A DNA stretch of 64,000 nucleotides from Peribolospora baueri (Eukaryota), in the NCBI GenBank assembly GCA_029717555.1, contig JAMDHS010000032.1, positions 124,001 to 188,000 of the forward strand, given 5' to 3'. Each line of letters opens with the position of its first letter. The first letter of the stretch is position 1. The notes under the pieces are model-generated. The model searched no databases and was not told the origin of the DNA. It saw nothing but the letters and a program-made list of their open reading frames with translations. This document shows positions 1 through 64,000 of the stretch, one piece after another. Both the position numbers and the translations under genes were made by a program.

Positions 1-55
1 GGGTCGTCGCTTTCCATGATGATTTCCTGACTTTGCTCTCCGCCCGCATTTGCAG

Positions 56-1193
56 TCATATGATACGGCAGCAGCCGACGCCGCACCTCCCTACTGGGAG
101 ACGACGATCATCGGTCCTGGACTCGGCTACCCACTTGGCGGTGTGCAAGGTTGGACGCCCGGCTCGGGCGTCACAGGTGCCATCGAGGACCTCATCGTTG
201 AAGGTCTACCTGTCGGTAGCTTCTTCGGTTTCGCTTGGAATTTCCTGATATCCATGAGCTTCCAGTTTGTCGGTGAGTGCCTCGTCGGCCACTTTGGAGA
301 TGCGAGCGGCATTGACCACAGGCCGTCATCAAAGCTCATACCAATCGTCTATTTAACCCTACCGTATCTATCCCCCAGGTTTCCTCCTCACGTATCTCCT
401 GCATACCTCACACTCCTCCAAATGCGGCTCCCGAGCCGGCCTCGGCATCACCCTTATTCAATACGGATTTTATCTTCGGGCACGAGCGCTGATGCTCTCC
501 AGCGGCCAGATACAAGAAGAGATAGACGGCAACCGACATATGCACCACGGCGGCTGGTGGGGAGCGACGATCGAGAACGGCCAATCAGGTGACGACACCG
601 ACCCTGCCTCTCCTCGCTCTCTCTTCCTTCTCGCCGCACGCTTCGCCGGCGATCCGCTTTCTTCCCCTTCCCCTGAAGCGTTTGCAGCGTCGGCCGACGC
701 GCCTATCTCGCTTGGCAACATCGACTCCCCTACGCCGACGGAGCAGCAGGAGATGGTCGAGAGTGCCACATGGGGCTCCGAATGGCTGGCTTACTTTCTC
801 ATGGTTACCGGATGGTTTCTGCTCCTCTCGAGCTTGCTCTCGTACTACCGCGTTCACCGGTGGGCGCGGAGCATCGTCACGTCCTCCCGAGAGGAGGGCA
901 GCTCGTCGGCTCCCGATGTCGGTGGAGCTGGCGCTTCCGACTCCGCGGCACAAATGAATGGTGGCGATGGTGGGCAAGACGCAGACGACAACGGCTCGAG
1001 GGTAAGGGACATGCGTGAAAGGGCTAGCGTTTTCTGGGGAAGGGTCTTCCATCGCTCCCCCTCGACAGATCGCTTCCCAGGTTCGGGTAGAAGGCTTGGC
1101 GGACTCGGCGCGCCGCTTCCACCATCTGCGGATCGGGCCAGCGAGGAGGAGCTTAGGCGGCTGGAGGAGGAGGAAGGGCTTTTGCGGATGTAG
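56..1193 (+). CDS. BSD2: Bsd2/Ndfip-like metal homeostasis membrane adaptor for Rsp5 (5' partial; window starts in an intron)
   Basis: Exons 56-272 and 379-1193 (GT-AG intron 273-378) give SYDTAAADAAPPYWETT...LIVEGLPVGSFFGFAWNFLISMSFQFVGFLLTYLLHTSHSSKCGSRAGLGITLIQYG, the Bsd2 core. A third hydrophobic segment follows (WLAYFLMVTGWFLLLSSL). Confidence 0.85.
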
Positions 1194-1834
1194 CGAGGCA
1201 CAGCACGCGGCTTCTTCCGTAGAGGACCCGTCGATCTGGCAGACCTCGTTCTTCCTTTCTATACTCCTCATGGGCGTCCCACCCCACCCACCCCACCCAC
1301 CCCTCGTTTCGTCCTCACTTACATCGCTCCTCGGAGACCTTGACACACACCCTCCTTTCATCCCGGTCGCTTCTCTCCCCTCGTCTTTTATTTCTCGTCA
1401 GATGTACTTTTGTCCTCATGCGACCACTTCGTCGTCGTCGTCGTTGTTTCGCGTCCAGTTGGGGGTCTTCAATTAATGGAAAGGACAGAGCTGCAGTCTG
1501 TGAAAGTTGGGACGTATTTGGTCCCACCCGCGCCAAAGCCTCGACGAGCATACTCACCTTGCCCTCACAAGCCAGTCGACTCCATCAACACCCCCAGGCA
1601 GAAAGGACGGACAAGCGATTGTGTCGGGCTGCCGCAGCGTGGCCCGCCAGTGCGCGCCGCCGATCGCGCGTAGGACGCGACGCGTCTATGCGCGTGGAGC
1701 GAAGACAAGAGCCGACCGACTTCACTCCTCCTTCCCACCACCGCCTCCCTTCCTCTTCCCACACCTCCAGCACTCCAGAAAGGCGAATCAACCAAAGACA
1801 AGCCAAGGCAAGGACGAGGCACAAGGCTTAGAGG

Positions 1835-4690
1835 ATGGATGCCTTCCCTCCACACTCGGCGGACCTCGCCAGCTCGCCTTCGGATCGCAAGACCATGGGC
1901 ATCCCCGGCCTCGGCTCGGAGTCGACGACGATACCCAACCCCGGAGCGTCGCCCAGCAAACTCCTCAGAAAGCCCTCCTCCGGCCCCTTGTCTGGGTCGT
2001 TGGGCAAGGGCGCCTGGCGGAACTGTGAGTGGCCGACGACGTGCTCATTGCAACTACATGTACCAGCGCTCGTTCCCTCCACGCGCCCGTGTCGCGCCGC
2101 GTAAACTGGTCAGAATCGAACCTCAGCTTACGAAAAACGGACGTCGTCCATATGCGCTTTGTCTCTCATGCAATCATGTCCCGCTCCCTTTTGCCAGCGC
2201 TTCCCTCCGCCTTTCGACGCCCCCCCTTCTCTTCATCTTCTCCCTTCTCCGCCAACGACGCGTCCAAGGACGACCCCTTCTCCGTACCCCAGCGTGCCTC
2301 AGCCTCGTCGGAGGACCTCAACGCGTCCCGCGTCGCGTTTGGCAGAATTGACGTCAACAGCGGCAAGCGCGCCCCTTTCGTTGCCGCCGACGACGCTCAC
2401 GGCCTCAACACTCCTCCACCGTCCTCCTCCCCCGGTAGTCGAGCGGACCGTTCGCATCCCTCCTTTCCCTTCCCTCGCAAGGCTAGCGCCGGCTTCAGTC
2501 TGCCGCACCTGTCCTCCTCGCCTCCTGCCAGCCGACTCGAGCTCACCTCCGAGACCGCTTCGATCGAGCCAGACGAGGAAGAGGACGGCTCCGACGCTCA
2601 GCCCGCGCCGCTCTTTCTTCAGCCCTCCCACCCTTCCCGGCCTTCCCTACTCTGCGGCTCGTACGCCCACTCTCTCATCGTAGGCCGCTCCAAAAAGTCC
2701 GCCAGCAAGACCGTCTCGGGTCGCCTTCATGCCTTGCCCTCCGCCTCCGCCTCCGCCTCCTCTTCCCTGCCCGCTCGCCTGCCCGTCCGAGAGGTCAAGC
2801 TGCCCTCCTCGGCCAAACACGTATCCCGTCAGCACGCTGTGATTGAATGGGTACCCCTTCCCGGCGGCAAGGGCGAGGACGCGGGCGAGGGGAGCTTCGT
2901 TGTGCGTGTGCTGGGGCAGAACGGGTTGATTGTCGAGGGCAAGCGCCACAAGGTAGGCTCGACGATCAGGCTGGAGAACGGGACGAGGATCGATTGGTTC
3001 GGGTTCGAGACCAGCTTTGTGGTGCCTACGGGCGTGCGCGACGAGGAGGAGGAGGAGGAGGAAGAAGAGGAGGAGAAGAAGTTGAACGAACGAGAAGGTG
3101 CCATGCTCACCCCGCCGCCCAGCTCGCCCCTCGCTGCGCACTTCGAACCGCCCCGCGGAGGCCTCACCGCAAACGACAAGTCGGCCCACCGGTCCCCTTC
3201 CCCTTCCGCGGGGGAGGAAGGACGAGAAGAGCCACGCACTCCGGCAAAGCCACAATCACACAAGCGTCCCCACTCGACACTATCTCCCTCTTCCTCCGCC
3301 GCGGGAGACACGCCGCGGGCGGTGCGGGTACTCGATCTGGACGCGCTGCACGACGAGGGCATGATCCGCTCCCATCAGCCCTCGTCCGTGGCCGAGGCCG
3401 AGACCGGTGCCGCCGACGAGACGGACGATGAGGATTGGCAGAACGCTCCCTTGCGGCCCTTGCAGCTCGGCGTCAAGGTCCAGGCGGAGAGTAAGAAAAA
3501 GTCGGAAAACCAGTCTGAGGGAGAGGCGGAGCGGCGGCAGCGGAGGAGCGGCGGACGGGGCGCCGCGACGGCGGGGGAAAAGAAGAAGACGAGCGGCGGC
3601 CGCCGAGGCAGTGGCCACGACTACGATAATGATAATGATGGTGAGGCGGGTGCGGATGAGGCGGACAAGCCGGGCTTGACGGACAGGCGGGACTACGAGT
3701 ACGAAGGCGATTACGGCCCGGCCCAGTTGGACGAAGACGGCTACCTGGTCGACTTGGACGACCCTGCGTACGAGCACCTCCGACCCGCCCCCGTTGCTTC
3801 CCGCCCCGGCACTCCCTCCAACTCGGCCGAAGCCGAAGCGGACGATCTGACGTTGTCGCTCTGCTCCGAGGCGCGAGAGGCGGTGGAGAAGGTGGCACGG
3901 GCGTATGACATGGTCGGCCTGTGCGCCAACGCGCTCGTCTTCCACCGCACGGCCACCGTCGGCGCCAGCCTACTGACCGTCAGCGTGCTGGAAGCGACGC
4001 CCGGGCTCATGGCCGGTGTCGCCGGCGCCCTCAACCCGGGCTCGGAGAAGGAAAAGGAGGAGAGACGGGGGCAGGAAAGGAAGGAGGCCGACATAAACGT
4101 TGAGGACGGTCATCGTCGGCCTGGCGGAGGCAACGGCAAGGCAGCCGAGGTTTGGGAAGAGGCCAAGCGCACGGCGTGGAGGGCCAAGATCGAGGAAGTG
4201 CTCCAGCGGACCGCGTGCTTCGGCGTGATTCAGAGGGAAGGAAAAGTGAGTGAGCGGGCGGGCAGGCAGATAGGGTAGTTTCCGCACCTGCCTGCGAACG
4301 GCGGCGCTGACGAGATGATTCCCCCTTCCTCCCGATCTCCTCCTAAACCCACCCCGCACCCCCCTCCCAGGACGCCGCCGGCTTGCCTCTGGAACCTCAA
4401 TTCTACTACGACCCGGCGAACGATGACGACGAGGAACGGAAGACGAACCTGGGCTCGCTCGTCAAACCGGTGAGTTCTAGAAGACAAGGAGCGGAGAAGA
4501 CGGTTCGGGAAAAAAAAAAAAAAAAAAAAAAAAAAACTCATCCTTCCATCCATCCACCGTACCGTACCGTCTCTTTTCCCTCCTCCCCTCGCCTCGTCTC
4601 GTCTTGTCCTAGATCCGAGGCGCGCAGAAGAACCACCGCACTTCGTATTTCTTCAAGCGCCCTCGCACGCCAGGAAAGAAGCGCAAGTGA
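1835..4690 (+). CDS. TOS4: FHA-domain protein, Tos4/Plm2-like
   Basis: Predicted introns 2025-2197, 4246-4370 and 4470-4612. FHA motifs LIVGRS...KHVSRQHAVI...VLGQNG. The spliced C-terminus FGVIQREGK|DAAGLPLEPQFYYDPANDDDEERK...KP|IRGAQKNHRTSYFFKRP matches the Tos4 family tail. Confidence 0.8.
4510..4536 (+). repeat. poly(A) tract (~27 nt) in the last Tos4 intron
   Basis: Directly visible A run. Confidence 0.9.
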
Positions 4691-5187
4691 AGGAACGAGA
4701 CATGCACGTCTCGGGGGTTGGGCTCGTGGGTGTCTACGTCATCCATCATCTACCGATCGTCCGCCCGGGCTGACCGGGTTCATCGAGTGTACGCCTCCTC
4801 GTCCGTTGCTCCAATCCCGGTCTTCGTTGTACTCGACGAGGAGAGACGCTCGAACGAAATGTCATCTTGGAAAAATTCATCCATTCCACGCTTGTCGGGA
4901 TATAAGCTGTGAGCACCATGGCGAAAGAAAGGAAACAAGACAAAATCATCACGGGCCAAGAAATGGGGCATGGAAGAAAGAGGAAGAGAGGGAAAAGCGG
5001 GGGCCCAAGACCGAATCGAATGGGACATAAGAAAGAGGGAGGGGAGCAGAGATGATGCGTATGAAAACGAGCAGCGGGGTATGACAAGAGGCGGGCAAGG
5101 AGAAAGGCGAAGAGAAGGGAAGGAGACAGATAGGCAAGAGAAGGAGATAGGCAAAAGAAAGAGAAGAAAAAAGAGTCGAGTCGTTGT

Positions 5188-8100
5188 TCATAGGAAGCCA
5201 GACTCTTGCAATAGGCGAGCTAGAGCGAGTGACCGAGCGAGGGAACGCTGGCTGGCATCAGTCAAGGGACCGGAATTGGCGGAAGCCGCCGCGTCCGAGT
5301 AATTTGCTGACCTATGTGTCAGCGGTATCGTCGCTCACCAATCTTCTCGTCCTCCCTCTCTCTCGGCTCGAGGAGGAGGGATTGCTCATACAAGTCGGCG
5401 TCCTGCCTGCTTTCCACCAGGTTGTCCTCGATGAACTTCTGTATGCCCGGCACGGGCGTCAGGTTGTAGGGCGTGGACTGGTAGGTGACAATCTCGCGGA
5501 TGATCTCCGACGTCTTTTGGCGTTTGGCAAAGTTGATCAAGCGCTCGTCGACCTTGAGCCTGTCCGGGTTGCCGTCCTCGATGAATGTCAAGTCGGTGAG
5601 ATAGACGCCTGGAAAAAGAGAAAGATGGCCGCGTTAGTGCTCAGGACATCCCATCGCTATCGACAATGAAACGAGATACACACCCAAGAACGGGACGCAA
5701 GGCGGGTTGACGGCGTGCAAAAGCTCTCGATAGTCGGCAAAGTTTCTGGTGGACTGCATGAGCTTGTTGAGCACCTCAAAGACAGCCATGCCTCTCTGGT
5801 TCACCGCGTCCCACGTCCGCTTGAGTCGGTGGATGGGGGCGGTGTTGAGGGCGGAGACGATGGCGACCATGCTCGAAAAGTTGTTCAAAGTGCGACATCG
5901 CTAAAAAAGATAAGGTGGAGAGAAGGGAGGAAGGAGATGCGCGTGAGCCCTGGCGTGACCCCTTCCGCGATGGGAGGCCGCGGGGGTGAACTCACATCAG
6001 CGATGTGAATGAACTGCTTAATCCACGCCGCTCGCCTTCGCAAGTCTTCCTGGACGAGGATCGCCTCGGCGACCCAGCCGGTGAGCTGTGAAAAGCGAAG
6101 GAAAAGAGGGAGAAGTTGAGTCAAAAGCGAAGGAAGAGAAGTTGAGCCTGCTGCGTGCCTCGTCGCTCACCTTGTTAGAGATATTAATCATCTCTTTCAC
6201 ATTCGGACTTTCATACGCCGCATCCGGCTTGGACCAACTTTTATGCAAGCATTCCACCGGCTTGATCTTGTTATACACCCTGCTCTCCATGATCGTCAGC
6301 TGGCGGGCCATCTCGAGCGGGTCAATGTCAAGGAACTTGATCTTGCGCAGGTTCTTCGGCAGAACCGGTGCAGGGGCCGAGGTGGGAAGGACCATCTTGC
6401 GCACCATCGACTCGCCGATGCCCTGCCGGCGCTCGATGAGGCGCACGAGCTGGTTCGAGGAGAGACTCATGGACGGCGCGGGGGCCATCTTGTTCATCGC
6501 AAACGCTCGTATCCGTTCGAGCGTCGGGTCGTCTTCGCCGTCATAAAAGTACGACTCCAGCCAGGACTTGATGATGTTGAACACCCTGTCGATGCGTGAT
6601 CAAAGGTCGTCGAAGGCGAACGAATGAGCGCGCGCGTCTCCGCAAGATAGGCCACGCCGTCGCGCTTCGTCGACGATGGCGCTCATGCCAACTCACCTAA
6701 GACGGATAGGCGTCTGTTTCCTCAACGCCCAATTCTCGGCCTCGGCGTCGGACATGGCCTCGGGCGGCTTGATATCAAACCGAGCCTCAAGGAGGTCAAA
6801 GAGGTCGTCAGTGGTGGTAAAGCTACGGTAGGTGAGGAGGAAAGTGTTGTTAAAGGCCGTGTCGAGCGAGTCGTGCATCGTCAGGCGCTCCACGAGGGCC
6901 TCCAAGGTGGCGCCTTTGACGTTGCCGTCCAGGTTCATGACAATGTCGGAAGGAGCATAGTCCGGCTGGAGGTACCACGGCTTGTTGTCCACCTGTCGAT
7001 TCGTCTCCATCTTGACCGCCGCTTGCTGCGGCGCCTCGTCTCCGAAGAACTTTCTGATCTTGTTCGACCTACCAGGGGAGCGCATAGAAGAGTCTGCGAG
7101 GCGTGGATCGTAGAGATGAGATGTACATCAGCAAAAGCCGTAGCGGCGAAGCGAAGCCAGCGATAGAAAGAAGAAGAAGAAGAAGAAGAAGAGAAAAGAG
7201 AAACTCACCCTCCTCACTATCACTCCTCTCAAGCCTCCCCAAAGCCTCCTTACTCTCGTTCGCCGACGACGACGCGCCAGGGCCGGCGGGGACAGACGAG
7301 GAGGCGGCGGGGGAAGAAACGGAAGACGAAGAAGACGCGCCGGCGGCTCTTCCGAGGAACTTGGAAAGGCCGCTAGAAGGCTTGTTGTCGTTGACCGCCG
7401 TCGTGGTCATCGAGTCAAACGTCGGAGCCGCCGTCGACGAGGCGACGGCGGACGAACCGGAGTGAGTGCTCGCGGCGGCGCCGGATTGAGATCGGGGGCG
7501 AGTGAGCTGAGAAGAAGAAGCCGATGCTCCCGCCACTCCGCCCTTCTCCTTGGCACCACCACCCGCTCCGTCCCTATTCCTCGGCGGTCCGTTAGGAACA
7601 GCGATACCAGGGCCAAGAAACATGACATCGTCATCAAACTCGTCCTGCGTCTCTTCTATCTCCGCCCCCGCGTCCTCCTCGTCCACACCCCTAGCCGTAC
7701 CAGGACGACTGCCGCGAGCCCAGCTCTCCTGGCTAGCCTGACTCGGCGCGCGAGCCCTGCTGGGAAAGGGAGCGATCGGAAGCGCCTGGTTCTCGGCGGC
7801 GGCGGCGGCGGCTTCGGCTTCCTCTTGGTAGGCCCAGACGGGTTTTGTGCGCGCGCCGACGAGGCCGGGCACGCCGTGCTCGATGGCGATGACCTGCTTG
7901 GTGGAGATATCGAACAGCTCGTTCAACGCAGCCGTCAAAGCGGCCGACGCGGCCGACGCATCGAAGCAATCCTTGAGGAGCGCCGCGAGGGGCGAAAAGG
8001 AAGACGAAGACGAAGACGAGTGGAAATTGTCAGAGGCGTTCTGGACGTGAAGGAGCATGCCGGCGGAGGCGTCGTAGACCGCCTGTTTGTTGGCCTCGAC

Positions 8101-11100
8101 GGCGCGGACGAGCTGTCGGGCGCGTCCGACGCTGTACTTGTACGCCTGGATCACATCCGGGCGTATGCCCTCCGTAGAGCCCTCATCGAGGCCGTCGAGG
8201 TCAATCGACGAAGCAATGTCGATCTCCTCCACGAGGGAGAGCAAGGCGTGCACTTCGGAGAGCGTCATCCGAGCTTGGGCGAAAATGCGAGAAGCGAGGG
8301 AGGGAGGGAGCGCCGCAGGTCCGGTGTAAGGCTTCTTGTCGGCCGACGAGGAGACGTTGGTGCCGGCGACGGGCGTGTCCGCGCGACTCGCACTCTCGGC
8401 GTCACCCTCGCAGAGGCGTACGGCGCCGACGAGCGCAAAGATGTGCCGCTCGGCCTCGATGGAGGCCTCCTTGAAATCGACCTGCACCGTCTGACGGTCC
8501 AACTTGCGCGACAGCTCGTGCAGGCCATACGTCCTCAGGACGTCCTTCTCCTTTTGGTCCCTGGAGATGACAACTCTCGACGACGACGACGACGACCTGT
8601 CCCTCGTGACGAATCCGTTGCCCTTCCACGCGCCGGCCGAGCCGGCACCGTAGACGGGGAAACCGACGCCGGCGGTGCCGTTGGCAGAGCGAAGGACGCC
8701 ATGTACGCGGCGCATCCACTGGGCCGTCGAGTCGCCCGCGCTGACGGGCCCGATGGGGGAGGAGGGCGAAAGGGCGGAGCCGCCGGCGGCGGCGGCGGCG
8801 ATGGCAGCGGAGGAGCGCACGCGCTCTACCTCGGCGGCGAAGGCGTCGATGGCGCGGTCGAGTTCGAGGGCGTCTTCCTTGACCCTGTCCTTGTCCTGCT
8901 TCCAAGACGCGGCGGAGGCGGCGGAACCGTTGGCAGCGGTCGAGGAGGCGACCGAGCCGTTGGAGCTTGCGACATGAGCCTGAGGGTTAGGACTGAGGGG
9001 AGCAGAGACGGAGAGTTGATTGCCGGCGGCGCGGGAGGAGAGGACGAGCTTGGAGAGCTGGGCAGTCATGCGACGCGCCAGAGTCTGGAGCGACGGCGGA
9101 GGGGCCGTGGGTGCACCGAGCTGATCCGAGGCGGACGGCGAGGCGGTCGAGGCGGCGGCGGTGGCGGCAGCAGAGCGAATGGTAAAGCCACCGTAGGTGC
9201 CCAAGCCGGTGGCGGACGAGGAAGAGAACGACGAGGAGCCGTCTTGGCCGCGCTCGAGTTGTTGGAGGCCGTTGACGGAGAGGGCGCGCGAGGGTCGAGG
9301 AGAGCCGGCCAAGGCGGCCAAGGCGGCGAGTTCGGAAGCGGGGATGCTGAGGGTGCCGCTAGCGAACAAGAGGTTCCGAACGGCCTGCACCACGGCGGCG
9401 GCCTTTTGTTCCAACTCGGCTTCGACGGGAGCGAGATCGGCGGCGTTGGGAGGGAGCCTCGTCGGGCCACCATCAGCAGAAGCGGCGGCGGCGGCTTCGG
9501 ACTTGACGGCACCTGAAGCGACGACGGTAGTTTGGACGAGGCGCTCGACGGTGCCCTTGGCTCGATCGATGAGCTCTCCCACCGTCGTGGGCGAGGGAGG
9601 GTTCATAGCGGTCTGCAACTTGGTCGCGTCGCGCTCGGCCTTCAAGACCAACGCCGGCGGCGTCAGCGCGCCGGTCGTGCCCGCCCTTCGTCGTCGGCCG
9701 TCGAGTCCGCCGGGAGCGGTGGAAGGGAAGGGGCGCCTGGACGAGGAGGGACTCTTGGGGTGTCCGTCGGGCGGCGAGCGGAACGCGCCCAAGCTGTCGG
9801 TGGAACCTTGACGAGCGGTGGCGTATATCCTGTTGGCGGCGCGCCTGGAAGCGCCGCCGTCGGCGTCCGAGTCAGCAGACTGTTGCGAGGCAAGGGAGAT
9901 GGCGCTGGGACGTCGAACGAAAGGAACGGAGGCCGCGGTGGTGGCGGCGCCATTGGCGGTCGTCGAGGGCGTGCTCCGCCCCGAGGTGCCGTCGCGGAGC
10001 TCCTCGTAGATGTCCGACGCCTGGCTGACGGCGATGCTGCCCTGGGTGGCGTGGAAGGGCTTTCTGGCTCCAGGAGCGGCGGACGTCGCCGTCGGAGGGC
10101 TGACCATCTGTTGTCGGCGTATGGAGCCGGAGGCGGAGGTCGAGGTGGGCGACGACTCGGACACGTACACGGGGCCGGACCGACTACCGGCGACGGCGGT
10201 GTTGGTTCCGGGCTGGGTGGCGCTGGAGTGGCGAGGGCCGATGAGGGGCCTTTGGCCCATGGCGGCGGAGGAGGCCATGCTAGCACTGCCAGACCTGGAT
10301 CGGGAGGCCATGGCGGCGCTGGCGGGGTTGGAAGGTCGGGGAGTGCTTCCAAACGGCGGCTCGGACTCGTTGTCGTCGGGCGGGATGCGGGAGCGGTTGG
10401 CAAGCGAAGAGCTGGCAACGGCGCCGAAAAGGGCGGCAGAAGGGTCGTCGTCGTAGCTGTCGGTGGGGCCGAGGGGCAGCTCGTGAGCATGCTCGCTGGT
10501 TCGGGTGTTGTAGTAGAAGATCTAGGAGGGCGGTGAGAAGGAAGGAAGGAAGGAAGTGGTGAGCGAACCGGAGAGCAGCAGGTGCCGATCGAACCAAGGC
10601 CGGCCGGCCAAACGGCCACACTCACCTGTCCGCTCTCGGTCACCTTTGGCTCCCAATAATCAGCGATTCCCTTTCGGCCGCCGGCGGACGAGGCGACGGA
10701 GGTGCGCACCGTCGGAGCGGCGCGGTTGGACATGGTGCTAGCGGCCGTACCGGCGCGGGGCCTAGTACCAGGACCGGCTCTGGACGACGACATCGTCGAC
10801 CGCTCGTCATCGTCCTCGTCGGCTGCGGCGGCGGCGTCGGAGCGAGCGGCTTCGGCAAGCTGCTCGAAGATGTTCTCGCTCGACCCCACGGCGTCGGTCT
10901 CGTTGGCGAGGCTCGCGAGTGCGGCCAAGGGATCGCTGGAAGGGGCGGCTTGATCGCGGGCGGTGAGGGCCTGAAGGGCGTGGCCGCGGGCGTCGTCGGC
11001 GCCATCGTTGCGCGAAACGTCGTCGTCCCAACCGTCTATGAAGCTCGTCTCGGCGTCGTGGGAGCGAGGGAAGGGCTGGGCGTCGTCGCTGTCGTCGTAG

Positions 11101-11468
11101 GCATCAGCGTCGGCGGCGGCGTCGGCCTGGGCGGTGGCGAGGAGCTCCCTCTCAGCCTCATCCTCGCTGATGATCTCGACATAATTGCTTGGGAACCAGC
11201 CCCTGACGTTGTTGCCCACCAGGCCGTCCCACCATCCGCTGGGGAGCTGGGTGAGGACCTCGATGAGATCGCCGCGGGAGAAGCCGAGGGAGGAGGCGTC
11301 GGTGGGGACGTAGTCGTAGAGGGCGCGGACGAAGAAGCTCTTAGGCTGGGGAAGCAGCGGGGGCGGGGAGTGAGGGCGGGAGGAACGGGTGGTGGAAGGG
11401 GAAGGCGGGGAGGTGGGGGGGATGAAGAAGGACTCGTCGGCGGCGGCGGCGGAGGCGGAGGCGGACAT
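5188..11468 (-). CDS. CDC25: Cdc25-type Ras guanine nucleotide exchange factor (SH3, WW, REM, CDC25 domains), multi-exon
   Basis: SH3: FFVRALYDY...GDLIEVLTQLPSGWWDG...GWFPSNYV. WW split by an intron: YWEPKVTESGQ|IFYYNTRT. REM: VKGATLEALVERLT...TFLLTYRSF. CDC25 domain: DPLEMARQLT...NNFSSMVAIVSALNTAPIHRLKRTW...PCVPFLG. Last exon ends ARLLQESGFL* (stop 5188-5190). Confidence 0.92.
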
Positions 11469-11986
11469 GGCGTGGGGATGGAGGCGAAGAGGGAGGGCAG
11501 CGGCGCGACGCCAGCGCCGGTCGATGGAGGGTGGCCAGGTGTGACAAGGCGGAGATGGACTAGGGATTGGCGGTGGACGAAGAGGGGGATCGCGGAGGAG
11601 GGTGAGTTGTTATGCGACTGCCGGCGACTGTTGGGCGGTAAGAAAGGCGGTGGCAGCGGTTGCGGTTGCGAGGGATGACGGGTGGTGGTGAGTGGGAGGG
11701 AGATGGAGATGAGGTGGTAACGCGCGGGGGCGGTGGAGGCCGGTGGTGGACGTCGGTGGTGGTGGTGGTGGCGGTGTTGGTGGTGTTGGTGTTGGTGGTG
11801 ACAGTGACGGTGGTGACGATGAGGTGACGACGGCGGTGACGGATGGATGAAGGAGACGAAAAGGTGTTGCAAAGGGCGGACGGAGGCAGAGAGAAGAGAG
11901 AGGAAGAGGGAGGAAGCGGAGACGGAGGAAACGGGATTCGAGCCGAGTCGAGTCTGAGTCGTCGTAGCGGGAATAACAAGAAGGGC

Positions 11987-11987
<1 letters not shown>

Positions 11988-12028
<41 letters not shown>
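11988..12028. repeat. (AAT)~13 microsatellite upstream of CDC25
   Basis: Directly visible trinucleotide run in an otherwise GC-rich, SSR-rich region. Confidence 0.9.
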
Positions 12029-13294
12029 GTATTAGAGTCGACGACGCTGCCCCACCGACCACCAACCCACTCGCGTCGCCGACTGACTGGGCCGACGAGT
12101 TGCTTCGTTACCAGACTGATCATCGCCGACCAGCCAGCCATCAGACAGACAGACGACATACGAGTGGCAGACACACACACAGACACACACACATTTTGAT
12201 ACACGCGCAGACGCAGACACCGCCGGGCCGCAGCGAGCCGAGCAAAGAAGAGAAGGAAAGAAAGCCAGCCGACGATGGTGCGCTAACCAAGGGTGCATCA
12301 TGAACGAGATTAGAAATGAAAGAAAGAAAAACTTAAAAAGAGCCAAGCGGCCACTTGGCCGGCGCTTTTCGCTTGCCTTGGATTGGGCTTAGCTGGGCTG
12401 GACTGGACTGGATGGTGCTGCGGCAAGGATTTGCGCTGCGATGCATGTGCGAGTGCGAGTGCGAGTGCGGGTCGGAGGGACGGAGGACGGAGAATCATTA
12501 GCAAGGTTGGGCCGCTTGGCATAGTACTGTGTGTCCCCTTCCTTCTGCCTTCACCGTGATGGCTCGCATAGAGAAGGGCAACGAAGGACACAGGTCAGGG
12601 ATATCACTACCTAGCACTCTCGCTCCTGCAGTGCAGCTCGGACCGGCAAGCAGTCGCAGTCGCAGTCGCTCGCTGGTCGTAGCCCGACCGGACGGCATAT
12701 CGGACGTCCAGAAGGACGCACCTCCGAATCATCATCGCCTCGTCCATCCATGTCCACACCATGTCCACCGTCAACGCTCCCCGGCGTACCTTAGCGCCCG
12801 CCCGCGCTCCGTGCGAGGCCATCCGGTCATGCCATGTCATGCCCACCGTAGCGTAGCTCGCCGCCAAGGACGAAACGAGGCGGACTAGCGACTAACCACT
12901 CGTCCTCTTCTTCTCACCTTCATCTTCTCCCACTCCTTCCTTCCTTCCTTCCTTTCAGCCGAGCCAGGCCGAAACCAACCAAGCCGCGGCCATACCCAAT
13001 TACTTCCGCCCATGATCGACGCAGCAACTGACCGAGCTCGGCGCAAAATCCTTTCTCCGATCATCTCGAGCATGATCATGCATGCACACACGCCTGGCCG
13101 GCTGGCCGGCCTACCGAACGGACGGATGGATGGACGGACGGACGGACGGACGGAGGGTGTGTATGTAGATACGCATGTATGCATGTATGTATGCCAGCCA
13201 TACTCAGTGGGAGAAAGAAAGCAAACCAAACCAAAAACGCCTTTCGACAGCCATCGCCTTCCATCCCACTCACCCTCCCACGCCTCCCTCACTT

Positions 13295-16123
13295 TCACTT
13301 CCTCTCCCCTTCCGCCTCCTCCTCCTCCACAAGCCCCTCCGCCGTCGGTGGCTCCTTCAAAGCCCTCGCAATCTCCTTCAGCGCGTCCCCCCACCGCACA
13401 TTCGCCGTGTCCGTCATGTAAGAACCAGAGGCTAGGATGTTGGCCTTTCGAGCCCGTGTCTCTGCTTGCATCTTCAGAATCTCTGACGCGCTCAGTCCAG
13501 CCGGAAGCGCAGCTGAATCACCTACCGCCACCGCCGAGGAGGACAACGGCGCCTCCTCCTCTCGTCGGTCGTCCCCGTCCCCGGGACGGTCTTTGCCCGT
13601 CGCCTCCCCCTCCTCCTCATACCGCGGCACCGGCTTCCTCCTCCTTCCTTCCCCACCCGGATTTGCCGGCCTCCACGGCGAAGGCGAGCGCGAACGGGAA
13701 TCCGACCCGGCGGCATGGTGACCATACGTCCGAGCCGTCCTCTCCCCCTCCCGCTCCGTCTCCGGCAGCCACAGCGGCGGAGGCGGAGGCGGCGACGGCA
13801 CCGCTTTCCGTCTAATCGTCCCCGCGCCAACGCCAACGCCAACGCCAACGTCTGGCGAGTTCGGTCTCCGGATGCTCGACCTCGACCCGACGACGACGGC
13901 ACCCTGCCATCCCTCTTCTTCCTTCGCCGAGCCTTCCACCCGGTGCAGTGGCGAGATTGCCCTCCTCACCGGCGGCGAACTCGGTCTGAAGAGCGACCGA
14001 ATCGACCCGCTGACCGACGACGCCCTAGCCGTCGTTTCCGCGCCCGACGACGAAGACGAAAGAGAAGAAGACCGCATCCACTCCCTCCTCTCCGACCCTC
14101 CAGCATAGTCCGCCGGATGTGCCTTGGCAGCTCTGTTGTTGTAGTACGAGCTAGGCGGCGGAGACGACGATCGAGGCTTGCCGTTGTTGCCCAACGGAGA
14201 ACTGGGACGAAAAAACTTGCCCGGGCTGCTCGGCCGCTTCGGTATGCCGTCCACGGCCGGGTCGTAGAACGCCTCCGTGACCGTGCCGAAGCGTCTGCCC
14301 GTCGGCGACGACGGTCGCCCGTTGGCGCTGGCAGCAGCAGCAGCAGCCACGGTCGGACTGAGCGGCCTGCGAACGACGACGGGCCGGCTCGAAACGGTGG
14401 CCGCGCTTCTCGCCGAGCTGGCCGAAACCAAGCTCGAGTTGCTGGCCACTCGCTCGAGACGTGCCAGGTCCGTCGTCGTCGTCGTCGGCACCGGCGCCGA
14501 GGTAGGTGGACTGGAAGAATCATATCTCCACCCGTTCGGCGACGATGATCGGCGATGAGCCACCGTCGACGCGCCGCGGACAGGGCTCGTGGGACGAACG
14601 TTAACAGGAGACGAAGGACGCGAAGCGACGCGCTCGAGCGCTCCCACGTCAATGCGCACGCTCCTTCCATTCTCCAGCGTGTCGCCGAAAGGACTCGAAG
14701 GCCGCTTCGTCGGAGAAACAGAGCGCTGAGCTTCATCGACCAGCGACAGAACGGGCGATGCCGGCCGAATTCGTTCGGTGGAGAACTGACGAATATCAGT
14801 CTGACGTTCCATACCGCTCGGCAGCGGCCCAGGCGCACCGCCCTCTTCTGGTACGCCCGGTCGCGCCGACGTCGCTCTGAATCCTTCCGGCACTGGCAGA
14901 GGCCTTCTTCCTGTGGGTGAGCTAGATCGAGAACCGAGGCTCGTCCGTGCTGGCCTCGGTCCTCCGGGTGAGGCGGGTCTACGTTCCGTTGCGAACCTGG
15001 TACGGCCCGTCGGCGAAGATGCTCTGTCGATAGGAGAAGAAGGTCTCTGCGACCCATCTTCCGTATTCCTTGGAGGCGAAGGACGAGGCGAGGTTGTGGA
15101 GGAACCGAAATGCACGCCGCTCCCGGCATCCGCCTCATTAGCGAGGTCCGAGTACTTGGGCACCGGCTTGCGAACAGGGCTCGAAGGTCGGCTTCCAATG
15201 CCAGAGCGAACGCTCGGAGACGGCGATCCAGCATGGCTTCGCAAAGGTGAGGCCGACCGGATCTGCGACGGAGGCCTGACGGGAAAGGGCGCTTGGATGG
15301 CATTTGGAGAAGCTGGTCGTGGCGGAGGGGAGCTCGGCTGAGGGGCCGGACAGCCTCGCGACGAGAGCGGGGGTGCGGCGCGCACGGGTGTATTGTCGCT
15401 GCGAATGACGGTGTCTACGGAGCCGTTTGATGGCGTGTCTGAAGCGAGAGCGGCGGCAATGTCGGCCAATTGGGCTTTGACCTGCTCCGACTTACGAAGG
15501 GCGTGCATGAAACAGGGGGAGATCGGGTCAGCGTCGGCGAGATCGAAAGCGCGAGTTTGGGTCGTCGCCGCGACGCAGGCACTCACATCGACGTCATGAA
15601 CCAGCCTCGCTCCGGGCCCTGTCGTAACATCCCCGGCTCCTATGTGAGCGGTGTGTTGGAAGTTGGTAGGCTTGCCAATCATAGACTTGTCAATGGGTCC
15701 CTTCCGTTTCTTCCCGGCCTCTGTCCCTGTCCCTGCACCTGAAGTAAGGATTGCATGGGCCTTTTTGGGAGAGGAGGGATGGGAAGAGACGGGTGTAGGT
15801 TTGAGGTCCGGCGGAGGGGAGGCGCTAGGAGGCGGGGCTCGTACGCCATCGCGACGCCGTCCGTCCTCCGCAGACATTCGCGGTCGACCGGTAGGACTGA
15901 GCGGTCTCCTCAACGGGCTCTGTGGCCGCCGCCTGCCATGCTCATCCGCAGCCGAGGGAGAAGGAACGGGCGGAGGAGACGAAGGCCTGCTGCTGCCTTC
16001 GGCGAGACGCCTCGCGTAGAGCTTGTTGAGTGCCGAGTCGGGATCCTGCGCTGCTGCTCGCTGGCGAGGCAGCGAGTCAAAAGGGTCGGGAGACTTGCAG
16101 CCGAGCGCGGAAAGGAGAGGCAT
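13295..16123 (-). CDS. CRIB/PBD-containing low-complexity Ser/Pro/Arg-rich protein (putative Cdc42/Rac effector)
   Basis: 942-aa ORF with CRIB motif IDKSMIGKPTNFQHTAHIG. Probable in-frame intron starting at 15586. No kinase domain is visible. Confidence 0.75.
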   Translation of the reverse strand: MPLLSALGCKSPDPFDSLPRQRAAAQDPDSALNKLYARRLAEGSSRPSSPPPVPSPSAADEHGRRRPQSPLRRPLSPTGRPRMSAEDGRRRDGVRAPPPSASPPPDLKPTPVSSHPSSPKKAHAILTSGAGTGTEAGKKRKGPIDKSMIGKPTNFQHTAHIGAGDVTTGPGARLVHDVDVSACVAATTQTRAFDLADADPISPCFMHALRKSEQVKAQLADIAAALASDTPSNGSVDTVIRSDNTPVRAAPPLSSRGCPAPQPSSPPPRPASPNAIQAPFPVRPPSQIRSASPLRSHAGSPSPSVRSGIGSRPSSPVRKPVPKYSDLANEADAGSGVHFGSSTTSPRPSPPRNTEDGSQRPSSPIDRASSPTGRTRFATERRPASPGGPRPARTSLGSRSSSPTGRRPLPVPEGFRATSARPGVPEEGGAPGPLPSGMERQTDIRQFSTERIRPASPVLSLVDEAQRSVSPTKRPSSPFGDTLENGRSVRIDVGALERVASRPSSPVNVRPTSPVRGASTVAHRRSSSPNGWRYDSSSPPTSAPVPTTTTTDLARLERVASNSSLVSASSARSAATVSSRPVVVRRPLSPTVAAAAAASANGRPSSPTGRRFGTVTEAFYDPAVDGIPKRPSSPGKFFRPSSPLGNNGKPRSSSPPPSSYYNNRAAKAHPADYAGGSERREWMRSSSLSSSSSGAETTARASSVSGSIRSLFRPSSPPVRRAISPLHRVEGSAKEEEGWQGAVVVGSRSSIRRPNSPDVGVGVGVGAGTIRRKAVPSPPPPPPLWLPETEREGERTARTYGHHAAGSDSRSRSPSPWRPANPGGEGRRRKPVPRYEEEGEATGKDRPGDGDDRREEEAPLSSSAVAVGDSAALPAGLSASEILKMQAETRARKANILASGSYMTDTANVRWGDALKEIARALKEPPTAEGLVEEEEAEGERK

Positions 16124-16776
16124 TGTGGCTAAACGATAAGGACCGGAGGCGGGGTCGGAGGCGGCGAGGCGCGGAAGAGGAGTTGGTGTAGGTAATAGGT
16201 GGACCAGGTGGTGAGCGGGTGATGAGAGGAGTCGGCACCGACTTGGTGAGTGCGGCCAATGAGATGCGCTGGGCTGGTGTCAATTCAAGTCTCCCGTGGA
16301 AGAAGGAGAACAGGGTGGCGAGGAGACCGCCCGGGGTGAGGAGACGAAGGTGAGAAGGAAGACACAGGCGCCTGTACGGCGCATCCGAGGCGGTGACCGG
16401 ACGAGCGAGGCGTGCACGACACTGGGAGCGACAGCCATTAGGGGCACCGTGCCGCAGCAGCGCCGAGCGTGCACGGGCCAAGGTCATGAATAGAACTCAC
16501 TCGTGAACTTACGACGGCTGGAAGGTCACCAAAGCTCCGCGAGGCAGCAGTGCAATTGGTAGCTCAAGTGTCTGACCCGCCGGTCAGACGACGCTGTTCA
16601 TGACACGCAGGAGAGCAGCACGCACGGAGAGCGGTGACGGTATGTCATCCAAGACTGCGTACCTCCTCATTTCGGACGGGCGTTGGGGCGAGCGCAGAAA
16701 ATATCTACATCGACACGAAGATCTACGGACGGTAGCAAGCGCGCCTTCTATCCTGTCCTCGCCGCCATGTCCCCTC

Positions 16777-19449
16777 TTACCCTTGACCTCTCTCCCCCTC
16801 TGGCCCCCTCGCCCTCTCCGCCTCGCTGAGCAGATTCTGGAGCACCTTTCTAGCGGCCCTCTGATCTCCCCTCTTACGAAAGGCGTCGATGAACATCAGG
16901 TGCAATGGTCGGACATGGCGCTTGAAGGCTAGATGTGTCCTCGAGGACGAAGAAGAGCAAGGTAAAGACGAGCTTGTCGGGGCTGGGGCTAAAAGAGAAA
17001 AGGCCAGAATAGACTCTGAGGCTCGAGACGACCCGCGATTGGAAGACGAAGACGAAGACGAAGAGGGAAACGAAGCAGACGACGTGGCCACGGAGGGCCG
17101 CCCGACAACGCTCGTCGCACCCTCACTCTCCAGCGCTGTCCAAAGCCTCTTGAGATCGTTCGTCCCCAGCAGTCGCTCCTGCTTCAGAGCGGCCTTGAGG
17201 ATGATATTGAGCGTCACGCGGTCTGGGACAAAGTCGTAGCGAGATACGAAGACGCGCACGAGCTCGAGGACGTGGCGCAGTTCGCGGGGGCCTTCGTAAA
17301 GCTTCTTTCGCCGTCGGAGAGGGCGTTGATGACGAAAGAGCATCGAGAGATGCCGGAGGCCCTCAGAGTAGACTGTAGGGACTTTCCGCAAAGAGGACAA
17401 CGAGCCGGCGGTCGCGCGAAGACGACGTCGAGGCCGAGCTAAGAGCACGCTGTGCAAGAGCACATTGAAGATGGCCGTCTTTCGCGCCCTTTCCTCCTCC
17501 GTTCCCGTCCAATATTGCTTCTCCCCATCCTCCTCAACTCGTCGCCGTCGCCGTCCCGATTGTAGTAGCACCAACTCCTCAGCTAAGCGGACAGCCTGGT
17601 GCCACCTCTTCGTCCTCGCGCAACGCTTCATCCAGCGGAGCTTCGACCCGTAGTTCACATTGGCCATCAACTGAGTACTTCGTGCCGGCGCTGGCCTAGT
17701 TGGGTCGATGGCTCGAAGCGCACGACGAGCAGAAAGGGGCAAGGCGATTGGGGTATGGAGAAAGGCGCCAGCCAGACCGCGCTCGCTCGGTCGGAAGCGC
17801 GATAGCACTTCGTCCGTCCATCGCCTGAGCAAGACGCGCAGGCGGCGAGCAAGTCGTCGAGAATGCACGTCGGTGAAGCATAGACCCTCGATCACGACCG
17901 CGTACATTGCCCGCGTCCTGTCTTGTCGAGGCACGCTTTCCAGCAAGCGACTGGCCAGCCATGGACGGTCACCCAGCCAGGGCCGATTGGAGATCGTCAA
18001 AATGCGCAGGAGTCGAAGGACGTCGTTCCCGGTGATCAGCTTGTCGCCTCGAGAGGACTGCGCGCGTACCCTATGAATCGCGCGTTCGTTGGGAGCCAGC
18101 ACCCCGAGAGGTCCCCCAACCAACTCGTTCTCCTGCTGCCACACGATGGACGCCTTCCTTGCAGCGCCATACGTCTTGGCGACGAGGAATATGGCCTCTC
18201 TTTCCAGCCCCCATTTAACGGCCATCCTCAAGGCCTGCTGCAACGTCTGGCGGTCCACCAACGACACGCCTCCTACGCCACCTCGTTCCAGCAACTCCTC
18301 CAAGCAAGCAGCCAACGCCCGGACAGCCTCTTGTCTCCGCCAGGCTGTCGGCCGGGACGTCCTACTGCCGCGCAGTCCTACGCCAGCCGCCAAGCGACGA
18401 AGACTCCTCGATGTTAACTGGGATGAAACGGCAGGTGGGAGCGACGTTGTTTCGACCACATCGGCGAGAAGACGACCGGGAGAGACCCTTTTGGTGAGGC
18501 CGAACACCGCCTTTCGCAAGAGGTAGCGCACCTGCGAAGGCCTAAGCCAACCGTGTGCATGGATGCGCGCGGGCGTGGAGACGAGTAGGGTAAAGAAAAT
18601 GTGATAGTGTTGCTGACTTGGACACAGCGACGACAACGCGGGCATTGCTCGAGACGACGCGTGCTGAGAGGATCGACATGATCCTGCTGGCGGCAGTGGC
18701 GATGCAGCTCCGAAGGCTAGAAAGAGATGGGTAGAGAGAAGGTGGTAGACCGTCGAAGGGTGGACGAGTGGAGGACGTCGGTGATGGGCCATAGCCGACG
18801 AAGAGGTACCTATCGAGAGTAGCAACGCATCCGCGCTCGCCAAGTCGAAGCCGATGAGGTCGAAGAGGAGCTCATCCGCCACGTCGTCCCACCAAAGCTC
18901 CTCCTCGTCCTCCCGGTCTACGGCCTTCCTGAAGCGCGCTTCGGGATGCGGACCGAGGGCAGAGACAACCGAGTTGGGGAGCTTGTCGCGCACTGCCCAC
19001 CAGTTGATACTCGTTGAACTGAACAGTGTCTGGCTAGCATGGCTGAGGAGAGCCTGGAAGGCGGGGGTGCGGCGGTGTGATCGGTTCGACAATTTGGATG
19101 GGGGCGTCGGCCAAGAAGGCGTGCTTGAGCAAGATCCCGGATCCACAGTTTTGGCCTTTGCTTTGCCCAACCTCTTCCCATCAATCTCCGCTGCTCGCGA
19201 CGTTGGTCTAGCCTCCCAGTGAGACTCGTTACTTGCAGTGTGGTCACAGGGACAAGCCCGCTGACCTCTCGACGGTCCGGCGGCCGCGCCACAAGCTTGC
19301 CTCTGCCCGGCACTGCCCCCATTCCGGAAGCCCACCTTTGCGATCTCGACGGTCGCTGAAGACAGCAGCAACGAAGGCTGGGGATGAGCGGCCAAGCAAA
19401 GCCGAGGGTAGAGGAAGGAGAGCGGGGGTAAGGGCGGGCGTATAGACAT
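16777..19449 (-). CDS. Probable mitochondrial pentatricopeptide-repeat-like protein
   Basis: 890-aa uninterrupted ORF with a basic N-terminus resembling a targeting peptide. PPR-like helices: RAMYAVVIEGLC, AIFNVLLHSV, FVPDRVTLNIILKAALK. Confidence 0.55.
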   Translation of the reverse strand: MSIRPPLPPLSFLYPRLCLAAHPQPSLLLSSATVEIAKVGFRNGGSAGQRQACGAAAGPSRGQRACPCDHTASNESHWEARPTSRAAEIDGKRLGKAKAKTVDPGSCSSTPSWPTPPSKLSNRSHRRTPAFQALLSHASQTLFSSTSINWWAVRDKLPNSVVSALGPHPEARFRKAVDREDEEELWWDDVADELLFDLIGFDLASADALLLSIGTSSSAMAHHRRPPLVHPSTVYHLLSTHLFLAFGAASPLPPAGSCRSSQHASSRAMPALSSLCPSQQHYHIFFTLLVSTPARIHAHGWLRPSQVRYLLRKAVFGLTKRVSPGRLLADVVETTSLPPAVSSQLTSRSLRRLAAGVGLRGSRTSRPTAWRRQEAVRALAACLEELLERGGVGGVSLVDRQTLQQALRMAVKWGLEREAIFLVAKTYGAARKASIVWQQENELVGGPLGVLAPNERAIHRVRAQSSRGDKLITGNDVLRLLRILTISNRPWLGDRPWLASRLLESVPRQDRTRAMYAVVIEGLCFTDVHSRRLARRLRVLLRRWTDEVLSRFRPSERGLAGAFLHTPIALPLSARRALRAIDPTRPAPARSTQLMANVNYGSKLRWMKRCARTKRWHQAVRLAEELVLLQSGRRRRRVEEDGEKQYWTGTEEERARKTAIFNVLLHSVLLARPRRRLRATAGSLSSLRKVPTVYSEGLRHLSMLFRHQRPLRRRKKLYEGPRELRHVLELVRVFVSRYDFVPDRVTLNIILKAALKQERLLGTNDLKRLWTALESEGATSVVGRPSVATSSASFPSSSSSSSSNRGSSRASESILAFSLLAPAPTSSSLPCSSSSSRTHLAFKRHVRPLHLMFIDAFRKRGDQRAARKVLQNLLSEAERARGPEGERGQG

Positions 19450-20003
19450 CCCATGCCTAGCCGGCAGGGTGATGGCCGTCCGGGAAAGCGGTAGAGCCGT
19501 GGAGTGAGGAAATGTGCCGCTAGGAGGAGCTCATGAGGGCGAGGGCAAGCCGGGCCAGAGCTGATGTGAACAAGGCGTTGATCACCAGCGGCAAGCATCG
19601 GATGAGGTGTTGGTGCGAGCGCGCATAACCTACTCGCTCGCCTTCCTTCCGGCCGCAGCTCGGCGATAGGCGGCGACAGCGGATTCGAGAGCGAGGCGAG
19701 GGTTAGTGGAAAGGCGGACGGACAGGTGGGTTCAAACGTAAGGCTCCTTCAGCCAAAGCACGACAATGACATAGGATGATGACGGGCGGTAGCCACAAAA
19801 TGTAGGAGCAGATGTACAAGGAATGATCTCAGTCGCTGTGAGACCGAGCACAGTCAGCCATTTGGAAGTAACGAGACGAGCAGAGGCAGAGTAACTAAGC
19901 TGTGCAGTTGGACTGACTGCGGCGAGTTACGCGCCAGCGAAGAAGAAAATTGCTCTGGCTTCGGCTTGATCTCCTTCCTCATCATCCATCGCCTTTCGAG
20001 CCT

Positions 20004-20107
20004 GTGAGTCGTGCTGGCAGGGCATTCCGGTCAGACTGCGACAGTGAGCGACCCTTTCTACGTGTGGGCTGACCAATGAACCACATCATCTTGTCCGTCT
20101 CTCGCAG
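20004..20107 (+). other. Probable 5'-UTR intron of RPP0
   Basis: GTGAGT at 20004, GCTGAC branch point at ~20068 and CGCAG at 20107, upstream of the ATG at 20236. Confidence 0.55.
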
Positions 20108-20235
20108 TTAAAAAGCCCTTGCATCCGCTTGACGAGATCAAAGGAAGGCCCGGCAACCCCTCCCTCTCAACTCACACCAACTCTTCTTCTACGCTTCATT
20201 TCTCCAACACTTCATCTCTTCAACTTTCTCTGAAA

Positions 20236-21624
20236 ATGGGTGGCACTCGCGAGCAGAAGGCCAGCTGGTTCGCCAAGCTCAAAGAGCTTATGGACACTTA
20301 CCGTGAGTGGATCATCCGTCCGCCTGCGGACCCGCGATGACCGCTTTTACCCATACTTATCGGCCTTTCCTTCGTCTTTCTTCCTTTTCTCAGCGTCCAT
20401 CTTCATTGTCAACGTTGACAACGTCGGGTCGAACCAGATGCACCAGATCCGTCAGGCCCTCCGCGGCAAGGGTGTAGTTCTCATGGGCAAGAACACCATG
20501 GTTCGCCGCGCCATCCGTCTCGTGGTCGGCGCGCAGCCCCAGTTCGAGCGCCTCCTGCCCCACGTCAAGGGCAACATTGGTTTCGTCTTCACCTCGGGCG
20601 ACCTCAAGGATGTGCGCGACATCATCGTCTCTAACAAGGTTGCTGCCCCCGCCCGTGCCGGCGCCTTCGCTCCCCTCGACGTCATCATTCCCGCTGGTAA
20701 CACTGGTATGGAGCCCGGCAAGACCTCTTTCTTCCAGGCCCTCTCGATTCCCACCAAGATCGCCCGTGGTACCATTGGTGCGTGGATCGATCTTCGTTGT
20801 TACCTTGCCATTCACCTCGTGTGTCCCTCGTGCCGCTCACAGCGGGTATTAAACTGAAAATGCCACTTTCGCTGCTTTGGTGTACATTTCGCTTCCGCAG
20901 AAATCGTCAGCGACGTCAAGGTCGTCGAGAAGAACTCGCGTGTCGGCCCCTCCGAGGCTACGTTGTTGAACATGCTCAACATCTCGCCGTTCACCTACGG
21001 AATGACGGTCATCCAGATCTTCGACAACGGCAATGCTTTCTCTCCCGACGTGCTCGACGTCGCCGAGGAGGACCTCGTGAAGCAATTCCTCCAGGGTGTC
21101 AGCCAGATCGCCTCGATCTCGCTCGCGATCAGCTACCCCACCCAGGCTTCCATCATGCACTCGCTCATCAACAGCGCCAAGAACCTCATCGCCGTCGCCG
21201 TCGCGGCCGACGTCGATCTCGACATTGCCGAGAAGGTGAGCAAGCGTTCTGGACTTCAAACTTCGTGTCGTGCGAGTCCTGCGACCGCGCAGCCAGACGA
21301 TGCTCTCAAATATATCACACTGAAAATTCGTCCGTCTATCGACGAGAACACTTGAACATATCTGATGGCAACGTGACCCGTCACCGGGGCATGGCGTGGC
21401 GCTACGACGGAGAAACTGACCTCAATGTTCTTGTTCTATCTTCGTCATGTGTTTTTTCGCTCACTCAGGCCAAGGCCTACCTCAAGGACCCCAGTGCCTT
21501 CGCCGTTGCGGCCCCCGCTGCTGAGGCCGCTGCCGCCGACGCCGCCGCGCCCGCTGCTGAGGAGAAGAAGGAGGAGGAGGCTGAGGAGTCGGACGATGAC
21601 ATGGGCTTCGGTCTCTTCGACTAA
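20236..21624 (+). CDS. RPP0: 60S acidic ribosomal protein P0 (uL10)
   Basis: Introns 20303-20393, 20778-20900 and 21236-21468. Motifs [18 protein letters not shown]...[10 protein letters not shown] and [16 protein letters not shown]-terminus [13 protein letters not shown]. Confidence 0.98.
21292..21369 (+). ncRNA. Candidate intronic box C/D snoRNA
   Basis: Terminal stem GCCA/TGGC, degenerate C box (ACGATGC), CTGA at 21320 and 21362. Forms an AT-rich island in the longest RPP0 intron. Confidence 0.45.
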
Positions 21625-22692
21625 GCACACGTTCGTCGCCATGCAGCCTTTCCGGCGGTCCTTAACTATCCCCATGTTTTCCTTCCTTGAGTCTATGCAT
21701 GTAGTTTCTATGCCCACCGTGGAAATGGCATGCCTCTCTTACCACTTAACAATCTGGCTACAGTCGCGGGAGTGTTCCTGTTTGGTAGCATGGTGTGGTT
21801 TTGAGCGAGGGTTTCGCGGCTGTGGAGGCAAAGCTGGACTGGTGGCTTGGAAGGAGGACGTAGCATGTGGATTATAGTCACGATACGGTAGCCCGCCAGT
21901 GCCACTGTCAGCGCTGGGCGCAACTTGAAAGGGGACTATGTAGACTTATCCTCTCTTTTGCCGTGTCAAGGACCACTTTGAAGGTAATCTCAGCATTGGA
22001 ACCGTGAGGTTCTGGGACAACGGTGCTAAGGGATCTTCAGCTCGAGGTTGACAAGGACGATGAGACAGAGGTTGTGCCATACATACCAAGATGATCATCT
22101 GTGACACATCTGCAGCGGAGGCAAGCAGAGCCGCTAACCTGGGGTTCCTTACCAGAATCTATTATTTATCATCACTTGCATTCAAGGGGAAAGAAAGGGT
22201 GGAGCAGGTCCGCACAGCGACTGTACCAGGGAGGTCGACATGTCGTCGTCGACGATCACCTCACGGCCCATAGTCACCTTGACCGAACTTGGGGGAGGCC
22301 GACGTGATTCGCAATGTTCGTAGCGGCAGCGCTGCAGACACACACCGTCTGCTTTGTGGGATCCGTGAAGGGAGACCGGAGTCTTTCATTGTAGACCTGA
22401 AGCGGCAACAGGCAAGAGTAAAGATCCCGCTAGGATTCTCTGAGAGTACTTTACAAGATGGTATATGATAATGCGCCTTCCTTCTCCCGCCCTCAGCAGT
22501 AAGCGACTTGACGGCTTCGGCTTTACCATCCGCTCGTGCTGTCACCACATGGGCGTCCCTCCAGCTGTGCACACGAACGAACCCGCAAGGGCATGTCGAA
22601 GACCTTCCCTTGTTCACTTCGGAGGTGAAAAGGACAGAAAAGCAGCGAGGTGCACAGTTGAAGCGACCCTCTTACTGTCCAGCCACTGATAT

Positions 22693-23164
22693 CTACGGCT
22701 CCAGCCGCAGGTCGTCGCGCCTCGGTACTAAATACGCGGAGGTATGATAGGGACAATGTCGGGTTTGTGAGCGGGTCTGGTAGATACGTGCGCAGGTCTG
22801 GCGCGCACACAGCCAACCAGAGAACACACGCAGACGTCGCATCACGACAAGAATGCTTAAGAGTCGAAGAAGATAGGGAAATGTCAGTAGCCACTCACCG
22901 ATGAGAGGATGTAGTTGAGCCAGGTACACGATGGCCCACATCAGATAGCAGCAGGTGATGGTGAGGAGTGCGGAAGAACGGAACAGACTGCGAGGGTGAA
23001 AAGGAATAACGGGGAGGGAGTTTACCGGTAAAGCTCGTTCGAGTCGCCGAGAATCGGAATAAGCGCACGCACACTTTATTGGGTCCTTTGGGAGCAGCGT
23101 ACCAAGACCCCGCGCCGGCCAGAAGGCAGACTACAAGGCCCCAGATGATATTCCAGCCGGACAT
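22693..23164 (-). CDS. VMA9: V-type H+-ATPase V0 subunit e
   Basis: Three exons give MSGWNIIWGLVVCLLAGAGSWYAAPKGPNK...LFRSALLTITCCYLMWAIVYLAQLHPLI|VPRRDDLRLEP*, with the CCYLMWAIxYLAQLHPLI signature. Confidence 0.92.
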
Positions 23165-23529
23165 GGGTTACTTTGGCGGGGTTAGGTAGGCGGCCGTTCG
23201 GTGACTTCAAATGGTTGAAAGCATTGCGGTTGGAGCGAGTCAGGGCGTCAATTGGTTTTCAGTACCCCTGAAGACATCATCCTCAAGAATACCAAGAATT
23301 GCGTTGGAAATGGGAAGAAACGACTGAACTGAACTCACTGTCGATATGGAGGACGTCGAAGATGGAAGCCGTCTCAAGATCAGGAGAGCGGTCGACGGCG
23401 CTGATGCTGAGGTCGCCCACGCGGAAATGGGCACGTGACCGAGTTTTGGCCGATCAGTCTTCTCCGCGTACTCCTCGACGTTGGCCAACGGCGTGTTTCC
23501 CTTGACCCCCTTCAGTAACTCCCAGGACG

Positions 23530-26196
23530 ATGGACAAGCCAACTAGCTCGGCGGGTCAGCGTTCTCCATGGCTTGCTCATGATGAGTCCACTTCCACGAC
23601 AACAGCGACGACCGGCAAAGATGTCTTTGCTACCTCTCCTCCGCCCACTTCTCGCGCCCGCATGGCGAAGCGCAAGCTGGACGAAGCCCTACGCTCCTTA
23701 GACGACGCCTTCCGTTCAAGCAGCGACGTTGCTGAGATGTCCCGCGATTACAGTTCCTTTACATCTATCTCCTCTGCTCGCAAATCTATTTCCGATTTGG
23801 GGAGGACGGCCGCTGGCATTCCGGCGAGAAAGCTTAGGAAGGTAGCAGACGTGGAGGATGAGCTGGCGGATAAAGGGCCTCCGGCAGTCGGGACATTGGT
23901 CCGCCTGAGAGAGAAGTGGAGTATGGGCATGGGTTTGGGCTCCGGTTTGAGCAGGTGAGTGCTGGTCTCTATGCAAATGGCTGCAATGCATGAATCTTGA
24001 AGGACGTGCTGATTGACTCGACGACGCTTCGCTTGCTTCATGTTAGCCGCTCTTCTTCCCCTCAGCCACAGGTCTCTACTCCAGCTCTTGTTAGATTGTT
24101 ATCCAAAGCCAAAGGTCCTAACTCCACCCAATCCCCGTCGCTGGCTCCTCTCTCTGCCGCTCCTCACTCCTTGTCATCCCTACTCGACCGACTATCCACC
24201 TTCACCCTGACGTCGTACAGCTCGGACAAGCCCGAGGCAGTGGGCCCTCTCGAGGCAGCAAGGCATGGATGGAAGTGTGAGGGAGGGAGAGACAGGCTAG
24301 TATGCGATGCCGGGTGCGGGAAAGGAGAGGGATGGGTTGTTGGAAGGTTTCGCGGGTTGAACAAACACGCCGGTGAGCATGATCTTTTTCACCTTTGCAA
24401 TCAACCAACCGCTATTTTCTCTAATTTCTCACATTTACCAACGCATAGCGAACGCTCTTACAAGGAAAGTTGCCGATGAACTAATCACGATGCACAAATC
24501 TTACTGTCCATGGCGGACGAGGACTTGTGATCGTGAGTTTGGGTCCTCTCTTTGAAATGGCTGCGCAACATGTTACCTTTCTCTCCCAGCTTTCAAACTC
24601 AGCGCAAAACTACCTACATCTTGTTTCACCTACTGTAGCCTCTCTTTATCGCCTTCGACTACCACCCGGCGGATCCTACGCACTTCTTTACGACCTCGCC
24701 GCCAGGTCTCTAGCTCTCCAAGCTGTCCTCAGCGGCCAAGCTCAAAGCGACAAATCTGACGATCTGCCTGCGCATGAGGGACCGCTCGCGAACAAGACCG
24801 CCAACGGTACAGACAAGGATATCCGTCTTTCGAAGAAGCGTTGGCGCTTGAACGTCAAGTCTCCGGTCCTGGCAGAAGACGTCCGAGCCCTGCAAAGTGC
24901 GGTACAGAAGACGATCGAGCGAGCCACGGCAATGGAGAATGAGGAGTTGAGCGGTAACGAAGAGGGCACTGAGGAAGGACTGGCTCCGCATCAGGAAGAT
25001 CGTAGGACCGGCGTCGTGGGCAAGGGAAAGCGGATGGCACACGTCAGACAGAGCAAGACGTCTTCGCATATCGTCAGCAAGGAGGCAATTTTGGTCGCCC
25101 TTTTCCATTGGCACTTGGAGTTACCGTCAACGACATCGTCGGCTCCAAAGTCGGTCTCAGCCTCCTCCAAAGGACCGCTGTCTCTTGCCCCCTCGAGCAC
25201 AAGGGCGAGCTCGGCGCCCCAGTCATTTGCAGATTCTTCTGCAGCTGCCGTCATTTCTCCTCCTTTACTATCCGTCGAAAATGCTACCGTCCGTTGCAGC
25301 TTGTGTGCTCGTCGGGTAGGTTTGTGGAGCTTCCTGGAGGTGGACGGAGGGACTCAGGACGCGGCGGCCGACGGTGACCAGGCCAGCAGTGAAAAAGCGG
25401 AAGCGCAGAATGGTTCTGCTAAGAAGTCAACCTCTCGTGTCTTTGACCTGGCTCGTGAGCACAGGATGTTCTGTCCTGTGATCAATGCTAGGGTACAATC
25501 TGGTTTCAGCGCTGGGTCAGTGCTCGGTAAGGTTAGCTCAGCCTCTGCAGCGTCTTCACTCCTGGCGACGGACGCGCAGACAGAGGAAGCGGGAAGCCAG
25601 TCAATCCCTTCGTCGCCGGCGTCAATCTCAAGCTTGCCCAAGGATGCCTCGCCAGGTCCCCTTCCACGCCCAACCCTCCACCGCACAGACTCGACGACCA
25701 GCATCACGAGCATCGGCAGCGGCAATCTACCACCCATGCACCCCTCCCCCCCGCGAAGCCTCAAAACCGAACAATTTGTGCGGCACCAAGAAGCCGGGAT
25801 GCTGAGACCTGGGTGGAAGGTTCTACTTGACTTGGCTTTGAGGAGGAGGTCTGGAGGTGTGGCTGCTGGGGTTACTCAAGGTCAGCTTGGGCTGTCGGCA
25901 GATAGTGGAGAGGCATCCTCACTGTCTTCGCTGGGCTTGGGCTTGGATAAAGGTTGCACTTCTTCGGAGAAGGATATGGGTCAAGGTGAAGAAGGAGTCG
26001 CGGGCAAGAAAAGCTTGCGACACATGAAGGTGAGTGGCCTTCGACCAGTCATCCCACCTAGTCAATCTGAGCCCGCTATTGCCGTTCGCACACGCCCCAT
26101 TCATTCATGTCGGTCCACTCCTTTTGCCTTCCCGTCCCTGCGAAACAGTCTCACGACCTTCTCTCCTACGTTCGTGGCCTGTTCGGAGCTAGCTAG
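23530..26196 (+). CDS. zf-C3HC / Rsm1 (NIPA/ZC3HC1, Pml39-like) nuclear-basket protein
   Basis: First module LLDRLSTF...EAARHGW...RLVCDAGC...HKSYCPW; second module VRCSLCARRVGLWSF...FDLAREHRMFCP. Last exon SHDLLSYVRGLFGAS*. Confidence 0.8.
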
Positions 26197-26824
26197 CTCC
26201 ATTTCGTCTGCTCCTCGTTCTGCTTCTCCCGACTTTCGCACAAGGAGAGTGGGCAAGCGACGCTGACGGGCCAAAGCGGGATAAACTGAGCAGTCGACGT
26301 TGGATAGGCCTCCTTGTGACTAGCTCGAATTTGGTCCCATCATCGCGGGCACCGGCTGTTCTTGCTTATGCGTGTACGTACGTATATGATGAATGAGCGT
26401 ATGTATCAAAGAAAGTGAAGGCCGGAGCGAATCTGTACGATACATTTGAACAGGGGGAACAGGGGGCTTCCACACGTCCTCTTTGAGTCACGCGGTCGAC
26501 GTTCGACCTAGGATTGCGAGAAGCCAACAGCCGAGGAAGAAGCTCGGCCGTCTTCCCTCCTCAATATCTGCACAGCTTTTAGAGCGGGCGAGCGGCGAGA
26601 GAGTGCTTGCGATCATGACTGGCAAGGACGTGATAAGCTTATCACGGACGTCGGCGACCCGACAGAGCGGAGGTGTCCGTCGTATGCAGGCAACTCAAAT
26701 CATTCGATCATTCCCCGCTTGTATTGATATACGTACGCATGACAAACAGAGCGCTTTCCCTTCCCTCCTTCCTTTGCCGTCATAAAGACTCAAATAAATA
26801 ACGATGGCCTACTCTGCCATCGTC

Positions 26825-27974
26825 CTACTTGCTCCGATACTCCTTGAGCTCCTCGCTATCCCAGCTGACGAACTGACCGCTAAACTTGCTTTCGCCCTCG
26901 AAAACAAGCTTGGCGATGACGTGTCCAGGGTCGTCGGGGTGTATGAGCTTGCCCCCCTCGTGGAGGTCAATGAAGCGCTTGTGCTCATGAGGCAGCATGT
27001 TGCCTTTGCCTGACGTACGCATCACAGTTTGCATCTGTCGGTCGACCGTGAAAGGTGAGATAGGGAGCATCGGAGATAGATAGCGCCACGTAAGAGTCTC
27101 CCTCAGGTCTGGGGACGACTCCCCGGCGATGACTCGCAACACCACCGCCACGATCTCCCCGTCACTCACGGCAGTGTCCACGACGCCCGGTCGAACGGCG
27201 ACCGTCATGATGGAAGGCTCCTCCGTAGCGAGCGTCCGGCCAAGCGAGTTGAGGGCAGCTTTGCTTGCACTGGAACGGAAGGGTGTGAACGGGGGAGACG
27301 GATGGCGACGTATGGAAATCATCAGTCCACCCAAACCAAGCGCATGGGTGGGGCGGATTGAGGAGGCAAGGATCGAGGGGAGCCTCGTTAAGACACGCAC
27401 TTGTACGCCGCTGTCGCCGACGACCCGCCCACACTGGAGCCAGAGCTGACGAGAACGATCTTGCCTCCCTTCTTGGACTCGCGCAAGAGAGGGAGGACGT
27501 GGCGGAGCGATTGAACGATGGAAAAGAAGTTGATGTCGAAGAGACTGCGGAACTGGGTCAAGTCGTCTGGCGTCTTCGACAGCGGGGCGGGGATGGGGCG
27601 GCCGTCGAAGGACGGTGGACAGGTGGTGGATGAGCCCAGTTCGGGTGCAGGTACGTTCGCATTCGCTTCCCGCTCACCATGTCGGCCAACCTCTTCATCG
27701 GGTCCAGCACGCCAGCATTGAACACAACGCCGTCCAGGCCACCATACCTCTCCTTGGCAGCCTGCACGGCCTTCACGTTGACGGCTTCGTCCGTCACGTC
27801 GCCAAGGACGACTTCGACATCCTCAGGGTGCACTTTAGCGAAAGACTCGAGCTCGGGGGTACAGGTGCGGGAGAGGGTGACGACCTTTGCGTGGAAGGTG
27901 TCGACGAGGATGCGAAGGATAGAGAGGCCGATGCCTTTGGAAGCGCCCGTGACGAGTACGACGGGGCCGGACAT
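26825..27974 (-). CDS. Short-chain dehydrogenase/reductase (sepiapterin/benzil reductase-like, Irc24/YIR035C type)
   Basis: VLVTGASKGIG, VVFNAG, catalytic YNASK split by an intron, and VAVRPGVVDT|MQ. Confidence 0.88.
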
Positions 27975-28440
27975 GTTTGTTTTGTCTTGTCTGTTGTCGC
28001 TCGTGTGTTCCTGGTGGTGAAAGAATGATCGAGGACGATCACTGTGGTGCTGCCAAAAAAAAAACCGAAACGCCGGACCTCGTAGACTGCTGAGGTAACC
28101 GAAGTGATGTCACCCCGGGTCACCACGATTTGGGACTGCGTATGTACTCGCACCAATCGGCTGTCACATTCTGGAGCACTCTAGGAGAAGAGCAGAGATT
28201 AACACCTCTCGCAGAATCGGCTTGCCCGCCGAGGACCAATGAAGCTCTGAAAGGCGATGTATCCATTGCAAACAGAGAGAGATGTATCTAGCCCCGATGC
28301 ACCTCCCGAATCGTCCTCCACATCTACCACCCTCTTATGAACAATTCCGCCAGCTCACTCATCCCGCGCTCGCTGGACGACTGGACGAAACAAGTTTCAA
28401 CAACGGTGTCCCTCCGACGCGGAACATGCCGCTCTGGGTC

Positions 28441-29275
28441 TCAGTGGTGAGCGTGAGCGGCGTTGTGGTCACGTTCGAAACGGAGCCCGCTGTGAAGAAT
28501 CAAGAAAGGCATCGAAGAAAAAAAAAGACAGAAGAAAGTAACGAGTTCGGAAAACGGGGCAATGAAGCGGAAAAGGCTTCAGCGTCCATTCTACGCCACG
28601 CCCGATGGGCCATTCGCTCGTTTGTTATATCGGAGCTGCGCTCGCTCACCAGTACGGGCACGCCTTCGGGCCCGGCTTGTCGAGGTTGATGAACACGGCG
28701 GGGTGGCCGAGAGGACCACCGCCTGCAAGCAAATGCAGGAGCAGACAAGAAATGGCGGCACGAAGGAATGAAAGAGGGCGCGAGGCAAGGCAGAGTTCAC
28801 ATGTCAGCTCCATTGGGGATTTTGAGAGCGTTGCATTTGGCAAGCTTCGTTCAGCCATGGCACGCCACTCACCCCCATCACACCTCTCAATTCGGTTAGC
28901 CGTAAGCCTGACCGGCTCGCGCTGGATCATCTCCATAGCGCTGAGCGGCATAGGCTGGGACGCCATGTCCATCTGCTCGAAGCGAGGGCCCGTCATGGCG
29001 TTCGAGCGAGGGTTTTGGTCAGCGGACCAGGTAGTGGGGTAGTTGGGAGACTGTTCTGAGGGGACATGAGGGGGCGCGTGTGCGTGCGCTGGCGCCGGAG
29101 GGCGGGCGGGAGAAGGGGATTTCGTGGCGGGAGTGGAAGAAGACGAAGAGGACTCGGCGGAGAGTGCGGAGGTCGTGGAGAGCAGTCGCCGCGCGGCAGA
29201 CGGCGCGGAGCTCACAGAAAAGACGCGGGCCCTCTGAGCGAGAAGGCGGAAAGAGCCAGAAGATGAGACGAGCAT
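28441..29275 (-). CDS. NDUFS6: NADH:ubiquinone oxidoreductase zinc-finger subunit (NDUFS6, zf-CHCC)
   Basis: Mitochondrial presequence. Spliced product RCDGG|GGPLGHPAVFINLDKPGPKACPYC|GLRFERDHNAAHAHH*. Confidence 0.93.
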
Positions 29276-30699
29276 GGCGAGCGGGCGAGTCTTCACGACG
29301 AGGCGACAACGGTGGATGTGATGGATGGCCTGGTTCAGAAGATGGTATCATCGGCCACCCCGGCTCGACCGTGGCGCGCTTCCGATGGAGGAACGCGGCG
29401 ATCGGCGGTCATAAGCATGCACACGGTTCCCACGGTCGTTTGCTCTCCGGAACGGCCGTCTCCCTTCCCTTGCTGGTGGTGCTCACTGGTGAGGTGGAGC
29501 TGCGTAGAACGCCGTTCGCGAGCAGCGGGCTAGTCGTCCAAGCTTGCGCGACAAATATCTCCCCAAGAGGCGACAGACGTCTGGACATTCTTTTCCGTCT
29601 CTGCGCCACCGCAAGACGGCGGCGCACACAGGAAACCTTGAACGATCCAAATCGCTAGGTGAATTGGGTGCCTTTGGCTGCTCGGTAGACCCACTATTGA
29701 GGGACAGATTCAAGCCTGGCAGAAAAGGAAGTCTTTGCTGGAAGCTTATCTGATATGGACGGCGCAACGCATCGTGCAAATCGCTCCGCTTCATTACCTT
29801 GACAGTTTGAGTCCCTCTATCTGTCTCATCACATAGCACAATGTCCTTTCCAGTCGGGCCCGGGCTAGTGTCGCTTTTCCCACCGGCATGAGTAAACATA
29901 CATTTACAAACTCGATTGCCAGCCATCCATACATTCCATGGCCAAAAGAGCCGGAAACCTACTAAGCCCCGCGGCCTTGTTCGCTCTCTAGAGCCAGGAG
30001 TCTTGCCCCCTGCGGGCGGCTTGGCTGAGTGTTCGTGCGTCGCTTTGGAAAGGTGTTCGGGCCATGACATGGCATTGGGGAGGGCCGATGCACAGAGAGA
30101 GGAGCAAATGCCGCCGCTTGTTTGTCTGCCGTGTCGACGTATGAACGAGAACGGGTCCCGGTCAGTCAGGTATGTATGCCGAAGGGCGGCTGCGGCGAGA
30201 GGACTGGCTGCGGCAGGCATTGTCCTCGACGACGCCCCGCTCCTCCCTTCGAGTCGCGCGCTTGACGGCGATCATTGTCCCCGGAAATTGATCGAGGACG
30301 AGACGCTGGAAGAAGGGCCGGGCTCTTTCTTTCTTCTTCATCATCCACCCATCCGCACCGTCGGCACTCATCGCCCAGCGTTTGTCGTTTCATCCATTCA
30401 GCGGCCGCCAGGCCACGGACGCCGACCGCTGTCAGAACGAACACGCCACCATCACGGCCGACCCAGGTGCGCGTCACATCGTCGTCCGCATCGACCCGCG
30501 GAAAGCAGTCCGTGGCACCTCTGGGGCCCGTGAACGTTTGCTTTCCGACGGTATTTTTTCCTCTTCCTCGTCCTCGTCGACGCACACCCACGCCATTGAC
30601 GACGACCTCCCTTCCGGCACCTCTGCGTCGCCGCCGCCTTCTACCGACGAGAATTGGCGCGTTTCCATCCATCCACCCGATTCCACCCCTCCCGCCCGC

Positions 30700-33600
30700 A
30701 TGACCGTCACTCGCAGATCGAATAGACTCTCCGGCTCCAACAGCTCTGGCTCTCCCGAGAGCAGACGCAAGCCCTTCAACGTCTCCGGTTCGGTCGACCA
30801 TGTTGGAGACGAGGAAGGGGAAGAGGAAGACGACCCGCCGCAGGCATACAGCTCGAGGGGCCGGCCTCTGAAAAAGCCTCTGAACTATGCGGACATGGAG
30901 GATGAGGATGATGACGACGACATGCCAGTGAAACGGCCGAAGAGTAAAACGAGAAGGAGCAGCACTGACGTAAGTTTGCGGCTCGTTATTCTTGCTGAAT
31001 ATATAGATATACATATGCACATCAGCGCGCTGACGACAGAGGGAATTGCACGTCTGCTTCTTGCGTTTGAACTCTCTTCGCTCCATCGCCTATCAGTTTG
31101 TTGTACATGACGACGACGATGAAGACGCTGACGGCGACTACAACGCCACACGGCCAAGCCCCCGTCGCCGTCGCATGGTATTGAATAACTTGAGCGCGAG
31201 GCGTGCGCGCGAATCTGCGGAGGCCGATGCTCGGAAGACGCGGAGGCTTCCATCGAGAGGCAAGAACAAGGCTCGGGCAGCGGACAGCTACGCGGGGGTG
31301 CGGGATGGAAGCGAGGAATACAACGACGATGAGGCGGATGAAGATGATGATCTCGACGTCGATATGGACGACGACGGCGCAAAGGAGGAGTCAGAGGAAG
31401 AGGGACAAGCAGAGGAGCCGAAAAAGTACGCTCTCAGGACGCGCAAGAAGATGATCAACTATAACTACAATCTTTTCCAGCCCGCCGAGCTTCGCGACGG
31501 CTTCGGTCGCAAGGTCTCTCGAAAAGTCGGTGGTAGTGGCGGGACGGGGACTGTGGCGGGAGTGAGTGGCCTGGGGAGCAGACCGAAGGGAAAGGGGAGA
31601 GCCTCCGACGGCCTAGCCACCATCCCTTGGGGCGCCAAAGGGAAAGATTACGATCGTTTTTTCGGCGGCAACGAGGACTCGAGTTCGGACGACGACTTGC
31701 CCAACGCGCCTCGTGGAACCGGACTTGGCAGTGCGTCCTTGGAGGGCGGACTTGGTGGTGGTCTACTCCCAGGAGGTGGAACTGCGGCTGCCGCTGGAAG
31801 TGGAGGTCTAGTCGACTTTGGTGGCGGAGCGGGCAGTTCGAACCTTGGTCGCATCCGTCCCGGTGGCGATCCGGTGGGCGACATCGACCCGCTGGGCGTC
31901 AACATGCAAGTCTCCTTCGACGGCATCGGCGGCTTGGATGGGCACATCCAACGCCTCAAGGAGATGGTCTCGCTTCCGCTCCTTTACCCAGAGGTGTTTC
32001 AGCGCTTCGGCGTCACCCCGCCTCGCGGCGTACTGTTCCACGGTCCGCCGGGCACGGGTAAGACATTGCTCGCGCGCGCTCTTGCTGCGAGCTGCAGTAC
32101 TGAAGGCCAGCAGATTAGCTTCTTCATGCGCAAGGGCGCGGACGCACTCTCCAAGTGGGTCGGCGAAGCGGAAAGGCAGCTGAGGTTGCTATTCGAAGAG
32201 GCGAGGCGTTGCCAGCCTTCGATCATCTTCTTCGATGAGATTGACGGCCTGGCACCGGTGCGGAGCAGCAAACAAGAGCAAATTCACGCTAGCATCGTCA
32301 GCACCCTTCTTGCCCTCATGGACGGCATGGACGGACGTGGCCAGGTGATCGTAATCGGCGCCACCAATCGGCCTGATAACATTGATCCAGCGCTAAGGAG
32401 GCCGGGCCGCTTCGACCGCGAGTTTTACTTTCCTCTGCCCAATCGCGAGGCGAGGAAGAAGATCATCGAGATCCAGACGAAGGGATGGAATCCGCCGTTG
32501 GGAGACAAGTTTGTTGACCAGCTCGCTGAGATCACCAAAGGGTACGGTGGCGCGGATTTGAGGGTGAGGATTCGACGTCATGATATCAGATGTCTTCGAG
32601 ACACTACCTTGCTTATTCCTTCTCGCCCTGATTCTCGCCTCTTCGCTTCGCGCAGGCGCTATGCACAGAGGCGGCACTGAACGCCATCCAACGCAAGTAT
32701 CCTCAGATCTACAAGACCACCGATCGCCTCGTGCTGGATCCGTCCAAGATTGACGTACAGGCGAAGGACTTTATGATATCTGCTCAGAGTGAGTGGTGCG
32801 GGATTTAACTATGCGGGATTTAACGAAGCTCCCAACGCCAGAGCTGACTAGTCCCGATTCCCCTCGACCCATCAGACCTCATTCCGTCCTCTGCGCGCTC
32901 CACTTCGTCCGTCGCCGCACCTCTTCCCTCCCACCTCGAACCTCTGCTTGGGCCCGCTTTGAAATTGGCAAAAGTCGCCATGAACAAGATCTTGCCAGAG
33001 GTGAAAAAACGTAATCCGTTGGAAGAAGCGGAATGGGAGCCTGCCGAAGACACGGCCGGTGATGGCGGTTTTAGCCACGAGATGATGCTGCAGTCGTTCG
33101 ATACCTTGCGAGTCTTCCGTCCGCGCATGCTTGTCCACGGGGACGAAGGAATGGGCCAGTCCTTCCTCGGTGCGGCGATCATGCATCACCTAGAAGGGTT
33201 CCACGTTCAGAGCCTCGACATCGGCACACTTATGGGTGACCCCGCCCGTACGCCAGAGGCGGCCGTCGTGCAACTTTTCGCCGAGGCCAAGCGCCACAAG
33301 CCGAGCGTTCTCTTCATCCCCGGCCTGCGCCACTGGGCCGAGACAGTGACGGAGAGCGTGCGCAACACGACCAGGGCGCTGCTCGACAATCTCGCTCCAA
33401 GCGACCCGATCATGCTTCTCGCCGTGCTCGACGGATCACTGAAGGATCTGCCGAGGGATGTGCGAACCTGGTTCGGCTTGCTCAAGGACAACAAGGTCGC
33501 CATCTGGAGGCCGACGAAGGCAAGTCTCTGCGACGCTCAGAAATGGGGCTACGAGCGGACAAGGGATGACGGCTTGCTCACATTGTTTTCATCCACAGGA

Positions 33601-35345
33601 TCAACGCAAGGCGTTCTTTTCCGAGCTGCTCTCCCACATCGAGCGTCCTCCCGACCAATTCCCCGACGCGGTGCCGAGAAAGCGTCGCTTGCTCGAAGAG
33701 CTGCCCAAGGCCCCACCACGCCCGCCGCGCATGCCGAGCAAAGAGGAGCTGCAGCAGCAAGAGGAGAGCGACGCGCGTCTGTTCGAGTATCTAAAGTTCA
33801 GACTGAACATCGTCTTCAACGAGCTGAAGAAGAAAGCGCACAAGTTCAGGAAGAGCATCTTGGTGAGTGGAATCGGGGGCCTCGGGATTCAATTCGTAAG
33901 AAAGAGCTATGTGCTGACCCGATTTCTCTGTTTCGTAGGAGGACATGGACTTTGACAATCCGAGTTTTGTGGTTGAACGCAAAGGAGAAGAGGTCATCAT
34001 CACCGTCCACCCTCCCGCGCAGCCCCCAGCGAAGACTACGGGCCCAGCGGGGACTACGGACCCAGCGGAGGTTACCGGCCCAGCGGGGACTACGGGCCCA
34101 GCGGAGGTTACCGGCCCGAATGGGGAGAACGGGGAGACCGTTGTGATGCTTGATTTGCCTGAGCGGGCTTCCACCGTTACGGCCACCGCCGAAACCGCAC
34201 TCAATGGCGATGTAGTCGTTCAAGCGGAGGCTACCGTTCAGGAGGGGGCCATCGCTGCTGCTCCTCCATCTCAGACGCAGCCGGGACCGAACGGCGTCTC
34301 TGCCCATCCCACCACCCCTCCGCCAGGAACAGTACCACAGTATCAACCACAGGTTCACACAATGTACGACGTCGACCTGGAGAAGATGCACCGCAAGCTG
34401 TACGACAGCGCGTACTTGACCGTCGAAGCGTTCTTACAGGACCTGGACAAGATCGTGACCAACGCCACCATCTTTGTCGGCGATGGAGAGGGGACCGACG
34501 TGGAGCTACTGCTCAAGGCGCAGGCGATGCGCACCAACGCCAACATACTGGTCGACCAGAACTTTGAGCTAGCCTTCCGCCAGGAATGCCAGCGCATGGC
34601 CGAGAGGCAGGCACAACGCATGGCAGCCAAGAAGGCAGCGAGAAAGCGAGCAAAAGAGGAAGCGGCCGCAGCAGCACTACCTCACAAACCGGCCGGCACA
34701 CGTCATAGCGCGCGCAACAGCGGCGAGGCTCCAGAGTTTTCGTTGCAGGACCCTCTGTTGGTGGAGCGCGAGAACAAGCGACTGAAGCGCAGCTCCGTGG
34801 AGGCAAGCTCAGATGACGCAGAGTCGGAGGGCTTGCGAAAGCGGGCGAGGACTGAGAATTCTGTCGAGCCGCAACTACCGGCTGCCTCCATTGGCAGTCA
34901 AGTCCAGAGCCACTCTCCTGGTACATCGGGGCCTCTATTCGTCTCGATGAACGCCGAGTCTGCAGCGACGACGTCGTCGAGCGAAAACTATCAGCCTGGC
35001 CCGCCGCCGGTGTTGGACGAAACGGGCGGCGTGGCCGTCGCGGAGCAGGTCGGATCCGTTCTCGATCCTGCTCAGCCGTCGGCGCCTTCTCCGCCATTGC
35101 ACCCCGCTTTCAACCTTTCCCCTCACGTTCTTGCAGAGCTGACCTCTCTCTTGGTCGAGTCGACGGATGATCTGACGGTCGAAGAGCTGGAGCAGCTCCG
35201 GGCGGCTTCATTCGACATGGTGTGGCATCATCGGAGCGAGTGGGATCGCGATGGGCTCGTGAGGCGGCTCGTCGAGCTGTCTACCGAGTTTTTGGACCAG
35301 GTCAGGGAGGACAGGAGGAGTCGTACGGCTTTGGCGGATGAATGA
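30700..35345 (+). CDS. YTA7: Yta7/Abo1/ATAD2 AAA+ ATPase histone chaperone with bromodomain-like region
   Basis: Acidic N-terminus. AAA1: GVLFHGPPGTGKT, FFMRKGADALSKWVGEAERQLRLLF, IIFFDEIDG, ALRRPGRFDRE. Degenerate AAA2: HGDEGMGQSF. Bromo-like region: VDLEKMHRKL...YLTVEAFLQDLDKIVTNA. C-terminal LTVEELEQLRA. Confidence 0.95.
34025..34114 (+). repeat. Five 18-bp tandem units (CCCAGCG...) within YTA7 coding sequence
   Basis: cccagcgaagactacggg / cccagcggggactacgga / cccagcggaggttaccgg / cccagcggggactacggg / cccagcggaggttaccgg. Confidence 0.9.
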
Positions 35346-37177
35346 AGTCGACATGGTCGTCGTCGTTCTCGTCGAGAGGTGCTCCGCTCATCACGCCGGT
35401 AAATACCATCTGTCTCTCTGTATCTACGTCATCTCTCGCTGTCATCGTTAGCCAGATTTTCCTTTTTATCCTCAGTCCTAGTCCAAATCCGCGTCTTCTC
35501 TTAGTCTTCCCGTCCCCCTTGTACACCTTGGCCAGTTCCCGTCCTCGTCCTCTCTTAGTCCGGGGGCGTTGCCCGCCTTGCTTTGAACAGTCGGAAGGGG
35601 CACCGAGAGGAGGGAAGAAATGAGGCAGAGTCGTCGATTGAGGACCAAGTTGAGAGGCGCGAAGCTCTGCGAGCCGTTCGGGAAACGGGTACAGGCGAGG
35701 GCAATATCTGCCCTGCCGACTGCCAGTACAAACAGCGGCGCCCGTGGAAGCTAAAGGCCGAAGGAGCGTGGGTTACTACTGATGGACCTGGGAAGAGAAG
35801 GGGGAGTGCGTGACTGGAGAGAGGAGGTGGACGCAAGCCGGGGCGGCGACTGACTTCTGGACGGAACCGATGTTCGCACATGGATTGATTGGATGGGAGA
35901 GCCTGGGATCGGATCGGATCGCACGCCTCTTATCGACTGACATGATAAGCGTCGTCGTTGATCCGCGCAGTTCACGAATGACGCCGAGACCGCTAACAGG
36001 CGTAACTGTCTCGGACCGCGAACGAGCCAAGCTGTCCGTCGCGTCCGCCTCGGATGGATGCCCACGAAGACTCGCGCTGGACTTGGGGGGGGCAGGCACT
36101 CGCAAAACCTGCGGTCGGCCTTCGGGTCTGGGATCGATCGATCGTTCGTTATCTGCTGATATGATGTGCTCGCTCTCCTTCGCGAACAAAAAAAAAAAAA
36201 AAGCCGGCCCCGGCTCGGCTTCGGCTTCGGCTTTGGCTTTGGATTTGGATTTGGATTTGGGTTGGTGCGCACGACGCGTGGGCGTATGTGACGCATGTAA
36301 CGTATGCAACATATGTAATGCGTGTATATGTATGTATGCATTATGCCGGCGGGGACGGCGTAGGTTTGTTTGTGTCCCACGGCCATCAACGCAAAATGAA
36401 ATGAAATGGAGATGAAACAAATATGAAGACGATCAGATCATGGACGACCAGTACAGTACAGTCAAAAAAGTAGGGATGGATAGACAATCTTATCCGTCCG
36501 TCCCTCTTCGCGCTTGGACGCAACGTCGTCGTCGTCGTCGTCATCACTGACCGTGGACACTGCACTCTCGTCGGCGCCGGTGGATAGATGGACAGATGAG
36601 CAGGTCGCTGGCAGAACCAACGGCAACGGCGTTCGGAGCAGGGAGACGAGTCGCCGAGAGAGTCGATTCGCGCAAAAAGTGGAAAAAAAAAGAAAACACC
36701 GACGCGAAGGAGGCGCCCTCTACTATTTTTTTTGGTGGTGGGGAGGGTAGTACAACAAATACAAGGGGCGGGCCGGGCGATCTGGGCGTCGTGTACGAGG
36801 CCTGGGCGTGTAGATAGCACGAGAGCAGGCGAGCAGGCGGCGAGCGAGCGAGCGGGAGGGTGGGTGGGTGGGGCGTGGCGGGAGAGGGGAGAACTGGTAC
36901 AAGCAAGCGGAAATGGAAAAGGGGCAGGCGCCGCGAAAAGGAGAAAGGCGGGGGGAAGGACCATGAGGGATGTCCACCACGAAGGAAAGAAAACAACAAC
37001 AAAACGCGACCGTGACAGGGAGAAAAGAAGAAAATTGTCTATCTATGTGTCTGCATCTAATAACACTCCAAGCAAGCGGGGTATATATCTACTCTCCTTC
37101 CCCTCACCGCCGTCAAATGCAGCCGCCACGCCACGGGCTATGGAAGGAAGGAAGGAGAGGCAGCACTCCACTGTCCA

Positions 37178-38530
37178 TCAGCGCCCCGGCCTCGGCGGCG
37201 GCGGCGACCCCGATTCGTCGACCAAGAGCGCGGTGAGCTCATCGAGAAAGGCCGGAAAGAGCTGATAAGGCGGGTACTGGGGGTGATGTTCGGGATGTGG
37301 GTGCGACGGCGGCGGCGGCGGCGACAGGTGTGGAGGAAGCGACTGTGGTTGTTGGGCGTCGTGTTGCAGCGAGGACTCGAAGGAGTGCTGCATCTCTGGT
37401 GAGATCTGTTCCGTCGAGCTGCTTCCCCACGCCGATGGGAGTTGCTCGAACCGTTGCACATCAGGCGAGACGTGTCCGACGGGCGTGGGCGTAGAAAGGC
37501 TGGAGGTGGAGAGAGTGGAGGTGGACGAAAGTGGGGCCATACCAGAAGGAGAATACGTGGGAGGTACATCATGACCTCCTCCTGATTGAGCGAGCAGAGC
37601 GACAAAGTCGACAGGGAAGTGTGAGGGTGAATCGACGACGGGCGACTCGACGACGCCGTCGCTGCCGCCGACACTACCGGAAAAGGAGTAGGAGTGCGAA
37701 GGCAGCTCGATGTCGGTCCTTCCCGGAAACGAATAGGAGAGCATCATTGGCTCGGAGCCGGCGAGTTGGGAGGGGGCCGAGATGGCCGTGAGCTGGTAGG
37801 AAGGGTGGGAGGTGACTGCGCCCGTGGCAGGGACGTAGGTGTAGGCGAGCGGCTCAGCGGAATAAGGGAGGCCGTAGTAAGGAGCGGTGGAGGGGCCATA
37901 TTCGGAATAGGTGAAGGCGCGAGAGGGTCGGGTCATAGGCCGGGAAATAGGCACGCTGGAAGGTACGACGTAGGAACGGGAGGCGGGCACGTTGGAAGGC
38001 ACCACGTAATTGGGTATGGTGGAGGCGGACATGGTCGAAGGCGGTATGGTGGACCAGGGGTGACCACCCCCAGGAGGCGCAGAGGGCGTGCAAGTAAGAA
38101 AAGGCGCCGACGAGTCCCCGGCGGAGGTGTTGGCCATGCCGCCGGAAGCTCCGACGTTCGAAGACGGGCCGGCTACGGGAGAAGAGGGGGGCGAGGAGCC
38201 GGAAGCGGACGCAGAGTTGCTCGAGGCGGCCGCGGCCTCCTTGGCCTTTTCCTTTCCCTTGCGACCCTTCCCTAGCCTGCCGATCCTGGACGCGCAGTGT
38301 GCCGTATGCCGATTGAGGAGGTCGCTGAAGCGAGACGAGAAGCCGAAAGAGCAGACGCAACGAGAAGCCAAAAGAGCAGACACAAAGACGTGAGTCGGAC
38401 ACGACTCGACGTCCAGACCTCGAACGGTCAAACCAGCTCACCTCCGAGAGAAGCCTTTGGTGCATGTCAGACACTTGTAAGGCTTGTCTCCGGTGTCTGG
38501 ACGACGGCGGAGTAAAAAAAAAAAAAACGA

Positions 38531-38589
<59 letters not shown>

Positions 38590-38755
38590 CTGTGTGAGAC
38601 CCAACGTCTTGACGATCCTTTCTCCACCTCCCTTCCCTCCGATCGACCTCTACTGCCCTTATCCACAGCTCTTGCTCGCTCGCTGCCTTTTCCCCACGGC
38701 TCCGACCACGTTCCCACAAAGCCGTTCAACGTCGCGCCGAACACGACCGACGTCG

Positions 38756-38807
<52 letters not shown>

Positions 38808-38920
38808 CCGCGGCCCCCACCCGCCAGTCATGCAAACTCACGAGATCGCATGTGCCGCGCGACATGCTGCTGCCGCGTAAACGTGGCTGGGCAGACGGGA
38901 CATTTATGCATGCCGACCAT
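37178..38920 (-). CDS. C2H2 zinc-finger transcription factor (two N-terminal fingers, low-complexity tail)
   Basis: Introns 38497-38841 and 38325-38441 give MVGMHKCPVCPATFTRQQHVARHMRS|HTGDKPYKCLTCTKGFSRS|DLLNRHTAHC, with a TGDKPY linker. Confidence 0.88.
38514..38589. repeat. A14 plus (GAAA)15 microsatellite in intron 1 of the zinc-finger gene
   Basis: Directly visible. Confidence 0.92.
38756..38805. repeat. C50 homopolymer (G50 on the sense strand) in intron 1 of the zinc-finger gene
   Basis: Directly visible; exact length may be affected by sequencing error. Confidence 0.9.
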
Positions 38921-41900
38921 GGTTGATTGGTCTTTTCGGAGAGGTCGTATGAATTTCGACCAGAGAGGAAGAGGTGATCGACTGGAGGGAGGGAGACGGG
39001 GACGAATCGGCGGCGCCGAACGACCAAGGCCGGAGGGGGCCGACCCGTCGGAGGAAGGGGGAATGGAGAGGGGGGGAGGAAGGGAGTTCGCCACGCGCTG
39101 TTGAGGCGCGGTGGGATGGCAGCGGTGTCGGGAGGGTGATCGATGGCGCGACGGGTGGAGGTGGAGAGGCGGTGGAAAGGTGGAGCGGGTCAGCTTAAGT
39201 ACAGAGTGGGGCGACGGACTGGTGAAGAGACGTTATCTGGTGTGTCGAAGGGGTCCAGCGACTGAAGCCGCGCGAATAAGTCCGGATCGAGGAGAGGGCC
39301 CTGATAGAAGGGCCGAAGCCGGCGGCGGCGTGAAGAAGGCAAAATGGACGGGGCACGGGTAGGAAGGTATGGAGAGTAGGAGGAAGAGTAGGACCGGCGG
39401 ACGCAGCGGCTTCAAGCCGATGACGACACTTGAGCCGGGACGACCGACTAGTCGTGCCGTGGGATCTGCCGCACAGGCGGGCCGAACTGGGCCGTTCGTT
39501 ACGGTTACGTCAAGCGGCGACGGAAGAGTAGGGGCGGCAAGGCAAGGCGAGCGAGCGAGCGAGCGAGTGCGAGCGCGAGCGTCGTCCGACGTCCGACCAC
39601 CTTCCCTCCGTCCTTCCTTCCTCGATCCCTGCGTCACGCCGCGGGCGGCCCACGCGCTGCTTCGTTCGCTGCCGCGGGGCCCGACTGGGTCGGGTCAGCT
39701 TGCGCTGCTTGTGGAAGGACGGGCACCTGGTCTGGTATCGCGTGATCAGTTAAGGGTAGGACAGTTAGGACGGCGGAAGGGGAGGCAAGTTTGCCCAGAA
39801 GGAGTGGCCGCGACGAGGGCTGGCGGGGGCTAGAGCTAGCGTAGGCACGTAAGTCGAGCCGCATCGAGAGGAGGACAGGATGGACGGAAGGACGAGTGAG
39901 GCCGTGCCGCGGACGGGCGGGCGAAGGCAGAGAAGAGGAGACGGGCGTCAAGGGGACTAAAAACGAGGGTGGTGGGCAGAAGGAGGAGGCGGAGGAGGAG
40001 GAAGGACGACGTTGCGGGGAGAGACGGGGTGCGGTGGTGATAGATGGACCTGCTGATCAGCCGGGCGGCGTAGAGTTAGCATTAACAAGAGCAAGAGCCG
40101 CTTGTTTGGTTTGGCTCTGTTTGCTCGGTCGCCACCGCCGTCGGATCCGACTTGCTCGAGCGACCGCCACGGGACGGCGCCGAGCGCGGATACATAGCAA
40201 GAGGCCACGAGCAAGGCAGGGCAAAACGAAGCGACGGCACAAGGGTCGCGACGATAAGGACGGAGATGCGACGGCGACGCGGAGGCGGACCATGTATGTC
40301 CCCGGCGCCGACCATCGTCGGCCGAACCGACGCGAACGGAGCGGTTCAACCGCGGACGGCGGAGCGGTAGCGATCGAACGGAGGGCGACCCGTGCAAGCA
40401 AGTTGCAGTTGGCGATAGTCGGGCGACAGGAGACGGACAGAGTAGAGCAGAGCAACGAGCGATAGAACCAAGGGACACAACCACATGGTCAGTCGGCCCG
40501 GCGCTAAAACGTCGTAGGACCGGAAGAGCAGAGTAGGACCCGATGCCGACGCACGTCTGTCCCACTTACGCACCGATACGCAGACACGACAGGTTGCACA
40601 CGGGGGAACAAGAGGAAGACCGACGATGGGCGTCAAGGCTACGGCGCGGATGTCGTGGAGGCGCCGAGGAAGAGGGCGCGCAGGGACGGACGGAGGAGGG
40701 ATGCAGGCGGGCGACGACCGGGTTGATCAAAGTCGTCGAAAAAGGGACGCCTCCAAGCGGGGTCCAACGATCACCGCTCGGCGCCGAATACGACGGCGGA
40801 CGAGGGCGTCCGTGCGCCCGGTGTCCGTCTGTCAGAGCCTCCGTCGACGTCGCAGCAGGCAGGCAGGCGGTCGATAAGGACGTGGGCGGCGGATGGTGTC
40901 ATCCTCATCCGCCCACACGAGCGTCGCCAGAGGTCAGCCGAAGGAGGGAGCAACCTTCGGCGCGGTCCGACCAGCGAGCGTCGACGAGCTTTCCTCTCTG
41001 GGACGCATACGTAGCGGCAGGCAGATGGACGGCATATACATCCGTCCGTCCGTCCGTCCGTCCGTCCGTCCGTCCACACACGACACACACAGATGTAAGC
41101 AGTGAGAGCCGCTGCCTCGTCACGGCTAGACAGTCTGCAGAGACGAGAGCTTTCGCCATGTTCGCAGTGGTAGGCTAGAGGGACCGACGCCGATCGATCA
41201 TGGACGTACACCCGGCCCGTTCACTCGGCCCCCCCGGCCCCCCTTGGCCTTGGCCGGTCGTTGGAACCAAGGGCTGGCAGTACCCGGTTGACAAAGGTGC
41301 CAAGGACAGGTCGATCCGAAACCTCGGGACTATCTATCTATCCCCCACCCGGTTCGTTTCCCCCCGCTTTCCCTCGACGGGCGGCGGCGACGCGCGCCTA
41401 CCTCGTCCGTCTGTCTGACCCCCCTCTTGTGTCTCCGGGTCGGACGGCCTTCTCAGACAGGCGAGGCGACGAGCAGGGGCGAAGCAGGCCGGGAGCTCGG
41501 CGATCGCGAAGAGGACGAAGGGAGGGGAGGGGACGAATATCCGGTCTGTTTTACACATCGCCGACGTTGCTAGCTGACTAGCGTACCCCCTCCCTCCCTT
41601 GCCGTTGTCTTCTTCTTGCCTTGGGCGCAGTGAACGCCGGTCGGTCGTCCTTCCCGGCGGCTGCGGCTGCCCTCAGCGGCCCTGGGTGTAATCACGTCCT
41701 CCGTCCCTCAGCCCTCGACTGCGGCGGCGCCCGGCCGCCCGTGTTAGTTAGGGGGCCATCCGCTGGCCTTGCTGGCTTGCATACAGCTGCCCACCTAGCT
41801 ACTGGAGCTAGCTAGCTAAGCCCGCTGAGCGCCCGCTGAGCGCCCCCAGCACCCACCCGCTCGGTTCTAACTAGGCTCGACCTCGTCAGCAGCCGCCCCC

Positions 41901-42928
41901 CGCCCGGCCGTCTTGGCTAACTACTGTAGTCCGTCACGTCTTCTGCTTAGTTGGCGCTCTACGTACGTCGCCCGCCCCCCCGCCCGCCTGCCGAACTCGG
42001 CGCTGTGGATCGATGGATGGACGCCCTCACGCCGATATCCGCCGGCTCCACGCGGAAGGCGGGACGCGACCGCGTTATGGGCGCCGTCGAGGGCGCCGTC
42101 GAGGGCGCAGCAGAGGGACGGCGGAGGCGTGCCCCCGTGTGAGCGCATAGGCGCTCGTGGTGGTCACCTGCTGTTCAGATGGGGCAGCCAGGAGCGACGC
42201 GAGCGGCGAGGAACGCTCGGTCGTCGATCACTGTTTTTTCCACACTCCTCGTTCCGCACGATCGATCGATTCATGCGCTCCATCAGGGTCGCGGCCCGCA
42301 GGGACTTGGGTGTGTGCATGAGATCACGTCTTTCGACGGAACGTTAGGCGGCCAGGGGGGGCGTAGAAGATACAGCGCGAGAGGCGAGAGAGAGAGCGAG
42401 GAGGAGGAGAGCTGGTCAGAGTACACGGACAGCGACAACCCCGGCGCTGCGGCCGACGTTGGTCAAACAGGCAACCCTAATGCTTTTTTTTGGCCCTCGT
42501 TCGTGGGACGGGGCGCACACTTACAGTCAGTCGCCGACGTTCCGCGTATTCGGCCCCTTCGAAGGCGCTTCCGTCTCGAAGCGCTCGCCAAGCATGTGCT
42601 TCGAGCCCTGGAATCGATACATCGATAACTCATATCCTGCCAGGAATCTTCGCCGTCTAGCTTTTTAGTCGTGTCCTCGACGCACCGCGCCGCGGGCCCG
42701 CTCGCGGCTTTGCTCTCTGACGTCTTCCATTACTCTCCGGGGCCCGTCGCGCCCTCTGCGCCGCCGCTCGCGTGCCTCGCTCTGAGACCCGACTCGCCTG
42801 GCTGCCGTCCCCCGTCCCGCGCGCACAGTCAAGTGTTGTCTGTCAGACGAGGCGAATCCCGATCAGACACGCAGTCACTCGCTGCAACGGCACCTTGGTC
42901 GTGTCAGCGACGGCGAACGCGAAGCGCC

Positions 42929-42960
<32 letters not shown>

Positions 42961-43813
42961 CCTTGTGTCGTTGACACACCCTCTATTACTTACCCGCGCC
43001 CCGTTCAGACACGCACGCAATCGGCATACATACATACATACAGTTCGGGTGCGCCTCCTCGAGGCGGGAGCTGACGTTCTGCAAGAAATCCCTCGGGACG
43101 GCCGGCCCAACCCAACAACGTGGAGTCAACGCTTTTTCCCAACGACGCCCGCGTGTCTCGTCGCCGACTTGCCCGACGTACCCGGCGTGCCCGCATGTCT
43201 GAGCAGACCACTGTACCCGATCCAATGCCGAAACGAAATTAGTCAAATCGAAAACGGTCCCCCAAGTCACGCGGTTCAGCTTCCTCGACACGCGCTTAGC
43301 AATGTCTTCCGCCCGCTTCGGTCCTTTCGGCCGCCCCCTGTCAAGGTTTGCTATACGGTCCGATCCGATCCCATGCCACGCACGCGCCTGGGACGGGACT
43401 TGTGGTGGTGACGTTGCCCATGTCCTTGCCTCCGCGTCTGTGCTTCTTCTTTCTCTACGCCGCCTCGAAGCTCGCGGGAAGAAGAAGAAGAAGAAGAAGG
43501 GAGAGACGGGCGGCGTCCATCTAGAGGATCTCCAGGTATCTGCCGCAAGGACGGCCCAACGCTCGTTGTCCCCCACGGCCACCGCTCCTCCGATCTCTTC
43601 CCGTTGCTCTTCACCTCGTGGCTCACTCACGCCTTAGCGCGCGAAGAAGGAGAATCTAAGTCCGGCCCGAGAGAAAGAAGAACATGTCGCGTTTCAGTCC
43701 AACCACTAGCGTACCTACACGAGTCAATCAAGGCCCTCCATTTCCCGTCTTTCTCTCTTCTTATCCATCGATTCTTGAAAAATTTCCTTGAGACGGTATC
43801 ATCGGTGACCCAT

Positions 43814-46244
43814 CTAAATCTTAGCCTTCCCGAACATCGAGTCCATATCTCCGCGGGCCCAAGATGCGAGGAGGACGCCCTGGGGGCCGTGGACGGGGTA
43901 GGGGGGGGGGGGGCCAACCGTGGCGGCGTGAGGTTAATCATTCAGTCAATACTCGACTCGGGCCGACCCGACTTCGTCTTCGGCGTCGAGGCCGATCTCG
44001 GACTCACCGCGAGCGCCGTCTTGGCCGGCACCTTGATCCCTTTGACCTTGTCCTTGGCGTCCACGGCGGCGCTGCTCTCGTCCTTGGCGACGACCTTGCC
44101 AGCGCCCTCCTCGCCTTTATCGACCATCTGCTTCTTCGCACCGTTCCCCTCGGCGTCCACCAGGGCTTTCACGTTCGCGTCCATCCCTTCCAGGTCCTTT
44201 TGCGTGAGCGCCGAGTTGCCTGAGCGCTGCAGGGCTGCGACCACCTCAGCGCGGGAGAAGAAACGAGCGTCTATGGAGGCGGACGGAGAGAGAGAGAGAA
44301 CGACGGAAGAAAGAGGTGAGTCATCCACAAAGGCCAGGCCAAAACGATGTCGATCGAAAGAGGACGACAGCGGGGGCCAACTGACCTTCCAACTCGTTGT
44401 CCAGGTCCAGACGGATCTTTTCACCGGGCACTGCTTCGGCAAACAGGCCAGCCATCATGTTGGCCGGGAAAGGCCAAGGCTGATTCGTTGGTTCCGACAG
44501 TCCGTCAGCCTCGGACGCGAAAGAAAGAGAAAGCGTTGCGCGGCTCACGACCAGTCCAGGTGAGCAGTTCAGCCGCCGTGTCCTTCACCCACCTGACTCG
44601 AGTGATAGACAATCTTTCCAAGCTGGATTCCAGCCTCTTCGAGCACCTCGCGACGCACCGCCTGCTCGAGCGCCTCTCCCGGCTCGACGAAGCCGGCGAG
44701 GCACGAGTAGAAGCCTATCGATGCGAGAGCGCGCGTCCGCATGGAGACGAACGGCAACGTTGCACAGGTCAGGACACCGTAACTTATACCAAAGTGTACA
44801 CGCATGAATTCGCAGACAAACGACGCTGCATAGACACTCGCCTTTGGGCCAAGTCTTCTGACGACCGAGGAGGACCTTGTCGTTTTCCGGCGAGACGATG
44901 GCCATAATGATGACCGGATCGGTGCGCGGGTAGTTGTAGTTTTGCAAGCCTTTCCTGTGGCGGCACGGAGTCAGCGGAGGAAAGGGAAAAAATAGGTCTG
45001 AATGAGCCGTCACGCTCGCCGATTTGAGCTAGTCAACAGCCACCCGCTACCAAACGATCTGCTCACCCGCTGGGGCACTCGCGTACATGCTCGCTCCCCT
45101 TGGCCATGGCCTCCAACGCGGAGCCATGAGCCGCGGAGCCGAGCAGAGAGATGCAAGAGCGCTTGTATCCTCCCCATAGAGCGTACATGCGACTGGCACA
45201 TCCTGGACAGTACTAGGTCGGGATGGGGCGTGTATAAAATGGGAACGGGACGTGAGCGGACGCACACAAACATAGGGGAGGCGGTATGCCTGAGGGCTCA
45301 CTGTGTTACGCTCGTTCCAGTCGATCAAGCTCCTGGCCTGTGCGACGACACCGGCGTCGTGGTCGTCCCAAGTGCCGGCCGTCAGGCTGCGCGTGTCCAC
45401 AAAGTTGTACTTTCCGGTCTTCTCGAGCTTCTGGAGCAGCTCTTGGACCGGTGACTCTGTGTTCACGTCCACCTCCGGGGCGCGGTAGGTGAGGGAGAGA
45501 GCAAAATAAGGCGTTCCCGTCGGCGCGCTGGCGCTGGCGTTCGTGTTAGTGCCCGAGGCAGCCGCCGAAGAGGCGGGCTGGCCGGGGAGCGAGTCTGCAC
45601 CCGTCGCTGACTCGTCAATGCCGAGGAAGACGAGCGCGAGCTGAGGAGGAACAAGGCCCTCGGTTTGCTTCTTCACGTCGACGTTGGGACCAGCACCCAC
45701 GCTGTCGTCGATCAGAGAGCCCTTCGGTCCGAAAACTTCGCATTTGCTCGCATCCTGTCCCCGCAGCGCCGGAGGAAGGGAGCCAAGGACGGCGGGGGCG
45801 ACGTCGGACCAGGAGAGAGTAGCGAGCTTTCCATTGAGAGGAGAGGACTCGTCAGCGTGCGCGAGAGGGTTGAGGTTCTTCAGAAGGACGAAGCGAGTGG
45901 TCGGCTGGGTGAGGGTGGAGGTCAGGAAGCTCGCGTTCTGGCGCAACCAGGATAGCCTAGAGAGGACGAAAATGGAACGGCGGAGAGAGGCAGGATGACG
46001 ACGCCCGACTCAGTCTAGCATGCTCGCGTCTTCCCTATCTCTCCCCATGCGAGCCCCAAAGATAAGCCTAACCTGTTAAGCCTTGAACCCGCGTAAAAGT
46101 TAACTGCATGAAGCGCAAAGATCGGCTGAGTTCAAAATTGAGCCTGGGGGCGATCGGATACGATCAAGGCTTGTGCGCCTGCCTGCGGCTATGGCCTCAC
46201 TGCACAAGCATCACGCGGATAAAATGCGTACCTGTCTGTGCCAT
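43814..46244 (-). CDS. NPY1: NADH pyrophosphatase (Nudix, NudC/Npy1 family)
   Basis: Spliced start [20 protein letters not shown]. Motifs [11 protein letters not shown] and [10 protein letters not shown], Nudix box [24 protein letters not shown], and SQ|PWPFP signature. Last exon [21 protein letters not shown]. Confidence 0.92.
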
Positions 46245-46344
46245 CTTGAGCGCGTTTCCTCTAAATCGTACGTCTTTTACGAATGGATGCAGGGGCAAGA
46301 GGAGTGGAGGAGGCACGGAGACGGCCGGGAATCGTGCGTGCCTG

Positions 46345-46461
46345 GTCACGTGGATGCCCCGCTTTTCATTTGTTTCATCGTGCATTCCTGATCACACGTC
46401 GCTCTCCTCCTATCCCCTCCTATCTCCTCCTATTCCTTTTGCTTCAATCGCATGTCACGTG
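46345..46461. promoter_or_regulatory. Two GTCACGTG E-boxes in the NPY1/RasGEF divergent promoter
   Basis: GTCACGTG at 46345 and 46454. Confidence 0.45.
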
Positions 46462-46830
46462 CCGCGGGTTTAGATATCGCCGTTGTTGCCCCCTTCGCGT
46501 ACCTGCGTTGGGAGTAAGAGCGCGTGCGGACTGCGGCACCCTATTCAGCGCCTGGACAGAATCTATCGCGAGGCTCCACTTGGCGACTCTCCAGTGCACC
46601 GTCCACCATCTTCCTTTCCGGTCGCTCGTCTCTTCTCGCGACGCGCGAGCATTCGTGCTCTTCACCCACCCATCGCATCCCAGGCGTTGGACACGCCTCG
46701 TCTCACGTCGCATCTCCACTCACCTCACCCCACCCAGACCTGTACGCGTCCCTTCAACGATTCCTCTCGGCACGCTCGGCTGTTTTCCCGCGCGCGCTGC
46801 CCCTATCGCTCCAGGTCGAAGCATTCGCGT

Positions 46831-49800
46831 ATGACTCCCTCAGCTACCCCTTCCGTACCCCCTCGCCGCCGGCCTTCCTATGTCTTCTGGGATCGGACGC
46901 GCAAATCTTCGGGCTCTTCCGCCCACAACACCACCGCCGTCGAACCCGCTCCGGTGAAGGCGCTCCATGACGACGATGCGCAGCAGGCTGCTCAAGACCC
47001 GGCGTTCGGCGACATGCACAAAGTTGCGTCGGCGACTGCGACTTCCGGACCGTCTGATGGTCTCGGCAACGTTGAAGGCGGCGCGAATGGGGGCAATCAG
47101 GACTTCGACGAGGAACTGGACTGGAAAGAGCGGAGGGAATTGGCCATGCAAGTGGCCGTCGGGCTGACGGCTCCGCAGGCGGCTGGAAGTGGGAATGGGG
47201 ATGAAGGCGATGGCGACTTTGGGCTGCCTCGACCTTCGTTCGACAGCTTCACATTCCCTTCCTTCGGTAGTTCGCCGCCGGCGTCGCTCCAAAATGACGT
47301 CGGCGCAGGTCAGGAAGGCTCCGCGCAGCTGGTAACGGCGGACGCTAGGGCGCACCCGCAGCTTCAACATGTCTTCGGCGTTCCTCGCCTCTTCACCGTT
47401 CCGCCGTCGCCCGAGAACCCCTCGTCGGCACGGGCTCATCGCGATCCTCGCACTAGTCGGCAAAGTGTCCTGAATCCTTCTGGGAGGGATAGGAGCGGCT
47501 CTTTGGGGCATATTGACGAGCTGCGCTCGCGAGGCGGACGCTACGAGCGCCCTCACGACGGCCGTCAAAACTCTCATGCTCCCGGCATGAGCGTCGACGG
47601 CGGTCGCCCGATCTCCCCCAGCGCTGCCAGCGTGTCCGAGACGGAGACTTTCATACACGAATTGCGCCAAGCGAAACGTCCTCACCAAGGGATAGTGGGT
47701 GCAGACGAAGCGGGCATGAGCTTCAGTGCGGACGAAGGCGACGAGTACACCGATGATGATGGCGAGTATGACATTTCGTACGCAAGCCAAACGGAGGTTG
47801 ATGTTGCCCAAGGCAAAGACACCCGAGCGTGGACGCGATATATGACGGACGAGGATGAGGATGCGACTCGATACGACTCAACTTCGCGTTCCACGCATCC
47901 CAGTGGGCTCACCCCTACCCCTGCAGATCCACACGCTGCGGTCACTCCGACGCCTGTTCAACCTTCCCCGCAGGCCAATAGGTCGCGCTCCGGTTCCTCC
48001 TCCTCTAGCCTTGGCCGTTCCGGTCAACAGCACGGCGCAAGGCAGGCGCCGGCCAACGATGAGGGCACCTCGCCGAGTGGAAGTGTGGTTGGGGATTCCA
48101 GTGGCGCCGGGAGCGTAGGCGGCAGCAACCACAAGGGAAGGTCGCGCGAGGGTAGCTCGGTCTCTGGAGCAGGAGGTAGTGGCGGTAGCGGAGCGGGAGG
48201 TGGCCGCTCCAGAAGCGGCAGTTCAGCAAGTCTGCTGAGAGAGATCGGCGTGCCCAAGAGCCAGGCGTCCTTCGTCATCGCCGTCGTGGGGCACCGCCAC
48301 GTCGGAAAGTCTACCGTGATCAGGAAGGGTCTCCGGCAATTTGGGCTAAGTAGGCCGGTCGTGCTGAGTGATCGCGGTGAGTGGCAGCGCTTCGGTTGGA
48401 ACCTACATTGTGTATATGCGCGCCCCTCATACTGTCACTTGTCTTATTTCACCCGTATGTCTGCAGTCACCTCTCATTCCACCGTCTGCGTCGTGGATTC
48501 TGAGCAGCGGACCATCGAAGTGCTCGAGATTGAAGCCTCTGTGCTACTCAGTGGCCCTGGCAAGCGTTTCGCTTGGCCCAAGTTCTTGCCTCGAATCGAT
48601 GCCGTCATTCTATGTTATGATGCTGGTAATATTGCCAGCTTCCGAGGCATGAGTGATCTTCTGGGTGAGTGTATGCTGTGGCGGGTGAGAACTTGACTCG
48701 GAGACCGGCTGAACGTGGCTTTGCGTCTCACTTGCAGAGGAGTTTGCCATGGCTAGCTTGACGACCGTCATGCTTGCTTGCAAGTCTGAGATCGTGCCCA
48801 AGGCGGTGGATCCATACTACGCTTCCGATATGGCATTTGTTTACAAGGTTGGGCTGGCAGAATGCACTGTCGAGAGCGAGGAGGGAAAAAGGAGGATGCG
48901 CGACTGCTTCTCTTATCTCGTCAAGGAGGTGGCCAAGTCCCGCAAGGGGATGGAGAAGAAAGACCACACGAACACGGCCTCTTCCCCCACGACGGGTTCG
49001 GCGTCTGGCGATGTCGGATTGAAGAGGGCGGGGGGCAAGAGCCTCAAGTCTGAGAGCTCCTTAGACTCATTGGCGTCCCAGCTGTCTAGCGCACCTTCTT
49101 CTTCTTTGCCCGTACTTCCTCGCAGCGATAGCCTTCCCCGGACTGCCGTCTCTTCCGCCCCACCAACGCTGGCAAATGCGCCCGGAGAAAGCCAGCAGGG
49201 TCAGCGAGCCACAACTTCTCCGGCAGCCGCCGCCGGTGTTCCTGGCGTTCCTGCATCTGCCTCGGACGAGACTGTCTCCGAAGATCCCTCCGCTGCTCGT
49301 GGGGCTCAGCCCAAGAAACACACCGATGCTGGATCGTCTTTGGCGGCCAGTGCCTATAGCGAGACGTCGTCTTCGGTTCACTATGGAGCAGAGCTAGGAG
49401 AGGATCCTGCTCTGAAGGAGGTCATGGAGAAGACGCGGAGGGGGATCCTCGAATCGTGAGTCTCGTATTCTTGCTCGACCATTTCGTTGGCTCGCGAACA
49501 TTTTCTCACCGTCTCTACCCCATCGCCATATTCCTCTTGGATGTGTGTACAGTCGAGCCAGCGGCGGATACGTCACCCTGGAAGAGCTTTGGGACAAGTT
49601 CTTCTTTGCTGGCGTCTCTAACAACGGTGAGCGATCTTGTGGTATGTGTCTCACCAGAGGCCGTTTATGACTCATTGTTCCGACTTCTTTCCAACAGACG
49701 AGCGCTTCGTGCATACTTTCTTGGTCTTCTATCGAGCGTTCACGCGCCCGATCGAACTTTTGAAGCAGATAGCCATTCGATTTGAGGACCTGGCTGGTCG

Positions 49801-51579
49801 AGACGAAGGTCCCGGGTCTGCTATCGTCAGATTCGCCATGATGAGGTGAATCCCCCTTTACCTTGTTGAATCGCCCATTGCCGTGTCAGCATCTGACCAA
49901 GCTTGCTTCCGCGCTCAGACTTGTAAATCTACTCGGCGACTGGCTGGAGCAGTACCCGGGTGACTTCTCGCATCCTCGGACGTACGCACTGTTGCGCCAG
50001 TTCTACGATGCCCTCTCCCGGCACCATTACACGATATACGTTGCGACTCCGCTCCTGTCCCTCATTCAAGTGGCCGAAGGCGTGCCCGATCTTGATGGTC
50101 CATGGGCAGTTTCGGCTGAGGACGAGGCACAAGTCGATGGTGTGGAGGGCGGAAAATCAGCTCCTGCTCAAAACGCGCCGTTCAAGTCGATGGGCAGCGT
50201 GGATACCCCGGCATCCATAAAGAGTGGAAGCACCGGCGGAGGCGCGAATTCCTCTTCTAATCCTCCGGCCATCTCGATGACGAATGCTGATCCGGGCAGC
50301 GAGCAATCGAGAGCTGCGTCGCGCACGACGTCTCACGGTTCTTCATCTTCTGGGCATTTAAACAAGCCCGGAGGGGACTTGTCCGCAGCTCACGGCCGGG
50401 CGCGGAGCGCATCGGACGTCACGAACGCGACCGGAGAGGGTGCAGCCAACCGCGCCTTGAGCTTCTTCGTCGGTAGCGGTTCATACCTTAGCCAGAGCAC
50501 AGGCGTTGAAGTTGCTTTGAGGGGTATCCACTCCAAGATCTCCGACGCGCTGGCTTCGGTTCCCGAGGAAGCCATCGTCACTCAACTGAATAGGATTGAG
50601 TGGGAGCTCTTCATGGCTATCAGTCCGAGGGATTTACTTCGCCATGTTCTCGTCCCACGCGACAAGCGCGCGCAGAATGGCCCGGTGGCAAGGTCCATCG
50701 CTCATTTCAACTATGTGTCGTCTTGGTGAGTGACATGAATTGGTCACTTCAGCTCCATAGCAGATCGTTGATTGATACTTTCCGCGTTTCCCGCTGCTCC
50801 AGGGTGTGCACGATCATCCTCGCCCAGTCCAAGACGAAGTCTCGCGCGCGTATGCTGGAGAAATTCATGCACATTGCCCAGCTTCTGCGGGTAGAAAATA
50901 ATTACAACACACTGATGGCCGTCCTGGCGGGCTTGAGCAGCGCCTCAATCCATCGTCTCAAGGCGACACGTGAACTGATCCAGGGCAAGCCTGTCAACAA
51001 GGTGTACCAGAGCCTCTGTAGGCTGATGCACCCCGATCGTAGCTTTGCCGCGTACAGGCTGGCGCTCAGCAATTCGGAGGGTCGCACGGTTCCTTATCTG
51101 TGAGACATCTCGACGCCTTTTACAGTCCTATACCGTGCATGGCTGACTGTCTCTGCTTTGGCTCCAACCTGCTTCCTCATTCCACCTCTCAGGGGTGTGC
51201 ATCTGCAAGACGTGCTGTCCATCTCGGATGGCAACAAGTCCGTACGTCTCTCGGACGGCAACATCCATTGGCGCAAGTTCAGTCTTATGGACGAGGCCGT
51301 CATGGCTATTGTCCAGTGCCAGACATACTCGAAGACGCCGCGCAGGGATCAGTCCATCGAACGGCTGATCATGGACGTGCCAGTCATGGACGAGGAGGTG
51401 AGCTGTACGGACGCCGGGACTGGCGAGCATTTCGCAATCGACTCACTGATCTGGATGGTGGAGCACCGTCCTTCCGCGTACCGCAGACCCTATACGAGCA
51501 CTCACTCGCTGTCGAACCGCGCCAATCGGCCAATACGACCCCGTCGAACAAGCTCAAGAAGTTGATGGGCGGCAACTGA
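46831..51579 (+). CDS. RasGEF (REM + CDC25 domains) fused to an N-terminal degenerate Ras-like GTPase domain
   Basis: P-loop IAVVGHRHVGKSTVI, IDAVILCYD...SF and VMLACKSE. REM: TLEELWDKF...FVHTFLVFYRAF...LGDWLEQYPGDF. CDC25: IVTQLNRIEWELF...HFNYVSSW...NNYNTLMAVLAGLSSASIHRL...VPYL|GVHLQD. Confidence 0.88.
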
Positions 51580-52432
51580 TCTGTCAGATCTCGCTCGAGA
51601 TAGCGGAATCGGACACCTTTACACGACATTTTCAGAATACCCAGGATGTTGTTCGACGCAAGACGTGGCGTGACGAACGAGGCGGTCAAGCGATTGATAC
51701 CGTCACCGTTCCAGCTCTCTTCCATTGGTTCCTTCTATCGCGCTTTTGTTTAGTCTTGGGCATTCGAGTCGATTCGCTATTGTGGATACCCCGCTGTCTT
51801 TGCGCAACCTTGATCACCTCCTGGTCATGGGGCTCTCATTTGCCATGTTGCGACTGAGTGCCCTCGGCCCTGCGCGTGAAGAGCTGTTCATTCCCCTCAT
51901 CATTTTGTCTCGACTCGCGACGACCTTGTATTGCTACCGTCCCGTTGAAAGCGACCTAGGAGTCTCCAGACCTTCAACAAGGCAACGTCTGTGCACGTGA
52001 TACGTTCGTCGCGTGCTCTATCGACGCGCCAACGTTCGTCGACGGTCCTTCTTTCGTGCTCCTCCATGCTCATTGCGCCTGGCTCAGGTCTGTTTTCTTT
52101 TGCGTGCGAAAGAGTGCTAATAAAAGATGGCGACGGGAATAAGGGTGTGGGTACGTGTAGGCGTGAAGGGTGCGCGTGTGTGCTCACGTGAACGTGCGCA
52201 GTCAAGCCCGTCCGACCACCACGTTCGGCCGAACACCGCCGGGATGGCGACGCGTGAGACGTCACTAACTTCGGCAACGTCGTCCAAGGGAACAGATATT
52301 AAATGGCAGACATCACTTCTCTTTCCTCCCATCAGCTCACTTCATTCGGCCTTTCACTGTCCCTCGAAGCAGCAACAGCAGCTCCGCTCCCGTGGACCCT
52401 TCCACTTCTTCACCCACTTCACGCTCAGCGCC

Positions 52433-54220
52433 ATGTCTACCGCGGCCGACATCAAGCCAGAGGCGACCGCCACGACCGACGCAGCTCCGCCTCAGCCGGC
52501 GCCCGCTTTGGCCGCCGCACCCGGGGAGCCCTCTGAAACGACGGGAGTCACCGAGCCCGCTGCTCCTCAGCCTGCAGAGGCACCCGCCGAGGCTTCGTCG
52601 TCCAAAGCACCTGCCGACGAGGGTGAGCAGAAGGGGTTGTGCGAAAAGGTGAGCGGGCGATGCATTCGGGACGGTCGTAGATTGGCTAGGCGACGCCCTT
52701 ATAACCTGTATAAGACACAGTCCTGAACGTCGAACCCCCGCCCCCCGCTTTACCCCTGTCCCGATGTGACGCTTCTCCGGATGTACTACGTTTGGACTGT
52801 GCACAGTGCATAACCGGTGTTGTGATGACCGGTACCCCGGCAGGCCAGAAGACCCATAACTCTGCCGCAGGTTTTGACGTCTACACGGCCCTCCCACCTC
52901 CGAAGGAGGTGGCAGAGGGCGACAAGGACAAGACCGGGAAGAAGCCTGTCATCGTCCTCGGTCCCGATGTCTTCGGTCTTGGGATCCCCAATTCCATGCT
53001 AGTCGCCGATAGGCTGGCCAAGGAGACGGGATACAGGGTCGTCATCCCGGACTACTTCTTCGGTGAGTCAAGCAGCCAGCCGGTCGATCGACATCTCGAT
53101 CGAGGCGTCTCGTGGTATTGTGATTCCATGCTCCTTGGACCTGCATCCATCGCCTGCCTTCTGCTCTGTCTTCGTTTCTCGACTAGGAAAACCGTTTTCT
53201 TGCGGCGACAGCCTTTTGAAGAACGAACCGTCGGACAAGATCGGATTCTTTACGAAAGTCGCCTTTATGTCCAAGCTCGTGCCCTTCTTCCTAGTGAACT
53301 TGCCCACTGGCAAAAATTGGGAGGCTACTCGGAAGGTGAGGAAACACCACCGACGGTAGATCGGCCGCGCGGACTTTTCATGATTTCTTCAAAATTACCT
53401 CCGTGCTAAGCCGCCAGCGCGGCCGCTGAAAGCGTCGTTGACCAACGACTCACACCTACGCTCTTGACTTTGCATGCCGCTCTGCTCTCTTCCAGTATCT
53501 TAAAGAACTCAGGGCGGATGAGAGCGTTGGAAAGATTGGAATGATCGGGTGAGCATGTTACGCCGGGTTTCATATGGTAAACGGCGTCCTGCAGGTTGAG
53601 CGTCTGACCCTTCTCGCCCCAACCGATGCCTTCACCCACCTTTTCTTTTCTCCGCAGCTACTGCTACGGCGGGAAGATGACCGTGCTCGCCGCGATAGAC
53701 AAGCTCATCGACTGTGGCGTATTATGCCACCCGAGTGCGCTTTCTGTCTCCGAGGCGTCCAAGGTCCAGGTAAGAACAACGTTGGGAGGAGCAGAGGAGA
53801 CCTTCTGAGACAGTCTGGAGCGCTCACTCTCCCTGTATGCTTATTTTCCGGTGGAAATCGTACTCCGATCGCAAGGTACCCTTGCTCTTCCAAATGGCCG
53901 AGGAGGACCACACGTTCAGCGAAAAGGAGAAGGAAGGGTTCCTTAAGACGCTCAAGGAGCGTGGCTTGCTCGACAGCGGCAGCAAGACATACGAAGGTGC
54001 GTGAAAGTCCATCGTCTCCCCAAGCCCGCCAGGCTCTTCCCATGGAACGGTCTTGTGCACTCAGACTGTCCACCTCTCGCCACCTTTCTACTTCCCTCCC
54101 CTCGCAGGCACCGTCCACGGCTACGCCTGCCGTCCAGCGCTGTGGAACCCAAAGATCAAAGAGGCCTACGAGCAGACGATGAAAGCGTCCGTCGACTTTT
54201 TCCACGAACGGCTCGGCTAG
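52433..54220 (+). CDS. Dienelactone hydrolase family alpha/beta hydrolase (Aim2-like)
   Basis: LCEK|CITG, PDVFGLGIPNSMLVADRLA...VVIPDYF, nucleophile motif G|YCYGG, HPS, AEEDHTF and TVHGYACR. Stop at 54218-54220. Confidence 0.88.
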
Positions 54221-54579
54221 ACCCGTCTTGGCCCTCCGTTCTTGTCGCAGCCGCTTTCCCGCGCCACGATACCTTTGATTCTTTGACACGAAGCTGCCGA
54301 GGCCGATGTAATCTTGTCTAAACACACCCTGTCGTGTCGGTACCTCTACTCGTTTGCTACCCATGTGGGATGTCCCATTCACCACTTCGTTTATGCTGTA
54401 GTAGCCTCGTCCTCTTTCCGCTTCTAACAATGTCAATGTCTCGGCGCCTGTGATGATTGTCCGTTAATTAATCAATCTCCCCCCACGAGCTTCCATGATG
54501 AACGCCTCGCCGACGACGTCAAGAAAAAGCGCTTCGTTGATGGCATGGAGACCCCCACGCTTTCACGGCATCGTCCACG

Positions 54580-57500
54580 TCATCGTGGACACCGGGGTCC
54601 GCTCTGCGGCCGAGAACGTCGAGGGAACGTAGACGAGCCTCCCGGCCCTTTCGAAGCGTCGGGGAAGGTGGCGGTCGTCAGGCGCTGAGCCGTGCCGAGT
54701 GAAGGCGTGTTGTTCCCCAGCACGCTGAAAGGCGCCCGCGCAACAGAGCCGACCGTCTTCGGCGTGGTCCGGTCCAACGACTTGTCCTCCTCCGCGTCCT
54801 CGACGATGCTGCCTATTGTCCTGTTAGCTGCGCCGCCAGCCCTCTTCTTTCCTCCCCCGATGCCCCCAACGGAGAACAAGCTGCTTCGGCGTATAGCCCT
54901 GCCGGACGCTGCCCCGGGTCGGTGGACGGAGGGTTGATGCGCCTTGGCGGTAGCCGACGAGCCCAAGCCCGTGCTGCTATTGTTGCTGGGCGTATTCACG
55001 TCCGAGGCGTCCTCCCACTCTCCGGTCGAGCTGCCGTCCGCATCGCTGGCATTGCCAGGTCCAGAGACAGAAGCGGAGGACGGTTCGCTCGACTTCTTCG
55101 CAACGACGATGCTTCCAGAGCTGTCGTCCGCCTCGCTGCTCGCAGTGTCACCGGGACTGGTGCCAGCGCTACTGCTGCCACTGCTGCTGACTTGAGCGCC
55201 GTTCGGCATGTGTCCCGACCTGTGTACGCCTCCTTTCCCACCATCGTCTATGGCTCCTTCCCCGGCTTCGTCTGCCCACCTGAACGCCTTCTTCTGCGCC
55301 GCCGGCTGCAAGGATGGGCGAGAGAACGACGGAGGGGAAATTCCGCTGAGTCTTCTTCCGCTGCTCGACATGCGCGGCCGACGCTTGGCGGGCGACGGCA
55401 CTTTGTAAGGACTCGTTACTGACGAACTGCTGCGCACCGTGCGCCGCGTTGGCGCCGGAGAGCTCGCAACCGCCACAACCGCAGAGGGGCGGCGAGACCG
55501 CGCAGTCGCCGCGGTAGACCGAGTGGTCGCTGGGGCAGCGTGGGAGGCGGGCGGGATGGAGGCACGAGCCTTTGTATGGGGCCTATATGAAGAAGCGAGA
55601 GTGGCTTTGGCGCCTTGTGCGGCGGACGGTCGAGGAGGAGAGACGGTAGCCTTGCCGGCGATCTTGATGAACGCCTCGTCGTTCGTCTTGCTCACCGCTC
55701 TCAGCGTCTCGGCGAGCGCCCTGAGCGATGCGCTCGTCTCAGGCTGGCCCTCCCTCCCATCTTCATTCACCATGGCTGCCGCTCGCACCTCGAGCACGCC
55801 AGCCGCGTCCTTGAGAGCGACGGTTGCCCTTGCACCAATGCTGGCCGTCATCGCCACGCGGTCCATTTCAGCCTCTAGAGCAGCCATCATACGCTCGTAC
55901 CGGATTTTGAGCGCAGCGTGCTCCCGGTCAAGAGTCAACTTCTTTGCCTGCTCGCGCATCGCCTCAGCAGTCTCCTCGTCGAAGTGGTTGTTCCGATGCG
56001 CCATAAGCAGAGCCCCGTCGTGTAGGTTGATGGTATTGGAGAGACTCGAGATCTGACGTTGCGACTCCGACTCAGTCGTCTGAACAAGCTCGCGCTGGAG
56101 CAGCTCCTGCAACAAAGCGCGCTCCGCTTCGACGTCTGCGGGTGCAGCCTGTCCGTTCGAGGTGCGCGACGCGATCTCCTCGTCAAGGGACTGAATGCGT
56201 TTCCGAAGAGGCCGAAGACGAGCTTCTGCGGCGGCGACCCGGGCCTGAGCGGCAACTCCTTCCTTGAGGGCGGAACGAATGACCTGGTCGGTGCGCGTAC
56301 ACATGTCGCGCTTGACGCCCTCGTACTCCCTTCTCATTTCCGCTTTCCTTCGTCGGTCCGCGTCGCTCTCCGCAGCCACCCGGTCGGCCAGCTTGGCTTT
56401 GAGCTCCTCCACCTCCTTGCGGAGCTCGTAAATCGCCTGAACGTACTGCGCCACGTGCCTCTCCACGTTGACGAGGTTGCGCGACACTTTCGTCTTGATG
56501 TTTTTCGCCCGGTTGGCGTACTGCAACGTGTTCCTCGTCTCGTCGTAGTGCGTCGAAATGGGACTGATGCAGACGATCATCACCGTCTTACAGTTCCCGC
56601 CGAGCGAGAATTTGAGCAGCCGGGTAAGCTTGCTGTCTCGGTAGGGTATATGACCGCCCTTACGCCCGCCGGATTCGCACAGCGCGTTGATGCAGTTGCC
56701 CAGGGCAAGGAGGCTCTTGTTGATATTGGCTCCCTCCTTCATTCTCATGCCCATGTTTGTAGTAGCACTGGCCCTCTCGCTGCCAGCCAGGTCGATGATG
56801 CTCAGCGTGGCAGACGTGGTCGTCCTCGTGACGTCCGCGGTACGGGGCTGTTGCGTGATGTTGATCTGAAGCACGGCGTGTGAGCGTGAGCTAACCGCGT
56901 TAGCTTGAGTGGGAGACATGGTTCGGCGATTGTTGCCTTCGTGGATCAAGTTGAGCACCTCCTGCGGCGACGAGGGGCGATGCTCGGTGAGGTTGTTGAC
57001 CGAGATCTTGTTCGCGCTGTCCTCGCGCAGAGCCAGACCACTGGCATTGGTGGTAGGGGTGGGAGAGAGCAGGTCGCGAATGGTTTCGTTATAAATCTCC
57101 AGGTAAGAGAGGCTGATCTCAGTAATCTGCTCGTCCTTCACATCTTCTATCCTGTTGAAGAGCTCCTCCATCGTCAAAAATACAAGTCCTGGGTCTTCGG
57201 GTGTGCCGCTGATGGTGTGCGTCTTGCCGCAACCGGTGGCCTGTAATCAGAGAAAAGGCGAGAAGAGCCGAGGTAAGCGATCAGATGCGCCGAATTTAAC
57301 ATACGGGCGCATGCAGCTTGACTTTCATCACTCACGCCGTAAGCAAAGACCGTTGCATTGTATCCGTTCATTAACCCGTCCAAAAGAGGTTTACTCGTCC
57401 CCTCAAAGACATCCCTCTGCCCGTGCTGAGCACCAAAGACTCGATCAAAAGCGTACCGCATGTCCTTGGCTCGCCGGTTGCCATGAGCGAAAGAGTTTTG

Positions 57501-57839
57501 AAAGCGCTGCACCGGGTTGGCCTCAGGCGGGTCGAAGATGAGCACCTTGTCGTCGACGATCTCGATGATGGATCTGAGGTATTTGGCTCGCTTGAGAGGC
57601 GTCGAGGAGGAGCTGGAGCCTCCGGTGAGGGCGCCGTCGCCGAGAAAAGGCGCATATTCGTCTGTGGGAGCAAGCTGGCCGACTTCCTTGGATGACAGCG
57701 GCCGCGCGCGGACTGTGGATGGTTGGAGCACAAGCAGAAGCGCTCAGAACCACGCCGGACGGTAGACGGTACAATGCATAACGGCAGCAGCGGACGGCAA
57801 CGTACCGGCCACTTGGATAGAGGCGTCAGCACCGAGCAT
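54580..57839 (-). CDS. KIP3: Kinesin-8 motor (Kip3/Klp5-6-like)
   Basis: SIQVA|VRARP, YAFDRVF, P-loop FAYG|ATGCGKTHTI, NAVSSRSHA, IDLAGSERA, EGANINKSLLALGNCINAL and HIPYRDSKLTRLLKFSLGGNCKT. Followed by coiled coil and a basic tail. Confidence 0.92.
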
Positions 57840-58129
57840 TACTGTTGGGTACGGCCTTGGTGCACCGTTGAGGAGGGTTTACGGCTGTGAGGTGGTATCG
57901 GCATCGACACCAGCTGGTCGCTGGCGGAAGGGTGTGTGTGAGTCGAGTGAAGGGGGGAGTAAAGATGGAAGTGAAACAGCGAGTGGCGTCGAAGTACATT
58001 AAGTGTGTGTCCGTGACGATTCCCTCCCTCCCGCTCTCTCCCGTCATCTCCCTGCGCCGACCATTCATAAGATCGGTGGATGTTACTTTTGGTGCCGCAC
58101 GGCGCGCCCTTCGCGTCTGGTGCGTGTCA

Positions 58130-58156
58130 GTCACGTGCCACTAGGGATATCACGTG
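58130..58156. promoter_or_regulatory. Tandem RTCACGTG E-boxes (Cbf1-type) in the KIP3/TFC1 divergent promoter
   Basis: GTCACGTGCC at 58130 and ATCACGTGCC at 58149. Confidence 0.5.
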
Positions 58157-58257
58157 CCGATCACTACTCCGCCACATGCCGTTGAGTCGAGGGAGAGCGA
58201 GCGAGCGATTGAACTCTCGTACTCGACGCACGGACCGCACAAGATCCGCGGCTCACT

Positions 58258-61002
58258 ATGAGTGGCACATCGCGAGCAGAAGAAGCCGAAAATGCGCCTC
58301 CTTTGGCGCCCATTGACACATTGCCGACAACGAACATCATGGCGATTGAATATCCTGGCCACGTCTCCACCCAGTCCATCCCTGCCGCCCTGCACACGCT
58401 CGGTGGGAATCAAGCGATGGCCCGGGCGTTCAAGCGCAACGGCGGGTTGCTCGAGTTGAGGTTCAGCCCGGAGAACTCTTATTTACATTCCATTCCAGGA
58501 GAAGTGCTTGACACAGGCAATTTGGTCCTGAAAATCGTCAAGCGGCGGAGGAAGCGGAAGGCTGCCGCCGGTCGAAGCTCAGAGGCGATGGATGTGGATG
58601 GCACGGCGGATGGCATGTCAACGTCGGTCGCACAGTCCTCCAGGGACGGTGAACAGGAAGTTGCGACACAAAGATCGGGCCAATATTCAGCCGAGCTGGT
58701 TGGTTTGGTCAAGAAGACGGCCAGGTTCAGAGGTGAGCATGCATTTGGCATGGTAGTGAGCTTCGCGGTGATCCTTGTTCCTCACTTCACACGTGTTTTT
58801 AGCCATCGCCGACTACTCATATCAGCCGGACATGGACCAGCCCATTCCGAAGCTTCTCGAGTCTATGATAAAGATGGATGGTTAGTATTTTCTCGGACTT
58901 GGAGGTCATGGTCTTTCGCCACCATCGCTCATCTCGATCCTGCGTCTTACTGCCTTCAAGCCGCTGCCCTTCAGGCCTTTCGTTTCGGGCCACGGACCGA
59001 GGAGTATACCGTTTTCGAAAAACTTTCAGACGTGGAGACGAGCGCGGCTTCCGAGAAGGGAAAGGGCAAAGCGAGGCGAGGGGGTGTCGAAGAGAACGGC
59101 ATGTTGCGCAAAAGCAACCTCCACCTCATTCCGCCGCCGGTGTTCAGTCGCATAAGCGTGCCCGGATCTTACAAGTGAGCTCGCTTTTCGTACACAAGCT
59201 TAGTACGCATGAAATATTGCTGATTTCTATCAATATTGACAGCTACAAGCAGAATTCCGCTTCCCAAATCGTATCGGCCACACGTCCAGACAGTACTGAA
59301 ATCCAGCGGTATAGCTATACAATGAAGTGGAAAGCACTGGGCTCTGAACCGATGCGACACGCTGATCCAGGACCTGTGAGTGAGATGTCAGTCTCCTACC
59401 CCAAATTCTTCTCCGAGCACTCTCCTCACCGCGGCTCTCCGCTGTGTGATAGGTACCCAGCGGTCCGACGAAAGAGGTGGAGGCCGAAAAGAAGAACCTG
59501 GACCCGAGATTGCTCAAGAAGCTCGAGGAGGTGCGCGAAGAGGGCACTGTTTTTTTTGCGTTGGTTGGTCGTCCTGACCCGATCCATTTTTGGCTGCCCT
59601 CGTCCAGCTCTTCCAAGAACGACCCATTTGGACGCGTTTGGCGTTGATGAACCAATTTCCGGCAGAGGACCAGAAATCGCTTCATCTGTAGGTTCACAGA
59701 GAACACTAACGTTTATAAGATGGCTTTTTCGTAGCTGGCGCTCTGGCCTCGCGATGATCGCTGACCCGTCGCTTGTCGTTGTATTCCCGTTCTAAGCACC
59801 AAGGCATACGTCGTATCTGTTTCGTACTGCTTTGTCGACGGGCCCTTCCGCGGCACTCTAGTCCGCTTCGGCTATGATCCGCGACAAGATCCTGATTCCA
59901 GATTGTGCGTTCTCCTCGTCTCTTCTAACCTATCGTAGCCAGGTACACTGATGCGGAGCTTGGCTCGTCTCTGCAGTTATCAGCGCGTTGTTCTTCGAAA
60001 TCTCGGCAACACTACCGTTAGGGGTCAGTCCGCTGCCAAGAGCCGGCTTGAAGGCAGACAGAGCACGGGCAATGGGGTTGAAGGCGCTGCTGAGTGCGTT
60101 CACCTTCTGTTCGCGGGGCTCTAGAGATAATCGTTAACGGCTCTTTTGCCGTCCCTTCTCAACTGATCTTCTCCGACTCTCGTCCACCCGACCACTGACC
60201 TGTTTCGCGCAGAATGTCCCACATCTTCGACGGGGTGCACCTCCACCGCAACGTGGGCAACTTCCAGTTGTGCGACATCACAGATCCTCTCATCCGCCAC
60301 TACGTCTACTGCACCGACCGAGGCGTGCGGGAGCGCTGCGAAGACCCCTATGGCTGGTACCCTTATTCCACGTTCGAGTGCATTCGCGAGCTCGTGAAGA
60401 CCAAGTTCTTCGCCTTGCTCGAGGGGAAGCCGATACCGGAAGGAGAATCTAGCAGAATCCTGGCAGCGTACAACCAACAACACGACGGTGAGGGAGAGGG
60501 GGGTTGGGACGAGGATGCGGCCGTTGTGCAGATGGAGGACGCGGTGGAAGAGGGAGGCCGAGGTGGAGGGGACTCAGCGTCGGCTCCGTCTGCGCAGGGC
60601 ACGCAGTCGACGTCGACGTCGACGCCACCACAGCCGAAGAAGGGGAGGGGGAGAGGTAAACAATCCGGAGTGAATACCGCCGCTGAGATGGTGAGTCTTT
60701 TCTGGTTCTATCATTGCTCTTGTATTCGTTCAGTGTGCTAAAGATCCGTCGGTCCCTTTCCACGTGACGCGCGTGACTTGCTCCCACTTTACCTATCTGG
60801 AACTGGCCGCCCCTACCTTGTTTCGTGTTCGACTCGACCCTGTCCCGTCATGTCTTGACAGGCGGCACGCCTCAACTATGCACTGGAGCATGAGAGAGTG
60901 ATTGCAGCTGCGACAACCCCGGCTGCGGAGATGAGTCCTTCGGAGGCGGGAGGAGCGGCGGATGACGAGGGCGAGGGCGGAGGGGAGGCGCCAGTGGCTT
61001 AG
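58258..61002 (+). CDS. TFC1: RNA polymerase III transcription factor TFIIIC subunit tau95 (Tfc1/Sfc1/GTF3C5)
   Basis: AIEYPGHV...ALHTLGG...LELRF, LFQERPIWTR, FVDGPFRGTLVRFGYDPR and SHIFDG...FQLCDITDPLI...GWY. Multi-exon; last exon predicted to stop at 61000-61002. Confidence 0.88.
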
Positions 61003-61879
61003 GGAGTCGAGGGCGGGAGAAAGCATCGCCATCGTTGTCGCTCTCTCACACCGGGTTCGCCGCCAATGCGGAAATGGGCAAATTGGTGTTCAGGATCCTT
61101 CCCTCAGTGTCGCGCGTCGTCTGCGGCCGCCACCATGCCGCAGACGTGCGCGGCCCAGTTTGTCGGCCGCGTCTGCTTGTCTTCCCGCGAACCTTCCGAA
61201 AACCATCTGCGAGTTGAAGGCAGGCGATGTGTTTGTTTAAAGTGGCGTGTCATCGTAGTCAATCTAAACGAAGTCGTGCCTCGAGACGTGTCTGCCAAAG
61301 CCCGACGTGGATGCAACGAAGCCGAACCGGTTTCGGTCTGCGGACCATCGTCCTTGTTAGAGCTGTGAAGAGAGAGGCCCGTACCGGCAGGGATGGCTGG
61401 GTGAAGTGGATTGAAGAGTGCTGAGATGAACTGGTGAAGTGTCCCAGGACAAAAGAGGCATGTTCACATGTAGGCCGAGTAGAGAGCACAGCCGAGCCCG
61501 GCTGATCGCTCGGGCGGGACGCGACTCGACGGACGTCTTTCCGATTGCCAGCGCGAACCTGAGCACGCCGTCGATCTCGATCTTCCTCCCCACAACTACC
61601 ATCCCTTGTTGCAAACTCGTTGAGCAGGGCCGTCAAGGTCGGGACGCTGGCAGCCCCGGCCCCTCTGTTGGCTCGAGGTGAGCAACCAGTCGGATCTTTT
61701 TTTCGCTCCTCTTTGCCTATATCATCACCCGCCGACCGATACGCGCCTGATCGCTCGAGTCTCTTCGGTCACGTTGCTCCCAGGCTGACCGCCCGGACCC
61801 ACCGCGCTCCGCCTCCTTTTGCCGTCGCCCTTTCCATGAACCCCCCCGCCGTCTACCTCTCTGCCCCTCTCAGCTTGTG

Positions 61880-64000
61880 ATGAGACCCCCCTGCTGCTAC
61901 AGATGCAACAGCTACCGCCATAACCACCAGTCCTACCTCCTCGCCTGCGCCCGCTGCCTTCGGACCGTCCACCACAGCTGCGACGACCCACCGACGATCG
62001 ACGCCGAGCTACGGTATATGATCCGCTGCGACGATCTGGGCAAAGGCGGCGGCACGGACGACTGGACGTGCGGCAGTTGTCGCGGTCGCCTCTCTCAGGC
62101 CCTTGGACGCAGGTGGAGCGACACCACAGCCGTGGCGCGGGCGCAGGGCGTCAACGGCCAGGGCACCACCGAGTGGTCTTGCAGGGAGAGAGATGGAGGA
62201 GAGGAGTACATGTCCAGGACAAGCTTTCCGGAGGAGTTGTGGCGGCAAGCGGGTCCGTCGCGACCCGCTTCGACCGCCCCGACCAAGGTATTCGTGCCGC
62301 GCGTGAGCAACTTGGAGTCGCATTCGTACACGTCGTCCCTATTCGACCGTCTCCCAATACCTTCCACAGTCCCGTCCGGTCACCATCAACCAGACCCCGC
62401 TCCATCCAAACCTCTGGCCCCGCAGCCATGCGCACCTCCACCGACATTCGTCTCCTCGCCTACTTACCGCCCGTCTAGACCGTTCACTTCGCCCGCCCAA
62501 CCGACTGTCGCTAACGACGTACATCGCTATCCATCTGTAGCATCGCCTCGAGAACCTGGCCAGGCCGGCATGAACGGGCCTTTCCTTCTTCACCCCAGTC
62601 CAACCCAGCACCCTGTGATGTCGCTCTCCCCAGACCATCGTATGGTGGCGCAATCGCACCCACCGCCCACAACTACGAGACCGCTAGGCAGCGTTCCGCA
62701 GCTTTTCCCTGCTCATGGCCTCATGCGCGTGCCAACGTACGCCGACGATGAACGTCTTGAACAGGCCGTCGACAAGCCCTTTTCTCCTCGCCTCTTAGGA
62801 CATCCGGCTGTTAGTCTGCCACGGATGGTGGGTGCTCCCACTTACGCTCCTCCTCATTCTCCTGTTTCTCAGGCCCCGGCAAACCGAGAGAATCTTCAGA
62901 CGCCTCCGAGGACGCCCGAGACATTTTATCCGGACGGCTGGCCTCCTCCATGGAGGCCCTCAGTAGAGCCGTTCAGCCCGGCTGCAAACCAGGAACATCT
63001 TCTTATGTCTCAGTCTCCCTCGCAAGCCTCGCCAGGAGCTACGACGTCTCCTGCGGAATCGCGAATGTCATCTTCGAGCCTGTCCAGTCCGGATCGACTT
63101 CCAATCTCACCTGCGCCTCCCCCTGCGCCGCCTTTGGTGGCGCGGAGTGCACCCGCGGGGGGCGTCCTGCGCTCGCCGCCCAATGATGTTGCTCCGCCTC
63201 TTTCTCCTGTTCGTTCGGCCCCTCCCAAAGCGGCCACGATAAGGCTGAGCGCACGCTCCCAGCAGTATCTGCAGCATGCTTCTTCAAGCTCCAGATTCTC
63301 TTCGCCCTCTCTTTCGTCTTCTCGTTCCCTGTCACCTTCAAAGGGCGCTACGGATCCGAACGGCATTCATCATCAATCGCTGGAGGACGCGACCAGACAT
63401 GTCAACGAAGCCGTCCGCGGAGATAGAGGCAGAGGCGGGGGCCTCAAGCTCATTTTGAAGCCACCGTCTCCACATGCTCCTGCCCCTCCAGCGACAGATG
63501 GCGATGTAGCCGGAACCGGTACGGACGGCGTGCAAACGCAAGACTCGCCAACAACACCCTCTCATACTTTCTCCCAAGCCGCCACCACTCCGTCGCCTTC
63601 TTGCCATCCGGAAACGCCCGTCATCAGTTTGGTGGATGTGGCTCCGGGGACGGCGAGCGCCATGGCGACAAACGCCAACAGCAAGGTGGGCGTGATCACA
63701 GGCACAAGGAAGCTGCTCCCAGGCCGTAAGCGATCGGCCAGCTCGTATTCCACGTTCGCAATCCCGTCCGCGGATCCCACGACGTCCGGAGTGCCAGTTC
63801 CGGAACGGCAGCAGCTATCGCTAACGCGCGTGAAGAAGCGGCGAGAGGAGGAGGAAATTTCAGGTGCCAATCTCGCGCTGAGGAGGGTTGTCGCTTCGCG
63901 GCAACAGCAGCTGCACCAACATCAGTGGGAACAGTCGCAGCACCAGCTCCAGCAGCATGGTCAGAGCCAACAGCAGAACCCTCGTCGATCGGAGAAGCAG
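61880..64000 (+). CDS. PHD-finger protein with long Pro/Ser-rich region (3' partial)
   Basis: The ATG at 61880 opens a frame with no stop to the window end (707 codons). N-terminus CYRC...LLACARCLRTVHHSC...WTCGSC fits C4HC3. Probable 5'-UTR intron 61678-61873. Confidence 0.8.
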   Translation, partial: MRPPCCYRCNSYRHNHQSYLLACARCLRTVHHSCDDPPTIDAELRYMIRCDDLGKGGGTDDWTCGSCRGRLSQALGRRWSDTTAVARAQGVNGQGTTEWSCRERDGGEEYMSRTSFPEELWRQAGPSRPASTAPTKVFVPRVSNLESHSYTSSLFDRLPIPSTVPSGHHQPDPAPSKPLAPQPCAPPPTFVSSPTYRPSRPFTSPAQPTVANDVHRYPSVASPREPGQAGMNGPFLLHPSPTQHPVMSLSPDHRMVAQSHPPPTTTRPLGSVPQLFPAHGLMRVPTYADDERLEQAVDKPFSPRLLGHPAVSLPRMVGAPTYAPPHSPVSQAPANRENLQTPPRTPETFYPDGWPPPWRPSVEPFSPAANQEHLLMSQSPSQASPGATTSPAESRMSSSSLSSPDRLPISPAPPPAPPLVARSAPAGGVLRSPPNDVAPPLSPVRSAPPKAATIRLSARSQQYLQHASSSSRFSSPSLSSSRSLSPSKGATDPNGIHHQSLEDATRHVNEAVRGDRGRGGGLKLILKPPSPHAPAPPATDGDVAGTGTDGVQTQDSPTTPSHTFSQAATTPSPSCHPETPVISLVDVAPGTASAMATNANSKVGVITGTRKLLPGRKRSASSYSTFAIPSADPTTSGVPVPERQQLSLTRVKKRREEEEISGANLALRRVVASRQQQLHQHQWEQSQHQLQQHGQSQQQNPRRSEKQ

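What the first reader, a model, noticed from the sequence alone, without database searches (positions are those of the whole stretch)
48271..51579. Ras-like pseudo-GTPase domain fused in cis to a RasGEF
Seen in sequence: after removing introns 48377-48466 and 48665-48737, one reading frame carries a small-GTPase-like domain, followed through further introns by REM and CDC25 domains. G1 is intact (GHRHVGKS). The G3 DxxG position reads VLEIEA, G4 NKxD reads ACKSE, and G5 ETSAK reads ECTV. Known: DxxG and NKxD are needed for Mg/GTP switching and guanine specificity, and SOS-type GEFs are activated allosterically by Ras bound at the REM/CDC25 interface. Inference: this is a tethered, probably catalytically dead Ras-like module that could occupy the allosteric or catalytic site, sense nucleotide, or autoinhibit the GEF. 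Similar architectures may exist in other fungi, but I know of no established mechanism.
Basis: partly seen in the sequence, partly recalled or inferred. Interest (0 to 1): 0.75.

Follow-up and report, generated by a model that had tools for sequence, protein, structure and literature searches.

The report
Ras-like domain fused to fungal RasGEF
This is one fungal gene in which a degenerate Ras-like GTP-binding domain sits in front of a Ras activator (RasGEF), an arrangement already described in fungi whose working is still unknown.

Summary
A single + strand gene (model 46831-51579, 9 exons, 1361 aa) encodes a disordered N-terminus, a ~175-aa Ras-family-like domain (48253-48943), then REM and CDC25 domains.

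The domain is a small-GTPase fold. The profile's best solved match is KRas (E 2.6e-6). An AlphaFold model of an 81%-identical orthologue has pLDDT 85 and matches Rab/Ras structures at Z 16-17.

In 107 related domains the P-loop is essentially invariant. The DxxG glycine and catalytic Gln are absent in all 107. G4 is CKS[D/E].

The fusion is not new. Relatives come from Basidiomycota, Mucoromycota and chytrids, and 39 of 42 distant relatives scanned carry RasGEF downstream. Martin-Vicente et al. 2019, citing van Dam 2009, describe fungal "RasGRP-class" RasGEFs (A. fumigatus GefC) with an N-terminal "Miro" domain.

Most likely reading: the domain binds nucleotide, does not hydrolyse it, and regulates or targets the GEF. 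No RNA run was listed.

Verdict: a new member of a known kind, of modest interest.

The parts
46831..51579 (+). Whole coding region of the RasGEF gene: 9 exons, 1361 aa. Exons are 46831-48376, 48467-48664, 48738-49455, 49553-49626, 49698-49845, 49919-50725, 50803-51099, 51193-51397 and 51487-51579.
   Evidence: The splice model has a CDS length divisible by 3 and a single terminal stop. Junctions are contiguous with orthologues. tblastn of 8 orthologues maps them onto these exons.
46831..48252 (+). N-terminal low-complexity, probably disordered region (aa 1-474). The start codon is uncertain.
   Evidence: The frame is open from 46474 and the first ATG is at 46831. Pfam finds no family. Orthologues align only from about aa 373 onward.
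48253..48943 (+). Atypical Ras-family-like G domain (aa 475-650), interrupted by introns 1 and 2.
   Evidence: It is 81% identical (148 of 182 aligned positions) to the P0013 segment that was folded. Profile against PDB: KRas at E 2.6e-6. AF2 pLDDT 85. Foldseek and VIA matches are Rab and Ras.
48289..48312 (+). G1 / P-loop, GHRHVGKS.
   Evidence: Coordinates. Across 107 related domains the two glycines are kept in 107 of 107, Lys in 106 of 107 and Ser/Thr in 107 of 107.
48377..48466 (+). Intron 1 (90 nt, GT..AG). It is in frame and has no stop. It lies in the switch I loop.
   Evidence: Orthologues have no insertion at this point.
48523..48540 (+). G3-equivalent at the end of strand beta-3: LEIEAS. 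The Asp57 position is Glu here. There is no Gly at +3 and no Gln at +4.
   Evidence: Coordinates. Family counts: Asp in 83 of 107 and Glu in 6 of 107. Gly at +3 and Gln at +4 are absent from the residue tallies listed for the 107.
48565..48591 (+). Conserved RFAWPKFLP loop, in the place of switch II / helix alpha-2.
   Evidence: Trp is kept in 88 of 107 and Pro in 95 of 107. The AF2 models show only a 3-4-residue helical turn and no full alpha-2 helix between beta-3 and beta-4.
48665..48737 (+). Intron 2 (73 nt, GT..AG).
48776..48790 (+). G4-equivalent, ACKSE, in the place of NKxD.
   Evidence: The HMMER alignment to KRas puts C on N116, K on K117 and E on D119. Family counts: Cys in 98 of 107 and Lys in 105 of 107. 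The acidic position is E34/D7 in close relatives and D45/E2 in distant ones.
48860..48871 (+). G5-equivalent, ECTV, in the place of ETSAK.
48944..49562 (+). Low-complexity linker between the G domain and REM. It contains intron 3 (49456-49552).
   Evidence: Exon 3 is one open frame running from the second half of the G domain through the linker. The equivalent stretch has pLDDT below 50 in the orthologue model.
49563..50105 (+). REM (RasGEF_N) domain. It contains introns 4 (49627-49697) and 5 (49846-49918).
   Evidence: Pfam RasGEF_N at E 5e-6 on exon 5 and on full orthologues. It is helical with high pLDDT in the orthologue model.
50106..50558 (+). Low-complexity linker between REM and CDC25.
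   Evidence: It aligns poorly among orthologues. The equivalent stretch has pLDDT below 50.
50559..51522 (+). CDC25-homology (RasGEF) catalytic domain. It contains introns 6 (50726-50802), 7 (51100-51192) and 8 (51398-51486).
   Evidence: Pfam RasGEF at E 8e-27 on exon 7, plus flanking pieces. Profile against PDB: RasGRP1 at E 1.4e-37, RasGRP4, RasGRF1, yeast Cdc25 and SOS1.

Best explanation
The locus is one gene for a fungal 'RasGRP-class' (GefC-type) Ras guanine-nucleotide exchange factor. Its parts, in order, are a disordered N-terminus, an atypical Ras-family G domain, a linker, REM, a second linker and the CDC25 catalytic domain. Shown here: the fusion, the fold, the motif pattern and the wide fungal distribution. 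Inferred: (1) The G domain still binds a nucleotide, probably guanine. The P-loop is invariant, and the Lys and the acidic residue of G4 are kept. (2) It cannot hydrolyse or switch in the canonical way. The Gly12 position is mostly non-Gly, there is no DxxG glycine and no catalytic Gln, and helix alpha-2 / switch II is replaced by a conserved Trp-Pro loop. (3) It therefore acts as a non-cycling protein-interaction module that regulates or localises the CDC25 module of the same chain, using the strongly conserved switch-side face. The CDC25 part looks catalytically ordinary and probably acts on a Ras-subfamily GTPase. My odds: identity and architecture 0.9; nucleotide binding without canonical hydrolysis 0.55; control of the GEF in cis 0.35.
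For: One gene: the splice model has a single stop, exon 3 spans the G-domain half plus the linker in one open frame, and junctions are contiguous with orthologues. Of 41 relatives from the first search, 35 carry RasGEF in their precomputed Pfam lists. Of 42 distant relatives scanned, 39 carry RasGEF and 41 carry RasGEF_N, all C-terminal to the domain. Fold: KRas at E 2.6e-6 over the full length, pLDDT 85, Foldseek E 4e-10, VIA Z 17.3-16.0. Pfam Ras reaches E<=1e-3 in 16 of 42 distant relatives, up to 46 bits. Motifs in 107 domains: P-loop G 107, G 107, K 106, S/T 107. At the Gly12 position the eight commonest residues (97 of 107) are all non-Gly. G3 Asp is kept in 83. Gly at +3 and Gln at +4 do not appear in the listed tallies. 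G4 Lys is kept in 105. Trp-Pro is kept in 88 and 95. The CDC25 domain is closest to RasGRP1, E 1.4e-37. Literature: GefC of A. fumigatus is a RasGRP-class RasGEF with an N-terminal 'Miro' domain, said to be fungus-specific; its deletion delays germination by 1 h and raises Calcofluor and Congo red sensitivity (PMC6522298, passages). Precedent for GTPase-like domains in cis to a regulator: deleting the pseudoGTPase domains of p190RhoGAP lowers GAP activity (PMC5593906, abstract in the listing). The AGAP1 GTP-binding-protein-like domain is a structural neighbour at Z 16.6. Weak hint of packing: the fold of the whole G-REM-CDC25 unit of orthologue P0018 has pTM 0.56 with 280 of 886 residues below pLDDT 50. 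That is more than I estimate for REM+CDC25 alone, about 0.47 by my own arithmetic, not a tool output.
Against: There is no biochemical or RNA evidence. In this window's protein both key acidic residues are Glu rather than Asp: the G3 Asp position and the G4 Asp position. That could weaken Mg2+ and guanine binding, so this lineage may bind nothing. G5 is not conserved. The models are of orthologues (81% and 77% identical over the domain), not of the window's own protein. No inter-domain error map or coordinates were available, so where or whether the domain docks is unknown; the pTM argument is rough. Orthology to A. fumigatus GefC rests on the paper's description and on ESM Atlas cluster summaries, not on an alignment. 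No ascomycete sequence could be fetched.
Confidence: 0.6

Rival explanations
1. The domain is a nucleotide-free pseudoGTPase. It binds nothing and serves only as a rigid scaffold or interaction surface. The P-loop is kept for structural reasons.
For: In this window the G3 Asp is Glu, G4 reads CKSE and G5 reads ECTV. DxxG is lost in the whole family. The best Foldseek matches include nucleotide-free, GEF-bound Rab35. The nucleotide-free pseudoGTPase domain of AAGAB is a structural neighbour at Z 13.0 (its class is taken from the abstract in the listing).
Against: GxxxxGK[S/T] is invariant in 107 of 107 domains from chytrids to smut-like fungi. G4 Lys is kept in 105 of 107, and an acidic residue at the Asp119 position in 88 of 107. 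Such constraint is hard to explain without a ligand. From recall, known nucleotide-free pseudoGTPases have lost the P-loop.
Confidence: 0.25
2. The domain is a working, cycling GTPase with non-canonical catalysis. It could be loaded by its own CDC25 domain or switched off by a dedicated GAP, making the protein a self-contained switch.
For: The P-loop and the K/D of G4 are conserved. From recall, some true GTPases lack Gln61 (Rap) or have odd G4/G5 motifs (IFT22). IFT22 is a structural neighbour at Z 13.8 and a feature look-alike.
Against: No Gly is listed at the DxxG position in 107 domains, and switch II / alpha-2 is replaced by a Trp-Pro loop. A gamma-phosphate-driven switch II change is therefore unlikely. 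The Gly12 position is mostly Arg, Lys or Ala.
Confidence: 0.1
3. These are two separate genes, a small GTPase-like gene and a RasGEF, wrongly joined by my model and by automated gene predictions.
For: No RNA evidence was available. The fused state in other genomes rests on gene predictions. A few database entries hold the domain alone (P0034 at 326 aa, P0038 at 276 aa).
Against: Exon 3 is a single open frame from the G domain into the linker. Fused models recur in three fungal phyla. The short entries look like fragments on short contigs.
Confidence: 0.03
4. The domain is a true Miro-type (mitochondrial Rho) module that links the GEF to mitochondria, as the label in the literature suggests.
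For: PMC6522298 calls the N-terminal domain of GefC a Miro domain and suggests a mitochondrial role.
Against: Pfam gives weak or significant Ras (PF00071) hits and no Roc/Miro (PF08477) or EF-hand hit on 7 orthologues at E<=5 or on 42 distant relatives at E<=1e-3. There is only one G domain. Miro cGTPase structures score lower (Z 14.1-14.4) than Rab and Ras (Z 16-17). The label most likely comes from the old name of PF08477 (recall).
Confidence: 0.02

Closest known systems
Fungal RasGRP-class RasGEF with an N-terminal 'Miro' domain (A. fumigatus GefC, Afu1g04700; van Dam et al. 2009 as cited in PMC6522298)
   Same: The order of parts is the same: small-GTPase-like domain, REM, CDC25. The CDC25 domain is nearest to RasGRP. 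The family is restricted to fungi. The nearest ESM Atlas clusters are mainly ascomycete 'Ras GEF' proteins with RasGEF, RasGEF_N and Ras in 55-80% of members.
   Different: In the smut-like lineage the G domain has drifted below Pfam's threshold. None of the 41 relatives has PF00071 in its precomputed Pfam list, so annotations miss the domain. G4 has Asp replaced by Glu, and this window also has Glu at the G3 Asp position. The N-terminal extension is longer. Orthology to GefC was not shown by alignment here.
p190RhoGAP pseudoGTPase domains (PMC5593906) and the AGAP1 GTP-binding-protein-like domain
   Same: A GTPase-fold domain with degenerate motifs lies in cis to a small-GTPase regulator. Deleting the p190 domains lowers GAP activity (abstract). 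The AGAP1 domain is a structural neighbour at Z 16.6.
   Different: Those partners are GAPs, not a GEF. The p190 pseudoGTPase domains bind no nucleotide (abstract, and recall). Here the P-loop is intact. There is no detectable specific sequence relationship.
SOS allosteric Ras site (Ras-GTP bound between REM and CDC25; recalled knowledge, with SOS1 structures among the matches)
   Same: A REM+CDC25 module whose activity could depend on a second Ras-like molecule.
   Different: In SOS the second Ras acts in trans and cycles. Here the Ras-like unit is tethered and probably does not cycle. The CDC25 domain is closer to RasGRP1 (E 1.4e-37) than to SOS1 (E 3e-19). No allosteric site was tested.
Roco proteins with RasGEF domains (Dictyostelium GbpC; recalled, with the listing of PMC1420674)
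   Same: A Ras-like (Roc) domain and a RasGEF in one polypeptide.
   Different: GbpC has Roc-COR, kinase, LRR and cGMP-binding domains. None of these is present here. The Roc domain of LRRK2 scores only Z 12.9.

Membership tests
Ras-superfamily small GTPase (fold) | Six-stranded alpha/beta G-domain fold | tested here: met
   AF2 model of the orthologue segment: pLDDT 85.2, with the strand and helix order of a G domain. Foldseek E 4e-10 and TM 0.71. VIA Z 17.3, rmsd 2.8 over 155 residues.
Ras-superfamily small GTPase (active enzyme) | G1 GxxxxGK[S/T] | tested here: met
   GHRHVGKS at 48289-48312. The motif is invariant in the family.
Ras-superfamily small GTPase (active enzyme) | G3 DxxG and the catalytic Gln | tested here: not met
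   The window reads LEIEAS-V-L. Gly at +3 and Gln at +4 do not appear in the listed tallies for 107 domains. Asp is kept in 83 of 107 but is Glu here.
Ras-superfamily small GTPase (active enzyme) | G4 [NT]KxD | tested here: not met
   The window reads CKSE. Lys is kept, Asn is Cys and Asp is Glu. Most distant relatives read CKSD.
Ras-superfamily small GTPase (active enzyme) | G5 [ST]A[K] | tested here: not met
   ECTV aligned to ETSAK.
Ras-superfamily small GTPase (active enzyme) | Binds and hydrolyses GTP | not testable with these tools
   This needs recombinant protein.
CDC25-family RasGEF | REM (RasGEF_N) plus CDC25-homology domain | tested here: met
   Pfam on exons: RasGEF_N at E 5e-6 and RasGEF at E 8e-27. 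The orthologue profile hits RasGRP1, RasGRP4, RasGRF1, Cdc25, Epac2 and SOS1.
Fungal RasGRP-class / GefC-type RasGEF | Small-GTPase-like domain N-terminal to REM and CDC25 | tested here: met
   The class is described in PMC6522298.
Fungal RasGRP-class / GefC-type RasGEF | CDC25 domain groups with RasGRP rather than with the SH3 or LTE classes | tested here: inconclusive
   The best solved match is RasGRP1 at E 1.4e-37, against yeast Cdc25 at 6e-25 and SOS1 at 3e-19. One relative is named RAS guanyl-releasing protein 1. No tree with GefC, Cdc25, Bud5 and Lte1 was built.
Fungal RasGRP-class / GefC-type RasGEF | Orthology to Afu1g04700 and its N. crassa and C. neoformans homologues | not tested
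Indirect support only: Tremellomycete members (Kwoniella, Cryptotrichosporon) and ascomycete Atlas clusters with the same Pfam set.
Miro (mitochondrial Rho) | Two GTPase domains flanking EF-hands, with a C-terminal membrane anchor | tested here: not met
   There is one G domain. No EF-hand or Roc hit appears in Pfam scans of the exons, 7 orthologues and 42 relatives. The C-terminus is the CDC25 domain.
PseudoGTPase (sense of Stiegler and Boggon; the classification is recalled, the paper was not held) | G-domain fold lacking the catalytic motifs | tested here: met
   The fold is met and G3, G4 and G5 are degenerate. Which class it belongs to, nucleotide-binding or not, cannot be tested here.

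The most novel reading that the evidence does not exclude
The tethered Ras-like domain is a permanently nucleotide-loaded, non-hydrolysing 'built-in Ras'. It docks through its conserved switch-side face and Trp-Pro loop onto the REM/CDC25 module of the same chain. There it would either supply in cis the allosteric activation that SOS gets from Ras-GTP in trans, or plug the catalytic site as a pseudo-substrate until a signal releases it. On this reading the device dates from before the split of chytrids, Mucoromycota and Dikarya.
Probability: 0.2. Interest if true: 0.6.

Novelty: new member of a known kind. Interest (0 to 1): 0.3.

Why it matters
Ras signalling controls polarity, morphogenesis and virulence in fungi. 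RasGEFs with fungus-specific features have been proposed as drug targets (PMC6522298). This class of RasGEF carries a G domain of unknown role. The comparison here shows three things. The domain is Ras/Rab-like rather than Miro-like. Its loss of the DxxG glycine and the catalytic Gln is ancient and family-wide. Its P-loop has stayed invariant. Together these make a simple, testable prediction: the domain binds nucleotide without cycling, and controls the GEF. The comparison also shows that annotations of smut-like fungi miss the domain. None of the 41 relatives carries a Ras Pfam hit in its precomputed list.

Tried and rejected
1. RNA evidence: the look-up of sequencing runs listed no RNA holder.
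The queue was full each time, and then the tool was declared unavailable. Nothing was folded.
4. No whole genome is held for this window, so the RasGEF paralogues of the genome could not be counted.
5. Pfam on the window's own exon pieces does not recognise the G domain beyond weak P-loop hits. This is because the domain is split over three exons and is divergent.
6. The 'Big Ras GTPase' family (PMC8146680, passages) was considered and rejected. It has G1-G3 and G5 conserved, is mainly found in Sordariomycetes, and no RasGEF link is described.
7. Neurospora 'rasgef' NCU09758 (PMC12525002, passages) was rejected as a relative. The authors describe it as having all the domains of CDC25, and no GTPase domain is mentioned.
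8. Literature searches found no paper that joins 'pseudoGTPase' with 'RasGEF' (0 papers). Searches for CDC25 phylogeny, U. maydis Lte1/Ras3 and 'Ras-like domain' with RasGEF gave nothing on this gene in smut fungi. PMC3141262 (passages) and PMC13393502 (passages) do not mention the architecture. van Dam 2009 and Stiegler and Boggon 2020 were not held, so both are cited second-hand or from recall.
9. Attempts to fetch an ascomycete member failed: the A3 profile search, the whole-P0133 search and 30 cluster look-ups.
10. The fold of the whole unit gives no inter-domain map, so it cannot say where the G domain sits.

Full report
OBSERVATION. The stretch 48271-51579 lies inside one + strand gene. 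Reading the DNA and testing splice sites gives nine exons: 46831-48376, 48467-48664, 48738-49455, 49553-49626, 49698-49845, 49919-50725, 50803-51099, 51193-51397 and 51487-51579. All introns are GT..AG. The CDS length is divisible by three and has a single terminal stop, giving 1361 aa. The motif strings GHRHVGKS, LEIEAS, ACKSE and ECTV are present at 48289-48312, 48523-48540, 48776-48790 and 48860-48871. All eight exon junctions are contiguous, without indels, against orthologues. The frame is open upstream to 46474 and the first ATG is at 46831. About 480 low-complexity residues therefore precede the domain. The start codon is the least certain part of the model, because orthologues align only from about residue 373.

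WHAT THE DOMAINS ARE. Pfam on single exons finds RasGEF_N (E 5e-6) and RasGEF (E 8e-27, plus flanking pieces). On the N-terminal domain it finds nothing beyond weak P-loop hits. The window's own G domain is split over three exons, and I could not hand a joined sequence to the tools, so I worked through orthologues.

A search with the read-through piece 48226-48663 returned 41 proteins. Nearly all that carry a name come from smut-like basidiomycetes: Ustilago, Sporisorium, Moesziomyces, Pseudozyma, Testicularia, Tilletiaria, Ceraceosorus, Meira and Exobasidium. Of the 41, 35 have RasGEF in their precomputed Pfam list and none has Ras.

A profile of 18 orthologous domain segments (A1) matches KRas over its full length at E 2.6e-6. 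Rab35, Gem and EhRabX3 follow. An AlphaFold2 model of one segment (P0013 959-1142) has pLDDT 85.2 and pTM 0.85, with the strand and helix order of a G domain. That segment is 81% identical to the window's domain. Foldseek finds Rab35, Rab11, KRas, HRas and Rheb at E 4e-10 to 3e-8. VIA-align against 48,161 chains gives Z 17.3-16.0 for Rab3C, Rab27a, RASL12, DiRas1, the AGAP1 GTP-binding-protein-like domain, NRAS, Gem, MRAS and Rheb. Miro C-terminal GTPase domains score Z 14.1-14.4.

The CDC25 domain is ordinary. Its profile matches RasGRP1 (E 1.4e-37), RasGRP4, RasGRF1, RasGRP2, yeast Cdc25 (6e-25), Epac2 and SOS1 (3e-19).

HOW FAR THE FUSION REACHES. The exhaustive profile search with A1 found 479 cluster representatives at E<=1e-3, of which 151 were at E<=1e-10. 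I scanned 42 long, distant ones. RasGEF is present in 39 and RasGEF_N in 41, always C-terminal to the domain. Pfam Ras reaches E<=1e-3 in 16 of them, and 9 reach the gathering score, up to 46.3 bits.

Names for 30 looked-up representatives, plus two further searches, cover the following groups.
- Pucciniomycotina: Rhodotorula, Rhodosporidiobolus, Sporobolomyces, Atractiella, Phakopsora, Melampsora, Mixia.
- Agaricomycotina: Heliocybe, Neolentinus, Gloeophyllum, Serpula, Auricularia, Exidia, Serendipita, Rhizoctonia, Kwoniella, Cryptotrichosporon.
- Wallemia.
- Many Mucorales, plus Mortierellomycotina and Glomeromycotina.
- Chytrids: Borealophlyctis, Geranomyces, Polyrhizophydium.

No ascomycete sequence surfaced in these word-limited searches. 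However, the ESM Atlas look-up of the whole Apophysomyces protein gave three nearest clusters (score 0.97; 251, 104 and 157 members). In these, RasGEF and RasGEF_N are near-universal, Ras is on 55-80% of members, and the commonest phylum is Ascomycota.

ALREADY IN PRINT. Martin-Vicente et al. 2019 (PMC6522298; I read passages) sort the four RasGEFs of A. fumigatus into SH3, RasGRP and LTE classes. [quoted passage not shown] 2009, a paper I could not see. GefC (Afu1g04700) has homologues in N. crassa and C. neoformans. Its deletion delays germination by one hour and increases sensitivity to Calcofluor white and Congo red. The authors guess that it serves RasB-type Ras proteins. No role for the N-terminal domain is given.

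The window's gene fits this class by architecture and by the RasGRP-like CDC25 domain. I did not show orthology to GefC by alignment. The 'Miro' label is not supported by my tests. Pfam gives Ras hits and no Roc/Miro or EF-hand hits. There is a single G domain, and Ras and Rab structures score above Miro.

MOTIF PATTERN ACROSS THE FAMILY. I aligned 107 domains to the A1 profile. Of these, 41 are at least 60% identical to P0013 and 66 are more distant.
- The P-loop is essentially invariant: Gly 107, Gly 107, Lys 106 and Ser/Thr 107, each out of 107.
- The Ras Gly12 position is mostly Arg, Lys or Ala. The eight commonest residues, covering 97 of 107, are all non-Gly.
- The G3 Asp is kept in 83 of 107. 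It is Glu in 6, including this window.
- Gly three residues after it, and Gln four after it, do not appear in the listed tallies of the 107.
- Between strands 3 and 4, where Ras has switch II and helix alpha-2, the models show only a 3-4-residue helical turn and no full helix. The family instead keeps a Trp-Pro motif (Trp 88, Pro 95 of 107).
- G4 is Cys-Lys-Ser-Asp in most distant members. Cys is kept in 98 and Lys in 105. The acidic position is D45/E2 in distant members, and Cys-Lys-Ser-Glu predominates in the smut-like group (E34/D7).
- G5 keeps only the Glu (80 of 107).

The window's lineage adds two Asp-to-Glu changes.

MECHANISM. Shown: the fusion, the fold, the motif pattern and the distribution. 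Inferred: an invariant P-loop, with the Lys and acidic residue of G4 kept over this evolutionary span, argues that a nucleotide, probably guanine, is still bound. The loss of Gly12, of the DxxG glycine, of the catalytic Gln and of helix alpha-2 argues against hydrolysis and against a canonical gamma-phosphate-driven switch. The most conserved surface is the one corresponding to switch I, the interswitch strands and the Trp-Pro loop. In Ras this face meets GEFs and effectors (recalled knowledge). I therefore favour a non-cycling, nucleotide-loaded interaction module that regulates or targets the CDC25 module in cis.

There are precedents for GTPase-like domains in cis to a regulator. The p190RhoGAP pseudoGTPase domains, when deleted, lower GAP activity (PMC5593906, abstract in the listing). 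The AGAP1 domain is a structural neighbour; its allosteric effect on the ArfGAP is recalled, not read.

I could not test docking, because complex prediction was never available. A single-chain fold of the whole G-REM-CDC25 unit of orthologue P0018 (A4, 38 sequences) gave mean pLDDT 72.8 and pTM 0.56, with 280 of 886 residues below pLDDT 50. By my own rough arithmetic, REM+CDC25 alone would give about 0.47. The G domain may therefore be placed with moderate confidence. Without an error map this is only a hint, and it says nothing about where the domain sits.

RIVALS.
- A nucleotide-free scaffold (0.25). This is favoured by the two Glu substitutions in this lineage and disfavoured by the invariant P-loop.
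- A cycling GTPase with unusual catalysis (0.1).
- Two genes wrongly joined (0.03). This is disfavoured by the open frame of exon 3 across the domain-linker boundary and by fused models in three phyla.
- A true Miro-type mitochondrial module (0.02).

VERDICT. The thing itself is an orthologue of a published, pan-fungal class of RasGEF, so it is a new member of a known kind.
- the domain is Ras/Rab-like, not Miro-like;
- its catalytic degeneracy is ancient while its P-loop is invariant;
- a Trp-Pro loop replaces switch II;
- annotations of smut-like fungi miss the domain.

The mechanism remains open and is easy to test at the bench.

Noticed in passing
window 5300-10521, minus strand: A second RasGEF gene lies about 40 kb upstream. 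Pfam RasGEF hits fall on 6021-6599 (E 3e-12) and 5643-5894 (E 1e-27). A long ORF at 7072-10521 has a weak DUF7783 hit. In database proteins that domain co-occurs with SH3-class RasGEFs. It is probably the Cdc25/SH3-class paralogue.
   Followed up: partly
window 48377-48466: Intron 1 is 90 nt long, in frame and free of stop codons. If retained it would insert 30 residues into the switch I loop of the Ras-like domain. My rough estimate is that about one intron in ten would have these properties by chance, so this is probably coincidence. No RNA data were available to check.
   Followed up: no
window 2029-4275, plus strand: A long open frame of 749 aa has a Pfam FHA domain hit at E 3e-6. It is an unrelated neighbouring gene.
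   Followed up: no
window 46840-47877, minus strand: A 345-aa stop-to-stop frame lies antisense to the N-terminal low-complexity exon. It is most likely a by-product of the GC-rich coding sequence on the other strand.
   Followed up: no
related proteins P0042 (2731 aa) and P0044 (2752 aa): In these two representatives the Ras-like domain lies at about residue 1850 of very long gene models. They may be merged gene predictions or may carry extra N-terminal parts. I did not examine them.
   Followed up: no
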